The translations under genes were made by a program, and so were the position numbers. A stretch of DNA of 64,000 nucleotides from Bacteroidota bacterium (GTDB lineage Bacteria; Bacteroidota; Bacteroidia; CAIKAF01): contig JAEZEQ010000065.1 of NCBI GenBank assembly GCA_023432985.1, forward strand, positions 12 through 64,011, in the 5' to 3' direction. This document shows positions 1 to 64,000 of this stretch, one piece after another. How positions within the stretch are numbered: the stretch's first letter is position 1; each line of letters starts with the position of its first letter. The notes beneath the pieces were generated by a model. That model did not search any database. It was not told the DNA's origin and saw only the letters and a program-made list of their open reading frames with translations.

Positions 1-9013: not shown

Positions 9014-9712
9014 ATGAAAATAGATATTAGCTTTAATGTTTTTACCGACGCCAATGGTGGCGACCCTGATAGTACAAGTCAGACCCTTCGAACTTATCAT
9101 ACATTATTATGGAGCAAAAGATTGCCAAATGGGAAGTATTTTGAATTGGATATGAATAAAAAGGGATATTATTTATGGCATAATTCAGAGCTTGGGAACT
9201 TTCATTTGGGGAGTGATTCGATAACGCATTCGTATAGAAATCAGAAAAGGAAACAATGGTTGATCAAACAAATTCCAAATGAGGTAGACGAACTTTTTGA
9301 TGCCGGTTCAACTATTGGAGCCTTTATTCTTTTTCCTAAAAATAAAATAGACAATAAGTTTACAATCAACCAAGCCCGTGGTGTTATTGGCTTAATTGAC
9401 GACAGGTTTGATTTAACCCTGGAGTGTATTCGGCTTTTTTACGATAGGCAAAAGAGCCCACTTTACGACACATTTTCAAGATACAAGGACTTCTTTGATT
9501 TATTTGAGACCTTTAGCGGATATGTCGATTATTTTTTGCTGAACGATTTACTTGATGCCAATGGAAATATAAAATTTTATATGCCTTTTGATCAATTCAG
9601 GACTAAGCCAACATTTCAGAACGTAGACGATTATTTGAAGTACAAAAATGGCGTAATGGATTTCATAAAAGCACGCAACAAGCGCATAGACGAGTATGCA
9701 AAGTCACTGTAG
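9014..9712 (+). CDS. Hypothetical protein with no recognisable domain, in a very AT-rich segment
   Basis: 232-aa clean ORF with AT-rich intergenic regions on both sides; no signal peptide or TM helix. Confidence 0.5.
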   Translation: MKIDISFNVFTDANGGDPDSTSQTLRTYHTLLWSKRLPNGKYFELDMNKKGYYLWHNSELGNFHLGSDSITHSYRNQKRKQWLIKQIPNEVDELFDAGSTIGAFILFPKNKIDNKFTINQARGVIGLIDDRFDLTLECIRLFYDRQKSPLYDTFSRYKDFFDLFETFSGYVDYFLLNDLLDANGNIKFYMPFDQFRTKPTFQNVDDYLKYKNGVMDFIKARNKRIDEYAKSL

Positions 9713-10040
9713 ATAAAATAGATTGTGCGCCAACTACCAATTTTGGTTAAATTGCTCCAATCTGCTAAATTCGTACAAATTTAGCAAGAGCCTTGAAACC
9801 AATCTTATTTTATCTGCCATGTAGTAAATATCCAAAACCTTGTAAAGGATTTAATCGAATTAAATTTACTTCCAATGTGAATTTTTAAAGGTATAATTAT
9901 TTATATTATGAGCAGTTTTTATGAAGGCTGCATATGCGGACAAAGAGAATTTTATAGGAGAGTTAGTATACAAAATGGTGATAATAAGAATTGAAATTGT
10001 AATTTAGAAACCTGAAAATAAACGAAAAGACAAATACGAA

Positions 10041-11828
10041 ATGAGCTTAAATACACAATCACTGCAACCCGTTATCAACTTCCTTTGGACAGTTGCGGAT
10101 GATGTTTTGGTAAATACCTACCAAAAAGGAAAATACAAAGATGTTATCCTGCCAATGGTGGTTATTCGCAGACTGGACTTGCTTTTAGAACCCACCAAAG
10201 AACAGGTTTTAAAGACTTTCAATGAATACAAATCCAAACTTCAAAACTTGGACAGCTTGCTGACCAACAGCAAACACGGTTCTGGTTTGGCATTTTACAA
10301 TACTTCAAAGTTTACTCTGAAAAAACTGCTTGACGACCCGAAAAATCTGCGGAGCAATTTTGAAAATTACCTGAATGGCTTTTCTGAAAATGTGCAGGAC
10401 ATCATCAAACAATTTAAATTCAGGAATGAAATTGAAACCTTGGACGAAGCAGACATTCTGTTTTCATTGATTGAAAAATTCTGTTCTCCGAAAGTGGAAT
10501 TACACCCCGACAAGTTGCCACCCTTGGCAATGGGTTATGTATATGAAGATTTGGTAAGACGATTTAACGAAGAAAACAACGAAGAAGCTGGAGAACACTT
10601 TACGCCAAGGGAAATCATTGATTTGATGACGCACCTTGTTTTCTTGCCGGTGAAAGACAAAATTAAGCAAGGAACTTATTTGATTTACGACCCTTGTGTG
10701 GGTAGCGGTGGAATGCTCACCATTGCCAAAAACTTTTTGCTCAATCCAGACGGACTGATTAAAAGCAATGCCACCGTTCATTTATACGGACAGGAAAGCA
10801 CGCCTTTCATTTATGCGACTTGCAAAAGCGATATGCTGATAAAAGGCGAAGACCCCGACAAAATTGCGTATGGCAGCACCTTGAGTGCTTATGGTTTTGA
10901 CAAAGATTTGAAGTTTGACTTCATGCTTACCAATCCGCCTTATGGAAAGACCTGGGCACCTGATAAAAAAGCATTAGGCATTGGCCCCAAAGGTGCCATC
11001 ATTGACAAACGCTTTATGCTGAAAGGCAGCTACAAAGAAGAAGCCGTTACCAGCCGTGTGAATGACGGACAGTTGATGTTTGTATTGCACATGCTTAGCA
11101 AAATGAAAGATACCGAACTCGGTAGCCGTATTGCCTCGGTTCATAATGGTTCGGCTTTGTTTACAGGTGATGCAGGACAAGGCGAAAGCGAAATTCGCAA
11201 ATACATCATCGAAAACGATTTGTTGGAAGCTATTGTAGCATTACCCAACGATATGTTTTACAATACGGGCATTCCAACCTACATTTTCCTTTTTACCAAC
11301 CGAAAAGCCAAAAACCGAAAAGGCAAAGTGCAATTGATAAATGCTACTTCCGAAAAATTTTATTACAAAATGCGGAAGCCATTAGGCAAAAAACGTGTTG
11401 AATTTTCATCAGAACATATTCCTGTAATTGAGAAAATGTTTTTAAATTTTGAAGAAAATGAATACAGCAAAATATTTGATAATGAAGATTTCGGGTATGC
11501 ACAAATAACAGTGCACCGACCTTTGAAAGACGAGAAAGGCAAAATTGTAACCGACAGTAAAGGCAAACCAAAGCCCGACCCAAAACTAAAGAACACCGAA
11601 AACATTCCGTTGAAAGAAGATATACAGGAATTTTTTGAACGTGAAGTGCTACCTTTTGCTCCTGATGCTTGGTGGGAAAAGAAAGATACCAAAATTGGCT
11701 ATGAAATAAACTTTGCCAAATACTTCTATAAACACCAACCTCCTCGTCCTCTGTCAGAAATTGCCAAAGACATTTTTGCCATTGAGCAGGAAACAGACGG
11801 CTTATTAAAGGATATTGTAAAAGGATGA
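10041..11828 (+). CDS. hsdM: Type I restriction-modification system DNA methyltransferase subunit HsdM (N6-adenine)
   Basis: Motif I DPCVGSGGML; motif IV LTNPPYGKTW; HsdM-type N-terminal domain (LWTVADDVL); 595 aa. Confidence 0.92.
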   Translation: MSLNTQSLQPVINFLWTVADDVLVNTYQKGKYKDVILPMVVIRRLDLLLEPTKEQVLKTFNEYKSKLQNLDSLLTNSKHGSGLAFYNTSKFTLKKLLDDPKNLRSNFENYLNGFSENVQDIIKQFKFRNEIETLDEADILFSLIEKFCSPKVELHPDKLPPLAMGYVYEDLVRRFNEENNEEAGEHFTPREIIDLMTHLVFLPVKDKIKQGTYLIYDPCVGSGGMLTIAKNFLLNPDGLIKSNATVHLYGQESTPFIYATCKSDMLIKGEDPDKIAYGSTLSAYGFDKDLKFDFMLTNPPYGKTWAPDKKALGIGPKGAIIDKRFMLKGSYKEEAVTSRVNDGQLMFVLHMLSKMKDTELGSRIASVHNGSALFTGDAGQGESEIRKYIIENDLLEAIVALPNDMFYNTGIPTYIFLFTNRKAKNRKGKVQLINATSEKFYYKMRKPLGKKRVEFSSEHIPVIEKMFLNFEENEYSKIFDNEDFGYAQITVHRPLKDEKGKIVTDSKGKPKPDPKLKNTENIPLKEDIQEFFEREVLPFAPDAWWEKKDTKIGYEINFAKYFYKHQPPRPLSEIAKDIFAIEQETDGLLKDIVKG

Positions 11829-11947
11829 TAAATATAAACTATTTAAAAGCGAAACGCCCCCTTGCTGGAGGCGTCAGACCAAAGATGCTATCTTTAGTGT
11901 TGTTCTTGGATGCAAATTTAATGAAATAAAATTTTAATTTCCAAACG

Positions 11948-12568
11948 ATGTCTGAAAAAAAAGAAAGAGTTGTAGCTTATATCGATGGTTTTAATCTCTA
12001 TTTTGGCATGAGAGAAGCGGGATTTGACCAGTGCAGATGGTTGAATGTAAAAGAATTGGTAAGTAGTTTGTTAAAACCTAATCAGGAATTAGTTGGTGTA
12101 AAATATTTTACAAGCAGAGTAAGTAATAACCCGGACAAACAAAAAAGACAATCTACCTATATTGATGCGTTGGAAAGTACAGGAGCGGAAATTTTTTATG
12201 GTAATTATCAGGATGGCTCAGAAGAATGTAAACGTTGCGGACATGTTTGGCGCACTGCCAAAGAAAAAATGACGGATGTAAATATTGCCACCGCAATTAT
12301 AGTAGATGCTTATAAAAACGAATACGACATGGCCATGCTTATTTCGGGTGATAGTGATTTAACACCACCCATTAAGGCTGTGCATAGCTTATTTACAGAT
12401 AAAAGAGTGTTTATAGCTTTTCCTCCCAAACGACACAATAGCTCTATGGCATTGGTAGCCAAAGGCTCCATGATGATAGGCAGAAAAAAACTGGTAGATG
12501 CGCAGTTTGATGATGAAGTCATAAGCAAAACAGGATTCAAACTTAAAAGGCCAACGGAATGGAAATAA
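11948..12568 (+). CDS. NYN/PIN-like domain protein (predicted RNase fold) with a CxxC-H insertion, inserted between hsdM and hsdS
   Basis: VAYIDGFNLYFG is the NYN N-terminal acidic motif. LISGDSDLTP is the second acidic motif. CKRCGHVW is a Zn-knuckle-like insert. 206 aa. The 3' end overlaps the hsdS start by 10 nt. Confidence 0.6.
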   Translation: MSEKKERVVAYIDGFNLYFGMREAGFDQCRWLNVKELVSSLLKPNQELVGVKYFTSRVSNNPDKQKRQSTYIDALESTGAEIFYGNYQDGSEECKRCGHVWRTAKEKMTDVNIATAIIVDAYKNEYDMAMLISGDSDLTPPIKAVHSLFTDKRVFIAFPPKRHNSSMALVAKGSMMIGRKKLVDAQFDDEVISKTGFKLKRPTEWK

Positions 12569-13830
12569 TGGAATCGAGACATACAAAAACCGCTTGGTTG
12601 GGTGAAGTGCCGTCTCATTGGGAAATAAAAAGACTTGGTGGTTTGTTTGAGGAAAGAAATGAAATCGTTTCTGAAAATGATTATGCGCCATTATCAGTAA
12701 CTATGAAAGGCATAGTTCCCCAATTAGAAAGCGCAGCAAAAACTATGCATGTTGATAACAGAAAAAAAGTTTGCGTTGGAGATTTTGCAATAAACAGTAG
12801 AAGTGACAGAAGAGGTTCTGGTGGCTTATCTTTTTATGAGGGATCTGTTTCTATCGTGAATACTGTTTTAAAGCCTAGTAAGTTCTACGTTCATGAGTAT
12901 ACTCACTACTTACTTACCAATAAACTGTTTCAAGATGAATACTATGCTAAAGGCAAAGGAATAGTTGCCGACATGTGGTCAACAAGATTTTCAGAAATGA
13001 AAACAATTTATCTTCCTGTTCCGCCCAAAGACGAGCAAGACGAAATTGTGCAATACATCAAAGCACAAGAAGAAAAGATAAACCTGTTTATACAAAAGAA
13101 GCAACGATTTATTGAGTTGTTGAAGGAGCAGAGGCAGAGAGTGATAACACTTGCGGTAACTAAAGGAATTAAAAATGAACAGTTAAAAGATAGTCAAATA
13201 GATTGGCTTGGTGAAATTCCTAAAAGTTGGGAAAGGACTGCATTAAAAAGACTAGTTAAAATAAAAATTACTGATGGCCCTCACGAAAGCCCTGTTTTTG
13301 CAGATGAAGGAATTCCGTTTGTGTCAGCAGAAGCATCTGTGAATGGGAGAATAGACCTAAATAGAAAGCGTTGTGATATTTCTAAAGAATTGCATGAGGA
13401 ATATTGTAAAAAGGCAAAAGCAGAATTTGGCGATATTTTAATGGTTAAATCAGGCTCAACTACAGGAAAAATTGCAATTGTAGACTTTCATGATGAATTC
13501 AGCATTTGGTCACCACTAGCACTAATACGACCAAATGAAAGTATTAACAATGAATTTCTTTTTTATAGTTTGTCATCAAATTACTTTCAAAAACAAGTTC
13601 AATTAAACTGGTCTTTTGGAACGCAACCAAATATTGGAATGGGTAAAATTGAACAATTAATTGTTTTGTATCCCAATTCACTTGAAGAACAAAAGCAAAT
13701 CGTATCACACATAAAAACCGAAACCGCCACCTTAGACACTGCCATAGCCAAAGCCGAAAGGGAAATTGAACTTATTCGGGAATACAAGGAAGCTATGATA
13801 GCTGAGGCGGTGATGGGGAAAAGAAAATAA
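12559..13830 (+). CDS. hsdS: Type I restriction-modification system specificity subunit HsdS (two target recognition domains)
   Basis: Two variable TRDs separated by, and ending with, conserved coiled-coil regions (IYLPVPPKDEQDEIVQYI...; LEEQKQIVSHIKTETATLDTAIAKAEREIELIREYKEAMIAEAV); 423 aa. Confidence 0.88.
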   Translation: MEIMESRHTKTAWLGEVPSHWEIKRLGGLFEERNEIVSENDYAPLSVTMKGIVPQLESAAKTMHVDNRKKVCVGDFAINSRSDRRGSGGLSFYEGSVSIVNTVLKPSKFYVHEYTHYLLTNKLFQDEYYAKGKGIVADMWSTRFSEMKTIYLPVPPKDEQDEIVQYIKAQEEKINLFIQKKQRFIELLKEQRQRVITLAVTKGIKNEQLKDSQIDWLGEIPKSWERTALKRLVKIKITDGPHESPVFADEGIPFVSAEASVNGRIDLNRKRCDISKELHEEYCKKAKAEFGDILMVKSGSTTGKIAIVDFHDEFSIWSPLALIRPNESINNEFLFYSLSSNYFQKQVQLNWSFGTQPNIGMGKIEQLIVLYPNSLEEQKQIVSHIKTETATLDTAIAKAEREIELIREYKEAMIAEAVMGKRK

Positions 13831-13834
13831 ATTG

Positions 13835-14077
13835 ATGCCAATGGAGAAAAATAAAATACCAGCCGTTTTTAAAGAGGACTTACAAAAGTTACTCCAAGCC
13901 ATTAATGAAATGGAACCGATTGAAAAAGGGGAAAGACTTTGTAAATTTTGTTCTAAGGTTATTTCATTGGAAAATATTCAACTAATTATTCCAAGACAAG
14001 CAAACACTTTTGATTTCATCTGTGACAGCCCCGTTTGTGTGGAAGAGTATAACCGCAAAAAAGAAATTAAGAAATGA
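13835..14077 (+). CDS. Small Cys-rich (CxxC...Cx4C) putative zinc-ribbon protein
   Basis: 80 aa; CKFC and CDSPVC pairs. It starts 5 nt after the hsdS stop, and its stop overlaps the next start (ATGA). Confidence 0.45.
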   Translation: MPMEKNKIPAVFKEDLQKLLQAINEMEPIEKGERLCKFCSKVISLENIQLIIPRQANTFDFICDSPVCVEEYNRKKEIKK

Positions 14078-16626
14078 ATAAATTAGTTGAATTCATACTC
14101 ATTTACATTCCGCTTTCAGCTTTACTGGTTTTAGCAGGAATATTTTTAGGCGGTGAGGTTTGGGCAAAAGGTAAAGTTGTTTTAGGCGACATACTCAAGT
14201 TTTTTGGCTGGGCTGGAAGTAGTGTAAGAAAACTGAGTGTAAAAAGCGAGTATGAGGGAACTATCAATTCGATAATTCAAGACTATAATAAAAACTTTGA
14301 AAACCCAATTTTGCCCAATTGTAAAATAGAATGGGTTACACCAGAAAATCAACGAAACATTCTGAGAGAAGGCGAAGCAATCATTTGTTTGAGCTTTGAT
14401 AAAAAAGACCACAACCTTAACTTTTATAATGCCACTTTAAATTTTGTTCAAACTGGATTAATCGCAAAAGCAAAGGACTATTTGAACAAGTCATCATCAA
14501 AGGCAATTGACTTACTTACAACTCACATAATTTTAAGAAACAACCGAAAAGAAGTTCTTACAACTTTCCGTAAAAAACTAACTGAATTTGATGATGAGAC
14601 TAAAAAGGAGTTTGAAACACTTGCTCCAACAAACGACAAAGGACTTTTCCTAAATATTCTATTGCCCGAATTTCATTTTTACGGTGAACTCATAGACACT
14701 TTACCGCCAAGTTCAGAATACAATACCGAAGCAAACGGTTTGTTTCATTGGTTCAAAGAATTGGCAACAAGAGAGTTTGACGAAAGAACCAATCTCAAAT
14801 ACATTTCAAAAAATTTAAAGGTTGGTGTAATACTCGTTGGTAAAGATGAAACTTGGGAAAGCCAAGGTGCAGCAGCATACACAAAATGGGCTGACTATTA
14901 CGCTACTGAAAACTACAATTCTGTTTATGTTTTGGCAAGAGGCAGCAACGGCTATGAAAGAGCAACAACAGTTACTAAAATCTTAACCCACTTAAAAGGA
15001 TTTGACCAAATAAATAAAAACCCAAAAATTAAATGTGTTTCGGCAGAAGGTCAGGAATATATTGTTACATGTTATTCTCTTAGACCAAACAAAGCAACGA
15101 TTGCGTATTTGGCTTGGGAAAGTTTCAAAGAACACAATGCAAATGGAAGTTTAGTTCCTGCAATTGTTGATAGCGTTCAAAAAGAAACGGTGGTAGTAAA
15201 CGCATTCGGATTGAAGTTTGAACTTTCAAACAATTTACTTTCTGATATAGAAATTTCAGATGCACGTAAAGTTTTTAAAGTTGAAGATGAGCTTTATTTG
15301 ACCATTGCAGAGTTTGACAGCGACAAACAACACTTAGTTCTATCAAACAAAGGAACAGTTTCCGACCCTAAACATTTTATTGAAGCCGTATTAAATGAAG
15401 ACAAAGTTTACGCTTGTAAAGTTGAAAGAGTTCAGATTGATAAACAAGGATTACAAAGCGGATTGAAAGTTTCAACACCCGAATTGAAACATTGGGTTTA
15501 CATTCCAAAATTTAAAGCGACACCGAGTAGGTTTCTCGACCTGACAACTAAGTTTCCATCAGGAACGGAAGTAAGTGTGATAATTGATAACTACTCTTCT
15601 TTTTCTTCCAACTTCGTGGGCTATTTAGAAACACTAACTGACCCATGGGAAAGCATCACCTTTAATAAACTACAGCCACATGATATTTTAAATGTGACAG
15701 TAAAGCAGATTAATGAATTTTCAGTAATCTGTGAGATTGAAGAAGGTCTTGAATGTGGCTTTTCAAAACAAGAAATTTCATGGAAACCTGAGGAATGCAA
15801 TACTTCAAAATTTAAAGTTGACGATAAGATTGAAGTAAAAGTCGTTGAAATTGATACAGACAAAAAGCGAATTGATGTTTCGATTAAACGACTTTCTAAA
15901 ACACCTGAATTGGAATACTTTGATGCGAATTCAAACAAGGTTGTTGAAGTTGAAATTGCCAAAGTTGTTCCTGAAAAGGGCATAGCAGTAAAATATCCAG
16001 GAAGCACAAATACTGGATTTATTCATTGGTTTGAAATTGGTTATGGTTCGGTTGGCAGGTTTGAAAACATCTACAAACAAGGTGATAAGATTAAAGCAGT
16101 TGTATCAGAATTTGATGCTGAGAAGAACAGTCTAAAGTTTAGTATCAAAAGACAATTCACTCACCAATTTGACGAATGGGCTGCTGCAATTGATGATAAC
16201 GCCTCATTAAAAGGAAAAGTAATTGGCTACTTTGAAAATGGAGCACAGATTGAATTAACTCAAAACGGCTTTACCGTTCAGGCGTTTATTTTGAGAAAGT
16301 TTGTTTCCAATTTCGCTTTTGTTGAAAGTGGCGATTTGCCACATTACTTGCAAATTGGAGAAACCTTTCATTTCTACATTCTTGAAATTAATGAAGACCG
16401 CAAAACCATTTCATTAATAAGAACAGAATATTTAGAACAATCAGAAGAGCCGAATTATGGCGAAAAAATCAAAGTAAAGTATGTGAAGGAAAACCACTCA
16501 AAGGGTTACTTCTATTCTGATGAATTGGAAGGCTGGACAAGCATTCCTGAAAAAGGTATAAAGTTAGGTTCAACAATAGAAGTAATACCAGTTTCACATT
16601 CAACAGGCGAGTATGAAATTGTTTAA
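14074..16626 (+). CDS. Large membrane-anchored protein: one N-terminal TM helix, about 400 aa of unknown globular region, then three or more tandem S1/OB-fold nucleic-acid-binding domains
   Basis: N-terminal hydrophobic helix (FILIYIPLSALLVLAGIFLGG). S1-type domain C-terminal signatures recur at KVDDKIEVKVVEIDTDKKRIDVSIKRL, KQGDKIKAVVSEFDAEKNSLKFSIKRQ and FHFYILEINEDRKTISLIRTEY. No P-loop or known nuclease motif recognised. 850 aa. Sits between hsdS and hsdR on the same strand with gaps of 11 nt or less. Confidence 0.6.
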   Translation: MNKLVEFILIYIPLSALLVLAGIFLGGEVWAKGKVVLGDILKFFGWAGSSVRKLSVKSEYEGTINSIIQDYNKNFENPILPNCKIEWVTPENQRNILREGEAIICLSFDKKDHNLNFYNATLNFVQTGLIAKAKDYLNKSSSKAIDLLTTHIILRNNRKEVLTTFRKKLTEFDDETKKEFETLAPTNDKGLFLNILLPEFHFYGELIDTLPPSSEYNTEANGLFHWFKELATREFDERTNLKYISKNLKVGVILVGKDETWESQGAAAYTKWADYYATENYNSVYVLARGSNGYERATTVTKILTHLKGFDQINKNPKIKCVSAEGQEYIVTCYSLRPNKATIAYLAWESFKEHNANGSLVPAIVDSVQKETVVVNAFGLKFELSNNLLSDIEISDARKVFKVEDELYLTIAEFDSDKQHLVLSNKGTVSDPKHFIEAVLNEDKVYACKVERVQIDKQGLQSGLKVSTPELKHWVYIPKFKATPSRFLDLTTKFPSGTEVSVIIDNYSSFSSNFVGYLETLTDPWESITFNKLQPHDILNVTVKQINEFSVICEIEEGLECGFSKQEISWKPEECNTSKFKVDDKIEVKVVEIDTDKKRIDVSIKRLSKTPELEYFDANSNKVVEVEIAKVVPEKGIAVKYPGSTNTGFIHWFEIGYGSVGRFENIYKQGDKIKAVVSEFDAEKNSLKFSIKRQFTHQFDEWAAAIDDNASLKGKVIGYFENGAQIELTQNGFTVQAFILRKFVSNFAFVESGDLPHYLQIGETFHFYILEINEDRKTISLIRTEYLEQSEEPNYGEKIKVKYVKENHSKGYFYSDELEGWTSIPEKGIKLGSTIEVIPVSHSTGEYEIV

Positions 16627-16636
16627 TAGAGTTTAA

Positions 16637-19600
16637 ATGAAAACAGACACAACAGAAAAAGGATTAGAAGCCCATATTACACAGCACTTGTGTTTGGTGA
16701 ATGCTTTTGAAGAAAGGCATTTCAGTAATTACAATCGTGTGGATTGTGTAGATGAGGATTTGCTTTTTAATTTTCTGCAAGCTACACAGGAAATGGAAGT
16801 AATTAAATTGCAAACCATTCACGGGAGCAATTACCGAAGCAAGGTATTATATCGCTTAAACAATCAAATCAAAACCTTTGGCATTATTGAGGTTTTACGC
16901 AAAGGCATTACGGACAATAACATCAAACTCAAACTGTTTTTTGATAAACCCGTTTCCAACCTAAACGAAAAAGATTTAGCCCTTTACAACCAAAACATTT
17001 TTTCAGTTACAAGGCAAGTGCATTACAGCACACAAAATGAAAACTCGCTGGATTTGGTTGTTTTCATCAATGGTTTGCCCATCATCACGTTTGAACTAAA
17101 AAACGAACTCACCAAGCAAACAGTAAAAGATGCCATTAAGCAATATAAAACCAGTCGTGACCCAAGAGAAGAACTGTTTCGCTTAGGTCGTTGTATGGTT
17201 CACTTTGCAGTGGATAGCGAGCAAATTTGGATGGCAACCCATTTGAAAGGCGAAAACACATACTTTTTACCATTCAACAAAGGTTACAACAACGGAGCAG
17301 GAAATCCGCCTAATCCAAACGGCATCAAATCCGATTACCTCTGGAAAGACATTTTAACCAAAGACCGTTTAACCAACATCATTCAGAACTATGTTCAGTT
17401 GTTTGAAGAAGAAACGGAAAAGATTTTGCGTGACGGAAAGGTTAAAAAGGAGAAAGTAAAGAAACTGATTTTCCCACGCTATCATCAAATTGATGCCGTT
17501 GATAAACTCCTAAGCAATGCCAAAGAAAACGGAGCAGGAAAACGCTATTTAATTCAGCATTCGGCAGGTTCAGGCAAATCAAATTCCATTTCTTGGTTGG
17601 CTCATCAATTGGTTGGCTTGTTTGACAAGAACAACGAGAACACCGTTTTTGATACTGTAATTGTGGTAACCGACCGTAAAGTGTTGGATGCTCAAATCCG
17701 TAACAACATCAAACAGTTTGAGCAAGTAAAAGGAGTTGTGGAAGCCATTACCGAAGGTAGTAAGCAACTGAAAACTGCTTTAGAAGAAGGCAAGAAAATC
17801 ATCATTACCACCATTCAGAAATTCCCATACATCGTTAATGAAATAGGAGAACTGCCCGGAAATAAGTTTGCCATCATCATTGACGAAGCACACAGTAGCC
17901 AAAGCGGAAACACCGCAGGAAAGCTGAATGAAACTTTGGCTAAAGACTTTGAAAAAGTGCAGGTGGATGATGACGAATTTGTGTTTGTGGACAAAGACCA
18001 GTATGACGAACTGACTTCGGAAGACTTGGTAGTGGATATTGTGAAAGGCAGAAAGATGCTGACCAATGCCAGTTACTTTGCTTTTACAGCAACACCAAAA
18101 AACAAAACGCTTGAACTTTTCGGAGAGAAATACAACGACAACGGAAAGGAGAAATTCAGGGCATTTCATCTTTACTCCATGAAACAAGCCATAGAGGAAA
18201 ATTTCATTTTGGATGTATTGCAGAATTACACCACTTACCAAAGTTATTACGCTTTGCTAAAGAAAATTGAAGACGACCCTGCATACGATAAAAACAAGGC
18301 ACAGAAGAAACTGAAAATATTTGTTGAAAGTCATACTCATGCCATTGCCAAAAAAACAGCTTTGATAATTGACCACTTTATGGATAATGTAATCCGTAAA
18401 GCGAAAATCAACGGTTTGGCAAAAGCAATGGTCGTTACGAGCAGTCGCAGAAATGCCGTGAAATACAAAAAGGCATTTGACCAATATTTAGCAGAAACAG
18501 GAAACCCATACAAGGCAATCGTAGCATTTTCAGGAGAAATAGACGGACAAACCGAAGCTGCATTAAATCATTTTTCAAGTGCTGCCATTCCAGACGAGTT
18601 TAAGAAATCGGAATACCGTTTTTTGATTGTGGCAAACAAATATCAAACAGGATTTGACCAACCGCTTTTACATACCATGTATGTTGACAAGAAATTGGGA
18701 GGCGTAAATGCCGTTCAAACCCTTTCAAGACTGAATAGAACAACCGCAGGAAAGAAAGACACATTTGTTTTAGACTTTGCCAATGATGCAGACGAAATCA
18801 AGAAATCGTTTGACCCATTTTTTGAAACCACCATTTTAGGAGAAGCAACAGATCCGAATAAACTTTTTGACTTACAAAGTTCATTAGATGCTTTTCAGGT
18901 TTACACACCCGAACAAGTGCAGGAGTTTTCGCAAAAGATGGTTACGAATGTTCCTGTGGACCAATTGCACAGCATTTTAGATGCAGCAGCCGAAGTATTC
19001 AGAACTTCATTAACAGAAGAACAGCAAGACGACTTTAGAGCAAAATGCAAGACTTATGTTCGCTTGTATGTTTTCCTTGCTCAAATCGTTCCGTTTGTAA
19101 ATCCATATTTGGAAAGACTGTATTTGTTCCTAAACCACTTGCAAAATAAACTAGGCAAACAGCGTGACGAAGATTTGGCACAAGGTATTTTGGACAATAT
19201 AGACATGGACAGTTACCGTCTTCAAAAAGAAGGAGAATTTAATATCCAGTTGCAACAAGGTGATGAGTTAAAGCCAATTCCAACAGACATGAGAGGCGGA
19301 GCAACCGAGCCTGAAATGGAATATTTATCCAACATTGTAAAAGCATTTAACGACCGCTTTGGGACACAGTTCACTAACGAAGACAAGGTTAAAAAAATGA
19401 CTGAGGACTTAATGGCGGACGTTGCACAAGATGCAGAATTTGCGAACGCTTTTAAACATTCAGACGAACAGAACGCTAAAATCACTTTTGAAGAAGTATT
19501 GAAACGAAAACTTATTGACCACATTGAAACCAACTTTGAAGTATTTAAAGAGTTCAACGACAACAAAGAATTTCGTGACTTCTTCGCAGGGACAATGTTC

Positions 19601-19645
19601 AAAATAATGCAAAAAGACTTTTTAAGATTTAACGCAAACAAATAA
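16637..19645 (+). CDS. hsdR: Type I restriction enzyme endonuclease/translocase subunit HsdR
   Basis: N-terminal PD-(D/E)xK nuclease (DLVVFINGLPIITFELK). SF2 helicase Walker A (HSAGSGKSNS). DEAH box (IIIDEAHSSQ). 1002 aa. Confidence 0.92.
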   Translation: MKTDTTEKGLEAHITQHLCLVNAFEERHFSNYNRVDCVDEDLLFNFLQATQEMEVIKLQTIHGSNYRSKVLYRLNNQIKTFGIIEVLRKGITDNNIKLKLFFDKPVSNLNEKDLALYNQNIFSVTRQVHYSTQNENSLDLVVFINGLPIITFELKNELTKQTVKDAIKQYKTSRDPREELFRLGRCMVHFAVDSEQIWMATHLKGENTYFLPFNKGYNNGAGNPPNPNGIKSDYLWKDILTKDRLTNIIQNYVQLFEEETEKILRDGKVKKEKVKKLIFPRYHQIDAVDKLLSNAKENGAGKRYLIQHSAGSGKSNSISWLAHQLVGLFDKNNENTVFDTVIVVTDRKVLDAQIRNNIKQFEQVKGVVEAITEGSKQLKTALEEGKKIIITTIQKFPYIVNEIGELPGNKFAIIIDEAHSSQSGNTAGKLNETLAKDFEKVQVDDDEFVFVDKDQYDELTSEDLVVDIVKGRKMLTNASYFAFTATPKNKTLELFGEKYNDNGKEKFRAFHLYSMKQAIEENFILDVLQNYTTYQSYYALLKKIEDDPAYDKNKAQKKLKIFVESHTHAIAKKTALIIDHFMDNVIRKAKINGLAKAMVVTSSRRNAVKYKKAFDQYLAETGNPYKAIVAFSGEIDGQTEAALNHFSSAAIPDEFKKSEYRFLIVANKYQTGFDQPLLHTMYVDKKLGGVNAVQTLSRLNRTTAGKKDTFVLDFANDADEIKKSFDPFFETTILGEATDPNKLFDLQSSLDAFQVYTPEQVQEFSQKMVTNVPVDQLHSILDAAAEVFRTSLTEEQQDDFRAKCKTYVRLYVFLAQIVPFVNPYLERLYLFLNHLQNKLGKQRDEDLAQGILDNIDMDSYRLQKEGEFNIQLQQGDELKPIPTDMRGGATEPEMEYLSNIVKAFNDRFGTQFTNEDKVKKMTEDLMADVAQDAEFANAFKHSDEQNAKITFEEVLKRKLIDHIETNFEVFKEFNDNKEFRDFFAGTMFKIMQKDFLRFNANK

Positions 19646-19803
19646 TGCCAATGCTACAGTCTCTCTATTGCAAGTATTATGATGTTTTTCTTGTAAGCAA
19701 AATGCTCGACGAAAGCACAAATCTATTCATCAGGCTATAAACCGATAAAAATTTCTACTGTTGTAGATCTACTTTCATTTTCACACAATCCATTTTCATT
19801 TTT

Positions 19804-19873
19804 ACAAAAATCCCCCTCCCTCACTCTCACTTTTTGATAGGGAAATGAGAGTGGAGAGTATTTACTTTGTATT
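19804..19873. repeat. Copy 2 of the ~65-bp direct repeat with internal inverted repeat (CACTCTCA-N16-TGAGAGTG), downstream of hsdR
   Basis: Same orientation and about 85% identity to 5611-5672; 14.19 kb between the copies. Confidence 0.8.
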
Positions 19874-20038
19874 CCAGGCATTGACAAAAAATACATCAAT
19901 TTATACAGTCTTATACACTGTAAATCGAAATGCAGGTTTCTACGATAAATGCTCTCTCTAACCTTTTGTGATTATCAACCCGGAAGCCTGCTTTTTTCAT
20001 ATATTTTATTTAGTAGTTTTACGGTCTAATTTAATACT

Positions 20039-21646
20039 ATGAAAAAGATCTCTGCAAAAATCTTCTTATTAGCTTTAGCTATAGGAGTTAACCAACACGT
20101 GTCGGCGCAAATGAGCAGCTGGGCACACAAAAAATCGTTTAAAATTACCGAAGTCTCGGGGAATAATCTGAGCAATTATCAACTTCCAATAAGCATCAAT
20201 ACCCAGGCGCTTATTGCTGCGAACGAATTAAATGCAGACGGAAGTGATTTGCGTTTTAGTACGAATTGTCTGGGCAATACGCTTTTGTCTTATTGGATAG
20301 AATCGGGTCTGAATACGCCTAATACAACCGTATGGGTTAAAATTAACCATATTAATGCCATGGACGATTTAGAGCTTTTTATGTTTTACGGCAATCCGAT
20401 CGCTCCCGCACAAAGCAGCATTCCTGCCACTTTTGTCGGAAATTTTCCGGGTATTGCCTATGGAGCAGATACCCTTTCGGGTGGGGTCACCAATAGTCAG
20501 CGTGGATATCGTTTTTCTCCGAATGAACCTATTTTGGTGACTGATTTTGCCAAATATGAACCCAATGGCAGCATTCGGGAAGTGAATTTATTCGATTTTA
20601 ACAGTCAAAATATTCTACGTAGCGAAAACGTTTCCGGTCCCGCCGCCCAATTCAGCAGCCAATCTCTTAGTTCGCCCATTTGGCTTACACAAGGTACAGA
20701 GTACATAATCTCCATGTTTAATGGGTCCACCGATGGATATTATTTTGGCAACCTTGGTCAAAGTTCGCCACATATCACTTACTTAGAAATGCGCTATTGT
20801 AATGGCTGTTTGTCAACAACTATGCCTACAACTACTTTGGCAAATATGCATTATGGATTAGTGGATTTTTTATATTATTCCCGCAATCATCCTAACGTTA
20901 CAGCACCACTTGTGGTAGAATTACCAAACTTTCAGGCTCAGATTTTGGGAGCAGCAGTGCATTGTTCCAACGATTCCCTCTTATTGGAAGCACAGGCAAT
21001 TGGCGGAGTGGCACCTTATTTTTATGCGTGGACTTCGACCGGTACTTTTTCGGGCAATGCAACAGATCAAATTATATGGGATAAATCGTCTCAACAGGCC
21101 GATTATAGTCTAACCATTACAGATGCCGCCGGTTGCTCCTCCACCGTTTCGGCCACTGTACCCATTCATACGGCTCTATTAATAGATGCCGGGGAAGATT
21201 TAGGTGCCTGCCAAGGTTCTATGGTAACCCTTAATGCAAGTGGTCCGGATAATATCACCTGGAGTGGTGGCGTACAAAACGGGGTTGCTTTTGAAGCCCA
21301 ACAAAGTCAAACCTACTATGCATACGGCCTAGATCTCAATGGATGTGTAAGTGAAGACAGCTTGTTCTTGAGTGTGTATGATTGCACCGATTTGGATAAA
21401 TTACAGGCTCATAACCTGCATATATACCCCAATCCCGCACAATCGACCCTGACCATTCAAGGCATAGAAAGTCAGATGGAAAATATTTTACTTCTCGATG
21501 CTTCGGGCAAAACCCTTGAACAAAAATCTATAACCCATACAGGCGAAATGAAATGGGATATTTCGAATTTGGCAGAAGGCCTTTATTATTTCAGAATAAA
21601 TTGGAAAAATGGCACTGCTTATACCATACAGGTAATTAAAAAATAA
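20039..21646 (+). CDS. Secreted DUF2341-like domain protein with T9SS C-terminal sorting domain
   Basis: Signal peptide. N-terminal pattern characteristic of DUF2341 (ISINTQALIAANELNADGSDLRF...LSYWIESG...TTVWVKI). C-terminal HIYPNPAQSTLTIQG...YYFRINW...IQVIKK is a Por sorting domain. Confidence 0.7.
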   Translation: MKKISAKIFLLALAIGVNQHVSAQMSSWAHKKSFKITEVSGNNLSNYQLPISINTQALIAANELNADGSDLRFSTNCLGNTLLSYWIESGLNTPNTTVWVKINHINAMDDLELFMFYGNPIAPAQSSIPATFVGNFPGIAYGADTLSGGVTNSQRGYRFSPNEPILVTDFAKYEPNGSIREVNLFDFNSQNILRSENVSGPAAQFSSQSLSSPIWLTQGTEYIISMFNGSTDGYYFGNLGQSSPHITYLEMRYCNGCLSTTMPTTTLANMHYGLVDFLYYSRNHPNVTAPLVVELPNFQAQILGAAVHCSNDSLLLEAQAIGGVAPYFYAWTSTGTFSGNATDQIIWDKSSQQADYSLTITDAAGCSSTVSATVPIHTALLIDAGEDLGACQGSMVTLNASGPDNITWSGGVQNGVAFEAQQSQTYYAYGLDLNGCVSEDSLFLSVYDCTDLDKLQAHNLHIYPNPAQSTLTIQGIESQMENILLLDASGKTLEQKSITHTGEMKWDISNLAEGLYYFRINWKNGTAYTIQVIKK

Positions 21647-21664
21647 ATAAAATAATTAAGAATG

Positions 21665-21692
21665 AGGCCGGCTTAAATGCCGGCTTTTTTTA
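21665..21692. terminator. Bidirectional intrinsic terminator
   Basis: GGCCGGC(ttaaat)GCCGGC followed by T7. Confidence 0.75.
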
Positions 21693-22031
21693 TGCGTTGA
21701 ATTGCTCCAGAGTTTCGAAAATGGGGAGTAAGCCCTTCCCTCGCTCACTCAGGTGATACTCTATATGCAAAGGCTTTTGGGCAATGATTACCTTTACTAA
21801 AATACCGTTTTCTTCCAATTCTTTTAATGCTACCGATAAAGATTGCTTATTGGCATCGGGTATTTGGCGCAAGAGCGTGTTGAAACGAAGCGGCCCATCT
21901 ATGGCCAACTTGTAAATGCGCGCTTTCCATTTTCCCGAAAGCGTTTTCAATAAACCCTCCGCAGGACAATCTGTGACAGGTTCCGGCTTGGGAAGTGTGT
22001 GTTTGGCCTTTTGATTTTCCATCTTGTTCAA
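21690..22031 (-). CDS. HxlR family winged-helix transcriptional regulator
   Basis: CPAEGLLKTLSGKWKARIYKLAIDGPLRFNTLLRQIPDANKQSLSVALKELEENGIL is the HxlR HTH signature; 113 aa. Confidence 0.8.
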   Translation of the reverse strand: MNKMENQKAKHTLPKPEPVTDCPAEGLLKTLSGKWKARIYKLAIDGPLRFNTLLRQIPDANKQSLSVALKELEENGILVKVIIAQKPLHIEYHLSERGKGLLPIFETLEQFNA

Positions 22032-22147
22032 AGATACAAAATTCGGCCGATAGCATAAGTGAGCCCAAAATGGGTAGTCTGCTTTTTCTGACTTATTGAT
22101 TATGCAAATAATTGTACTGACCTTTGTGTAAGCTTATATAGAAATAG

Positions 22148-23152
22148 ATGAAACAGATACTTAAAATAATAGGTGTTACTTTCATTTTTCTGAGTATATC
22201 GGGAAAAATGGAGGCACAATTAAACACAAAAAATAATATGGAAAACAAAGAAACAAATCCGCTTTTATGTGATATAGAAAGTGGATCATGCGAAATGCCG
22301 GGTCAGCATACAGCGGCCGATCATCAAGCCCAATTAAACGGAACAAAGCCCGTGAAAATTATATATTTCACAGATCCGATTTGTTCGTCTTGCTGGGGCA
22401 TAGAACCACAATTGAAGAAATTGAAATTGGAATACGGACACCTAATTGACATCGAATACAGAATGGGCGGATTGCTTCCCAATTGGGATTATAATTCGGG
22501 CGGTATTAGTAAACCCGCCGATGTAGCCGTACATTGGGAAGAAGCAGGGGCTTACTACGATATGCCTATAGATGGCGATGTTTGGTACGTCGATCCTTTG
22601 GAATCTTCTTATCCGCCTTCTATTGCCGTAAAAGCGGCCGAATTGCAAAGTGAAGAAAAAGCAGTGTATTTTATGCGCAAATTGCGCGAGGGACTTTTTC
22701 TGAGCAAAAAGAATATAGCGAAATGGGAAAATATAGCCGATGCTGCGAAGGAAGCCGGACTTGATGTAGGGCAATTGGAGAAAGATTATGAAAGTGCGGG
22801 TAAAATGATGTTTCAGGCAGATTTGAACCTGGCAAGGAAAATGGGCGTAAGGGGTTTTCCAACTATTTTTCTGCTTAACGAAGACGGAATGCAGGAATTG
22901 GTATATGGATCAAGACCCTATGATGCCTACGAAAATGCCATTAAAAAACTGCATCCTGAGGCCGTGAAGAATAAATATGCAAACGATTATGCACATTTGT
23001 TTTCTCAATTCGACACCATGACTGCAAAAGAGTTTTCAGTATTAAGTGGCATGCCCCGAAATGAAGTGGAGGGCTATTTGAACAAGTTGGTCAGCGAAGG
23101 AAAACTAAAACGATTTGATTCGAAAAACGGAGGCCTTTGGTCGACTAAATAA
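22148..23152 (+). CDS. DsbA-family thioredoxin-fold protein (secreted)
   Basis: Signal peptide; CxxC in the context FTDPICSSCWGIEP; 334 aa. Confidence 0.7.
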   Translation: MKQILKIIGVTFIFLSISGKMEAQLNTKNNMENKETNPLLCDIESGSCEMPGQHTAADHQAQLNGTKPVKIIYFTDPICSSCWGIEPQLKKLKLEYGHLIDIEYRMGGLLPNWDYNSGGISKPADVAVHWEEAGAYYDMPIDGDVWYVDPLESSYPPSIAVKAAELQSEEKAVYFMRKLREGLFLSKKNIAKWENIADAAKEAGLDVGQLEKDYESAGKMMFQADLNLARKMGVRGFPTIFLLNEDGMQELVYGSRPYDAYENAIKKLHPEAVKNKYANDYAHLFSQFDTMTAKEFSVLSGMPRNEVEGYLNKLVSEGKLKRFDSKNGGLWSTK

Positions 23153-23171
23153 AAGAGAAATTGTTTTGAAA

Positions 23172-23199
23172 GTCGGGTATTATGCCCGGCTTTTTTTAT
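23172..23199. terminator. Bidirectional intrinsic terminator
   Basis: GTCGGGTA(tta)TGCCCGGC hairpin followed by T8, between convergent genes. Confidence 0.65.
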
Positions 23200-23771
23200 T
23201 TGTATTTATCATATAACCCCTTGCCTTCGGCCAATAATAGGCACATTTTTTCCAATCTGTTTTTGCGGGTTTCTTCCCTTTTTGCAGAGGAAATAAATTC
23301 AATATATTCTTTTTGTTTATAGGGAGTCAGATTGTTCCAATTGGCATTTAATTTCTTATTCGATTCCAACAAAAGAAGAATTTCATTCGGCAATTCTCCC
23401 ACAGGTTTGGGAGTCTCCTTTGGTAAAGCTTTTCCTTCTTTTTCATTCTGAATAGCCTCCTGAATATAGGCCATGATATCTTTTTCGTGGATCTGATTTT
23501 TATCCGTAAAACGCCATTGGCGCAAGGCTTTTGTTTTGCCTTCTGAGGCGGTAATCAGTACCTTTAACGGGTCTTTGAGAAATACGCCGTTGTAGAACCA
23601 AATGGCCGAGAAGTTTTTAAATCCGCCCGCACTTACTACGTTTTTACCGTTTAAACAAAAAACCGGCGCGCCCCATTTTACGGTTTCTTCCAATTCGCTT
23701 TTCCGAATAATTTGCAATAATAGGTCTACTTCATCTTTTCTGTTTTTCATATGTGGATGAATTTGGGACAA
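23196..23771 (-). CDS. YdeI/OmpD-associated family protein (DUF1801/DUF1905-like)
   Basis: WGAPVFCLNGKNVVSAGGFKNFSAIWFYNG N-terminal domain and KQKEYIEFISSAKREETRKNRLEKMCLLLAEGKGL C-terminal helix are typical of the YdeI family. The ORF begins with TTG. Confidence 0.65.
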   Translation of the reverse strand: MSQIHPHMKNRKDEVDLLLQIIRKSELEETVKWGAPVFCLNGKNVVSAGGFKNFSAIWFYNGVFLKDPLKVLITASEGKTKALRQWRFTDKNQIHEKDIMAYIQEAIQNEKEGKALPKETPKPVGELPNEILLLLESNKKLNANWNNLTPYKQKEYIEFISSAKREETRKNRLEKMCLLLAEGKGLYDKYK

Positions 23772-23891
23772 AGTTTAACCTATTTCGCCATAAAAATATC
23801 CTGTTTACGCATAAATTTTACAGCTGGGTTAACATATCTTAACACGATTCAAAAAAAATTGTATATTTGGATTTCAATAAACTACCCAACT

Positions 23892-26800
23892 ATGCAGTTC
23901 AAGAAGCTCTCTGTACTTTTTATATTGGTTTTACTTTCATCTTTTCCGCTTTTGGCGCAATCGAATGCGGATGGAATGGAGGCTAAACGTTTCAACTATA
24001 CCCAATTGGCTGAGGTGCCGCCTCGCGTTCCGGGTCAGCATCCCGAGGAAGGAAAATTGCCATATAATGCGCCCTGTGTCGATTGTGTGGAAGATATTTC
24101 GGCCAGGAAGGTGGATTATCGTTTATTCCGGGGCACAGGTTCAGATGCCGGATTGGTATATTCTCAATCGGGATATGGGGCCATACATATAGATAAAAAT
24201 GGCGAATGGATCAGTATAGATCCGCGTTTACGTGCCATTGCTCCGGGTAAATATGGAGCACCGGATCAATATTTTCCGACCGAAATAGATTTTATAAATA
24301 AGTATAGCGCAATTAAAAATCCGTCCGGCACTTTTGTGTATAACCGCAAATTGCAATTATGGCATGTGTTCAACGGGCAAGAAAGTTTGTTGGCTGATGC
24401 CGATTATTCAAACTATACAGTGGGAGCCGATGGGGCCTATGTACAGAATATTTTCCCGGGCATAGATTTGGAAATGCGGGTTGGAATGGGAAATATTAAG
24501 ACCAATTTTATTGTGAAAGAACGTCCGACCCTGGAATCGGGGAAATGGATAATCAGAGATGAGACCTTATTGCCTTCCGGTTGGAAAATGCAAGTTGAAG
24601 ATGGGAATATTGAGGTACTTAATGGCAATAATGAAGTTGAATTTACCATAGACAGAGCCTTTGGATACGACAACTCGGAAAGATTAAACGGGGTTCAATT
24701 ATTCGATTACAACATAGATGGTTCTGTGTTGGATTTAGAAATTTCCCTGGCCGACATAAGTGCTGCGGGCATGGTATATCCTTATATAATAGATCCATTA
24801 GTGAATTCGGCAGCTTCTTTGCCTCAGGCTTCTATCACCGGATCGGGATATGGAGCATCCTGTTTCACCGGATATTGTTCTTATAATTTGAATGTCCCTA
24901 CTCCTCCCAATGCCGTATTGGTGGATGTGCTTTGGAGTTTTAACTATATCGCAACCGGATTATGTTGGTTGGATGAGGGGGCGGTGACCTTTCATACAGG
25001 ATCCTGTATTAGTCCGAACCAGGCAGGTTATTACTGGTTTTGCAACAGCATAGGAGGCGGAACCTGTACAGGTAGTAATATTTCCATTTTTAATCATTTC
25101 AGTTCTTGTTTACCCGGGCCTTCTTGTACTTCTCAGAATCTGAATGTACAGATGCGTTTTTATCGCTGTTACAGCAGTGGTGCGGGTTGTAGTAATGCCT
25201 GTATTGCATCAGGATCTCCGTGGACTATGACCATAGTTGGGCGTACGGTTGAGCCAACGACCATAACGGCAAATGGAGCCTCTTCCGCAACGGTTTGTTC
25301 GGGTGCTCCGGTCGTACTTAATGCCAATGGTGCTTATGGTGTGCCACCTTATACTTATACCTGGAATCCGGGCAATGTAAATGGGAATCCGGTGACCGTT
25401 AATCCCACTTCGAGTGGAGCATATACGGTGACCATTACCGATGCATGTGGTATTACGGCCACTCAATCCGTAAATGTAAATGTATTGCCGGGACCAACAC
25501 CTCCGGTATTGTCAAGTAACGGACCTTTATGTGTGGGTCAAACCTTGAATCTTACTTCGAATGTGGGAGGAAATATACATTGGAGCGGCCCGAACGGGTT
25601 TAGTTCGACTCTTCAAAATCCCGTAATTACGAATGTGGGCATAGCTGCTTCAGGCACTTATTCGGCTTATATAATCGGCGCCAATGGGTGTACCTCCACC
25701 GTTTCTACGGTAAATGTGGTGGTAAATGCCATTCCAGCCGCTCCGGTATTGGGTTCGAATAGTCCGGTTTGTGTAGGTCAGACCATAAATCTAACTTCGA
25801 ATGCTGCCGGCATGCAATGGAGCGGACCAAACAGTTTCAGTTCCACGCTTCAAAATCCGACCCTGGCAAGCGCAACAGCAGCAATGGCGGGTGTATATTC
25901 GGGTTATTCGGTGGTTAACGGCTGTACTTCGGCGACCTCTACACATAGTGTAGTGGTGAATCCGCAACCGGTAGCTCCGACCATTTCCAGCAATAGTCCG
26001 ATTTGTTCGGGTCAAACCTTAAATCTAACTTCCAATGCCGCTTCGGGCATGCAATGGAGTGGTCCCAATGGTTTTACAGCGACCACTCAAAATCCGTCTA
26101 TCCCCAATGCAACTACGGCAGCATCGGGGACTTATTCGGCTTATGTAGCTACGGCAGGGTGTACATCGGCTACGGCCACAATAAACGTGGTGGTAAATAC
26201 CACGCCGACTGCACCTACACTGGGCTCTAATAGTCCGCTTTGTGCCGGACAAACATTGAATCTAACCTCCAATGCGGTTGGAACGGTATGGAGCGGACCA
26301 AGTGCATATAGCTCGACCCAGCAAAATCCTTCTATAGGCAATGTAGCTACTACAAATGGAGGTACATATTCGGCCTATGTAGTGGCAAATGGGTGTACTT
26401 CTCAGACCTCCACGGTGAATGTGGTTGTTAATCCAGTTCCCGCGGCTCCAACCCTTACATCCAATACTCCGCTTTGTTCGGGTGATGATTTAAATCTGAC
26501 TTCCAATTACGCTTCGGGTATGCAATGGACAGGCCCGAATGGCTTTAGTTCGACCCTCCAAAATCCGGTTATTAGTCCGGCCAATACTTCTCATACCGGT
26601 ACCTATACGGCATATAATGTGGCATTGGGGTGTACTTCTGCCAATAGTACCGTACAAGTGAATGTAAATGCTATTCCGCCTACACCGGTTGCAACGGCAA
26701 ATGGTCCGCTTTGTGCCGGTGAAACTCTGCAATTGAATTCGAATATGAGTAGTGGGAATAATTGGTGGGGCCCGAATGGTTTTACATCGACTATGCAACA

Positions 26801-28061
26801 ACCCGGCTTTGCGAATGTGGGTGTAAATGCTGCGGGTACCTATAGTTTGGTCATCATTCAAAATGGTTGTAGTTCGGCTGTATCTACGGTGGACGTGACT
26901 ATTTTAGCCGCTCCGGCCGCTCCTGTTTTATCCTCCAATAGTCCCGTTTGTGAAGGAGAAACGCTCGAATTATTTTCCGATCAGTCACTGGGATTGTATT
27001 GGTTAGGCCCCAATATGTGGGTGTCCACCGATCAGAATCCGCAAATTAGTCCCTCCAATACAAGTCACTCCGGAGCCTATTCCGCCGTTGTATATAATGG
27101 AACTTGTACCTCTGCCGTGGCGCAGATAAATGTTGTTGTGAATCCCATTCCGCCAACGCCTGTACTTACACCGCAACTTGAAGTATGTATAGGAAGTGAT
27201 CTTCAGTTGAATGCACCCTCCGGAGCCAATTATCAATATTTTTGGAGTGGGCCAAACGGGTTCAGCAGCAATCAGCAAAATCCATCATTCCCGGTTACGG
27301 ATATTTCTGCATCGGGTATATATAACCTGCTTATAGTCGCCAACGGATGTAGTTCCCAAATCGCAAGTACAAACGTGACCGTACTGAGCGGAGTTTCGGA
27401 TTTGGTTACAGGAGCCGTTTGTAACGGAGAAATTTTTACGCATAACGGTATTAGCTATGCTACGCCGGGAACCTATACCCAGGTCTACCCCGGATCAAAC
27501 GGATGCGATAGTACCATTTATATTCAGGTGAATCAATTGCCTTCGCCTATTGCCGGTTTCTTGGTTCCTTCAAGCGTATCGGCACTAAACCCTACCGTTA
27601 CACTCAACGATAATTCCATAAACGGAATGGAGGTATATTATAACTGGGCAGGAGGCACTGTAAATGGGAATAATCCGACCATTACATTCCCGGGAGCAGG
27701 ACTTTACGAGATAACTCAATATGTACAAAATGGAAGCTGTATCGATTCTACCGTGCGCACCGTAAACGTAGTGGCCGAATCCTATGTATTCATTCCCAAT
27801 GCATTTACGCCTGGGAAAGATGATTTGAATGATAGCTTCAAACCTATTATTCCTTTGGTGGAACAATTTACCATGTATATTTTCAACCGGTGGGGCGAAA
27901 TGGTTTACAAAAGCGATAATATTTATGAAGGATGGAACGGTGGCTTCCAAAATAGTCCCGATAAACTTGTAGAAAGTGGCGTTTATGTATACAAAATCAG
28001 CTATAAAGCCTTGGAAGGAAAATGGCAGGAACTATACGGACATGTAACCTTAATTAGATAA
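23892..28061 (+). CDS. Large (~1390 aa) secreted cell-surface adhesin-like protein with eight tandem ~80-aa Ig-like Cys-containing repeats and a T9SS type-B (gliding-motility-associated) C-terminal domain
   Basis: Signal peptide MQFKKLSVLFILVLLSSFPLLAQS. Repeats of the form PxxPxLxSNxPxCxGxTLNLTSN...W(S/T)GPNGFSSTxQNP...GTYSAY...GC(T/S)S...V(N/T)V. C-terminal SYVFIPNAFTPGKDDLNDSFKPI...YVYKI is the T9SS type-B CTD. The track ORF extends 141 nt upstream of the likely start. Confidence 0.85.
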   Translation: MQFKKLSVLFILVLLSSFPLLAQSNADGMEAKRFNYTQLAEVPPRVPGQHPEEGKLPYNAPCVDCVEDISARKVDYRLFRGTGSDAGLVYSQSGYGAIHIDKNGEWISIDPRLRAIAPGKYGAPDQYFPTEIDFINKYSAIKNPSGTFVYNRKLQLWHVFNGQESLLADADYSNYTVGADGAYVQNIFPGIDLEMRVGMGNIKTNFIVKERPTLESGKWIIRDETLLPSGWKMQVEDGNIEVLNGNNEVEFTIDRAFGYDNSERLNGVQLFDYNIDGSVLDLEISLADISAAGMVYPYIIDPLVNSAASLPQASITGSGYGASCFTGYCSYNLNVPTPPNAVLVDVLWSFNYIATGLCWLDEGAVTFHTGSCISPNQAGYYWFCNSIGGGTCTGSNISIFNHFSSCLPGPSCTSQNLNVQMRFYRCYSSGAGCSNACIASGSPWTMTIVGRTVEPTTITANGASSATVCSGAPVVLNANGAYGVPPYTYTWNPGNVNGNPVTVNPTSSGAYTVTITDACGITATQSVNVNVLPGPTPPVLSSNGPLCVGQTLNLTSNVGGNIHWSGPNGFSSTLQNPVITNVGIAASGTYSAYIIGANGCTSTVSTVNVVVNAIPAAPVLGSNSPVCVGQTINLTSNAAGMQWSGPNSFSSTLQNPTLASATAAMAGVYSGYSVVNGCTSATSTHSVVVNPQPVAPTISSNSPICSGQTLNLTSNAASGMQWSGPNGFTATTQNPSIPNATTAASGTYSAYVATAGCTSATATINVVVNTTPTAPTLGSNSPLCAGQTLNLTSNAVGTVWSGPSAYSSTQQNPSIGNVATTNGGTYSAYVVANGCTSQTSTVNVVVNPVPAAPTLTSNTPLCSGDDLNLTSNYASGMQWTGPNGFSSTLQNPVISPANTSHTGTYTAYNVALGCTSANSTVQVNVNAIPPTPVATANGPLCAGETLQLNSNMSSGNNWWGPNGFTSTMQQPGFANVGVNAAGTYSLVIIQNGCSSAVSTVDVTILAAPAAPVLSSNSPVCEGETLELFSDQSLGLYWLGPNMWVSTDQNPQISPSNTSHSGAYSAVVYNGTCTSAVAQINVVVNPIPPTPVLTPQLEVCIGSDLQLNAPSGANYQYFWSGPNGFSSNQQNPSFPVTDISASGIYNLLIVANGCSSQIASTNVTVLSGVSDLVTGAVCNGEIFTHNGISYATPGTYTQVYPGSNGCDSTIYIQVNQLPSPIAGFLVPSSVSALNPTVTLNDNSINGMEVYYNWAGGTVNGNNPTITFPGAGLYEITQYVQNGSCIDSTVRTVNVVAESYVFIPNAFTPGKDDLNDSFKPIIPLVEQFTMYIFNRWGEMVYKSDNIYEGWNGGFQNSPDKLVESGVYVYKISYKALEGKWQELYGHVTLIR
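25488..27386. repeat. Eight in-frame tandem DNA repeats of about 237-240 bp inside the adhesin gene
   Basis: The period is visible at both DNA and protein level, for example AATCTTACTTCGAATG at 25553 and its cognate at 25793. Minus-strand ORFs 25209-27278 lie wholly in this repeat and are judged spurious. Confidence 0.85.
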
Positions 28062-28063
28062 AT

Positions 28064-28099
28064 AAAAAAAACCACAAAGTAGATTTGTGGTTTTTTTTA
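28064..28099. terminator. Bidirectional intrinsic terminator
   Basis: A7-ACCACAAA(gtag)ATTTGTGGT-T8. Confidence 0.8.
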
Positions 28100-28122
28100 T
28101 ATCTGTGTGTAGATGAAAAAAA

Positions 28123-28533
28123 TTACTTGATTTGTATGTTTTTCGAAGCCGGTTCGCTTACCTTGCGCGTCAATTCCAATTTCAAAATTCCATTTTCATA
28201 ACTTGCTTCTATATCGTCTTCTTTGATTTCGGAAGGCAATGAAAAGCTTCTCTCGAAAGAAGATTTAGAGAATTCGCGACGCGTATATTTTTCGCTTTGC
28301 TCTTTTTTATTCTCTACATGTTCACCCTTAATTCTCAAAATGCGATTCTCTACCAAAATGCTGAATTCCTCTTTCGAAAAGCCGGGTACAGCCAATTCAA
28401 TAGCATAGCCTTTTTCCGTTTCCTGAATATTTACAGGCGCTTTGAAACTATAAGGCATTTCGTTTTCGAAGAAATCCTCCATCAAACGATTAAATGGAGA
28501 TAAGTTCTGTGTTTTAAATCTGATCGGATACAT
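28123..28533 (-). CDS. Hsp20/alpha-crystallin family small heat-shock protein
   Basis: Alpha-crystallin domain ending ...EIKEDDIEASYENGILKLELTRK. Start chosen at MYPIRF, so the track ORF is trimmed by 13 codons. Confidence 0.8.
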   Translation of the reverse strand: MYPIRFKTQNLSPFNRLMEDFFENEMPYSFKAPVNIQETEKGYAIELAVPGFSKEEFSILVENRILRIKGEHVENKKEQSEKYTRREFSKSSFERSFSLPSEIKEDDIEASYENGILKLELTRKVSEPASKNIQIK

Positions 28534-28911
28534 AATTTTAATATTTTTTACAGGGAAAGTTACAAATCTCATTCCATTGATAAAAATCTGACAAATAGTC
28601 GTTTAGGGCTAAACTATCCCGACAAAATGGCGTAAAAAAATCTTATTCAATGTCAATTTTTCAGGAAAGTAAAACGAGAAAGCAATTATAACTTTGTGGA
28701 GTAAAAAATAGGCTTTGTTTTGCGCGTATGAATCGCATTAAAGTCGCCCGCAAATTAGATGTAAAATTATTTTTGAAGGGTGTTTTTCGGGGAGCAGGAG
28801 CAATTTTTTTAAGAAAAAAGGGTTTTTAAAAAGCCTAAAAAAGGCTTACTGACCCCATATTTTTAGGAATAAAAAAGCCAATAGCGTCGAAAAATTATGT
28901 AAAATTGTGCT

Positions 28912-30126
28912 ATGTATAACAAGAATTGGAAGTTCCGACTATTGCTCTGTATGAGTATTTGGGTAATGTCTTGCGGCAGGGCTCAGGTGAATACCGAACA
29001 AAGCGAAAAGCACACACTAATGCCCGGTGTAGCTGCCGAACGTACGGATTTATATTTAGCGCTCTTGCAGAACAAACGGGTGGGCGTTATCGCCAATCAG
29101 ACTAGTGTAATTGGTAAGACGCATTTGGTCGACAGTCTCCTGGCTCTTGGGGTGAATATTGTGAAAGTATTCGGACCCGAACATGGCTTTAGAGGAAATC
29201 ATGCCGACGGAGCTCATATCAAAAGCGAAGTGGATAGTAAGACCTCTTTGCCTGTGATTTCGCTCTATGGGCAGAATAAAAAACCAACGAGCGAACAATT
29301 GAAAGATATAGACATACTCCTCTTCGATATTCAAGATGTAGGATGTCGTTTTTATACCTATATCAGTACGATGAGCTATGCTATGGAAGCCGCAGCCGAG
29401 AAAGGAATTCCTTTTTTGGTACTCGATCGCCCGAATCCGAACGGTTTTTATGTAGACGGACCGGTATTGGAAAAAGGCTTCGAAAGCTTTGTGGGACTAC
29501 ATCCTGTGCCCATAGTGCATGGAATGACCGTGGGTGAATATGCGCAAATGGTGAATGGAGAAGGCTGGTTGAAAAATGGAATAAAATGCAGCCTGATTGT
29601 AATACCATGCCAAGCCTATACACACAAAAGTCTGTATCGCTTACCCATTGCTCCTTCTCCCAATTTACCCGGCATGGAAAGCATTTATTTATATCCTACC
29701 CTCTGTTTGTTCGAAGGTACCGATGTGAGCATAGGCAGGGGAACCGATAGGCCATTCGAATTGATGGGCGCGCCCTGGTGGAAGGCCGGAAATTATTCCT
29801 TTACACCCAAATCAATACCGGGCGTAAGCGATAATCCCAAATTCAAAAACACAACCTGCTACGGATACAATTTGCACGATTTTGCAGAGGTAGTAAGGGG
29901 CTTGCGGACCTTGTATATTTTTTGGGTAATCGATGCCTATCAAAATGCTCCGGATAAGTCCACTTTTTTCACCAGTTATTTCAATAAATTAGCCGGTACA
30001 GCCAAATTAAAAGAACAGATTATTGCCGGAAAATCTGAAGAAGAAATCAAAGCAAGCTGGAAACCCGGCTTGGATCAATTTAAGAAAATCAGAAAAAAAT
30101 ATTTATTATATCCTGATTTTGAATAA
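28912..30126 (+). CDS. DUF1343 family protein (YzbB/NamZ-like exo-muramidase family), lipoprotein
   Basis: Lipobox VMSCG; RVGVIANQTSVIGKTHLVDSLLALGVNIVKVFGPEHGFRG is the DUF1343 N-terminal signature. Confidence 0.75.
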   Translation: MYNKNWKFRLLLCMSIWVMSCGRAQVNTEQSEKHTLMPGVAAERTDLYLALLQNKRVGVIANQTSVIGKTHLVDSLLALGVNIVKVFGPEHGFRGNHADGAHIKSEVDSKTSLPVISLYGQNKKPTSEQLKDIDILLFDIQDVGCRFYTYISTMSYAMEAAAEKGIPFLVLDRPNPNGFYVDGPVLEKGFESFVGLHPVPIVHGMTVGEYAQMVNGEGWLKNGIKCSLIVIPCQAYTHKSLYRLPIAPSPNLPGMESIYLYPTLCLFEGTDVSIGRGTDRPFELMGAPWWKAGNYSFTPKSIPGVSDNPKFKNTTCYGYNLHDFAEVVRGLRTLYIFWVIDAYQNAPDKSTFFTSYFNKLAGTAKLKEQIIAGKSEEEIKASWKPGLDQFKKIRKKYLLYPDFE

Positions 30127-30134
30127 AATAAAAA

Positions 30135-31586
30135 ATGGGAAACACAGATATTTTAAATTATATAAACGGCGAATTTGTTGAGCCTGTATCGGGTAAATAC
30201 CTCGATAATATTGCACCTGCAACGGGAAAAATAAGCGGTAAGATTCCTGCTTCAGGCGAGGCGGATTGTGATCGGGCTTATGCGGCTGCAAGGGATGCAT
30301 TCCCGGCGTGGAGTGCTATGCCGGCGCAGGAACGAAGTGCCATTTTATTGCGTTTGGCGAATCTGATTGAGGCCAATAAGGAAAAGTTGGCTATTGCCGA
30401 AAGCGAAGATTCCGGAAAGCCGCTTTGGCTTACACGCAGCGTTGATATTATGCGGGCATCGGCCAATATTAAATTTTTTGCCGAAAGTATATTGCATGTT
30501 TTTTCAGAAAGTCACGCCCTGCCCGGCGAAGCCATTAATTTCACCTTACGTCAGCCCATTGGCGTTGTGGCTTGTATTTCGCCGTGGAATTTGCCCTTGT
30601 ATTTGTTTACATGGAAAATTGCACCCGCCCTGGCAACGGGAAATACGGTTGTTGCTAAACCGAGCGAAGTGACGCCGCTCACCGCTTATCTCTTTTCGCA
30701 ACTTTGTGTGGAAGCCGGATTGCCTCCGGGGGTATTGAATGTATTGCACGGACATGGTGCCGAAATCGGAAAAGCTATGGTAGCGCATCCGGGAATTAAA
30801 GCCATTTCTTTTACAGGGGGTACAAGCACAGGGCGCGAAATTGCACGGGTTGCAGCCCCTATGTTTAAAAAATTAAGCCTGGAATTGGGCGGGAAAAATC
30901 CCAATATTATATTTAGTGATTGCGATTTTGACCAGGCAGTGAAACAATCCATTCGTGCTGCGTTTACAAATCAAGGTCAGATTTGCCTCTGCGGAAGCCG
31001 CATTTTTGTAGAAAGAAGCATCTACGAAAAATTTAAAACAGCATTTGTGCAAGAGGTGAAAAATATTAAAGTGGGGAATCCTATGGATGATGCCCATTTT
31101 ATGGGAGCCATGGTCTCCGAAGCCCATTTAGAAAAAGTATTGCATTATATAGAACTGGCGAAGGAAGAGGGTGGAAAAATCCTTTGTGGAGGGAATCGTT
31201 TGCGTTTGAACGATGAATGGGCCGGTGGGTTTTATTTGGAACCAACGGTTATTGATGGTTTGGCGGCAGATTGTCGTACCACCACCGAAGAAATTTTCGG
31301 ACCGGTGGTCACCATCACACCCTTCGATAGCGAAGAAGAAGCACTCCAATTTGCCAATGGGACGGAATACGGACTGGCAGCCATGGTGTGGACATCCAAC
31401 CTTTCACGGGCGCATCGCGTAGCCGAAAAACTGCAATCGGGAATCGTGTGGATCAATTGCTGGATGCTGCGAGATCTGAGAACCCCGTTTGGGGGAGTGA
31501 AACAGAGTGGGGTAGGACGCGAAGGCGGCTGGGAAGCACTACGCTTTTTTACGGAAGCCAAAAATGTCTGCATAAAGTATAGCTGA
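30135..31586 (+). CDS. NAD(P)-dependent aldehyde dehydrogenase
   Basis: Catalytic Glu motif LELGGKNP and catalytic Cys motif GQICLCGSR; 483 aa. Confidence 0.85.
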   Translation: MGNTDILNYINGEFVEPVSGKYLDNIAPATGKISGKIPASGEADCDRAYAAARDAFPAWSAMPAQERSAILLRLANLIEANKEKLAIAESEDSGKPLWLTRSVDIMRASANIKFFAESILHVFSESHALPGEAINFTLRQPIGVVACISPWNLPLYLFTWKIAPALATGNTVVAKPSEVTPLTAYLFSQLCVEAGLPPGVLNVLHGHGAEIGKAMVAHPGIKAISFTGGTSTGREIARVAAPMFKKLSLELGGKNPNIIFSDCDFDQAVKQSIRAAFTNQGQICLCGSRIFVERSIYEKFKTAFVQEVKNIKVGNPMDDAHFMGAMVSEAHLEKVLHYIELAKEEGGKILCGGNRLRLNDEWAGGFYLEPTVIDGLAADCRTTTEEIFGPVVTITPFDSEEEALQFANGTEYGLAAMVWTSNLSRAHRVAEKLQSGIVWINCWMLRDLRTPFGGVKQSGVGREGGWEALRFFTEAKNVCIKYS

Positions 31587-31628
31587 AACTAAAACTGATT
31601 AAAAACAAGCCCGTTAAAACAGGAAAAA

Positions 31629-32564
31629 TTATTCTTGCTCGAGCTCTTTTTGTTGCAATCTATACCACTTAATACCGCTGTTGAGCTCGTTTCCTACTAT
31701 TAGCGACATACAGTTTACATAGATAAAAACCAGTAAAATCGGAATGGTGCCTATGGCGCCGTAAATGCTGTTGTAGCGATCGAAATTGCTGAAGAAAAAG
31801 GATACTCCCCAGGATGCCAAAAGGGCAATTATGGTGCTCAATAATGCCCCGGGAGAAAAGAAGCGCGGGCGGTATTTACGTACAGGCACCACCAGATAAA
31901 AGAGCGACATGGATGCATATACCAAAGAAAAAAGTATAATGTATTTTGCGCTATTCAGGACGATTAGATTCCACCATACATTTTCTTGAGGTTGCAATTG
32001 TCCTAATATCAGATTGGATGTAGCAAAAATAAAAATCAGAAGCGTAATGAGCAGGAACAGGGTCAGAAGCATTAAAAAGGAAATGCCTCTTAATTGTGCA
32101 TTACTGCGGGTTTCGGTGATATTGGCGCTGGTATTCATAGCCCGTATCAATGCCATTAAACCGTTCGTACTGAAATAGGCGGCAAATACCACAGATACGG
32201 AAAGTAAGCCCTTATTGCTTTGTAATACAACATGCGCAATGGTGTCGTACAGAAGAGTACTCACCTGCGGAGGCATAATGGCGCTGTATATATTGAGCAG
32301 TTTATCCTGAAAACCTTCAATGGGAATAAAGGGAATAAGCGTACATAGAAAAAGTAGGGTGGGAAAAAGAGCCATGAAAAAAGTAAATGTAGCAGCTGCT
32401 GCACGATCCCGAATCGAGTTTTCGGTCAGACCCACATAGAAAGTGCGTACTACATAATAAATGGGAATCCCCTCGAAACCGGGGAGACTGCGCTTTTTCA
32501 TTTGCATGAGAAACATGCGCACTAAGGGTATTTTTAATATGTATCGGCTGAAGTATTTCAGCAT
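31629..32564 (-). CDS. YihY/BrkB family inner membrane protein
   Basis: 311 aa polytopic protein; the loop pattern (FEGIPIYYVVRTFYVGLTENSIRDRAAAATFTFFMALFP) is typical of YihY. Confidence 0.75.
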   Translation of the reverse strand: MLKYFSRYILKIPLVRMFLMQMKKRSLPGFEGIPIYYVVRTFYVGLTENSIRDRAAAATFTFFMALFPTLLFLCTLIPFIPIEGFQDKLLNIYSAIMPPQVSTLLYDTIAHVVLQSNKGLLSVSVVFAAYFSTNGLMALIRAMNTSANITETRSNAQLRGISFLMLLTLFLLITLLIFIFATSNLILGQLQPQENVWWNLIVLNSAKYIILFSLVYASMSLFYLVVPVRKYRPRFFSPGALLSTIIALLASWGVSFFFSNFDRYNSIYGAIGTIPILLVFIYVNCMSLIVGNELNSGIKWYRLQQKELEQE

Positions 32565-32566
32565 AA

Positions 32567-33403
32567 TTATATGGCTTTCAGACTCAAGTCGAGACTTTTG
32601 ATGCTGTGGGTCAGAGCGCCAACCGAAATGAAATCTACACCACTTAAGGCATATTCCAATATATTGTGCTCGGTAATACCTCCGCTGGCCTCTGTTTCAT
32701 AACGACCTTTTATTTTATTTACCGCTTTTTCTACATTGGCCGGCGTGAAATTATCGAGCATAATCCGATCTACACCTCCGTGTTTTAAAACCGTATCTAA
32801 TTCGTTAAAGTCTCTTACCTCAATTTCTATTTTAAGCGATTTTTTATGCTTTTTTAAATAGGCATTAATCTTGTCTATGGCATTGGGAATACCCCCCGCG
32901 AAGTCGATATGATTGTCTTTGATCATGATCATATCATATAGGCCGAAGCGGTGATTGTATCCACCGCCAATGCGAACCGCTTCTTTTTCTAAAAAACGAA
33001 GCAAAGGCGTGGTTTTACGGGTATCGAGCAAACGGGCTTTGGTGGGTTTTATAATTTCGGATAAAGCATTGGTCTTGGTGGCAATGGCACTCATGCGCTG
33101 CATTATGTTCAATACGGTACGCTCCATGCTGAGTATACTGCGCGAACTGCCCTCTACTATAAATACTTTATCGCCTTTTTTTACTTTAGTCCCATCGGGA
33201 ATAAGCAATTCAACTTTCAGATTTTTATCGTATAAACGAAACAATTCCTCGGCTATAGAAACACCGGCAATAATACCCGGTTCCTTCACCAATAATTGCG
33301 CCTTACCCTTGGCATTGGCAGGAATGGTGGCTAAACTGGTATGATCTCCATCGCCAATATCCTCTTGCAAAACACGGGTTAGAAAGTCTTTTAGTGCATC
33401 CAT
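32567..33403 (-). CDS. nadC: Nicotinate-nucleotide pyrophosphorylase (carboxylating) / quinolinate phosphoribosyltransferase
   Basis: 278 aa; the motifs LLDTRKTTPLLR and MLDNF are typical of NadC. Confidence 0.85.
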   Translation of the reverse strand: MDALKDFLTRVLQEDIGDGDHTSLATIPANAKGKAQLLVKEPGIIAGVSIAEELFRLYDKNLKVELLIPDGTKVKKGDKVFIVEGSSRSILSMERTVLNIMQRMSAIATKTNALSEIIKPTKARLLDTRKTTPLLRFLEKEAVRIGGGYNHRFGLYDMIMIKDNHIDFAGGIPNAIDKINAYLKKHKKSLKIEIEVRDFNELDTVLKHGGVDRIMLDNFTPANVEKAVNKIKGRYETEASGGITEHNILEYALSGVDFISVGALTHSIKSLDLSLKAI

Positions 33404-33439
33404 TTCGAAATGATTTGCACGAAGATACCAAAAATTCGC

Positions 33440-33814
33440 CTATTCTTTCTCGATTTTAAAACTGTGGATAAGGTCCGAACTGCCCTCTTTTCTGAAATAA
33501 ACAGTTACCCTCCAAGTCTGACCTTTGCTGCTTAAATTTCCAATGATGAATTTGGAATTGGCCGCCTCACTTTTGTGTTTTTGAGTAAATGTGGCGGGTT
33601 TAATCTTGGCAAAAAAATCTCTTACCATTATTGTAGCCTGCGATTTGCCATACATGCCTTCTTTTTCATCCATCTCAAGCTCCACATTGTTCGCGAAATA
33701 CGCGCTCAAAGCCTCTGCATCATTCTTCGAAAGTGCATCCGAAACTTGTGCAATTTGGGCTTGCATACTAAAGGTGATGAATAAAAGAATAAAAAGTGAA
33801 GTGATTTTTTTCAT
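33440..33814 (-). CDS. Secreted DUF4783-like small protein
   Basis: Signal peptide, 124 aa; the family assignment is from memory of its synteny next to rlmH. Confidence 0.45.
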   Translation of the reverse strand: MKKITSLFILLFITFSMQAQIAQVSDALSKNDAEALSAYFANNVELEMDEKEGMYGKSQATIMVRDFFAKIKPATFTQKHKSEAANSKFIIGNLSSKGQTWRVTVYFRKEGSSDLIHSFKIEKE

Positions 33815-33848
33815 TATTTTAGTTGCTTGTTAGTTACTTTGTAATCTT

Positions 33849-34322
33849 ATGCTAATTGAATTATTGTCTTTAGGAAAAACACAGGACGAAGAAATACAAC
33901 GTCTTCTTCAATCATATCACAAAAAGCTTGCCAAATATGGGAAATTTATTTCAATTGAAAAAGAGGTGGGCGGACTTAAAAAGAATCATGGACAGACCGA
34001 AAGAAAGGAAATTGAAGGCCGGTTTATTTTAGATTATATTAAGACTGAAGATTATGTGATTTTGCTCGACGAAAACGGGAAAGCCTATAACTCCGAAAAA
34101 TTTGCCGCACATTTGCAAAAATGCCTCAATAAAGGCGGAAAGAGAATTTTGTTTATCATAGGCGGTCCATACGGCTTCTCGGAAAAAGTATACCTTAGAG
34201 CTAATGAAAAATTGGCTCTGTCAGAAATGACTTTTACCCACCAAATGGTGCGCCTCTTTTTTACCGAACAACTCTATAGAGCTTTTACTATTTTAAATAA
34301 TGAACCCTATCACCATAGTTAA
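33849..34322 (+). CDS. rlmH: 23S rRNA (pseudouridine1915-N3)-methyltransferase RlmH (SPOUT)
   Basis: 157 aa; ILFIIGGPYGFSEKV...LSEMTFTHQMVRL is the RlmH signature. Confidence 0.85.
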   Translation: MLIELLSLGKTQDEEIQRLLQSYHKKLAKYGKFISIEKEVGGLKKNHGQTERKEIEGRFILDYIKTEDYVILLDENGKAYNSEKFAAHLQKCLNKGGKRILFIIGGPYGFSEKVYLRANEKLALSEMTFTHQMVRLFFTEQLYRAFTILNNEPYHHS

Positions 34323-34988
34323 ATGACGCAATTCAAGAATATTATTTTCGACCTGGGTGGGGTGATTCTACCCATTGATTATAGCAAAATTATAGAGGGG
34401 TTTACTGCCATGGGTGGCCCTGCTGCAAGCGAGTTATACCAACAAGCTAAACAAGACCCTCTCTTCGATGCACTGGAAACAGGTAAATTGTCGGGCCCCG
34501 AATTTCTAACCCGATTGCAAAGCTATTTCCCCAATCATAGTCACGCCGATATTTTGAATGTATGGAATAGTATGCTCGGACAAATGCCGGCAAATAGACC
34601 CGCTCTGCTGGCTAAGGTGGCTAAACAATTTCGCATTTTCCTGCTCAGTAATACCAATGCTTTGCATCAAGCAGCTTTCGAAAAACAATGCAAAGAAAGT
34701 CTGGACCAAAATCTGACCGATTGGTTCGAAAATACCTATTATAGCCATATCGAAGGCTTTCGTAAACCCGATATCGCTATTTTTCAATTGGTCCTTCTCG
34801 AAAATAATCTCAATCCCCACCAAACGCTTTTTATCGAAGATAGTTTCCATAATGTACAAGGCGCATTGCAGGCACAAATCCCTACCCTCTACCTCAAGCC
34901 CGAATTGAAAATAGACCTGACAACTTTATTCGATTCGGATGGACGTTTATTGGAAGCCATTGCAGAACCCCTAATTTTATACCCATGA
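34323..34988 (+). CDS. HAD-superfamily hydrolase (subfamily IA)
   Basis: Motif I IIFDLGGVIL; a Ser/Thr-type motif at LLSNTN; Asp motif at FIEDS. Confidence 0.75.
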   Translation: MTQFKNIIFDLGGVILPIDYSKIIEGFTAMGGPAASELYQQAKQDPLFDALETGKLSGPEFLTRLQSYFPNHSHADILNVWNSMLGQMPANRPALLAKVAKQFRIFLLSNTNALHQAAFEKQCKESLDQNLTDWFENTYYSHIEGFRKPDIAIFQLVLLENNLNPHQTLFIEDSFHNVQGALQAQIPTLYLKPELKIDLTTLFDSDGRLLEAIAEPLILYP

Positions 34989-35323
34989 CACATAATTTAA
35001 GCCTGACCGATTGGCAGGAAGAAGTAGATAAATGGATCAAATCCTACGGCGTACGCTATTTTTCGGAACTGACTAATATGGCTGTTTTAACCGAAGAAGT
35101 GGGCGAACTGGCGCGCATTATGGCCCGAAAATATGGCGACCAATCTTTTAAAGAATCGGAAAAAAATGCCGATTTGGGCGACGAAATGGCCGATGTTCTA
35201 TGGGTTCTTATCTGTCTCGCCAATCAGACCGGAGTCGACTTGCAGGATGCCATGAAAAAAAATTTCGAAAAAAAAACCAAACGCGACGCCGATAGACATA
35301 ATCAGAATGATAAATTGAAATAA
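34985..35323 (+). CDS. MazG-like nucleotide pyrophosphohydrolase domain protein
   Basis: EEVGELARIM...ELADVLWVLICLAN paired EExxE/ExxD helices; 112 aa. Confidence 0.7.
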   Translation: MTHNLSLTDWQEEVDKWIKSYGVRYFSELTNMAVLTEEVGELARIMARKYGDQSFKESEKNADLGDEMADVLWVLICLANQTGVDLQDAMKKNFEKKTKRDADRHNQNDKLK

Positions 35324-35324
35324 T

Positions 35325-37448
35325 ATGGATTTTATTATAGAGCAAATTATTGCTCAACACAACTTTAAACCCAATCATATTGAACAGGTTCTGAAACTCC
35401 TCCAAGAGGGTGCAAGTATCCCGTTTATTGCCCGATACAGAAAGGAAATGACCGGCTCTATGGATGAGCTGGATATAGCGAAAATTCAAAAGGAGTTTGC
35501 ACGCCTCACAGAACTGGAAAAAAGGCGAACTTATATATTGGAGCAGGTAAAGGAATCCGGAAATTTGACCCCGGAATGGGAAAACGCAGTGAAAAAAGCA
35601 GTTCTGCTTAGCGAACTGGAAGATTTATACCTGCCTTTTAAACCTAAAAAAAGATCGAAAGCACAAGCCGCTATAGAAGGAGGATTGGAACCTTTGGCCC
35701 GAAAAATTTTTCAATCTGACCTGCCCAAACCCGAACAAGAGGCCGCCAAATACATCAATGCCCAATTTCCCACCGTCGAAGCCGTAAAAGAAGGCGTAAT
35801 GGAGATTTTGGCCTTGTGGATTTCGGAGGATCAGAATATCCGTAAATATCTGCGCGATGTATTTATGAAACACGGCATTTTTTCTTCAAATAAAAAAAGA
35901 GGAAAGAGGGAAGGAGAAGAAGTATATGCCGATTATTTCGATTATACTCAGGTTTGGCATCGTATGCCTTCTCATCGTTTGCTGGCTTGCCTGCGGGGCG
36001 AAAGAGAAGCTTTCCTGAATGTGAAAATCGGCATAGACAGCGAAAGAACTATCCCTTATTTACAAAGGCGTTTTTCGCGTTCAACCCGAATATGGACCGA
36101 TGAAGCCTGCGAAAAAGCCTATGATAAAATTCTGCAGCCGCATTTCGAAAAAGAATGCCTCGAACTGGCAAAAGAGAAAGCCGACCTGGAAGCCATTGCC
36201 GTTTTTGGATCGAACCTGAAACAACTACTCCTGGCACCACCCCTGGGGAATAAACGCATTATGGCTATAGATCCGGGATTTAGAACTGGATGTAAGGTGG
36301 TTTGCCTCAACGAACAAGGCGATTTATTGCATAATGAAACCATTTATCCGCACCCACCCCAAAAGGAAACAGCACAGGCTATGAAGAAAATTCGTAGTCT
36401 CGCCGAAGCCTATAAAATTGAAGCCATCGCCATCGGAAACGGAACGGCCGGAAGGGAAACAGAGGATTTTATTTCGCGCATCGTATTCCCCGAAAAATCG
36501 GATTTGCAAGTGTTTGTTGTCAGTGAAGCCGGTGCCAGTATATACTCAGCCTCCGCTATCGCACGCGAGGAATTTCCACAATACGATATTACCGTGCGCG
36601 GAAGCGTAAGTATAGGCCGAAGACTGATGGATCCATTGGCCGAATTGGTGAAATTGGATCCCAAATCTATAGGTGTGGGACAATACCAACACGATGTGGA
36701 TCAAAATCTGCTCAAAAGCGAACTGGATGCCGTTGTGATGAGCTGCGTAAATGCGGTAGGCGTAAATGTAAATACCGCAAGCAAATGGCTCTTGCAATAT
36801 ATATCGGGTCTGGGTCCGCAATTGGCCGGGAATGTGGTGGAATACAGAGAGAAAAACGGACCCTTTACTTCGCGCGAAGCATTGAAAAATGTGCCCCGCA
36901 TGGGACCTAAAGCATACGAACAATGTGCGGGATTTCTACGTATTCCGAACGCCTCAAATGTGCTCGATAATAGCGCTGTGCATCCCGAAAAATACCATAT
37001 CGTGCAAAAATGGGCAAAAGATCTTAAGGTGAATGTAGAGGATTTACTGGCAAGGGAAGAATGGAGAAATAAAATAGAACTCGAAAAATATATTGATACC
37101 CAAACCGGTATGGAAACCTTACAGGATATTATGAAGGAATTGGCCAAACCGGGCGCAGACCCCAGAGCAGCTATACGCATTATGGAATTTGATAAAAATA
37201 TACGCCATATCGAAGACCTGCAAGTGGGTATGATTCTTCCCGGTATTGTGTCTAATATCACTAATTTCGGAGCCTTTGTGGATATAGGAGTGAAACAGGA
37301 CGGATTGGTGCACCTGTCGCAAATGGCAAATAGGTTTATTAAAGATCCCAACGAAGTTGTGCAGCTGCAACAACAAGTGAAAGTGAAAGTTCTTGAAGTG
37401 GATATAGCCCGAAAACGGATTAACCTAAGTATGAAAATTGATAAATAA
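35325..37448 (+). CDS. tex: Transcription accessory protein Tex (YqgF/HhH/S1 domains)
   Basis: N-terminal IPFIARYRKEMTGSMDELDI; C-terminal S1 (GMILPGIVSNITNFGAFVDIGVKQDGLVHLSQM...VKVLEVDIARKRINLSM); 707 aa. Confidence 0.9.
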   Translation: MDFIIEQIIAQHNFKPNHIEQVLKLLQEGASIPFIARYRKEMTGSMDELDIAKIQKEFARLTELEKRRTYILEQVKESGNLTPEWENAVKKAVLLSELEDLYLPFKPKKRSKAQAAIEGGLEPLARKIFQSDLPKPEQEAAKYINAQFPTVEAVKEGVMEILALWISEDQNIRKYLRDVFMKHGIFSSNKKRGKREGEEVYADYFDYTQVWHRMPSHRLLACLRGEREAFLNVKIGIDSERTIPYLQRRFSRSTRIWTDEACEKAYDKILQPHFEKECLELAKEKADLEAIAVFGSNLKQLLLAPPLGNKRIMAIDPGFRTGCKVVCLNEQGDLLHNETIYPHPPQKETAQAMKKIRSLAEAYKIEAIAIGNGTAGRETEDFISRIVFPEKSDLQVFVVSEAGASIYSASAIAREEFPQYDITVRGSVSIGRRLMDPLAELVKLDPKSIGVGQYQHDVDQNLLKSELDAVVMSCVNAVGVNVNTASKWLLQYISGLGPQLAGNVVEYREKNGPFTSREALKNVPRMGPKAYEQCAGFLRIPNASNVLDNSAVHPEKYHIVQKWAKDLKVNVEDLLAREEWRNKIELEKYIDTQTGMETLQDIMKELAKPGADPRAAIRIMEFDKNIRHIEDLQVGMILPGIVSNITNFGAFVDIGVKQDGLVHLSQMANRFIKDPNEVVQLQQQVKVKVLEVDIARKRINLSMKIDK

Positions 37449-37559
37449 GTCACGGAATGTCAGGGAGAAAACTTGCAACGAAAAGGAGGAATTGAAGTGC
37501 CTATTTGTTGACTTGACCGAAATTGAATACCTTAGAGCAAAAAATATAATTTAGTTTTT

Positions 37560-38309
37560 ATGAAGACTGTATTGATTACAGGAGCAACAAGCGGAATTGG
37601 AAAGGCAACGGCAGAACTCCTTGCCGAGCATGGATATAGATTAATCTTATGCGGTCGCAGAGCAGAAATATTACAAGAATTAAGTAAGAAATTGAGCCGT
37701 AAAACAGAAGTGTTTACCCTCTGTTTCGATATCAGCAGACGCTCTGAGGTCCAAAATGTTTTTATGAGCCTCCCCGAAAATTATAAGGAGATAGATATTT
37801 TGATCAATAACGCCGGAAATGCACACGGCTTTAGTGAAATCCAAGATGGCGATTTGGACGATTGGGAAAATATGATCGATATAAACGTGAAAGGATTACT
37901 TTTTATTACGAAAGAAATCCTTCCGGGTATGATTGAAAGAAATCACGGACATATTATTAATATTGGTTCTATTGCCGGTAAAGAAGTATACCCGAAAGGA
38001 AATGTGTATTGCGCCAGTAAATTTGCCGTAGATGCCATAAATCGAGGTATGCGCATGGATTTGAATGCCTACAATATCCGTGTGGGTGCCATCAATCCCG
38101 GATTGGTTCAAACCGAATTCTCTTTGGTACGTTTTAAAGGAGATGAAGAACGCGCCAAGCAATCGTATAAGGGATTTAAACCCCTTAAACCGGAAGATAT
38201 AGCCGATATTATCCGCTTTATGCTGGAAGTACCCGAACATGTGAATATTGCGGACTTAACCGTATTGCCATCCGCTCAGGCCGGACCCGGATTGGTGCGC
38301 AAAAAATAA
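37560..38309 (+). CDS. SDR family NAD(P)-dependent oxidoreductase
   Basis: TGATSGIGKA Rossmann motif; catalytic YxxxK (YCASK). Confidence 0.85.
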   Translation: MKTVLITGATSGIGKATAELLAEHGYRLILCGRRAEILQELSKKLSRKTEVFTLCFDISRRSEVQNVFMSLPENYKEIDILINNAGNAHGFSEIQDGDLDDWENMIDINVKGLLFITKEILPGMIERNHGHIINIGSIAGKEVYPKGNVYCASKFAVDAINRGMRMDLNAYNIRVGAINPGLVQTEFSLVRFKGDEERAKQSYKGFKPLKPEDIADIIRFMLEVPEHVNIADLTVLPSAQAGPGLVRKK

Positions 38310-38392
38310 GATTAAGTAATTATTAAGTTTAACAATATGAAGCCCTTTTCCTCCCTTTATGTGTAAACTTGTATTGAATTTGACGAGTATAA

Positions 38393-40279
38393 ATGAATCG
38401 TAAATTTTCCCTCTTTGTAGGAATTCTCCTCTTTTTTTTGAACGCAGGATGTAATTCTTCAAGTAAAACTAAGGATATGAAAGAAAGCCCTGTCAGTGTA
38501 TCGGATCCCCATTCCTTCAGCATGCCGGAAGAGGCTAAGGTGAAGCATTTGCATCTGAACCTCGAGGTAGATTTCGAGCGAAATAAACTGAGAGGTTATG
38601 CCGAATATGATATTGAAACAGCCAAGGATGCTACGGAAATTATTTTCGATACGAAAGGATTAATTATTTCTAAAATCTTGCTCGATGCAGATACAAATCC
38701 GGCCGTTTTTCGTACCGAAATTCCCGATGATATTCTGGGCACTGCTTTGGTGGTTAAGATTAAAGAGAATACGCGTAAGCTGCGTATTTACTACGAAACT
38801 TCTCCCGATGCCGCGGCCTTGCAATGGATGAAAGCCGAACAAACCCTTGGCGGAAAACAACCCTTTTTGTACACCCAATCTCAAGCTATTCTCTGTCGCA
38901 CATGGATCCCGATCCAAGATAGTCCCGGTATTCGTTTTACCTATAGTTCCGAAATTAAAGTTCCGGTCGGATTAATGGCATTAATGAGTGCCGAAAATCC
39001 ACAAGTAGTTTCTCCAGACGGTATCTATACACACAAGCAAAATAAACCCGTTCCCGCCTATTTGATGGCATTGGCCGTGGGAAATTTGCATTTTCATAAT
39101 TACGACGATAAAACCGGTGTTTATGCCGAACCCGAACTGCTGAAAGAGGCAGTTTATGAATTCGAAGATACACACCAAATGTTGCACAGCGCCGAGAAAT
39201 TATACGGAGGGTACGACTGGGGACGCTTCGATATTTTGGTATTACCACCCAGCTTCCCATTCGGAGGCATGGAAAACCCTTGTCTTACTTTCGCCACACC
39301 AACCATTATTGCAGGAGATAAATCTCTAGTCTCTCTCATTGCACACGAATTGGCCCATAGCTGGAGCGGGAACCTGGTTACCAATAAAACATGGAACGAT
39401 TTCTGGCTCAATGAAGGCTTTACGGTTTACCTCGAACGCCGTATCATGGAGGAAATTTATGGGAAAGATTATGCCGATATGCTGGCCGTTTTAGGCTATA
39501 GCGACCTTGAGGAAAGTATGAGCCAAATGCTGGCCGATAATCAGTCCGATGATACCAAACTTAAACTTAACCTGGAAGATAGAGACCCGGATGATGGTAT
39601 GACCGATATTGCCTACGAAAAAGGCTATTTGTTCCTGATTTGTCTCGAAAACGCCGTAGGCCGCGAACGCTTCGATGCTTTTGTGAAAGGATGGTTCGCC
39701 GAAAAAGGATTTAAAGGTGCAGATACAGAAGAGTTTTTACACTATTTATACGCCCATTTAATTCCGGAAAATTCGGAAGAATATAAACGCGTATTGCCCC
39801 TGAATTGGATCTATGAGCCCGCCTTGCCCGAAAATGCCATTATTCCTGTATCTCAACGATTTAATCGCGTCGCAGCAATGTCGGAACAAGCTGTGTCAGG
39901 AGATTTCCCACCCTCGGATAGTACCCGAAAATGGACCAGTCATGAGTGGACTTATTTCCTGAAAGCCTTGCCGGAAGATAAGCTGAATATAGCTACTATG
40001 GCGGCATTGGACGAATCATATCAATTCAGCAATTCGGGAAATAATGAAATCTTATTTGTCTGGTTTATGCATTCGGTGCGCCTGGGATACGCTACTGCTT
40101 ATCCGGCATTGGAAAAATTCCTTATGAAAGTAGGACGGAGAAAATATGTGAAACCCCTGTATGAAGAAATGATGAAACAGGAAGCCACTGCCGCTATGGC
40201 CAAAGAAATTTATGCCAAAGCGCGGAATGGATATCACGCGGTTACTTATCAAACTATAGATAAAATTATTAATTATTAA
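38393..40279 (+). CDS. M1 family zinc aminopeptidase (leukotriene A4 hydrolase-like), lipoprotein
   Basis: HELAHSWSGN...x18...WLNEGF (HExxH-E zinc site); GGMEN motif; lipobox LNAGC. Confidence 0.85.
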   Translation: MNRKFSLFVGILLFFLNAGCNSSSKTKDMKESPVSVSDPHSFSMPEEAKVKHLHLNLEVDFERNKLRGYAEYDIETAKDATEIIFDTKGLIISKILLDADTNPAVFRTEIPDDILGTALVVKIKENTRKLRIYYETSPDAAALQWMKAEQTLGGKQPFLYTQSQAILCRTWIPIQDSPGIRFTYSSEIKVPVGLMALMSAENPQVVSPDGIYTHKQNKPVPAYLMALAVGNLHFHNYDDKTGVYAEPELLKEAVYEFEDTHQMLHSAEKLYGGYDWGRFDILVLPPSFPFGGMENPCLTFATPTIIAGDKSLVSLIAHELAHSWSGNLVTNKTWNDFWLNEGFTVYLERRIMEEIYGKDYADMLAVLGYSDLEESMSQMLADNQSDDTKLKLNLEDRDPDDGMTDIAYEKGYLFLICLENAVGRERFDAFVKGWFAEKGFKGADTEEFLHYLYAHLIPENSEEYKRVLPLNWIYEPALPENAIIPVSQRFNRVAAMSEQAVSGDFPPSDSTRKWTSHEWTYFLKALPEDKLNIATMAALDESYQFSNSGNNEILFVWFMHSVRLGYATAYPALEKFLMKVGRRKYVKPLYEEMMKQEATAAMAKEIYAKARNGYHAVTYQTIDKIINY

Positions 40280-40291
40280 ATATTAAATAAA

Positions 40292-41155
40292 ATGAAAATC
40301 CTTGTACCGGTAGATTTTTCAGGAAATAGTGGCCATGCGGCCGAACAAGCCATTTTATGGGCAGAAGACAGCGGGTCGGAACTGAAGTTTTGCTATGTTT
40401 CGCAGGTACTTACACCCACCGGTTCGATCACTTACGGCGTACCGGTAGAAACGCAAGCCGAACACCTCGAATCACGCGAAAATGATTTGAAAAAAATGAT
40501 CGAACCTCTGCTCGAAAAACATAAGGTGAGCAATAGAGTTAAGTATTCCTATATAGCCGTAAATAATGCCGTTAATTCGGACGGAATTGTGCAATTGGCC
40601 AATGAATGGAATGCGGATATGATTGTAATGGGAAATAAAGGAGAGTCGAATGTAGCTACTAAAATTTTTGGTTCTACAACTACCTCTGTTCTCGATAAAT
40701 CCGAAATTCCCGTGTGTACCATTCCCACCGGAAGCCTACGCAGCAATTGGAAAAAAATCGGCATAGGTACAGATCTGATTACGGTCGAAAGAGATATTGT
40801 AAAGAATGCAAATGTGCTGGGTAAATTGGCCGTGGATTTTGACCTCATATATGTACACCCCGTTTTCCCCGAAAAAGTTTCTATGGATAGCTTCTCTCCC
40901 GAAAAATTATGTAGCGAATTGCATAATCAGACCGGCTTTGCTTTTCATTGGACTCCCATTAAAACCGAGAAAGAAAACGATATCAGCGGGGGAATTGACA
41001 GCTATATCGAAGAGAAAGATCCCGATGTGTTGATTATGTTTTATACCCGACGCAATTGGTTCGAAAAACTAATCGATACCAGTATGACCAAGTCTATGAT
41101 TTTGAGTAATAAAGTTGCCGTTTTAAGCATAAAACGCAATCCTAAAATTGCGTAA
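40292..41155 (+). CDS. Tandem universal stress protein (UspA) domain protein
   Basis: Two USP-like halves, each ending in a GxxG...S(xx)V ATP-binding-like motif (MGNKGESNVATKIFGSTT). Confidence 0.7.
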   Translation: MKILVPVDFSGNSGHAAEQAILWAEDSGSELKFCYVSQVLTPTGSITYGVPVETQAEHLESRENDLKKMIEPLLEKHKVSNRVKYSYIAVNNAVNSDGIVQLANEWNADMIVMGNKGESNVATKIFGSTTTSVLDKSEIPVCTIPTGSLRSNWKKIGIGTDLITVERDIVKNANVLGKLAVDFDLIYVHPVFPEKVSMDSFSPEKLCSELHNQTGFAFHWTPIKTEKENDISGGIDSYIEEKDPDVLIMFYTRRNWFEKLIDTSMTKSMILSNKVAVLSIKRNPKIA

Positions 41156-41172
41156 TTAGCATTATAGATATT

Positions 41173-41209
41173 AAAAATCCTCCTTATTTCTTTAAGGAGG
41201 ATTTTTTTT
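41173..41209. terminator. Bidirectional intrinsic terminator
   Basis: A5-ATCCTCCTTA(tttctt)TAAGGAGGAT-T8, a perfect 10-bp stem. Confidence 0.85.
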
Positions 41210-41223
41210 GAAATTTTTTTCGA

Positions 41224-41955
41224 TTAAGGTCTGACCAATTCATACATGGCTACAGCCCCCGCTGCTGCAACATTCAGAGATTCAATTTTCCCGAACATGG
41301 GAATTTTGACACGCTGCGTACAGAATTTTAAATGCTCGGGCGCTATACCCGTTTCCTCTGAGCCCAATAATAAGGCCATTTTGTCGCTGCGCTTAATATC
41401 GTACAAGGAATGTTCGGTTTTTTCGGTGCAAGCAACAACTTCAAATCCTTTGTCGGTAAGATATTTTATGGTATTTCGTAAATGCGAACTACGGGCTATT
41501 TTTATGAGATTAAGCGCACCCGCACTCGATTTTACTGCATCGGCACCAATGCGCGCAGCCCCTTTGGTAGGCACGATTACCGCCTGAAATCCCGCACATT
41601 CGGCTGTCCTGCATAAGGCTCCGAAATTACGTACATCGGTGATTTTATCCAGTACCAAAATCATCGCTTTGCTATTGTTCGCCAATACCTCATCAATACA
41701 AGCTTCGGCTTTTAAAAGTTCAATCGGACTCAAAAAGGCAACTATGCCCTGATGATTTCCCCTAACGGTTCGATCTAGTTTTTCGACCGGCACTTCTTGT
41801 ATTATTATCTCCGAAGCCTTACATAATTTCTCAATTTCGGCTACATTATATCCCGATAAACCCTTCTTCATAAGTACTTTTTCGGGCTTTTCGCCGGCTT
41901 TTAAGGCCTCTAAAACGGGATAAATCCCGTAAATGGTGTCTTTATTCTCTTGCAT
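41224..41955 (-). CDS. rlmB: 23S rRNA (guanosine-2'-O-)-methyltransferase RlmB (TrmH/SpoU family)
   Basis: IYGIYPVLEAL N-terminus; SpoU motifs LLLGSEETG and NVAAAGAVAMYE. Start trimmed to MQENKD (244 aa), so the track ORF is extended 52 codons upstream. Confidence 0.8.
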   Translation of the reverse strand: MQENKDTIYGIYPVLEALKAGEKPEKVLMKKGLSGYNVAEIEKLCKASEIIIQEVPVEKLDRTVRGNHQGIVAFLSPIELLKAEACIDEVLANNSKAMILVLDKITDVRNFGALCRTAECAGFQAVIVPTKGAARIGADAVKSSAGALNLIKIARSSHLRNTIKYLTDKGFEVVACTEKTEHSLYDIKRSDKMALLLGSEETGIAPEHLKFCTQRVKIPMFGKIESLNVAAAGAVAMYELVRP

Positions 41956-42104
41956 CGAGGCAAAGGAACTGCAAAATTTGTGCTTCACCAAAAATATTTT
42001 GCATTTGCAAATCAGCGATTTGAGAGAAAAGTACATTTTTTTTTTGAGAAAGTGTTTGTGAATTAGAAAAGTGAATGTATATTTGCAGCCCGAAATCAAT
42101 TGAC

Positions 42105-42176
42105 GGCCCATTCGTCTATCGGTTAGGACATCAGATTTTCATTCTGAAAAGAGGGGTTCGATTCCCCTATGGGCTA
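42105..42176 (+). tRNA. tRNA-Glu (anticodon UUC)
   Basis: Manual fold: acceptor GGCCCAT/ATGGGCT; D-stem GTCT/GGAC; anticodon stem TCAGA/TCTGA with loop TTTTCAT; T-arm AGGGG-TTCGATT-CCCCT; discriminator A; CCA not encoded. The overlapping minus-strand ORF 42139-42414 is spurious. Confidence 0.8.
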
Positions 42177-42219
42177 CAAAATTTAAAAACAGGACCTTAG
42201 GTTCTAAAAAAACAAGATT

Positions 42220-42474
42220 ATGGCAAATCACAAGTCTGCAATCAAAAGAACCCGTTCGAATGCTGCCAAAAGAGCACGCAATCGTTACCAACATAAAACT
42301 ACACGTACGTTTATCAAACGTTTGAAATCTCTTACGACGAAACCTGAAGCGGAAGCTCAATTGAATCAGGTTATTTCTATGGTCGATAAATTGGCCAAAA
42401 GAAATATCATTCACGATAATAAAGCTGCGAACTTGAAAAGTAAGCTTACTAAATTTGTAGGAAGTTTGAATTAA
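42220..42474 (+). CDS. rpsT: 30S ribosomal protein S20
   Basis: MANHKSAIKRTRSNAAKRARNRYQHKT...; 84 aa. Confidence 0.9.
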   Translation: MANHKSAIKRTRSNAAKRARNRYQHKTTRTFIKRLKSLTTKPEAEAQLNQVISMVDKLAKRNIIHDNKAANLKSKLTKFVGSLN

Positions 42475-42498
42475 TTTTTACGCTTTTTAGACTATATT

Positions 42499-42530
42499 AA
42501 AGCCTGTCTTAACCCGACAGGCTTTTTTTA
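42499..42530. terminator. Intrinsic terminator after rpsT
   Basis: AGCCTGTC(ttaacccg)ACAGGCT-T7; the T-tract runs into the radC start. Confidence 0.8.
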
Positions 42531-43225
42531 TGTCTGCCTACGAAAACAAACCAATCCGCAATTGGGTGCGCGAAGACCGACCCAGAGAGAAATTGATGTC
42601 TAAAGGACACCATGCATTGAGTGATGCCGAATTGCTGGCCATACTCATTAATACCGGAACCAAAGGTCAAAGCGCTATTCAGCTCGCTAAAAATTTGATG
42701 CAGCTGGCCCAGGATAATCTGGTCGAATTATCCCGCCTCGATTTACATGATATAAGAAAGATTAAAGGTATAGGCGAAAAAAAAGCGATTGTTATTCTTG
42801 CTGCGCTCGAACTGGGAAATAGACGTCGTATGGCCGGTGCCCTCGAAAGAGCCCAAATCAGCAGCTCTAAAGATGCATACGAGTTCATTAGTCCGCTCCT
42901 CTCGGATAGTAAAACCGAAAAATTTGTCGTTCTCTACCTGAATAGAGCCAATAAAATTATAACGCACCGACTTCACTCATCCGGTGGTTTGACCGGAACG
43001 GTGGTGGATATTAAACTGATTCTAAAAGAAGCTATTATGCATAGCGCATGTGGAATTATTATGGCCCATAACCACCCCAGCGGAAACCTTCAACCTAGTC
43101 ACAACGATAAACGTCTTACCCAAAATATGAACGAATCGGCAATGCTTATGGATGTGGTCCTCTTCGATCACCTGATAATTACTGGCGATAATTACCTTTC
43201 CTTTAAAGATGAAGGCCTACTCTGA
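42530..43225 (+). CDS. radC: RadC-like JAB/MPN domain protein
   Basis: HhH N-terminus (IKGIGEKKAIVILAALELG); JAMM motif HNHPSG. Confidence 0.85.
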   Translation: MSAYENKPIRNWVREDRPREKLMSKGHHALSDAELLAILINTGTKGQSAIQLAKNLMQLAQDNLVELSRLDLHDIRKIKGIGEKKAIVILAALELGNRRRMAGALERAQISSSKDAYEFISPLLSDSKTEKFVVLYLNRANKIITHRLHSSGGLTGTVVDIKLILKEAIMHSACGIIMAHNHPSGNLQPSHNDKRLTQNMNESAMLMDVVLFDHLIITGDNYLSFKDEGLL

Positions 43226-43447
43226 AGGCTTATTGCATTGCTCCTCGGGCATAGCGCCACATAAGCCGCAGGCTTCCCCGTCTTTATTGAGCATTGGATT
43301 CTGACTGGCACAAGTACCCGCAAATTTCCCGTTTTTCTTGAAAATTAATTTCACCGCTATGCCCGCAAATGCTAAGCCCAACATTGCTAAGGTTAATCCT
43401 AATGTTACTAATAATGTCTTGTCCATTTTTTCTTTTAACTTTGACAA
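43217..43447 (-). CDS. Small Cys-rich membrane protein (FeoB-associated Cys-rich-like)
   Basis: 76 aa; one TM helix; CASQNP...CGLCGAMPEEQC cysteine cluster. Confidence 0.45.
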   Translation of the reverse strand: MSKLKEKMDKTLLVTLGLTLAMLGLAFAGIAVKLIFKKNGKFAGTCASQNPMLNKDGEACGLCGAMPEEQCNKPSE

Positions 43448-43492
43448 AGTTACGATTTTAATACGCTATTTCCTTATATTTTAACATACGTT

Positions 43493-45133
43493 TTGGTGAT
43501 TACAGCAGCTCGAATTCGACAAGAAATATGGCAGAATATGCCTCGGCAAGAATGGGATATCCTCGTAATAGGAGGTGGGATTACCGGCGCCGGTATTGCG
43601 TTGGACGCTGCATCGAGGGGATTGAAAGTGGCCCTGGTCGATATGCACGATTTTGCCTCCGGTACATCGAGCCGAAGTACCAAATTGATACATGGCGGAC
43701 TCCGTTACCTGAAAAATTTTGAATGGGGGCTCGTGCGCGAAACCGGAATCGAAAGAGCTATAGCCTTTAAAAATGCCCCGCATTTGGTTAGACCCGAACC
43801 CATGCTTTTGCCCGTACTGAACGGTGGATCTATGTCGCGAAATGCCATTTCACTAGGCGTTTGGTTCTATGATTTTTTGGCCGATGTGCCCCGAAAACAA
43901 AGAAGAATAATGCTCGATAAACAGGAATGTCTCGCTAAAGAACCCCTGCTGAATAAAGACCTGGTGAAAGGCGCCGCACTCTATCACGAATATAGAACCG
44001 ATGACGCCAGACTCACCATTGAAGTCCTTAAAACCGCCCGAAACCACGGTGCAGCCGCACTAAATTACGCAAAAGCCGAAAAACCTATTTTCCAAAATGG
44101 GAAAATTGTCGGATTTTCTATTCAGGATATGCTCTCGGAGCAAAAAATGGAACTGAAAGCAAAAGTGGTCATTAATGCCGCCGGACCCTGGGTAGACCAA
44201 GTCAGAATTGCCGCACAAAGTCTTAATGATAAACGCCTGGTCTGGTCTAAAGGCGTACACCTCGTTTTTTCTAAGAAAAAATTGAATGTTAATCAAGCTT
44301 GCTACGTAGACGTTTTACCACAGAAAGGACGTATGATTTTTATTATCCCGCGCGATGAATCTACTTATGTGGGAACTACGGATACTTTTTTCCCCAGCCC
44401 GGATAATCCGGATGTGACCCTGGAGGATGTACATTACCTGCTCGATGCATTGAATGCGGTTCTGGATATACCTAAATTGGAAATGAAGGATGTTCAAAGC
44501 TCTTGGAGCGGACTCAGGCCTCTGATTCATCATGCCGGAAAACCAAGTAGCGAACTCTCCCGTAAGGATGAAATTTTTGTCTCGGAAAACGGACTAATCA
44601 CTATAGCCGGCGGAAAATTGACCGGCTACCGTAAAATGGCACAAAGAACGGTTGATAAAGCCATAGACTTAGGCCAATTGCCCAAAAGTAAAAGCCATAC
44701 AGCCCAAATTGTATTGCAGGGCGGACATATAAATGGATCCCTGGATGCCTATATCTACCAGAAAACGGAAGAATGTACCCAAATTCCATGCGAATTTAAA
44801 CAGGTGGAACGCCTCGTGTTTAAATATGGAAGCGAAATCGATAAGATTATTGAAATGGCATACACGCTCTATAACGCCGATAGAAGTTTGACTGCTCCAC
44901 TCCTCATGGCAGAAATTCAATATGCCATTGAACAGGAATTTGTGCAGTGCCCGGCCGATTTCTATATACGCCGCACCGGAATGCTTTATTTTTATCGTGA
45001 TGAAATTCCCATGCACCAAAAATTATATGGATCTTTTATGCAAGAAAAATTGGGATTGCAAACTGATCAATTCACCGAAAAACAGGCAGAAATGAAACAG
45101 ACTTTTCATGATGCCCTTAGCTTTGTTTCATGA
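43493..45133 (+). CDS. glpD: FAD-dependent glycerol-3-phosphate dehydrogenase/oxidase
   Basis: FAD fingerprint DILVIGGGITGAGIALDAASRGLKVALVD; motifs SGTSSRSTKLIHGGLRYL; 546 aa. The start could be the internal M at 43538. Confidence 0.85.
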   Translation: MVITAARIRQEIWQNMPRQEWDILVIGGGITGAGIALDAASRGLKVALVDMHDFASGTSSRSTKLIHGGLRYLKNFEWGLVRETGIERAIAFKNAPHLVRPEPMLLPVLNGGSMSRNAISLGVWFYDFLADVPRKQRRIMLDKQECLAKEPLLNKDLVKGAALYHEYRTDDARLTIEVLKTARNHGAAALNYAKAEKPIFQNGKIVGFSIQDMLSEQKMELKAKVVINAAGPWVDQVRIAAQSLNDKRLVWSKGVHLVFSKKKLNVNQACYVDVLPQKGRMIFIIPRDESTYVGTTDTFFPSPDNPDVTLEDVHYLLDALNAVLDIPKLEMKDVQSSWSGLRPLIHHAGKPSSELSRKDEIFVSENGLITIAGGKLTGYRKMAQRTVDKAIDLGQLPKSKSHTAQIVLQGGHINGSLDAYIYQKTEECTQIPCEFKQVERLVFKYGSEIDKIIEMAYTLYNADRSLTAPLLMAEIQYAIEQEFVQCPADFYIRRTGMLYFYRDEIPMHQKLYGSFMQEKLGLQTDQFTEKQAEMKQTFHDALSFVS

Positions 45134-48100
45134 CCCGAAATAAGAAATATCTTACCCGCGCTGCCATCGCCCTGTGGATTACATCCCTGACCATACTCCT
45201 TGTTTTCAAGGTGATGAATAATAGATACTTCAGCCAAGAAGCTATTTCGAAAAGAATTACGCATTTGTTTCAAGAACAGGAACGCAGGCACGAAGATTTG
45301 GTTTTTAAAGTTGAAAATGATCTGATCCCATCACTGAATAAAAAACAATTACCCGTTTCTGATTATGCATATTGGCTCGATTTGTATTCACGTACCAAAA
45401 TCGGAGTTTTCGTATATAGATCGGATAGCCTGATTTATTGGAATAATAGCCAGATTTCTGTCGATAGACAATATGTTTATAATATCTATAATGCCGTTTT
45501 GGTTTTTAAAAAACGTGCTATCTATACCTCTAAAACTTTTCAATCGGGAAATTATAGAATATTGTTGCTTTCGCAATTGCAGGAAAATAAAGCCTTGCCC
45601 TCCGCTTCGCCACGTTTCGAATTCGATCCTAAATATAGAATACCACCCGAAGTGCAATTGGTCGATAACGAATTTTCCGGCGAATACGGTAAGGTATATC
45701 CGCTGACTTCTATTTCGGGCCAGGAAGTCGCACGTTTCTTTATTCCTGATGAATATACCAAAGGAAATCAAATGTGGGAAAATTTTCTGCTCGGGTTTTG
45801 CGGATATATGTTTTTACTCATTGGCATAATTGTACAAGCCCGTATCAAAAAACCGCATTGGCAGGGACTTTATTCTTTGTTTGTGGTGCTGATTTCGGCT
45901 TTATACCTCTATCTGGATGCTACTTATAATATAAGTGGAAAGAATTATGAAGTCGGACTTTATGATTCCAGCCTCTATGCCAGTGGAACTCTAATCCCTT
46001 CTTTGGGAGATTTCTTCAACTGGATTTTGTCTTTTGCTATCTGGTCCTTTATGTTTTTCTTGTACAGTATACGCTTTGTCGGACGAAAATATTATGCCTA
46101 TTTTCAAAATAGGAAATGGGTGTATTGGCTGTTCGGACTGATTTCTATATCATCTATTATTCCGCTTTATTTAGTGCCTAATTATCTGATCCAAAACTCG
46201 ACTCTGGCTTTGGATTTTAATTATATTACTTATTTCAATTTAACAAGCCTGGCCGGAGTAGCCATTATGCTTTTTGCCTTGATGGGATATTTGCTTACGA
46301 ATGTTTCCGGATCCTATTTTGTAATGCGCAATAAAGGCTCCTGGCTTTTGTTTATTTTGGGTAAAACCTGCGGCTTTTTAGCCCTGTTTTTTATTCTGAA
46401 ACCTCCCTTTTTCGATATGCTGCTCATTTTGCTCTATTGTGCGCCTATGAGTGCTTATTTGCTGGTTTATTTTAAGAAAAATAACCGCTATTTATCCGAC
46501 TTCTTTCTCATCTTCGCAGCAGTTTGGTCTGCCCTTTTTATAGGCTATTTTTTGGTTAAAAATACGGTGGAAAAACGTAAGGTGGAAGCCTCTTTTTATG
46601 CCGATAAAATTTCGGGACAATCGGACCCCGCCGCTTCTTTTTATTTTCAAAATGCCGCCCAATCTTTTGCTGGCGACAGCCTTATGCAAAATTTATTGCT
46701 CGATGCCAAAGAAAAGTCTAAACTGGAAGAAGTGCTGGACCTCGCAATAAACCAGCATTTTAGCGGTTATTGGAATAATTACAGTATACTCACTTTTTAT
46801 AAAGATTCTTTTAAAATTGAACCACATGATTCCCTGATTTTTGAACGTTTCGAATCGCTCTTGTTTAAATCTGTTGGCGGAGATTACGGACAATTTAGTC
46901 CCCTCTATTCCGATAGCAATTATTGGAAATTTATCGGAAAATTGCCCGTTGATGTTGGCCTGCCCAATAAAGGGAATTTGTACCTGGTCTTCGAAACCAA
47001 AAAATATATGGGACAAACCGGACTCCCCGAATTCTTAATCCGACGTCCTTATTACCTCGAAACTCTACAAAAAGGATTCTTCACCGGACGCTATGTAAAC
47101 GGCATCCTCGTCGATAATTCGGGATATGGAAATATGCCCCTTTTTCTGAATGAAGAGAATTTAAGCCTCCTGAAGGATACAGAATTCGGACATGTTACGT
47201 ATTTTACTCAAGGCAATGAAGCCATTGTGGTCGTAGATGCAAAATCGAATAGCAGCTCTTATCTGAATACGGTTTCTATTCTGTTTCTGGTCATCCTTAT
47301 CTTTATCAGTATCCTGCGATGGTTTACGGTTAAATTTATTCCTGCACGCAAATATATTTCGCTGGGTAGTCAGTTTCGCTTTTTTGTAATCGCGACGATT
47401 ACGGTGACTTTTGTATTGCTTTTGGTCAACTCTATTTTCTTTACCCGACAAGTTATCCTGGATCAGGACCGGAAATTTTTTGCCAAAACAAGCGAACATA
47501 TCCAATCGCAAATTGAAGGAATTGATTGGGACAAATTTTCGGATATCCGATCGGAATTTCTCGACCAATTGGAGAGTAAATTGTCGACCATAGCTTCCCG
47601 AAATCGGATTGAGATTAACTATTATTCCGCTAGGGGACACCTCCTCTACAGCTCAAGACCTGAAATTTTCAGGGAACAATTCCGCGCTAATGTCATAGAA
47701 CCCCGGGGACGAATTGCGCTTATGGAAGGGACACATTCCTTTTATTTTTTAAAAGATCAAATCGGAGATATTGAGTATACCTCAGTCTATTTGCCTATCT
47801 ATTCGGAACAACAAAACTTAAAGGGTTATGTGGAAATTCCCTTTTTCTCCGAAAATGCCAAAAGAAATACTGAATTGTCTTTTTCTATAAATCAGATTGT
47901 GAATTATTTCACCATTTTCATCACCATAGTAATATTATTTACCCTATTGGCTTCGATACGCTTTTTGAGACCCTTGGAAGAGTTGCGTTTGCGTATATTG
48001 GGTCTGCGTATCGGAGACCGATTGATGCCTATTGAATACAGAGGATCGGATGAAATTGCCGCCCTGGTAAAAGCCTATAATATTGCCATCGCCGACCTGC

Positions 48101-48804
48101 AAGCCAGTGCCGAATTATTGGCCAGCTCCGAAAGAGAAAAAGCCTGGCGCGAAATGGCCAAACAAGTAGCCCACGAAATTAAAAACCCGCTTACCCCATT
48201 GCGCCTTAACCTGCAAATGCTCGAAAAAGCCTATAAGGACGGACGTGAAGATTTTGATGAACGCTTTAAACAATTCCACAAAAGTGCACTCGAACAAATC
48301 GATACTATGGCCCAAATTGCGACCGATTTCAGCAATTTTGCACGATTGGATAAAATGGAAATGAGTGAGACCAATATAGTCCCCCTTATTAAATCGGTCC
48401 ACTCTATGTTTGAGTTTTATATGGATAATGTGGAAGTGAAATGCGATTTGCCCCAAAAAGAAATCTGGGTGATGGGCGATAAGGATTTAATTCTACGCAT
48501 ATTGAATAATTTGGTGAAAAATGCCTGCCAGGCCATAGGACCACGTAATGTGGGCTGGGTCGAAATCAGCGCTAAAAAACGCGATAATACCTGGGAAATT
48601 TGTGTTCAAGATAATGGCCCCGGTATCCCCGAAGCCATGAAATCCAGCATTTTTAAACCTAATTTTACGACTAAAACTATGGGAAGCGGACTGGGTTTGG
48701 TGATGTGTAAGAATATGGTCGAAAGTATGGACGGAGAAATATGGTTCGAAAGTGTGGAAAATGAGGGAACCCTCTTTGTTTTTTCTTTGAAAGCGATGGA
48801 ATGA
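45130..48804 (+). CDS. Large multi-TM sensor histidine kinase (HisKA + HATPase_c, no receiver domain)
   Basis: H-box VAHEIKNPLTPL; N-box LVKNACQAI; G-boxes DNGPGIP and GSGLGL; more than 10 predicted TM helices in the N-terminal 700 aa. ATGA overlap with the glpD stop. Confidence 0.8.
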   Translation: MTRNKKYLTRAAIALWITSLTILLVFKVMNNRYFSQEAISKRITHLFQEQERRHEDLVFKVENDLIPSLNKKQLPVSDYAYWLDLYSRTKIGVFVYRSDSLIYWNNSQISVDRQYVYNIYNAVLVFKKRAIYTSKTFQSGNYRILLLSQLQENKALPSASPRFEFDPKYRIPPEVQLVDNEFSGEYGKVYPLTSISGQEVARFFIPDEYTKGNQMWENFLLGFCGYMFLLIGIIVQARIKKPHWQGLYSLFVVLISALYLYLDATYNISGKNYEVGLYDSSLYASGTLIPSLGDFFNWILSFAIWSFMFFLYSIRFVGRKYYAYFQNRKWVYWLFGLISISSIIPLYLVPNYLIQNSTLALDFNYITYFNLTSLAGVAIMLFALMGYLLTNVSGSYFVMRNKGSWLLFILGKTCGFLALFFILKPPFFDMLLILLYCAPMSAYLLVYFKKNNRYLSDFFLIFAAVWSALFIGYFLVKNTVEKRKVEASFYADKISGQSDPAASFYFQNAAQSFAGDSLMQNLLLDAKEKSKLEEVLDLAINQHFSGYWNNYSILTFYKDSFKIEPHDSLIFERFESLLFKSVGGDYGQFSPLYSDSNYWKFIGKLPVDVGLPNKGNLYLVFETKKYMGQTGLPEFLIRRPYYLETLQKGFFTGRYVNGILVDNSGYGNMPLFLNEENLSLLKDTEFGHVTYFTQGNEAIVVVDAKSNSSSYLNTVSILFLVILIFISILRWFTVKFIPARKYISLGSQFRFFVIATITVTFVLLLVNSIFFTRQVILDQDRKFFAKTSEHIQSQIEGIDWDKFSDIRSEFLDQLESKLSTIASRNRIEINYYSARGHLLYSSRPEIFREQFRANVIEPRGRIALMEGTHSFYFLKDQIGDIEYTSVYLPIYSEQQNLKGYVEIPFFSENAKRNTELSFSINQIVNYFTIFITIVILFTLLASIRFLRPLEELRLRILGLRIGDRLMPIEYRGSDEIAALVKAYNIAIADLQASAELLASSEREKAWREMAKQVAHEIKNPLTPLRLNLQMLEKAYKDGREDFDERFKQFHKSALEQIDTMAQIATDFSNFARLDKMEMSETNIVPLIKSVHSMFEFYMDNVEVKCDLPQKEIWVMGDKDLILRILNNLVKNACQAIGPRNVGWVEISAKKRDNTWEICVQDNGPGIPEAMKSSIFKPNFTTKTMGSGLGLVMCKNMVESMDGEIWFESVENEGTLFVFSLKAME

Positions 48805-48836
48805 TTTTTGTATATTGCGCCTGAAAAAGTTAACGA

Positions 48837-49754
48837 ATGACTAAACCAATCGAAAGGACTGAAAAGAAAAACAGTCTTATTAATCTTGTTCTCATTTTAT
48901 TGGGAATTCTAGCCTTATTATTGCTTGCAGGATCTCTGTTTTTGGGCTGGCAATATCTTCAGCTTAATAATGAAGTTAGCCGTCAGGAGCAGGTTATAGA
49001 ACGCCAAAATATTCAAAAGGATAGTTTGCAAAATGAAATCGAATTCCTGAAAACGGAAATCAGAAAACAACAGGATCTGCACAATGTTGAGGTCGAAAAT
49101 GTAATCGGTCAGTTAGAGAATTTGAAAGTAAGCCTGCGCTCAAACTCCGGAGGCGAAAGTCTGAATAAGTATAAAGCCGAAGTGAAAAGACTGAAAGAGG
49201 AAATTGCCACTTTTCAGGAACAGGCCGAAGCATGGAGATTGAAGGAAGCTGAATATAAACAACAATTGGATATAGCACGCTCGGATATGAAAGTGCTGGA
49301 TTCGCAAAATCAATCCCTCGAAAGTGATAAAAAAATGCTGACCGAAAAGGTGGAGTCCGGGGCCGTTTTGCAAATTTCGGATATTGCCGCACACGCATTT
49401 TTTGTAAACAAGAAAGGGAAGGAAAAAGCGCTGGATAAAGCCCGGAAAGTGAATAAGCTCGAATGTTGTTTTACGGTTTTCAGAAATAGTATAGCCGAAA
49501 AGGGCGAACGTACAGCTTATCTGATTATCAAAGAACCCGGAGGAAAGATTATTAAATCGGATAAAAGTGCCTTGTTCGAATCGACCGGAGGTCTTATGAA
49601 TTATACCGCTATGTCCACTTTTAACTACGACGGACAAGATACCAAACTATGTATAGATATAGACCTGAAAGATGACCTTGAAAAAGGGAATTATTTAATG
49701 GAGGTGTATATTGATAAAAATTATACTTCGGAACAAAAAATTGAATTAAAATAG
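48837..49754 (+). CDS. Hypothetical membrane-anchored coiled-coil protein
   Basis: N-terminal TM helix, about 130 aa of heptad-rich region, then a globular C-terminus; no family recognised. Confidence 0.5.
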   Translation: MTKPIERTEKKNSLINLVLILLGILALLLLAGSLFLGWQYLQLNNEVSRQEQVIERQNIQKDSLQNEIEFLKTEIRKQQDLHNVEVENVIGQLENLKVSLRSNSGGESLNKYKAEVKRLKEEIATFQEQAEAWRLKEAEYKQQLDIARSDMKVLDSQNQSLESDKKMLTEKVESGAVLQISDIAAHAFFVNKKGKEKALDKARKVNKLECCFTVFRNSIAEKGERTAYLIIKEPGGKIIKSDKSALFESTGGLMNYTAMSTFNYDGQDTKLCIDIDLKDDLEKGNYLMEVYIDKNYTSEQKIELK

Positions 49755-49786
49755 CAAAATCAATCACAAACATAAAAACAAGAAAA

Positions 49787-50227
49787 ATGAAAAAACAAAT
49801 CGTAATTTTAGGCGCTTTAGTTGTAGGAATTATGGCATGGAGCGGCTGTACTAAAGAGGATCTTATCGGTTCTATGACTGCTAACGTAAACGGTACAGCA
49901 TGGACAGCAACCGGACAGGCAGCTGTGGCAGTGCAAAATCGTGTGGTGATCACGGGTAGTACCTCAAGCTCTACTATCGTATTAAGTCCGAACGGTAAAG
50001 CCGCAGGAACATATAATACGGACGTGTTCGAAGGTAGTGTGCAGCCTTTTGTATATACGCCCAATTTGAATACTCCGCAAAATACCTATGCCGGTTCAAG
50101 CGGATCTATCGTTATTACTTCTTATTCTAATAATCGCCTGAGCGGAACTTTTAACGTGTCTGCTACCAATGCAACCCCGGAAACGATTAATATTACGGGC
50201 GAATTCAAGAATATTTTGATTAACTAA
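49787..50227 (+). CDS. Hypothetical lipoprotein
   Basis: Lipobox AWSGC; 146 aa; Thr/Ser/Asn-rich. Confidence 0.5.
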   Translation: MKKQIVILGALVVGIMAWSGCTKEDLIGSMTANVNGTAWTATGQAAVAVQNRVVITGSTSSSTIVLSPNGKAAGTYNTDVFEGSVQPFVYTPNLNTPQNTYAGSSGSIVITSYSNNRLSGTFNVSATNATPETINITGEFKNILIN

Positions 50228-50253
50228 CTCATATTTTTTACATATGTTTTTTA

Positions 50254-50284
50254 AAAGATGCCTGAAGCAGGCATCTTTTTTTTG
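50254..50284. terminator. Intrinsic terminator
   Basis: AGATGCCTG(aag)CAGGCATCT-T9. Confidence 0.8.
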
Positions 50285-50342
50285 TTAGCAAAATATTGAA
50301 AATTGACTATGAATTCCACCCCTTTGGTTATACATTTGTACT

Positions 50343-51137
50343 ATGCGCCAGTATCATGATTTAATGCAGTATGTTTTGGACCACGGAACATACAAAGAAG
50401 ACAGAACCGGTACGGGTACCTACAGCGTATTCGGTTATCAAATGCGATTCGATTTATCGGAAGGATTCCCCTTGGTTACTACCAAGAAAGTGCATCTGCG
50501 ATCTATTATTCACGAATTGCTTTGGTTTTTGAAAGGAGATACCAATATCGCATATCTTAAAGATAATGGGGTAAGCATTTGGGATGAATGGGCTGACGAA
50601 CAAGGAAATCTTGGTCCGGTCTACGGATACCAATGGCGCAGCTGGCAAACTGCTTCCGGCGAAGCGATTGATCAAATTTCTAAAGTAATCGACCAGATTA
50701 AACGCAATCCGGATAGCCGCCGACTCATCGTCACCGCGTGGAATCCGGCCGATGTAGATAAAATGGCCCTGCCTCCATGTCACGCTTTTTTCCAATTTTA
50801 CGTAGCCAATGGAAAATTAAGCTGTCAGCTCTATCAACGTAGCGCCGATATTTTTTTAGGCGTACCTTTTAATATAGCCTCTTATGCATTGCTGACCATG
50901 ATGGTGGCTCAGGTATGTGGTTTGAAAGCAGGCGAATTTGTGCACACTTTCGGCGATGCACATATCTACTCGAACCACCTTGAACAAGCCAAATTGCAAT
51001 TGTCGCGCGACCTGCGCCCCTTGCCTACCATGAATATAAATCCACAAGTGAAGGATATTTTCGGATTTTCTTTCGAGGATTTTGAACTGCTTAATTATGA
51101 CCCGCATCCACATATTAAAGCCCCGGTTGCCGTATAA
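50343..51137 (+). CDS. thyA: Thymidylate synthase
   Basis: [31 protein letters not shown]; active-site [12 protein letters not shown]; 264 aa. Confidence 0.95.
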
Positions 51138-51625
51138 TGAGAATATCTTTGCTTGTAGCCCTTGCCCAAAATGGAGTTATTGGAATCAATAATGACCTGC
51201 CATGGCGCCTGCCCGATGACCTGAAATGGTTTAAAAAAAATACCCTCGGTAAACCCATTATCATGGGACGAAATACTATGGAAAGCCTGGGCCGCCGCCC
51301 CTTGCCCGGAAGAAAAAATATTTTTATCAGCCGCCAATTTCAAGAACATATTGAAGGATTTGAACATGCCGCATCTTTATCGGATGCCATTGCGCTCTGC
51401 GGTGATGTGGACGAAATTTGTATTATTGGAGGTGCCTTTTTGTATGAATCGGCCCTGGATATGGTCGACCGCATGTATATTACCCGCGTGGAAGCCGAAC
51501 CGGAAGGTGATACTTTTTTTCCTGAATTTGATGCCGATCTCTGGAAATGCATCTATAGCGAACAGCATGAAAAGGATGATAGACATGCCTATGCTTTTCG
51601 TTTCGAAATATGGGATCGCATTTAA
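51137..51625 (+). CDS. folA: Dihydrofolate reductase
   Basis: ISLLVALAQNGVIGINNDLPWRLPDDLKWFKKNTLGKPIIMGRNT; TAATG stop/start overlap with thyA. Confidence 0.9.
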   Translation: MRISLLVALAQNGVIGINNDLPWRLPDDLKWFKKNTLGKPIIMGRNTMESLGRRPLPGRKNIFISRQFQEHIEGFEHAASLSDAIALCGDVDEICIIGGAFLYESALDMVDRMYITRVEAEPEGDTFFPEFDADLWKCIYSEQHEKDDRHAYAFRFEIWDRI

Positions 51626-51776
51626 GCCTTAATTTGAAAATAAGCCTTTGTATCGCGCGCCGGATACCCGTAGGGTGCTAGGCTGCGTAATGCAATGAAG
51701 CGGCCGTACATCCCAAGTGGTAGCCGGGACGGGGCTTTTTTATTGTGGGCCAAATGCCCGCGCCCAAATGAAATTT

Positions 51777-52490
51777 TTATGCAAGTACTTCAGCTAATAT
51801 GCTTTCGAATAGTTGTAGTCCGTCCTTATTGTGCAACTCCTCATTCCAGGCTCTCTCGGGATGCGGCATCATGCCAAATACATTCCGATTTTTATTGGTA
51901 ATGCCGGCTATATTGTCGAGTGCTCCATTCGGATTACTGTCTGAAGTGATTTCCCCCTTTTCGTTGCAATAACGGAATAATATCTGATCGTTATCTTGTA
52001 GAGATTTTAGTGTGTCGTCCTGACAGAAAAAATTACCCTCCCCATGTGCAATGGGAATTTTGAGTACTTGACCCGGATTTATATTGCGGGTAATGAGCGA
52101 ATTGCTGCTTTCTGTGCGCAAATATACATTGTCGCAAATGAACTTTTGATGGGTATTGTGCAAAAGTGCCCCTTCGAGCAACCCGGCCTCTGTCAGTATC
52201 TGAAAGCCATTGCAAATGCCCATAACATAACCGCCTTGTTGTGCAAAACGCGTCACTTCTTGCATGATTGGTGAAAAACGAGCTATGGCTCCCGAACGTA
52301 AATAATCGCCGTAGGAAAAACCACCCGGACAAAATACCATGTCGACGCCCTGTAAATCATGGTCTTTATGCCAAAGTGAAGCTACAGGCTTGCCTCCGAT
52401 TTTTTCGAGTGCGTAAATAAGATCTTGATCGCAGTTGCTGCCGGGAAATGTTATAACACCAAATTTCATACTGTAAATAATAAAGCCCAA
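51777..52490 (-). CDS. purQ: Phosphoribosylformylglycinamidine synthase subunit PurQ (glutaminase)
   Basis: MKFGVITFPGSNCDQDL...catalytic GICNGFQIL...HGEGNF; 237 aa. Confidence 0.9.
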   Translation of the reverse strand: MGFIIYSMKFGVITFPGSNCDQDLIYALEKIGGKPVASLWHKDHDLQGVDMVFCPGGFSYGDYLRSGAIARFSPIMQEVTRFAQQGGYVMGICNGFQILTEAGLLEGALLHNTHQKFICDNVYLRTESSNSLITRNINPGQVLKIPIAHGEGNFFCQDDTLKSLQDNDQILFRYCNEKGEITSDSNPNGALDNIAGITNKNRNVFGMMPHPERAWNEELHNKDGLQLFESILAEVLA

Positions 52491-52511
52491 AGGTACTAAA
52501 TGCGAATGAAT

Positions 52512-53513
52512 TTATTTCAATATCGAGAAAGAGATTTCTAAATACCAATCTATTTGTAACCAAGTAACGATCAGGAAAAAAAGGATAAAGCCGATTTTTA
52601 TGTAACGCTCGTCTTTTACATCCAGAAGCAATTGGGTTAATAGCGTAGCGAAGGGAATGGCAAATGCTGCAAAATGGGAACCTTGCGGACTCTCGGCAAG
52701 TAAAGCCCCGAGTATCAGAAAAAGAGGTATCAATGCTGTGACATTGAAGAAGCGACGAGAAATGATTTTTAGTCGCCCATATACCCTGAAATAATGAAAA
52801 AGAGCTATGTTCATCAATACGGCTAAAGCGCCCGCATAGGTCCATATTGCCGGCGAAAAACGAAGTTGCGCAAATGCAGCTTTCGGATTTTCTATGATAA
52901 GCTGCGGCTGATAGTCGAACTGAAAATTAAATGCAAATTGAAATGCAAAAAGATAAAGTAAGGGAAGTAGACCCCCAATTATAAAGGCTATAGTTTCTTT
53001 ATAGGATACAGGTCTTATGATGGCACAGGCTATGATGTTGAATATATGAAAGAGTATGGCCGGAAACCAAAATAATGTGGCTATGGTGGTCAATAATCCT
53101 ATATTGAATGAGGCAAACATGGCCTTTTTTTGCTGATACAAATTGATGAGCATCCAAATGGAAATGAGAATAAAACTGAGTGAGATGAGTGCGGGCGACA
53201 ACTTGATCAGCGCTGGATGTATGCTAAAAAAAAGTGTATATAAAAGGAAGGGGAGACCCGTACTTTTTTCGTATATGTTTTTAGTCGAAATGAAAAAATC
53301 AAATATAAATGCCTGTAATATGATCAATATAAAGGAAAGACTATACTGGGCAATCGGACTCCACCCGGCAGGTTCCAGATAGACCCAGCCCATCATTTGG
53401 CTGTACTCCTGCGAAGGCTTATGGAAAAGTAGGCCGAGTATACAAAAGATGCTTAATTGTAAAATCCCGGCCGAATAACCGGCCATTTTATTTATGTAAA
53501 GGAATCTGTTCAC
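52512..53513 (-). CDS. Hypothetical polytopic membrane protein
   Basis: 333 aa, about 9-10 TM helices, no recognisable motif. Confidence 0.5.
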   Translation of the reverse strand: MNRFLYINKMAGYSAGILQLSIFCILGLLFHKPSQEYSQMMGWVYLEPAGWSPIAQYSLSFILIILQAFIFDFFISTKNIYEKSTGLPFLLYTLFFSIHPALIKLSPALISLSFILISIWMLINLYQQKKAMFASFNIGLLTTIATLFWFPAILFHIFNIIACAIIRPVSYKETIAFIIGGLLPLLYLFAFQFAFNFQFDYQPQLIIENPKAAFAQLRFSPAIWTYAGALAVLMNIALFHYFRVYGRLKIISRRFFNVTALIPLFLILGALLAESPQGSHFAAFAIPFATLLTQLLLDVKDERYIKIGFILFFLIVTWLQIDWYLEISFSILK

Positions 53514-53579
53514 TCGAAATTGGCTGTTTTGATTTTATTTCTAATTTTGTGACAAAGAAACAAAACAAACTTTAAAGAT

Positions 53580-53740
53580 ATGAATTGGTTTTTTGAACCG
53601 CTAGGAGATTTTTTTCAGTGGACCTTTAAAGGTTATGAATGGTTAATGAACCACCACTTTAATGTAGTGCTTATCGCTGTTGGTGCGCTGATGATTTTGT
53701 ATTGGTTTATGCAAATGATCAGACATCCGAAAGAAGACTG
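53580..53740 (+). CDS. Small (53 aa) single-TM protein, not in the supplied ORF track
   Basis: ATG at 53580, TGA at 53738; MNWFFEPLGDFFQWTFKGYEWLMNHHFNVVLIAVGALMILYWFMQMIRHPKED; sits in an otherwise empty intergenic region upstream of queA. Confidence 0.4.
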
Positions 53741-53943
53741 ATTTTTTTCTCTTTCTCTTTTAATTATGCCATATCTACAGATCTATGGTATGCTAAGCTT
53801 ATTCAAAAACTTGAAGTCTAAGGCTGTTTTATGCCTGTTCTATATTTGAAGCCGAACTTTAATTTGTTCGGCTTTTTCTTTTTTTATCCCATTTTATCTC
53901 TCCCTCGGTTTCTACTTTTTAGCTACTTTTGTGCATGATTTCT

Positions 53944-55113
53944 ATGCTCGATTTCGATTATCTGCTGCCCGACGAGAAAATTGCCAAATTCCCCTTGTCT
54001 CCCCGCGATTCTTCTAAACTCCTGGTATGCCGTAAAGGCCAAATTTCGCACCACCAATTTTCGAATTTGCCCGATTTATTGCCGCCCCATAGCTTGCTCG
54101 TTCTCAACGAAACACAAGTTGTACCCGCGCGTATCTTTTTTACCCGCCCCTCGGGCAAAATAATCGAAGTCTTTGTGCTAAACCCCGCCGATCCATCCAT
54201 CAACGCCAATATTGCCCTCCAAGCTAAATCTCCTATAGCCTTCACTTGCCTGGTGGGCGGACGTAAAGCATGGAAGCCCGACCAAACTCTCAGCCTCTCT
54301 CTGCCTAATTGCACGCTCAGCTGCTCCTGGCTCAACCGCGATAATAATACGATCTCTTTTGAATGGGATAATGATGAACTCTCTTTTTCTGAAATTCTTC
54401 ACGAAATCGGACAAATTCCCTTGCCCCCATATCTTAACCGCGATTGGGAAGAATCGGATCGGGAAAATTATCAAACGGTCTACGCACGCTATAAAGGATC
54501 TGTGGCCGCACCTACAGCCGGATTGCATTTTACGGATCGGGTCTTTGAAGAACTCCGTAACCGAAATTTTAAAACGCTGTTTACTACCCTGCACGTTGGA
54601 GCCGGTACTTTCCTTCCTGTGAAATCGGACCTCGCACAAGAACACCGCATGCATCACGAACAAATTGTACTCGATATTGAATTCCTGCGCCAATTGCAAA
54701 AACATGAAGGTCCCGTCGTCCCCGTCGGAACTACCTCATGCCGACTGCTGGAATCGATCTACTGGCTCGGAGCCAAAATTCATGCCGAGCCTAATGCCGA
54801 ATTTATTATTGAACAATCGGATGCCTATTCTATCCCCATTATCCCAAAGGATAAAGCCCTCCAAAATGTAATCGACTATATGACGAATAGAAATATGTCG
54901 GTATGGAGCGGATTGTCGGCCCTCTACATTATGCCGGGTTATTCTTTCAGAATGACGGATGCTTTGATTACGAATTTCCACCAGCCTAAATCAACCCTGC
55001 TGCTTCTCATTGCCTCACTTATCGGGGATGATTGGAAAAAAGTCTATACTCAAGCGCTCGAATCGGATTATCGTTTCCTCAGTTATGGCGATAGCTCTTT
55101 GCTTATTCCTTGA
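53944..55113 (+). CDS. queA: S-adenosylmethionine:tRNA ribosyltransferase-isomerase
   Basis: MLDFDYLLPDEKIAKFPLSPRDSSKLLV N-terminus; GTTSCR and ITNFHQPKSTLL motifs. The track ORF begins 5 codons earlier. Confidence 0.85.
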   Translation: MLDFDYLLPDEKIAKFPLSPRDSSKLLVCRKGQISHHQFSNLPDLLPPHSLLVLNETQVVPARIFFTRPSGKIIEVFVLNPADPSINANIALQAKSPIAFTCLVGGRKAWKPDQTLSLSLPNCTLSCSWLNRDNNTISFEWDNDELSFSEILHEIGQIPLPPYLNRDWEESDRENYQTVYARYKGSVAAPTAGLHFTDRVFEELRNRNFKTLFTTLHVGAGTFLPVKSDLAQEHRMHHEQIVLDIEFLRQLQKHEGPVVPVGTTSCRLLESIYWLGAKIHAEPNAEFIIEQSDAYSIPIIPKDKALQNVIDYMTNRNMSVWSGLSALYIMPGYSFRMTDALITNFHQPKSTLLLLIASLIGDDWKKVYTQALESDYRFLSYGDSSLLIP

Positions 55114-55125
55114 TTTTTTTCCCGT

Positions 55126-56235
55126 TTAAATCCACGTAAAACGCTTGCCGGGTAAGGCTTTTATAATGCCCAGTAATTCCATGTCGAGCAATATACCCGC
55201 CAATTTTGCCGGAAGTAAATCTGTCTTAAATGAGATTTCGTCTATATGTATTTCCCCATTTCCGCGCAATATTTCGGCAATTTGCTCTTGCTCCACGGTC
55301 AAATTATATAATAAGGAACGCTGTATTTTTTTCTCGCTGATTCCCGTTTGCCAATTCATGAGCTCGATTAAATCTTTCCCGTTTTCGATCAGATTGGCTT
55401 TGTTTTCCTTTATGAGTTTATTGCATCCCCGAGCAAATTCATCATCGGGGCGCCCGGGAACAGCCATGACATCGCGAAAATATCCGGCAGCTAATTCGGC
55501 CGTTATATGCGCACCACCTCTTATGGCCGCTTCTACCACCACCACTACATCCGACATGCCGGCAATGATGCGGTTGCGCTCGGCAAAATATCCCTTTTCC
55601 GGATCTTTGAAATAGGGATATTCGCTCAATAATGCACCGCCTTTTTCCAAAATCTGTCGAGCTAGTCCGTGATGCTGCGGCGGATATGTCAGCGATAGAC
55701 CATGACCCATCACCGCGGTCGTCGGTAAGCCAAATGCCAATGCCTCCTTATGCGCAGATGCATCTATTCCAAAGGCCAGTCCGCTTATGATTAATGGCTT
55801 TATGGACGCGATTTCTTCTATGATTTTTTTGCAATTCTTTTTCCCATTATTCGTCGCTTTTCTTGTGCCCACAATGGCTACGGAATAAAGCGGATTTAAA
55901 TCGCAATCCCCTTTTTTGTATAAATAGGCCGGCGCATCCATGCAGCGCTTTAAACGATAGGGATAGGACGACGCATATATGGGAATAATCTCTATGTCGG
56001 CACGATCTAATTGCTCCATCTCTGCCGAGGCATCTTTTAAATGAGAAACCGCACTGCGAATGCGCTGTATGCTTGCCTTATTTATGCCTTTTATTTGCAA
56101 TAATTCTTTATCGCTTGCCGTGCATAATGCCTCGGCATCATTGTCGAAACTTGGTAATAAGTTCTTAATCATCTCTTTCCCTATACCATGCGTCCGCGTT
56201 AATGCCAGTAGATATTGTATTTTTTTTTGCTTCAA
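55126..56235 (-). CDS. dprA: DNA-processing protein DprA (Smf)
   Basis: Rossmann-like DprA core (IAIVGTRKATNNG...ISGLAFGIDASAHKEAL...GGALLSEYP); 369 aa. Confidence 0.85.
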   Translation of the reverse strand: MKQKKIQYLLALTRTHGIGKEMIKNLLPSFDNDAEALCTASDKELLQIKGINKASIQRIRSAVSHLKDASAEMEQLDRADIEIIPIYASSYPYRLKRCMDAPAYLYKKGDCDLNPLYSVAIVGTRKATNNGKKNCKKIIEEIASIKPLIISGLAFGIDASAHKEALAFGLPTTAVMGHGLSLTYPPQHHGLARQILEKGGALLSEYPYFKDPEKGYFAERNRIIAGMSDVVVVVEAAIRGGAHITAELAAGYFRDVMAVPGRPDDEFARGCNKLIKENKANLIENGKDLIELMNWQTGISEKKIQRSLLYNLTVEQEQIAEILRGNGEIHIDEISFKTDLLPAKLAGILLDMELLGIIKALPGKRFTWI

Positions 56236-56300
56236 TTTTTTTTCTTAAAAATATTAGTATTTTGCTCCACTAATTTAACAAACAATACAACTTGCTTCCT

Positions 56301-58766
56301 ATGAATCGTATACTTCTACTTTTTATTACCTCCCTTTTAAGTTCGCTTACTTTTGCTCAAAAAGCAACCCTGAAGGGGCTTGTGAGCTCGGAAGGACAGC
56401 CTGTTCCCTTTGCAAACATTTTAGTGAGTGAAAATAAACAAGGAACGAATTCCGATGCAAATGGGAATTTTTCTATCGCTTTGGACCCGGGCACGTATAC
56501 TATTAAGGTGTCTTCTGTCGGTTTCGAAACGCTTTCGGAAAAGGTAACGCTGCAAGCCGGTGAAACTCTCGAAAAAAACTTTACAATCAAAAGCGGAACT
56601 ACGCTGAATATTTTTGTGAAAACGGAAGGAAAATACGACAAGAAAGTGGAAGAACTCTCGGTAACCATGGATATTATTAAACCCAATATTATCGAGAATA
56701 AGAATGCAACGAATGTAAGCGAAGCTTTGCAACAAACCCCCGGTCTTGTTATCGTGGATAATGAACCCCAAATGCGTGGAGGAAGCGGATATTCCTTCGG
56801 TGCAGGTTCACGTGTTATGGTTTTGGTCGATGACCTTCCCCTGCTCTCCGGTGATGCCGGACGCCCTTCATGGGGATTTATTCCGGTCGAAAATATAGAA
56901 CAAATTGAAGTGGTGAAAGGTGCATCGTCTGTACTCTATGGATCAGGCGCTCTTAATGGGGTTATTAATGTGCGTTCGGCATACCCAACTGCTAAACCTA
57001 AAACAAAACTTACTTTCTTCGGCGGTGTATTCGATGTGCCAAAAAAACACAGATGGTACGACGCCAGAACCATGCCCTTCAACGCAGGTATGAGCTTCTT
57101 GCACGCCCGTCAACTCGGAAAAAAGAAAAATATTGACCTTGTAGTTGGCGGTAATCTTTTCTCGGAAAATGGATATATAGGATATACTAAGGATACAAGC
57201 GGAATGGTAGACCCTAAGAGTAACGAATTCGACCGCAGAGCACGTTTTAATTTTAATTTCCGCCACCGCATCGATAAGGTACCGGGCTTGGCCTGGGGTA
57301 TTAATGGAAATATGCTCTTCGGATCCAGCTCCTCGGCCTTTATTTGGCAAGGCTTTGGCGGCGATTCTACCTTTAGAGCCGCAAAAGGGGTGACAACCCG
57401 CACGAATCAAACTATTTTTCACTTAGATCCCTTTGTAACCTATCAAGAGAAAAATGGAAGTACGCACTCACTGCGAACACGCTATTTTAATATCAATAAC
57501 GATAACGATAATAATCAAGGCAACCAAAGTCAGTATTTCTACGGCGAATATCAATACCGATTGGTTGTACCTAAAATCAAAGATTTCTTTATTACACCCG
57601 GAATAATGGCAAATTATACCATAGGTAAAGCCGAGCTCTTCGCTGGTAATCCGCCCCCTTTCCCTGTTGGTTATGATAGTATTTATACCAATAGTATAGG
57701 AACCTATAGCCTTAACTCGGCCATTTTTGTTCAAATTGAAAAGAAATTTATAGACCGCATTACGGTATCGGGCGGATTTAGATTGGAGTATTTCCAAATC
57801 GGAAAGAACGACAGTTATACTTTTGTAGATACCCTGGGCATAAATTCTATGGTCTACGATACGGCATTTACAACCAAAAATCTTCAACCGGTTTTCCGCC
57901 TCGGTATCAATGCCCGCGTAGCGAAAGCTACTTTCGTGCGCGCCTCATTCGGACAAGGATTCCGTTTCCCAACTATAGCCGAGCGTTTTGTGAAAACGGT
58001 TGTTGGTCCGGCTCAGGTTTATCCCAATCCCGATCTGCAACCCGAGCGTTCCTGGAGTGCCGAATTGGGCGTGAAACAAGGATTTAAAATAGGTCGCTTT
58101 ATGGGATTTGCAGATGTGGCCGGTTTCTTCCAACGTTATAATAGTACCATAGAATTTGTTGCTGCGCAATGGGGTAATCCTCTTGTTGACCCAACATTTG
58201 GTTTTGGATTTAAGTCGCTCAATATTGGAAATTCAACCGTTTGGGGAATAGAATCTACCATTATGGGTACAGGCGAAATTACCAAAGATTTAAAGGTAGA
58301 TGTGCTTCTCGGATATACCTATTCCAATCCGCGTGTAGATGATCCGAACTATGTATATGGCATGGTTGGGGCTAATAATTTGACAAATGCCGGAACAAGC
58401 GATACCATGAATGCCGGTCCTCGTGAAATGAAATACCGGTATAATCATTTGGTACGCGCCGATATAGAATTTACCTATAAAGGATTCTCCATAGGAGGAA
58501 GTTTACGCTACAACAGCTTTATGCGCAATGTAGATAATGTCTTCTTGCTTTTTGGAGATTTAGGCTTTATCAAAGACGTAGGCAAAGCACGTAATTATCA
58601 CAAGAATGGTGATTATGTTATAGACTTGCGTACCGCCTATAAATTTGCATCGGGTCATAAAGTTAGCTTTATCGTTAACAATGTGCTCAACCGCGTATAT
58701 TCGTTGAGGCCGGTAAGTGTAGAAGCGCCACGATCCTTTATGATACAGTATCAGGCGAATTTTTAA
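56301..58766 (+). CDS. TonB-dependent receptor with N-terminal CarboxypepD_reg domain
   Basis: Signal peptide; LKGLVSSEGQPVPFANILV (Cna-B/CarboxypepD_reg); plug motif IEQIEVVKGASSVLYGSGALNGVINV; C-terminal beta-barrel ending in F. Confidence 0.85.
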   Translation: MNRILLLFITSLLSSLTFAQKATLKGLVSSEGQPVPFANILVSENKQGTNSDANGNFSIALDPGTYTIKVSSVGFETLSEKVTLQAGETLEKNFTIKSGTTLNIFVKTEGKYDKKVEELSVTMDIIKPNIIENKNATNVSEALQQTPGLVIVDNEPQMRGGSGYSFGAGSRVMVLVDDLPLLSGDAGRPSWGFIPVENIEQIEVVKGASSVLYGSGALNGVINVRSAYPTAKPKTKLTFFGGVFDVPKKHRWYDARTMPFNAGMSFLHARQLGKKKNIDLVVGGNLFSENGYIGYTKDTSGMVDPKSNEFDRRARFNFNFRHRIDKVPGLAWGINGNMLFGSSSSAFIWQGFGGDSTFRAAKGVTTRTNQTIFHLDPFVTYQEKNGSTHSLRTRYFNINNDNDNNQGNQSQYFYGEYQYRLVVPKIKDFFITPGIMANYTIGKAELFAGNPPPFPVGYDSIYTNSIGTYSLNSAIFVQIEKKFIDRITVSGGFRLEYFQIGKNDSYTFVDTLGINSMVYDTAFTTKNLQPVFRLGINARVAKATFVRASFGQGFRFPTIAERFVKTVVGPAQVYPNPDLQPERSWSAELGVKQGFKIGRFMGFADVAGFFQRYNSTIEFVAAQWGNPLVDPTFGFGFKSLNIGNSTVWGIESTIMGTGEITKDLKVDVLLGYTYSNPRVDDPNYVYGMVGANNLTNAGTSDTMNAGPREMKYRYNHLVRADIEFTYKGFSIGGSLRYNSFMRNVDNVFLLFGDLGFIKDVGKARNYHKNGDYVIDLRTAYKFASGHKVSFIVNNVLNRVYSLRPVSVEAPRSFMIQYQANF

Positions 58767-58779
58767 ACAGAAAAAAAAT

Positions 58780-58813
58780 GAAAATAAAATCCCGTTTAGG
58801 CGGGATTTTTTTA
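58780..58813. terminator. Bidirectional intrinsic terminator
   Basis: A-run-AATCCCG(tttagg)CGGGATT-T8. Confidence 0.8.
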
Positions 58814-59671
58814 TGCTTGTATTTGCAGCCAATATGACCCGCCATGTCTTTCTACGTCTTTCAATGCAGTTGTTTGGAAGAAGGGCAACATCTTATCCGA
58901 AAATTCGGAATCCTGACTCAGATACCAGCAAGGAAATATGGTTTTATAGCGTATGGGATTACTTAGGATAAATGCAGCCAGCATATATTGTTCGTTATAA
59001 AAGCGCTGCGCCATAAAATCGGGATAATCGTCGGGTATATAAATATCGTGTATATGTACAATTACCCCTTTTTTGAGGAAGGGTAAAATTTCCAGAAAAA
59101 ATACCGTAGCATCCGAGTTTGTAAACACCCGATGCGAATTATCTATAAATAAAATATCATTTTCTTCCAGTTCGTCTATAATGGCCGTATAATTCTCCAT
59201 TTTTTCGAATGGGATACGCATTACCTTATCGGCCAAATGGTCTATTTGTGCGCGCGGAAAGGGGTCAATAGACGTAATATGGGTTTGCAGTGCATGGTCT
59301 TGAATGGCTTTACGAACCACTTTGGTCGAATTTCCTGAGCCGACTTCTATATATCTTTTGGGTTTAAAATGCGCTATCATACCATAGAGAGCGAAAATGT
59401 CTAAACCGGGTAAAAAATCATTATTCCATGCCGGTAAATTGGGATTATTTTCCTCGGCTTGTTTTTTCCATTGTTGAAGGGCCTGGCCATTTTCCAGAAA
59501 AATCTGCATCAAAGAATCGTATTGACCACGTTCTTTATCCAGAATGTTTTTCAATCCGCCATGGGTCGCTTTCCCATGCCCGAAGCGGGGTATAGGATCT
59601 ACTTTATAGTCTAAAAATACTGTTTGAAATCGGGGCGAAATATACTTGTAAACGCGTTTTAAAAAATCCAT
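58811..59671 (-). CDS. Class I SAM-dependent methyltransferase-like protein
   Basis: RYIEVGSGNSTKV glycine-rich loop and ILFIDNSH acidic loop, as in the Methyltransf_24/CmcI-type fold; 286 aa. Confidence 0.55.
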   Translation of the reverse strand: MDFLKRVYKYISPRFQTVFLDYKVDPIPRFGHGKATHGGLKNILDKERGQYDSLMQIFLENGQALQQWKKQAEENNPNLPAWNNDFLPGLDIFALYGMIAHFKPKRYIEVGSGNSTKVVRKAIQDHALQTHITSIDPFPRAQIDHLADKVMRIPFEKMENYTAIIDELEENDILFIDNSHRVFTNSDATVFFLEILPFLKKGVIVHIHDIYIPDDYPDFMAQRFYNEQYMLAAFILSNPIRYKTIFPCWYLSQDSEFSDKMLPFFQTTALKDVERHGGSYWLQIQA

Positions 59672-59830
59672 GAGTCAGAATATATGCAACAAATATGGAT
59701 ATATTCTCCTTTATTTTGAAATCTATTTGGCCCTATGCCTTCCATATTCCTTTGTTGTTAACATAGGGCGTTAGTAATTTCGTGCTATGCGTAAAAATCG
59801 ACTTTACTATTTTTTGCAATTTTGGTCTAT

Positions 59831-61117
59831 ATGGAGCTTGCGGCATTATATGAAGTTTTTAAACGTTGTGGCAGTATTTGCACAGACAATAGAAAAGTGC
59901 AACCGGGCCAACTTTTTGTAGCCTTAAAAGGAGATAAATTCGATGCCAATGATTTTGCGGCGGCGGCTTTGGAATCGGGGGCAGAATATGCCTTGGTCGA
60001 TAAGCCCGAAGTGGCTCTGAATCACCGTTATATTTTAGTGGAAGATAGCCTGAAAGCCTTGCAGGATTTAGCAGCCTATCACCGTCGTCAGCTCAAATGT
60101 CCTATTGTGGCCATAGCCGGTTCAAATGGGAAAACCACCACCAAAGAATTGGCGCATGCTGTATTGCAGACTAGTTTTAGAACTTTTGCCACCAAAGGAA
60201 ATCTCAATAATCATATAGGTGTTCCCTTAAGTTTACTTTCTATAACGGGCGAACACGAATTGGCCATTATAGAAATCGGGGCCAATCACCTTGGCGAAAC
60301 AGCAGCCCTTTCAGCATTGGTGCGCCCCGATATGGGATTAATTACCAATAATGGAAAAGATCATTTAGAAGGCTATGGATCCATTGAAAATGTGCGTAAA
60401 GCCAATGGAGAATTATACGATTATTTCCGCGAAAACGGAGGAAGCGTATTTTTATATACCGATGCTTTCGATTTGGTAGAAATGGCAGATGGATTGCATG
60501 TTTATACCTATGGCGAAGGGAAAGAAAATTATGTATCGGGTATAGTGAAGAAATCGGCGCCCTATATGCAGGTGCATTGCACAAGGCCCGAAATGGAAAT
60601 TCGAACCCAATTATTTGGCGATTATAATTTGCCCAATGTACTTGCTGCCATTGCGCTGGGTCAATATTTCAAGGTGCCTGAAAACAAGATAAAAAGCGCC
60701 ATTGAATCCTATTTGCCTCAAGGCTATAGATCGCGTTTAGTAGAGGCAGGCAATATGCAATTAATCTTAGATTGTTATAATGCCAATCCCGACAGTATGC
60801 AGGCGGCCATACGCAGTTTTGCAGAAGGAGGAACAGAAAACAAATGGCTGGTATTGGGCGATATGCTGGAATTGGGGCCTTATGCTGAAGTCGAACATGC
60901 ACAAATGCTCGATTATGTATCCGAATTGCATTTCGAAAAAGTGCTATTGGTCGGTCCGCTTTTCAAACAAGCCAATGCCGAATATAATTTTTTGCATTTC
61001 GATAATTCCGATATATTGAAAGAGGCATGGGGTGAATTAAAACCTGAAGGGAAATCGGTATTGTTGAAAGGCAGCAGGGGCATAGCCCTCGAGAAGGCAG
61101 TAGAGACTTATCTTTAA
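59831..61117 (+). CDS. murF: UDP-N-acetylmuramoyl-tripeptide--D-alanyl-D-alanine ligase
   Basis: P-loop VAIAGSNGKTTTKEL; Mur ligase middle and C-terminal domains. Start chosen at MELAALYEV. Confidence 0.85.
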   Translation: MELAALYEVFKRCGSICTDNRKVQPGQLFVALKGDKFDANDFAAAALESGAEYALVDKPEVALNHRYILVEDSLKALQDLAAYHRRQLKCPIVAIAGSNGKTTTKELAHAVLQTSFRTFATKGNLNNHIGVPLSLLSITGEHELAIIEIGANHLGETAALSALVRPDMGLITNNGKDHLEGYGSIENVRKANGELYDYFRENGGSVFLYTDAFDLVEMADGLHVYTYGEGKENYVSGIVKKSAPYMQVHCTRPEMEIRTQLFGDYNLPNVLAAIALGQYFKVPENKIKSAIESYLPQGYRSRLVEAGNMQLILDCYNANPDSMQAAIRSFAEGGTENKWLVLGDMLELGPYAEVEHAQMLDYVSELHFEKVLLVGPLFKQANAEYNFLHFDNSDILKEAWGELKPEGKSVLLKGSRGIALEKAVETYL

Positions 61118-61512
61118 TCCAAAAATCGGGATTTAAAAGAGGGGTCAGGCATCATACATTGGTCCTTTTTTCCAAACCAGGCATAACGGTTTTTGGCAAT
61201 AAAATCATAGACTTTATCGCGAATAAAAAGGGGTATAGGTTTAGCCAAGAAGAAAAGAATAGAATATGCTCCGCCTAAGATGCGGGCTATTTGTAAGGCG
61301 GCCTCCGATTTGATATAAATCTTATCGTTCAGGCTTAGAATAATACTATCGGGCAAGGGGGCATTTTGGCCCAATTTAGCGCATAATAATTTCCCATTTT
61401 CACCTTGAAGAGAAGCGAATTTTAATTTGCCTTTCTTGTCTCTATTCAACAAAAATTGCACACTTGCATTACACAGATTACATACTCCGTCGAAGAAAAC
61501 AATGGCTTGCAT
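61114..61512 (-). CDS. DCC-family thiol-disulfide oxidoreductase (DUF393)
   Basis: IVFFDGVCNLCNASVQFLLNRDKKGKLKFASLQ CxxC motif; 132 aa. Confidence 0.75.
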   Translation of the reverse strand: MQAIVFFDGVCNLCNASVQFLLNRDKKGKLKFASLQGENGKLLCAKLGQNAPLPDSIILSLNDKIYIKSEAALQIARILGGAYSILFFLAKPIPLFIRDKVYDFIAKNRYAWFGKKDQCMMPDPSFKSRFLD

Positions 61513-61519
61513 GCAGGCA

Positions 61520-61885
61520 TTAAAATTGATCGGTGCTCAACAAAACGAGGGTACAAGCGTCTTCCGTTTGGATCCCGGCATTTTGTGCTTTTTTGGCAAA
61601 GATGGGATTTTCGGTACCCGGATTAAACAAGATTCTTTTGGGCGCAAGCGCAATCAATTTATCCATCAAGGCTTCCTGATGGGTGGGATTAATATAGAGC
61701 GTAATCGTGTGTAAATCGGGAATGACATCGGGCAGTTTTTTTTGAATTTCGATGGCATTAAATTGGCCACCCGACTTTCCGAAAAGCACGATATCATGTC
61801 CGAAATCGCTGAGCATTTTTGCTGCTTTAAAAGCGTAGCGTTGCGGATTTTCGGAAGCGCCTACAATGAGCGTTTTTTTATTCAT
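61520..61885 (-). CDS. CoA-binding domain protein
   Basis: KTLIVGASENPQRYAFKAAKMLSDFGHDIVLFGKSGG; 121 aa. Confidence 0.75.
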   Translation of the reverse strand: MNKKTLIVGASENPQRYAFKAAKMLSDFGHDIVLFGKSGGQFNAIEIQKKLPDVIPDLHTITLYINPTHQEALMDKLIALAPKRILFNPGTENPIFAKKAQNAGIQTEDACTLVLLSTDQF

Positions 61886-63041
61886 TTTCCGATGCTTTGA
61901 AGGCTTTTAGTTTCCCTTCAAACATCTCAAATTTAAGAAATTTACATTCAATATTCCCATTTAAAAGAGGGATTTTTGCAGAAGTCTTAAGTCCGATATG
62001 CTTCACTGCATCCATATTTCCACTCAAAATCCAGATAGTCCACCCCGAGAAATGATTCTTGAGCGTAGTTCCAATTTGTTCGTATAATTCGCTCACATCA
62101 TCGCCTATACGAAGTCCGTAAGGCGGATTAATCATCAACGTTCCTTTTTTCATGGGAGCTTTCATTTGTGTAAAATCGCCTCTCACCAATTCTACATCGC
62201 GCAAAGCGCCCATAGTTTCGAGATTATTTTGGGCAATTTTCACAGCTTTCATGTCTATATCCGCACCAAAAATTCGGTTTTCGCATTTTTGTTTGCGTTT
62301 ACGTGCTTCAACTTTCAGGTTTTGATAGAGATCGGCATCAAAATCCTTAAAGCGCATAAAAGCATATTCGCTTCGGTGGAGGCAAGGTGCCATTTTGGTT
62401 GCATAGGCATAGGCTTCCATAAGTAAAGTTCCTGTGCCGCACATAAAATCGGCAAAAGGGGTAGTTGAATCCCATCCACTAAGGCGTATCATGCCGGCTG
62501 CAAGTACCTCGTTTATCGGTGCTTCATTATGCTGAGATCGTGTATTTCGTATATGCAAAGATTGTCCGGAGGTGTCGATAGATATGCGAATTTGATCTTC
62601 GTTGAAATGAATAACAAAGCGCAAATCGGGGCGACGCTTATCTACAGAGGGTCTTTTTCCTGTTTTTTCCTTTAGACGGTCGCATAATGCATCCTTAATT
62701 TTGAGTGAGGAGAAATGCAGATGGGTAAAAAAATCCGATTTCCCCGAAAAATCAAAAATGAAAGTGCCGTCTTCCAGCAGGAAATTTTCCCATTCCAGAT
62801 TCTTCGCTTCATTATATAATTCTTCCGTATTGGTTGCTGTAAACTGTGCAAATGGCAGCATCACACGTAAACCTGTACGGCAAAACATATTTATTTTATA
62901 GACCATTTCCTGACTATAATCGACCAATACGGCCCGGGATTGAATGCGAGTGTTTTGTGCACCCAATTCTTGTAGTTCGGCCTCCAGAATTTCTTCCAAT
63001 CCCTGGAGGGTACTTACGGCTATATAGTCGTATTTATCCAT
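61878..63041 (-). CDS. THUMP-domain class I SAM-dependent RNA methyltransferase (RlmL/COG0116-like)
   Basis: THUMP N-terminus; [12 protein letters not shown] (motif I); [11 protein letters not shown] (motif IV); 387 aa. Confidence 0.8.
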
Positions 63042-64000
63042 GTTCTGCTATAAATGCTAATACTTTTTCTACCATATCCTTGTTTCCAATAAACAAAGGG
63101 CAACGTTCGTGTAGTTGAGTGGGTTCTATGTCCATAATGCGTTGTTTCCCGTTGCTGGCAGCACCTCCGGCTTGTTCGGCTATAAAAGCCAGCGGGGCAC
63201 ATTCATACAATAAGCGCAATTTTCCTTGTTTATCCTTTTGTGTCGCCGGATACATATAAATACCGCCTTTCAATAAATTGCGGTGAAAATCGGCCACTAA
63301 GGATCCAATATATCGTGCGCCATAAGGCTTTTTTAGGTCGTTTTGTTCGCCTTTACACCAAGAAATATAAGCCTTTACGCCCTCCGACATACTGTTATAA
63401 TTTCCTTCATTCACCGAATAAATAGTGCCTTTATCGGGAATACGTAAATTGGGATGAGACAATAAAAATTCGCCTATAGAAGGGTCGAGTGTAAATCCGT
63501 TTACTCCGTTTCCGGTGGTGTATACCAGCATGGTCGAACTTCCATACAAAACATAACCGGCCGCAACCAGGTTATTTCCTGCTTGTAAGAAATCTTCCAA
63601 TTGAGCATCCTGATTTTCACTTTTCGATTTAAAAATAGAAAAAATGGTGCCTATGCTTACATTCACGTCAATATTACTGGAGCCGTCCAATGGATCCATA
63701 CAAACCACATAATGGGCATTAGAGGTGCTTTTTTTCCCGAAAGAAACAAAATCGTCGAGCTCTTCACTGGCCACACCCGTACATTTTTGTCCGGCTCGCA
63801 GCGCACGAACAAACAAATCATTGGCCATTACATCCAGCTTTTTCTGATCTTCGCCTTGAACATTGGTTTTACCCATATCGCCCAAAATATCGCCCAAGCC
63901 TGCACGATTCACCTCTCTGTGTACCACTTTGGCAGCGATAACTATATCGTACAATAAGCTCGATAAATCCCCTTTAGAATAAGGAAAACTCTTCTCTTGC
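63034..64000 (-). CDS. fbp: Fructose-1,6-bisphosphatase class 1, N-terminus beyond the window
   Basis: [24 protein letters not shown] and [26 protein letters not shown] motifs. The reading frame stays open to nt 64000, and the real start is probably outside the window. Confidence 0.8.

Follow-up and report, generated by a model that had tools for sequence, protein, structure and literature searches.

A divergent candidate small RNA accompanies HEC-09-family NYN genes, among them one carried in a type I restriction-modification operon

Analysis of a 64,000-nt stretch of Bacteroidota DNA (the window) revealed that a gene for an NYN-domain protein, located between hsdM and hsdS of a type I restriction-modification (R-M) operon, is preceded by a candidate small-RNA gene on the opposite strand (Table 1). 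The RNA beside NYN is previously unnoted. Of 72 genome loci with NYN, 71 have it upstream of the gene irrespective of the neighbours, and a metagenome search seeded with the RNA placed NYN next to 82 of 120 RNA copies, across phyla. The viral contigs differ in this respect, 25 of 26 carrying the RNA alone and one carrying it with NYN. The linkage is asymmetric: NYN almost always has the RNA beside it, and the RNA less often has NYN. This is the pattern expected of a toxin-antitoxin pair, in which the toxin always needs its antitoxin and the antitoxin is often found by itself. The linkage holds down to 38% protein identity and also on a Thermus plasmid, and the pair spreads over Bacteroidota, Proteobacteria-like high-GC lineages, Chlorobi/Ignavibacteria and Deinococcota. 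In about 10 loci NYN is frameshifted and the RNA intact. Beside the 34%-identical NYN of 3.4-kb E. coli/Serratia plasmids our covariance model (R1) did not detect the RNA (best E 0.69), and the linkage may stop short of this distant plasmid subfamily. We tentatively read the NYN ribonuclease and its partner RNA, which would be antitoxin-like, as an autonomous mobile module carried as cargo in the type I R-M operon, a reading that falls a little short of an even chance.

Table 1. Positions of the candidate small RNA, the NYN gene and the surrounding R-M operon in the window.
Feature	Position	Strand	Description
hsdM, type I methyltransferase	10041..11828	+	Pfam N6_Mtase E 5.8e-56, HsdM_N; PADLOC MTase_I E 1e-235
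Candidate small-RNA gene, ~60-65 nt	11840..11906	-	divergent from NYN, within the hsdM-NYN spacer
RNA hairpin P1, GC-rich	11853-11875	-	with U-tract UUUCGCUUUU, intrinsic terminator
RNA linker CU		-	between P2 and P1
RNA hairpin P2	11878-11898	-	9 bp, invariant apex GAU-AGY-AUC
RNA 5' end, single-stranded		-	AGAACAAC
Small-RNA promoter, Bacteroidota type	11913..11944	-	TTG (11942-11944), 21-nt spacer, TAAATTTG = TAnnTTTG (11913-11920)
NYN gene	11948..12568	+	ATG start, 206 aa; NYN-domain protein, PADLOC HEC-09 family
hsdS, type I specificity subunit	12559..13830	+	Pfam Methylase_S; PADLOC Specificity_I E 2e-98
Zn81, 81-aa CxxC...CxxxC protein	13832-14077	+	cargo, outside the NYN module
850-aa S1 protein	14074-16626	+	N-terminal helix, Alba-like domain, S1 repeats; cargo, outside the NYN module
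hsdR, type I restriction subunit	16637..19645	+	Pfam HSDR_N, SWI2_SNF2, ResIII, T1R_D3-like; PADLOC REase_I

The coordinates that an earlier note on this DNA gave for the 206-aa reading frame agree with ours, as does its placing of the gene between hsdM and hsdS. The flanking genes gave Pfam and PADLOC matches as type I hsdM, hsdS and hsdR. A 119-nt spacer separates the end of hsdM (11828) from the NYN start (11948), and the NYN stop overlaps the hsdS start by 10 nt; an alternative in-frame hsdS ATG at 12568 would give TAATG, with a 1-nt overlap. The overlap of NYN stop and hsdS start recurs in two sister loci (L007 and L014). The Pfam profile search that the note had proposed gave a match to NYN (PF01936) over residues 8-168 with E 5.6e-13 and 50.1 bits, well above the cut-off of 24.2, and the protein has the NYN/PIN-like alpha/beta fold with the acidic signature claimed for it. 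Its motifs are VAYIDGFNLYFG (residues 9-20), CKRCGHVW (94-101) and LISGDSDLTP (131-140), and D13, D110, D135, D137, C94 and C97 are invariant among 55 full-length homologues with identity down to 47%. The CxxC-H insert described in the note stood in its CxxC part; H99 is kept in only 40% of these homologues, indicating that the feature is a bare CxxC, and the zinc triad was rejected. In the predicted structure C94 and C97 form the tip of an inserted beta-hairpin, a low-confidence part of the model; that two CxxC motifs might make an intermolecular Zn "hook" is only an idea. The homologues fall into 5433 protein clusters at E<=1e-5, which places the reading frame far beyond chance. Scans with Pfam, NCBIfam and PADLOC found a single NYN domain and no other domain. 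With its acidic site intact, the protein is predicted to be a metal-dependent endoribonuclease, for which the Mn2+-dependent ssRNA nuclease activity of an NYN protein of B. fragilis is a precedent (PMC11346440). Compared with LabA-like/NYN proteins (PF01936; VPA0982, PDB 2QIP; the MARF1 NYN, PDB 5YAA/6FDL; the CRISPR-associated NYN of B. fragilis), the family in the window adds the inserted beta-hairpin with invariant CxxC, a C-terminal extension of ~45 residues and the invariant basic motifs TSRVSNNPDKQKRQ, FPPKRxN and IGRKK.

The 119-nt spacer had been read in the earlier note without its conserved small-RNA gene. Model R1 has one match in the window, with 73.6 bits and E 7.5e-19; a terminator is predicted on the minus strand at 11875..11853, and the minimum free energy fold (-22.2 kcal/mol) reproduces both hairpins. 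Analysis of covariation in 69 homologous loci showed that 97.7% of the cells are paired and that 10 of the 17 pairs have double compensatory changes; such changes fill 168 cells versus 54 in shuffled alignments, the covariation score was reached by none of 500 shuffles, and controls in which the alignment was slid were 37-50% paired. G-U pairs number 98 on the minus strand versus 21 on the plus strand, which together with the U-tract after the stem indicates that the RNA is read from the minus strand. The conserved loop sequence is GAUAGCAUC, and the 9-nt apex and the single-stranded AAC..C / CGAC are invariant across phyla. Between the start of the RNA and the NYN start codon downstream of it lie 23-62 nt (median 40). 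The RNA is single-copy, with a tandem duplication in one locus only (L169). An integron attC site was considered, as the element has AAC at its start and GTT(TC) at its end, and was rejected: the flanks misfit RYYYAAC/GTTRRRY, with complementarity over no more than about 3 bp.

The promoter of the RNA ends 6 nt before the start of the RNA model and adjoins the NYN start codon. TAnnTTTG stands at this position in 54 of the 69 homologous loci, with TTG 19-21 nt upstream in 32. Among low-GC loci the motif was present in 53 of 89 versus 1 of 120 in the control region, and among high-GC loci TTGAC-N17-19-TAnnnT occupied the position in 15 of 31 (control region, 0 of 120). The promoter type changes with phylum and is always set to start at AAC. 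On the plus strand of the conserved region no convincing TAnnTTTG for NYN itself was seen by eye, a point against the module. Rfam 15 gave no relevant match at E<=10 for positions 11700-12100 and none at the gathering score for eight viral loci with the motif; when GenBank phages and E. coli genomes were searched by blastn with a proteobacterial-type copy, there was no match. Literature searches on NYN with antitoxin or small RNA, on NYN with structured noncoding RNA and on the RNA loop sequence returned nothing relevant. The small RNA is an uncatalogued, widespread motif that covaries strongly and deserves a place in Rfam.

The NYN gene family itself is already known, as the unproven defence candidate HEC-09: the protein matches the PADLOC model (PDLC04163) end to end with E 1e-92, residues 6-206 against 2-203 of the model's 203. 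HEC-09, Hma-embedded candidate 09, was nominated from its embedding in a multi-gene defence system (Payne, Hughes, Fineran and Jackson, bioRxiv 2024, 10.1101/2024.01.29.577857), so that embedding in a defence operon, by the account in that preprint, has already served to nominate defence genes. The proposal in the earlier note of an RNase effector inside an R-M operon is, as regards this family, not new. According to the main text of the preprint, the HEC-09 of Pseudomonas amygdali, with its native upstream region included, gave no protection against a BASEL subset and classic coliphages in heterologous E. coli, and no toxicity is reported there (10.1101/2024.01.29.577857). This is the only family member with an experimental test. 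It shares with the window's protein the length of 206 aa, the MARF1-like NYN fold with conserved aspartates, and a place inside a multi-gene defence system, here between hsdM and hsdS of a type I R-M operon and in the published case in Hma. The published account describes a lone gene; a term search of its main text found no mention of an adjacent small RNA.

The negative phage assay counts against the module, and so does the fact that many NYN loci adjoin housekeeping genes such as those for ribonucleotide reductase, RRF and ATP synthase. Both fit a LabA-like housekeeping or regulatory RNase without a defence role, for which the RNA would be a substrate or a matured regulatory RNA and the R-M embedding incidental. 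Such an enzyme is also in keeping with the closest structure, 2qip, which is an uncharacterised LabA-like protein (sequence similarity marginal, E 0.024), and with the CRISPR-associated NYN of B. fragilis, an Mn2+-dependent ssRNA nuclease that trims crRNA with no cell killing (PMC11346440). We nevertheless consider this explanation unlikely. The distribution of NYN is patchy and clearly horizontal: proteins that are 89% identical occur in MAGs whose assigned phyla differ, and homologues are found on plasmids, the 3.4-kb ones included. Embedding in R-M loci is repeated, TIR proteins are among the neighbours, and NYN is frequently pseudogenised. Orphan copies of the RNA occur in phages, and there are orphan copies that adjoin Abi_2, DUF3800 and Schlafen-AlbA_2 genes.

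In the module that we favour, the spacer and the NYN reading frame would form one two-part, horizontally mobile unit dropped into the R-M operon, made up of a HEC-09-family NYN (PIN-like), metal-dependent endoribonuclease and a divergent structured RNA of ~65 nt with its own promoter and terminator. The RNA would most likely be the cognate inhibitor or regulator of the nuclease, in the manner of an antitoxin. Binding and inhibition of NYN by the RNA are suggested by the invariant loop and linker, the covarying stems and the asymmetric linkage; the RNase activity, the toxicity, the trigger and the defence phenotype are putative. More likely the RNA would bind the NYN protein through its invariant loop and linker nucleotides, as in type III systems; less likely it would pair with a read-through operon mRNA bearing its perfect complement, as in type I systems. 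If a labile RNA were not replenished, for instance upon phage shut-off of host transcription, the nuclease would be freed, would cut RNA and would abort the infection, and the orphan copies borne by phages would be counter-defence decoys. A point against the module is that the phage copies usually begin right where an ordinary gene has its stop codon, and they may be mere terminators or stabilisers.

ToxIN, a type III toxin-antitoxin system, is associated with defence against phages, some of which carry look-alikes of its antitoxin, such as the pseudo-ToxI of PhiTE. The window's pair resembles the type III systems ToxIN, CptIN and TenpIN in having an endoribonuclease, here predicted, with a small structured RNA immediately upstream, in its putative link to phage defence and in the RNA look-alikes found in phages. 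It differs from them in the fold, NYN/PIN-like rather than ToxN/AbiQ, and in its RNA, a single copy encoded on the opposite strand under its own promoter and terminator, whereas theirs is an upstream tandem array of short repeats on the same strand, parted from the toxin gene by a terminator; these differences count against the module. Processing of the RNA and complex formation of the type III kind are hypothetical for the window's pair. As in SymE/SymR-type (type I) systems, which combine an enzyme-like toxin with a cis-encoded antisense RNA, the RNA is transcribed against the 5' part of a nuclease-like gene, and transcripts entering NYN from upstream carry a perfect 65-nt complement. Overlap with the NYN mRNA would depend on the NYN transcription start; in the window it would arise by read-through from hsdM. 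The complement borne by the NYN/hsdS mRNA may have a role, since the pairing of P2 is nearly as good on the plus strand. Unlike in the SymE/SymR type, the NYN start codon is uncovered by the RNA, and the stems covary and the loops are invariant, which suggests that a structure is recognised and speaks against simple antisense pairing. The protein moreover has a 206-aa soluble enzyme fold, in contrast to the small hydrophobic peptide toxins of type I.

A wider claim, which we regard as somewhat unlikely, is that NYN (HEC-09) and its divergent ~65-nt RNA constitute a new class of RNA-antitoxin abortive-infection or addiction module, in which the RNA directly restrains a PIN-like RNase and phages have captured the RNA, often joined to the stop codons of ordinary genes, as an antitoxin mimic. 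If true, it would explain the negative result of HEC-09 in the heterologous E. coli assay. HEC-09 is among the few "guilt-by-embedding" candidates that failed when assayed for defence, and catalogues at present list it as a lone gene; an RNA found with about 99% of the family members, and alone in phages, turns this unexplained negative into a testable two-component hypothesis. Were the RNA an inhibitor, it would be the first RNA-antitoxin partner of an NYN/PIN-like toxin, and the phage copies would add a new case of antitoxin mimicry by phages.

The conserved element might also act in cis, either on the plus strand, where it would be a 5' leader in the mRNA of NYN, or as an insulating terminator travelling with the cassette. 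Plus-strand pairing reaches 91% of cells overall, with P2 nearly as good as on the minus strand and position 58/72 better; the operon transcript of the window must read through the element, and in phages the element follows reading frames as an ordinary terminator does. However, the U-tract and the invariant basal G-U are on the minus strand only, and a phylum-appropriate minus-strand promoter is aimed at the first nucleotides of the element. Invariance of the apex and of single-stranded AAC..C / CGAC across phyla would not be seen in an ordinary terminator, and this one points away from NYN, so that it is unable to shield the gene from transcription arriving from upstream. A role in cis is therefore improbable in our view. 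The element is also unlikely to be the target site of a homing-type NYN insertion: it was not a pre-existing terminator in the R-M loci, because every gene there is on the strand opposite to the motif, and wherever NYN has entered unrelated contexts the motif has come along.

Still less probable, to the point of being a long shot, is the guardian arrangement suggested in the earlier note by analogy to the anticodon nucleases PrrC/RloC, in which the R-M complex would silence the NYN RNase and a phage anti-restriction protein disabling EcoprrI-like restriction would unleash it. PrrC/RloC and the window's NYN have in common an RNase gene, here predicted, inside a type I R-M cluster; NYN lies within the operon with its stop overlapping hsdS, and the family has entered type I R-M operons of two unrelated families at two distinct positions, which also speaks for the autonomy of the module. 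PrrC is the textbook RNase in such a position according to a figure legend of Payne et al., and in their account it is almost exclusively R-M-embedded (10.1101/2024.01.29.577857). The linkage that is near-obligate for PrrC is facultative for NYN: hsd genes are within about 10 kb of it in only 14 of 74 homologous loci, and they are near it in about 11 of 120 RNA-seeded metagenome loci. The other neighbours are unrelated and include ribonucleotide reductase, PNPOx and housekeeping genes, with type IIG-like methylase or TIR proteins at some loci. The 206-aa protein has no homology to PrrC/RloC and, as a single NYN domain, lacks their N-terminal ABC-ATPase-like domain or any NTPase regulatory domain. 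The conserved partner of NYN is the RNA, not the R-M system, and the pair is independent of R-M and S1 genes.

NYN, the 81-aa Zn-ribbon gene and the 850-aa S1 gene are all RNA-related, co-directional and in one operon. That they would cooperate in a three-gene accessory system, as the earlier note also proposed, has next to no chance of being right, since the co-conservation check by tblastn of Zn81 and S1_850 found a homologue of neither at any of the 74 NYN loci, hsdS separates NYN from the pair, and the pair recurs without NYN. Such pairs (79-81 aa plus 850 aa) are found in Cyclobacterium, Sphingobacterium and other contigs and are an independent two-gene cargo. PADLOC scans of the NYN neighbours gave mostly redundant R-M models and added little. 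In sister R-M loci with the same hsdM-RNA-NYN-hsdS backbone, the place of the S1 cassette is taken by Gabija-like genes (OLD ATPase-TOPRIM plus UvrD) or by GmrSD_N plus AAA_15. Type I R-M operons of Bacteroidota are thus carriers with at least two cargo slots, one between hsdM and hsdS with the NYN module and one between hsdS and hsdR with the S1 cassette or these replacements.

Examination of the operon revealed six co-directional genes, in the order hsdM, NYN ORF, hsdS, 81-aa ORF, 850-aa ORF and hsdR. The NYN ORF is wedged between hsdM and hsdS, as an earlier note had described. The spacer after hsdM measures 119 nt, and the end of the ORF and the start of hsdS share 10 nt; all peptide motifs named in that note were found in the 206-aa ORF, and Pfam profiles confirmed both the NYN domain and the flanking type I R-M genes. 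The observation was correct, and the finding built upon it proved largely already known and partly wrong.

Genes of the hsd operon and parts of the small RNA in the hsdM-NYN spacer
Feature	Position	Strand	Description
hsdM	10041-11828	+	type I R-M, Pfam
sRNA promoter		-	TTG, 19-21 nt, TAnnTTTG
sRNA 5' part	6 nt after TAnnTTTG	-	single-stranded AGAACAnC
sRNA hairpin, 9 bp		-	invariant apex GAU-AGY-AUC
sRNA linker	between hairpins	-	YC
sRNA GC-rich hairpin		-	begins GACGC, ends GCGUUUC; then U-tract
NYN ORF, 206 aa	11948-12568	+	Pfam NYN PF01936, E 5.6e-13
hsdS	12559-13830	+	type I R-M, Pfam
81-aa ORF	13832-14077	+	co-directional row
850-aa ORF	14074-16626	+	co-directional row
hsdR	16637-19645	+	type I R-M, Pfam

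All sequence and structure comparisons place the gene in the NYN superfamily and in HEC-09. In the PADLOC library the protein matches HEC-09 end to end (E 1e-92, covering positions 2-203 of the 203 in the model), and an AlphaFold2 model computed from 36 homologues (pLDDT 87) had as its sole significant Foldseek match the LabA-like NYN protein VPA0982 (2qip; E 2.8e-11). Comparison of 55 full-length homologues showed that D13, D110, D135, D137, C94 and C97 are invariant, while H99 of the proposed CxxC-H insert is present in just 40%; the cysteines of that proposal stand and the histidine does not, and what is conserved is a bare CxxC, with no CxxC-H triad, on the tip of a beta-hairpin insertion in a low-confidence part of the model. 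The homologue alignment also revealed three extra invariant basic motifs (KQKRQ, PPKR and GRKK). The family is large and its degree of conservation unusual: it comprises 5433 protein clusters at E<=1e-5, and among the best 120 every identity is 79% or higher and lengths fall within 204-239 aa. Scanning genomes at one per species gave 74 NYN loci, mostly in Bacteroidota, with some in Chlorobi/Ignavibacteria and a few in oddly labelled MAGs. Four near-identical type I R-M + TIR + NYN loci (L002, L003, L004 and L005), whose NYN is 89% identical to that of the window, lie in MAGs labelled Bacteroidetes, Limnohabitans (Betaproteobacteria), Phycisphaerales (Planctomycetota) and Flavobacteriaceae; either the MAGs were mis-binned or the locus was transferred horizontally very recently. 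A preprint by Payne, Hughes, Fineran and Jackson (bioRxiv 10.1101/2024.01.29.577857) presents HEC-09 as one of nine "Hma-embedded candidates"; the gene assayed there encodes a 206-aa Pseudomonas amygdali protein, and the sole experiment was negative, a result that speaks against a simple role in defence. Both the family and the idea of a defence-operon-embedded RNase as a defence gene are already known from the literature and a public annotation tool.

Alignment of the hsdM-NYN spacer with sister loci revealed conserved hairpins with compensatory changes. Comparison of the 170 nt upstream of NYN extracted from all genome loci showed that an element of about 75 nt precedes NYN in 71 of 72 loci, whatever lies further upstream. 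On the minus strand it begins with TTG-spacer-TAnnTTTG, the Bacteroidota promoter consensus, and runs through the two hairpins to a U-tract; a simple terminator scan also called the GC-rich hairpin as a minus-strand terminator (11875..11853). RNAalifold predicted exactly the helices of these two hairpins, with double compensatory changes in 10 of 17 pairs; 97.7% of alignment cells were paired, falling to 37-50% when partners were slid, and the covariation score of 0.399 (0.200 in shuffles) was reached by none of 500 shuffles. The minus strand carries 98 G-U pairs at 97.7% pairing, the plus strand 21 at 91.1%, and the U-tract is present on the minus strand only. A covariance model built from 69 NYN-linked copies had one match in the 64-kb window, at 11840-11906 (-) (73.6 bits, E 7.5e-19). 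We consider it very probable that the element is a genuine gene for a structured RNA linked to NYN. Rfam 15 holds no similar RNA family and we found no description of the RNA in the searchable literature; as far as these sources show, both the partner RNA, conserved but uncatalogued, and the copies in phages are new. With the GAU/AUC pairs at the apex (11887-11889) of the 9-bp hairpin P2 open, the loop reads AUAGCAU with U second and A sixth, like U33/A37 of an anticodon loop; purely as an idea, it could mimic the substrate of a PIN-like tRNase.

The pairing extends beyond the genome set. Scanning a metagenome collection with a pattern derived from the RNA alone yielded at least 120 loci. Of the 120 matches listed, 82 have the start of a NYN homologue at a distance of 34-196 nt, on the opposite strand, in agreement with a six-frame HMM search (83 of 120); these proteins range in identity from 89% down to 38%, at a locus GC of 0.24-0.66, and the covariance model matched all 100 metagenome loci tested (E<=6e-11). 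Among the same 120 listed, TTGAC-N17-19-TAnnnT was found 4-10 nt before the AAC of the RNA in 15 of 31 loci with GC>=0.5 and TAnnTTTG in 53 of 89 low-GC loci, as compared to 0/120 and 1/120, respectively, in a control region. Such placement of a host-dependent promoter type before AAC is strong evidence that the RNA is independently transcribed, with a predicted start at AAC. On a Thermus oshimai plasmid, the RNA (E 3.6e-14) lies 61 nt upstream of a 45%-identical NYN, on the opposite strand. Beside a distant subfamily (34% identity) on 3.4-kb plasmids of E. coli and Serratia, which are of the same length, no copy was detectable; in the E. coli plasmid inspected (L250; NZ_CP063347.1, 3461 bp) the region upstream of NYN carries other hairpins and no RNA of the type modelled, and the sole other annotated gene encodes a VbhA-family antitoxin. 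A few metagenome loci hold two RNA copies, L205 (3588, 5465), L175 (623, 2850) and L169 (~3548-3680), the last as a tandem pair that recalls repeat-array RNA antitoxins.

In viral contigs of IMG/VR, the RNA core pattern matched 51 contigs, and 26 distinct loci gave full-length matches to the NYN-derived model (E 2e-18 to 3e-5); chance pattern matches in coding DNA gave no match to the covariance model. L104 is the sole NYN-encoding locus among the 26. The viral element usually starts at or overlaps the stop codon (UAAC...) of varied upstream genes, including, by eye from translations, a class II RNR, a lysozyme-like and a baseplate-like protein, and in several contigs a promoter is embedded in the ORF end. 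The phage RNA may serve either as terminator/stabiliser or as antitoxin mimic. These viral loci (L079-L129, at least 26 distinct contigs) span a GC of 0.23-0.67, e.g. L100:5086-5151, L124:1118-1183 and L081:5120-5197.

The linkage is asymmetric: NYN is accompanied by the RNA in 71 of 72 loci, whereas the RNA occurs without NYN in 38 of the 120 listed metagenome loci and 25 of 26 viral loci. Neighbours of NYN-less copies include Abi_2, an Abi_2-Cas3 fusion, DUF3800, a Schlafen/AlbA_2 protein, hsdM, NinB and an IS110 transposase; the fusion (L191), a 1053-aa protein joining Abi_2 (AbiD/F-like) to a Cas3-like HD nuclease-helicase, starts 166 nt from an orphan RNA motif. In about 10 genome loci (L064, L066-L074) NYN is split by frameshifts or stops, as pseudogenes or through MAG assembly errors, and the upstream RNA is intact. 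Together with the asymmetry, these loci match what would be expected of a protein that does harm when the RNA is absent; the RNA would then be an antitoxin-like or obligatory regulatory partner of NYN. Covarying stems and an invariant loop and linker across phyla argue for structure-specific recognition rather than simple antisense pairing, and the most plausible candidate for recognising the RNA is NYN itself, with its extra basic motifs. We favour a type III-like arrangement, for which we infer RNase activity, toxicity and binding: the RNA would inhibit the PIN-like RNase, NYN would be released as the RNA decays, and phage copies would be possible mimics. As a whole, this antitoxin-like mechanism is tentative, falling slightly short of probable. 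NYN and its RNA belong to neither the known type III nor the known type I toxin-antitoxin families, differing in fold, RNA arrangement and toxin type; they may nevertheless work like either. The partner RNA and phage copies make HEC-09 a testable two-component system. In the window a cis-antisense contribution is also possible; read-through transcripts from hsdM into NYN/hsdS necessarily contain a perfect complement to the RNA. Inspection by eye of the conserved region showed no convincing plus-strand promoter for NYN. Readings as a housekeeping RNase, as a plain terminator or leader, as a target site for homing and as an attC-like site were set aside.

The earlier note had likened NYN to PrrC/RloC, silenced by an R-M partner. 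A tblastn search with the window's proteins showed that 14 of 74 loci have hsd genes close to NYN. Two architectures occur: hsdM-NYN-hsdS as in the window (L007 and L014, hsdM about 89-90% identical), and hsdM-hsdS-(TIR protein)-NYN-hsdR with an R-M family just 25-33% identical. The two arrangements show that NYN was embedded independently, supporting a real affinity for R-M operons. PrrC, however, is embedded in R-M loci almost exclusively, according to the preprint (bioRxiv 10.1101/2024.01.29.577857). Given that NYN is flanked by other genes at four-fifths of its loci (ribonucleotide reductase, 5; TIR/SEFIR proteins, 3; PNPOx, 3; single housekeeping genes) and that a Pfam scan found no regulatory NTPase domain in NYN, PrrC-like dependence on the R-M partner is unlikely; in the respects tested NYN is neither homologue nor analogue of PrrC/RloC.

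The proposed three-gene system of NYN with the 81-aa and 850-aa genes was refuted. No homologue of either was found by tblastn at any of the 74 NYN loci, and the 850-aa protein is one of a family of conserved length whose members are preceded by a 79-80-aa gene; such pairs, lacking NYN, recur in a Cyclobacterium defence island, a Sphingobacterium conjugative-element-like region and another contig. Sister loci L014 and L007 share the hsdM-sRNA-NYN-hsdS backbone with the window and carry different cargo between hsdS and hsdR: a Gabija-like OLD-like ATPase-TOPRIM and UvrD helicase in L014 (11934-15565), and a GmrSD_N protein with an AAA_15/AAA_21/DUF3696 ATPase in L007 (11871-14095). The operon has two cargo slots, of which that between hsdS and hsdR is exchangeable. 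Directly upstream of hsdM lies a gene for a DUF6994 protein (9014-9712, Pfam E 1.2e-88), and about 4.5 kb upstream, on the opposite strand, one for a WYL/WCX-domain transcriptional regulator (4650-5576 (-)); both domain types are frequent around defence loci.

Follow-up and report, generated by a model that had tools for sequence, protein, structure and literature searches.

In EcoprrI, a type I restriction-modification (R-M) system, prrC occupies the slot between hsdS and hsdR. Among membrane-associated RNA-binding enzymes, RNase Y consists of a transmembrane (TM) segment followed by KH and HD domains, and RNase E combines an S1 domain with a membrane-targeting helix. Genes that lie within type I R-M, BREX, DISARM, and Hma systems often turn out to be defense systems, seven of which have been confirmed experimentally, and PrrC is found almost exclusively embedded (10.1101/2024.01.29.577857). 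Multi-S1 and OST-HTH modules have been predicted to be the nucleic-acid-recognizing parts of the TERNS3 conflict systems (Kaur et al. 2021, PMC8195603).

We analyzed a window of 64,000 nucleotides (the whole stretch of DNA under study) in which a two-gene cassette lies inside an hsd operon. The host locus is a type I R-M system, with hsdM (10041..11828; Pfam N6_Mtase and HsdM_N, PADLOC MTase_I 1e-235), hsdS (12559..13830; Pfam Methylase_S, PADLOC Specificity_I 2e-98), and hsdR (16637..19645; Pfam HSDR_N, SWI2_SNF2, ResIII, and T1R_D3-like, PADLOC REase_I) all on the + strand and separated by short spacers. The cassette, on the same strand, consists of an open reading frame (ORF) for a small protein of 80 amino acids (aa) with a four-cysteine zinc ribbon (13835..14077) and an ORF for a large protein of 850 aa (14074..16626), the start of which overlaps the stop of its partner (ATGA). 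Only 4 nt separate the end of hsdS at 13830 from the zinc-ribbon ATG at 13835; an in-frame TTG lies ahead of this ATG, at 13832. A sequence-only reading of this DNA had recognized two coupled ORFs between hsdS and hsdR, and this layout stands, but the gap to hsdR that it gave as 11 nt is a 10-nt spacer, since the large ORF ends at 16626 and hsdR starts at 16637. Our scan found no terminator-like site on the + strand between hsdS and hsdR, and the cassette is probably co-transcribed with the flanking hsd genes. A sigma-70 promoter scan returned fewer sites than shuffled sequences did; promoters of Bacteroidota, the host group inferred from the closest homologues, differ from the consensus that was scanned. 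The cassette is a true two-gene unit and not a fusion artifact of hsdR or hsdS, as neither protein matches an hsd family and most copies are found without hsd genes.

The same operon carries a further embedded gene (11948..12568, + strand), which encodes an NYN-domain protein matching HEC-09 of PADLOC (HEC-09 1e-92; Pfam NYN). The large protein had been suggested to signal to this putative RNase. However, a tblastn search of 22 other cassette loci recovered no homologue of NYN/HEC-09 or DUF6994, homologues of HsdM and HsdS do not travel with the cassette either, and an NYN gene that never travels with the cassette (0 of 22) speaks against such signaling. The HEC-09 gene is a separate embedded gene that lies outside the cassette. 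A functional link to the upstream DUF6994 gene was rejected on the result of the same search. HEC-09, embedded in this very operon, gave no defense when assayed by others; embedding alone is therefore no proof of a defense function. The likeness of the cassette to PrrC and RloC is one of genomic position alone, that of a foreign unit embedded in an hsd operon. Indeed, Pfam, NCBIfam, and PADLOC found neither an ABC-ATPase/P-loop nor an anticodon-nuclease domain in the cassette, which, unlike PrrC, comprises two genes and occurs mostly outside hsd operons.

The small ORF has 84 homologues, every one of them unnamed or called "hypothetical," and its four cysteines are invariant across the partners of S1-, KH-, and short-type large proteins, which identifies it as a real gene. 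Its product starts with a helix-like segment (A-V-x-x-E-D-L...L) that is followed by the CxxC...Cx4C zinc ribbon. Scans of Pfam, NCBIfam, PHROGs, and PADLOC assigned it to no family, and searching PDB chains with its profile returned generic ribbons only (E > 0.1). In each of the 22 other loci examined by tblastn, down to 31% identity, the zinc-ribbon gene immediately precedes the large gene, and the same arrangement was seen in further loci that were annotated individually. The association of the two genes is thus constant in all loci examined, across several phyla.

A small upstream gene that overlaps a larger one by 4 nt and is coupled to it is suggestive of the typical antitoxin-first layout, and the two genes co-occur strictly. 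The cassette could be a toxin-antitoxin-like addiction or stabilization module of mobile elements, in which a toxic, membrane-anchored RNA binder would, for example, sequester mRNA or compete with bS1, the zinc ribbon would neutralize it, the chief task would be to keep the surrounding island or operon in place, and phage defense would be at most a side effect. The presence of copies on integrative elements, on a conjugative transposon, and in prophages, and the SymE toxins that adjoin it at one locus (L032), would fit this explanation. We nevertheless consider it unlikely, although with an appreciable share of the probability: at 850 aa, the putative toxin would greatly exceed classical toxins in size and complexity, neither a Pfam scan nor profile searches against PDB chains revealed in the zinc-ribbon protein a DNA-binding domain suited to autoregulation, and a swappable, sensor-like RNA-binding array better suits triggered immunity. 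In any case, toxin-antitoxin systems grade into abortive-infection systems without a sharp boundary.

The 850-aa ORF is a real gene as well, with at least 120 homologues among the matches listed, most of them full-length at ~850 aa. An AF2 model of the whole protein reached a pLDDT of 86.6. In agreement with the sequence-only reading, the protein has a single N-terminal TM helix at residues ~5-27 (14086..14154, + strand), which is the sole hydrophobic segment (Kyte-Doolittle maximum of 2.6, with no other segment above 1.6) and is modeled as a helix. An amphipathic helix follows, extending to approximately residue 43. The N terminus was hydrophobic in 35/35 aligned homologues. The large protein is predicted to be anchored in the inner membrane via this one helix, and the charge distribution and domain logic suggest that its bulk would be cytoplasmic.

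About 400 aa of the protein had originally been described as devoid of assignable motifs. This holds for residues 46 to 238 (14209..14787, + strand), a domain made of a three-stranded sheet and a helical bundle. Conservation within the protein peaks in this ~190-aa domain, for which we found no convincing structural match. A zincin-like protease was considered here and discarded on account of poor superpositions, the lack of an HExxH motif, and an H201 that is not conserved. The description does not hold for the remainder, where residues 239 to 352 (14788..15129, + strand) are modeled with a beta-alpha-beta-alpha-beta-beta topology, that of an Alba (IF3-C-like) fold. Compared with the Alba/Sac10b superfamily (Alba, Pop7/Rpp20, and Rpp25), this Alba-like domain shows 14 to 18% identity to Alba proteins and no sequence-family match (Pfam Alba did not match the large protein at E ≤ 0.01), and it is one domain of a membrane protein, whereas Alba is a small stand-alone chromatin/RNA protein. 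The N-module that these two domains make up matched no model in Pfam, NCBIfam, PHROGs, or PADLOC, and its profile gave a single, insignificant match among PDB chains (E 0.045). It is more conserved than the OB repeats, and its conserved polar residues (N116, E199, E219, Y269, and Y285) fit no known catalytic signature. No recognizable effector, be it a nuclease, a protease, an NADase, or a pore-former, was found in the large protein.

The C-terminal part, residues ~358 to 850 (15145..16623, + strand), forms an array of six S1/OB-like barrels, delimited in the AF2 model at residues ~361-424, 445-518, 538-603, 623-690, 712-782, and 799-849. The sequence-only reading was right about the tandem S1 array, but its count of "at least three" domains is superseded by six. 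Pfam S1 (PF00575) scored 86.2 bits against a gathering cutoff of 22 (E 2.1e-24), with its best stretch at residues 533 to 605, and canonical S1 motifs are kept, for example, G-F-I-H in barrel 4 and, as a consensus of the family, Y-I-H-K-S-x-I-S in barrel 5. A relationship to ZorB/MotB was also examined; the ZorB2 match covers 50 residues within OB barrel 4 (E 6.5e-4) and was treated as spurious.

A tandem array of S1/OB barrels is common to this protein and to bS1 (RpsA) and other multi-S1 proteins (Rrp5). A phmmer search against bS1 chains gave an E value of 2.4e-22, to domains 3 to 5 of E. coli bS1, and partial matches of rpsA models cover residues 345 to 820. The protein nevertheless falls outside the bS1 (rpsA equivalog) family, as TIGR00717 scored 116.1 bits against a cutoff of 577 and all other NCBIfam/TIGRFAM rpsA models also remained far below theirs. 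Moreover, bS1 has no counterpart of its N-terminal TM helix and 300-aa N-module, and it is patchy, mobile, and paired with a zinc ribbon, while bS1 is a soluble, S1-only, universal housekeeping protein.

These differences bear on the explanation that the large protein is a non-immune accessory factor of RNA metabolism, either a membrane-tethered RNA chaperone or organizer comparable to scaffolds built on membrane-bound RNase Y or RNase E or a paralogue of bS1, which would occur sporadically and lie near defense genes by coincidence. Relatives of the large protein are indeed labeled "ribosomal protein S1," "S1 RNA-binding domain-containing," or "NusA-like" in databases, an inner-membrane tether combined with KH or S1 domains is shared with RNase Y and RNase E, and some loci have housekeeping neighbors, including RtcB and archease near the L005 cassette. 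Against this stand not only the rpsA scores but also the obligate zinc-ribbon partner, a patchy, horizontally shaped distribution in which almost identical copies turn up in unrelated contexts, and the embedding in an R-M operon along with recurrence beside integrases, transposases, and restriction genes. Pfam and NCBIfam scans found no HD or RNase E catalytic domain, and the protein is not a housekeeping one. An accessory role in RNA metabolism is therefore improbable in our estimate.

To define the family, we searched with a profile of residues 1 to 352 of the large protein, which matched at least 1199 protein clusters at 50% identity. The C-terminal arrays across this superfamily consist of S1, KH (KH_5/KH_1), or LOTUS (OST-HTH) domains, or are absent. 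All four architecture classes (S1, KH, LOTUS, and short) have a small ORF directly upstream, which is the four-cysteine zinc ribbon in three of them and is known by its position, not by its sequence, in the LOTUS class. As judged from these sequence comparisons, the conserved core of the family is the N-module, and the S1 array appears to be one of several interchangeable RNA-binding arrays. Copies of the cassette occur in metagenome-assembled genomes of Bacteroidota, Spirochaetota, Gemmatimonadota, and Verrucomicrobiota, and copies that are 88 to 94% identical were found in unrelated settings, beside a housekeeping peptidase, an IS91 transposase, and an integrase. The cassette is an autonomous, horizontally mobile unit that landed inside a type I R-M operon.

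The genomic context was assessed by a tally of individually annotated loci and by a pooled scan of neighbors that covers the top families. Type I R-M genes adjoin the cassette in 3 of ~17 distinct loci, two of them being L017 and L019. At the other loci, the cassette is accompanied by a type IIG enzyme, methyltransferases, integrases, or an IS91 transposase, or it lies on a conjugative transposon, in a SymE/RloB island, or on a phage contig. More precisely, the cassette was found with an MmeI-type IIG enzyme and a DUF1016 nuclease (L003), with HNH and N6_N4 methyltransferase genes (L024), in an integrase-VapE-Toprim island (L001), with an integrase, a resolvase, PDDEXK_13, DUF4238, and EMARD_N (L030), with SymE toxins, AAA_21-RloB, and EMARD_N (L032), and on a conjugative transposon with RteC, ArdA, a reverse transcriptase, and PRTase-CE (L033). 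The top families among the pooled neighbors included ResIII, integrases, AIPR, DUF4420, AEP-TOTE, and TraO. Housekeeping or unannotated genes surround the cassette at L005, L008, L031, and L034; RtcB and archease lie close by at L005. The expectation that homologues recur beside restriction, defense, and mobile-element genes is thus borne out by both the annotated loci and the pooled neighbors.

We also considered whether the cassette is a dedicated R-M accessory, either regulating the flanking hsd genes or serving as their anti-restriction/restriction-alleviation factor. Its position between hsdS and hsdR and its probable co-transcription with them would be in line with such a role, as would the seven loci, the window included, at which an R-M-type or DNA methyltransferase gene lies only a few genes away. 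However, R-M is absent from most loci, and where it is present both its type (type I, type IIG, or orphan-like N6_N4 methyltransferases) and the position of the cassette relative to hsd genes vary. Since the protein furthermore gives no hint of DNA mimicry or of methyltransferase control, this explanation is very improbable, and the specialized anti-restriction or regulatory role that had been put forward is not supported, with type I R-M at only 3 of the ~17 loci.

Based on its context, the explanation that we favor, and to which we give an even chance, is that the cassette is a conflict system against phages or mobile elements that has not been described before and that would engage RNA at the inner membrane. 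The swappable array would capture RNA, or single-stranded nucleic acid of another kind, that an invader produces or injects, and the N-module and membrane anchor would deliver the output. This output could be membrane damage through clustering of the membrane helices (abortive infection), retention of the invader's RNA there, or an enzymatic activity that is cryptic, with the translationally coupled zinc-ribbon protein acting as a regulator or antitoxin-like partner. More tentatively, the superfamily of at least 1199 clusters could represent two-component immunity as a whole, with an interchangeable S1/KH/LOTUS reader of invader RNA, the N-module as a novel effector (a cryptic RNase or a membrane-disrupting oligomerizer), and gating by the obligate zinc ribbon; we regard this broader version as possible but doubtful.

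PADLOC-DB v2.0.0, which includes models for PrrC, Zorya, Kiwa, HEC, and presumably the PDC candidates, matched neither cassette protein apart from the spurious ZorB2 hit. This is in agreement with the novelty proposed by the sequence-only reading: the defining parts lie outside named families, and the generic S1 repeats alone are matched. PADLOC likewise matched none of a set of 10 superfamily representatives and partners, short, KH, and LOTUS relatives included. Full-text searching of the literature found no description of the cassette family, and the supplementary tables of 10.1101/2024.01.29.577857 do not mention the cassette or S1 proteins. In its choice of S1 and LOTUS/OST-HTH domains, the superfamily coincides with TERNS3 (PMC8195603). 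However, TERNS3 modules belong to NTPase-centered multigene systems whose STAND, MoxR, and vWA partners are absent from the cassette, and the membrane anchor, Alba-like N-module, and zinc-ribbon partner are found in the cassette alone, which makes this an analogy and not a homology.

If the proposed defense function is correct, a widespread and wholly uncharacterized family would be added to the prokaryotic immune repertoire, with an unusual logic: a tether to the membrane and a modular RNA-binding "reader" that can be swapped, but no recognizable enzyme. The modularity of the array offers a natural experiment on the exchange of RNA sensors while the output module stays constant, and the obligate zinc-ribbon partner provides a handle on regulation. 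Mislabeling as "ribosomal protein S1" or "NusA-like" hides the family from defense-island surveys and could mislead annotation. The cassette adds a worked example of why genes inside type I R-M operons repay mining, and rare embedded cassettes below abundance cutoffs can belong to very large families.

Finally, a membrane anchor combined with nucleic-acid-binding folds only (Alba for DNA/RNA, OB and KH also for single-stranded DNA) could also describe a superinfection- or entry-exclusion factor, which would bind an incoming phage genome, conjugative single-stranded DNA, or early transcripts as these emerge on the cytoplasmic side of the inner membrane, blocking establishment without killing the cell. 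We find this rather unlikely, because S1, KH_5, and LOTUS are mainly RNA binding, most tailed phages inject double-stranded DNA, and chromosomal islands, not prophages, hold most copies. A search of PLSDB and INPHARED found no full-length family member, just rpsA-like matches to the S1 part. Some copies nevertheless reside where exclusion genes are typical cargo, on the conjugative transposon and on phages: the temperate Marinitoga camini virus 1 (MCV1) carries the short form, a siphovirus protein was found in BFVD, and IMG/VR, in which one locus was found, holds a copy on a contig with a terminase.

The type I restriction-modification (R-M) operon of the window comprises hsdM (10041-11828), hsdS (12559-13830) and hsdR (16637-19645), all on the + strand and all assigned by family scans. 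The cassette is embedded in its hsdS-hsdR slot, where an 80-aa ORF encoding the zinc-ribbon partner (13835-14077, +) precedes the 850-aa ORF of the large protein (14074-16626, +). The junction of hsdS with the 80-aa ORF reads ...AAATAA ATTG ATG... at 13825-13837, that of the 80-aa with the 850-aa ORF reads ...AAG AAATGAAT... at 14071-14079, and the TAA stop of the 850-aa ORF (16624-16626) is followed by a 10-nt spacer and the ATG of hsdR. No terminator-like site was found between the genes of the hsdS-cassette-hsdR stretch on the + strand. The ORF map, the junction reads and the family scans confirm the coordinates and layout of the cassette proposed in the sequence-only reading. Between hsdM and hsdS, and overlapping the start of the latter by 10 nt, is a NYN gene (11948-12568, +) that corresponds to the PADLOC candidate HEC-09 (E 1e-92). 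Because this gene and the cassette are both embedded, the operon holds two independent embedded units.

The G+C content of the cassette is 34-35%, below the 37-40% seen across most of hsdM and hsdR, and the whole DUF6994-hsd-cassette block (window 8000-20000) ranges from 33 to 40%, compared to 40-48% for most of the wider flanks. This is consistent with horizontal acquisition of the entire R-M island, which is adjoined by neither an integrase nor a tRNA gene (the only tRNA gene of the window is at 42105). The DUF6994 gene itself (9014-9712, same strand, just upstream of hsdM; Pfam E 1.2e-88) may be another passenger of the island; its product had no match in PADLOC, NCBIfam or PHROG and is missing from the other cassette loci.

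For 22 other loci, drawn from exact-protein look-ups and from scanning GTDB species genomes, tblastn searches were run with seven proteins encoded at this locus of the window. All 22 had the zinc-ribbon gene immediately upstream of the large gene, at large-protein identities down to 31%, so that the two genes do co-occur among homologues. None of these loci had a match to NYN, HsdS or DUF6994, and only two (L017 and L019) had HsdR or HsdM, where their position relative to the cassette differs. The unit does not depend on the hsd and NYN genes, which corrects the sequence-only reading.

The gene pair is translationally coupled, strictly co-inherited and horizontally mobile. Copies 88-94% identical to that of the window occupy unrelated contexts, adjoining an M20 peptidase (L008), DUF6544 and Cdd1 genes (L009), an IS91-family transposase (L010) or an integrase (L012). 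L020 (4179-6811) and L022 (9714-12346) seemingly carry one element, with identical tblastn statistics and downstream gene order, in two metagenome-assembled genomes (MAGs) from the same palsa study that are assigned to Gemmatimonadetes and Spartobacteria, which reflects either recent transfer or mis-binning. Similarly, a MAG labelled Spirochaetales (L011, 3378-6166) holds a copy 89% identical to the large protein of the window, which otherwise has its closest relatives in Bacteroidota; here either transfer between phyla in the very recent past or faulty binning would account for the match. L034 and L035 (1-7300) share one cassette-bearing block of small unannotated genes with two different left flanks, a glycoside hydrolase region in one assembly and a Mla/ferritin region in the other, indicating a mobile or recombining island.

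Restriction, toxin, integrase, transposon and prophage genes are recurrent neighbours of the cassette's homologues, in answer to the neighbourhood question of the sequence-only reading. In Epilithonimonas (L001), the pair lies in an integrase-HTH_17-VapE-Toprim island beside mnmE, and in a Treponema MAG (L003) near a MmeI-type IIG enzyme and a DUF1016 nuclease. Neighbours include an HNH-like gene and an N6_N4 methyltransferase in Paludibacteraceae (L024), SymE toxins, AAA_21-RloB and EMARD_N in Elizabethkingia (L032), and, in the L030 island, an integrase, a resolvase, PDDEXK_13/REase-ARP, DUF4238 and EMARD_N. The Sphingobacterium copy (L033) is cargo of a conjugative transposon that also encodes RteC, ArdA, a reverse transcriptase and a PRTase-CE module. 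In a F. psychrophilum MAG (L014, 5536-9391), a 655-aa gene and a 629-aa UvrD-family helicase gene stand directly upstream of the cassette, a pair that resembles Gabija in gene layout. Neighbours at L005, L031 and L034/35 are housekeeping or uninformative. L005 also has an archease-RtcB pair 3 kb and an EcoEI-type HsdR 8 kb downstream of the cassette (15449-17357 and 20687-22553); the proximity of RNA repair to a putative RNA-targeting module may be no coincidence.

Among 92 pooled neighbours, the commonest families were ResIII, DEAD, SWI2_SNF2, phage integrase and type I R-M domains, with single matches to AIPR, DUF4420, AEP-TOTE, TraO and Y2 transposase; ordinary metabolic genes were also present. 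Read from individual loci and pooled families, this pattern is the one that would be expected of defence-island or mobile-element cargo. We consider it very probable that the cassette is an autonomous, mobile and conflict-associated unit.

The 850-aa protein has at least 120 homologues among those listed, mostly full-length (~850 aa) and 95% down to 26% identical, which are labelled 'ribosomal protein S1' or 'S1 RNA-binding domain-containing protein'. Pfam recognised S1 alone (86 bits, best stretch 533-605), and rpsA models covered residues 345-820 with 116 bits, the cut-off being 577. Identity with bS1 was rejected, given the score below curated cut-offs and the extra domains. Residues 1-352, modelled with AlphaFold2 from 24 diverse homologues, reached a pLDDT of 87.6 and a pTM of 0.82; the full-length model had a pLDDT of 86.6 and a pTM of 0.47, the latter as would be expected of beads on a string. 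A hydrophobic helix (residues ~5-27, the sole segment with a Kyte-Doolittle value above 1.6) and an amphipathic helix (to ~residue 43) are followed by subdomain 1 (46-238), a small sheet with a helical bundle, by an Alba-like beta-alpha-beta-alpha-beta-beta domain (239-352), and by six OB barrels (~361-424, 445-518, 538-603, 623-690, 712-782 and 799-849). The model thus replaces the earlier description of at least three S1 domains and about 400 aa without a motif. With Alba proteins, whose domains usually form dimers, the large protein has the fold in common and nothing further. The polar residues N116, E199, E219, Y269 and Y285, and also D146 and R/K233, are conserved superfamily-wide and could mark a cryptic active site or interface in the N-module (subdomain 1 and the Alba-like domain).

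Searching 1.84 billion representative proteins with a profile of residues 1-352 retrieved 1199 clusters at E <= 1e-3, 964 of them at E <= 1e-10. The top 150 of the 1199 cluster at lengths of ~340-375, 440-510, 600-690, ~770 and 800-870 aa. According to Pfam, the ~500-aa and ~670-aa forms end in NusA-like KH_5/KH_1 domains, a 607-aa form in OST-HTH/LOTUS and the ~770-aa forms in four S1 domains, while short forms consist of the N-module with nothing C-terminal. Representatives and their partners had no PADLOC match, and their Pfam matches were confined to the C-terminal array domains.

The 80-aa protein has 84 homologues, all labelled 'hypothetical'. In a 20-sequence alignment that takes in partners of very distant large-protein relatives, all four cysteines (CxxC...Cx4C) are invariant, as is L20, and A10, E14, D15 and P53 are nearly so. 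A small ORF overlaps or abuts the start of the large gene in each architecture class checked: the partner has 78 aa (CxxC...CCx4C) in the short form (L037), 82 aa (CxxC...Cx5CC) in the KH form (L038/L039) and 75 aa in the LOTUS form, where it is known as an ORF with a 4-nt overlap. The short- and KH-form partners align with the 80-aa protein of the window. Since the small ORF is there in every class checked, the constant system consists of a zinc-ribbon protein and a TM-N-module protein, and the RNA-binding array is a swappable accessory. The core is this pair and not, as first proposed, the S1 array.

Apart from its membrane anchor, the large protein contains only nucleic-acid-binding folds (Alba-like and S1/OB, with KH or LOTUS in relatives). 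In architecture, it resembles RNase Y and RNase E, RNases that bind RNA and are tethered to the membrane. Its bulk is probably cytoplasmic, because more positive charge follows the helix and the periplasm would offer RNA-binding domains no substrate. Invader RNA or single-stranded nucleic acid would be the ligand of the array, the output would come from the conserved N-module and the anchor, and the zinc-ribbon protein would regulate the large protein or its output. The predicted trigger is an abundant phage RNA, structured or single-stranded, or else a phage protein that binds RNA. Any specific mechanism is doubtful.

As anticipated for a novel system, the cassette proteins matched no PADLOC family, including the candidate models in the copy searched, and our literature search found no paper describing the family. 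Identity with PrrC or RloC was rejected. In position, the cassette is like hsd-embedded abortive-infection genes; in domain logic, it is like the OST-HTH and multi-S1 recognition modules of predicted conflict systems (PMC8195603). According to Payne et al., defence systems abound among the genes that lie embedded in Hma, BREX, DISARM and type I R-M loci; seven embedded systems were validated, and the supplements make no mention of S1 proteins (10.1101/2024.01.29.577857). Because HEC-09, present in the window's operon, gave no protection against the phages they tested (10.1101/2024.01.29.577857), embedding is suggestive, not conclusive. The cassette matches no described family in the libraries searched. 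'Undescribed defence module' was a reasonable reading, once corrected for hsd/NYN independence, the core, the barrel count and the Alba-like domain, with the defence role putative. We slightly favour defence against, or exclusion of, phages or other mobile elements as the primary role, counting exclusion, the rival to defence, within that estimate.

Phages also carry the pair. The temperate siphovirus Marinitoga camini virus 1 (L036, KP836355.1) encodes a minimal version of the system: at 4297-5519, between replication genes and terminase, the stop of a 70-aa CxxC...CxxC protein gene overlaps the gene of a 336-aa TM and N-module-only protein, both annotated hypothetical. A gut siphovirus protein (BFVD A0A8S5TTG3) superposes on the whole N-module (TM 0.80). 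The PLSDB plasmid and INPHARED phage collections held no full-length member. A full-length S1-type cassette (73% identity) stands at the end of a phage contig, adjoining a TraQ-like gene (L040, IMGVR_UViG_3300029622_000181, 1-10960). This contig also encodes a large terminase, ParB_N, a PAPS-reductase-like gene and a pair of amidoligase_2 and GATase_4 genes that may form a DNA-modification module.
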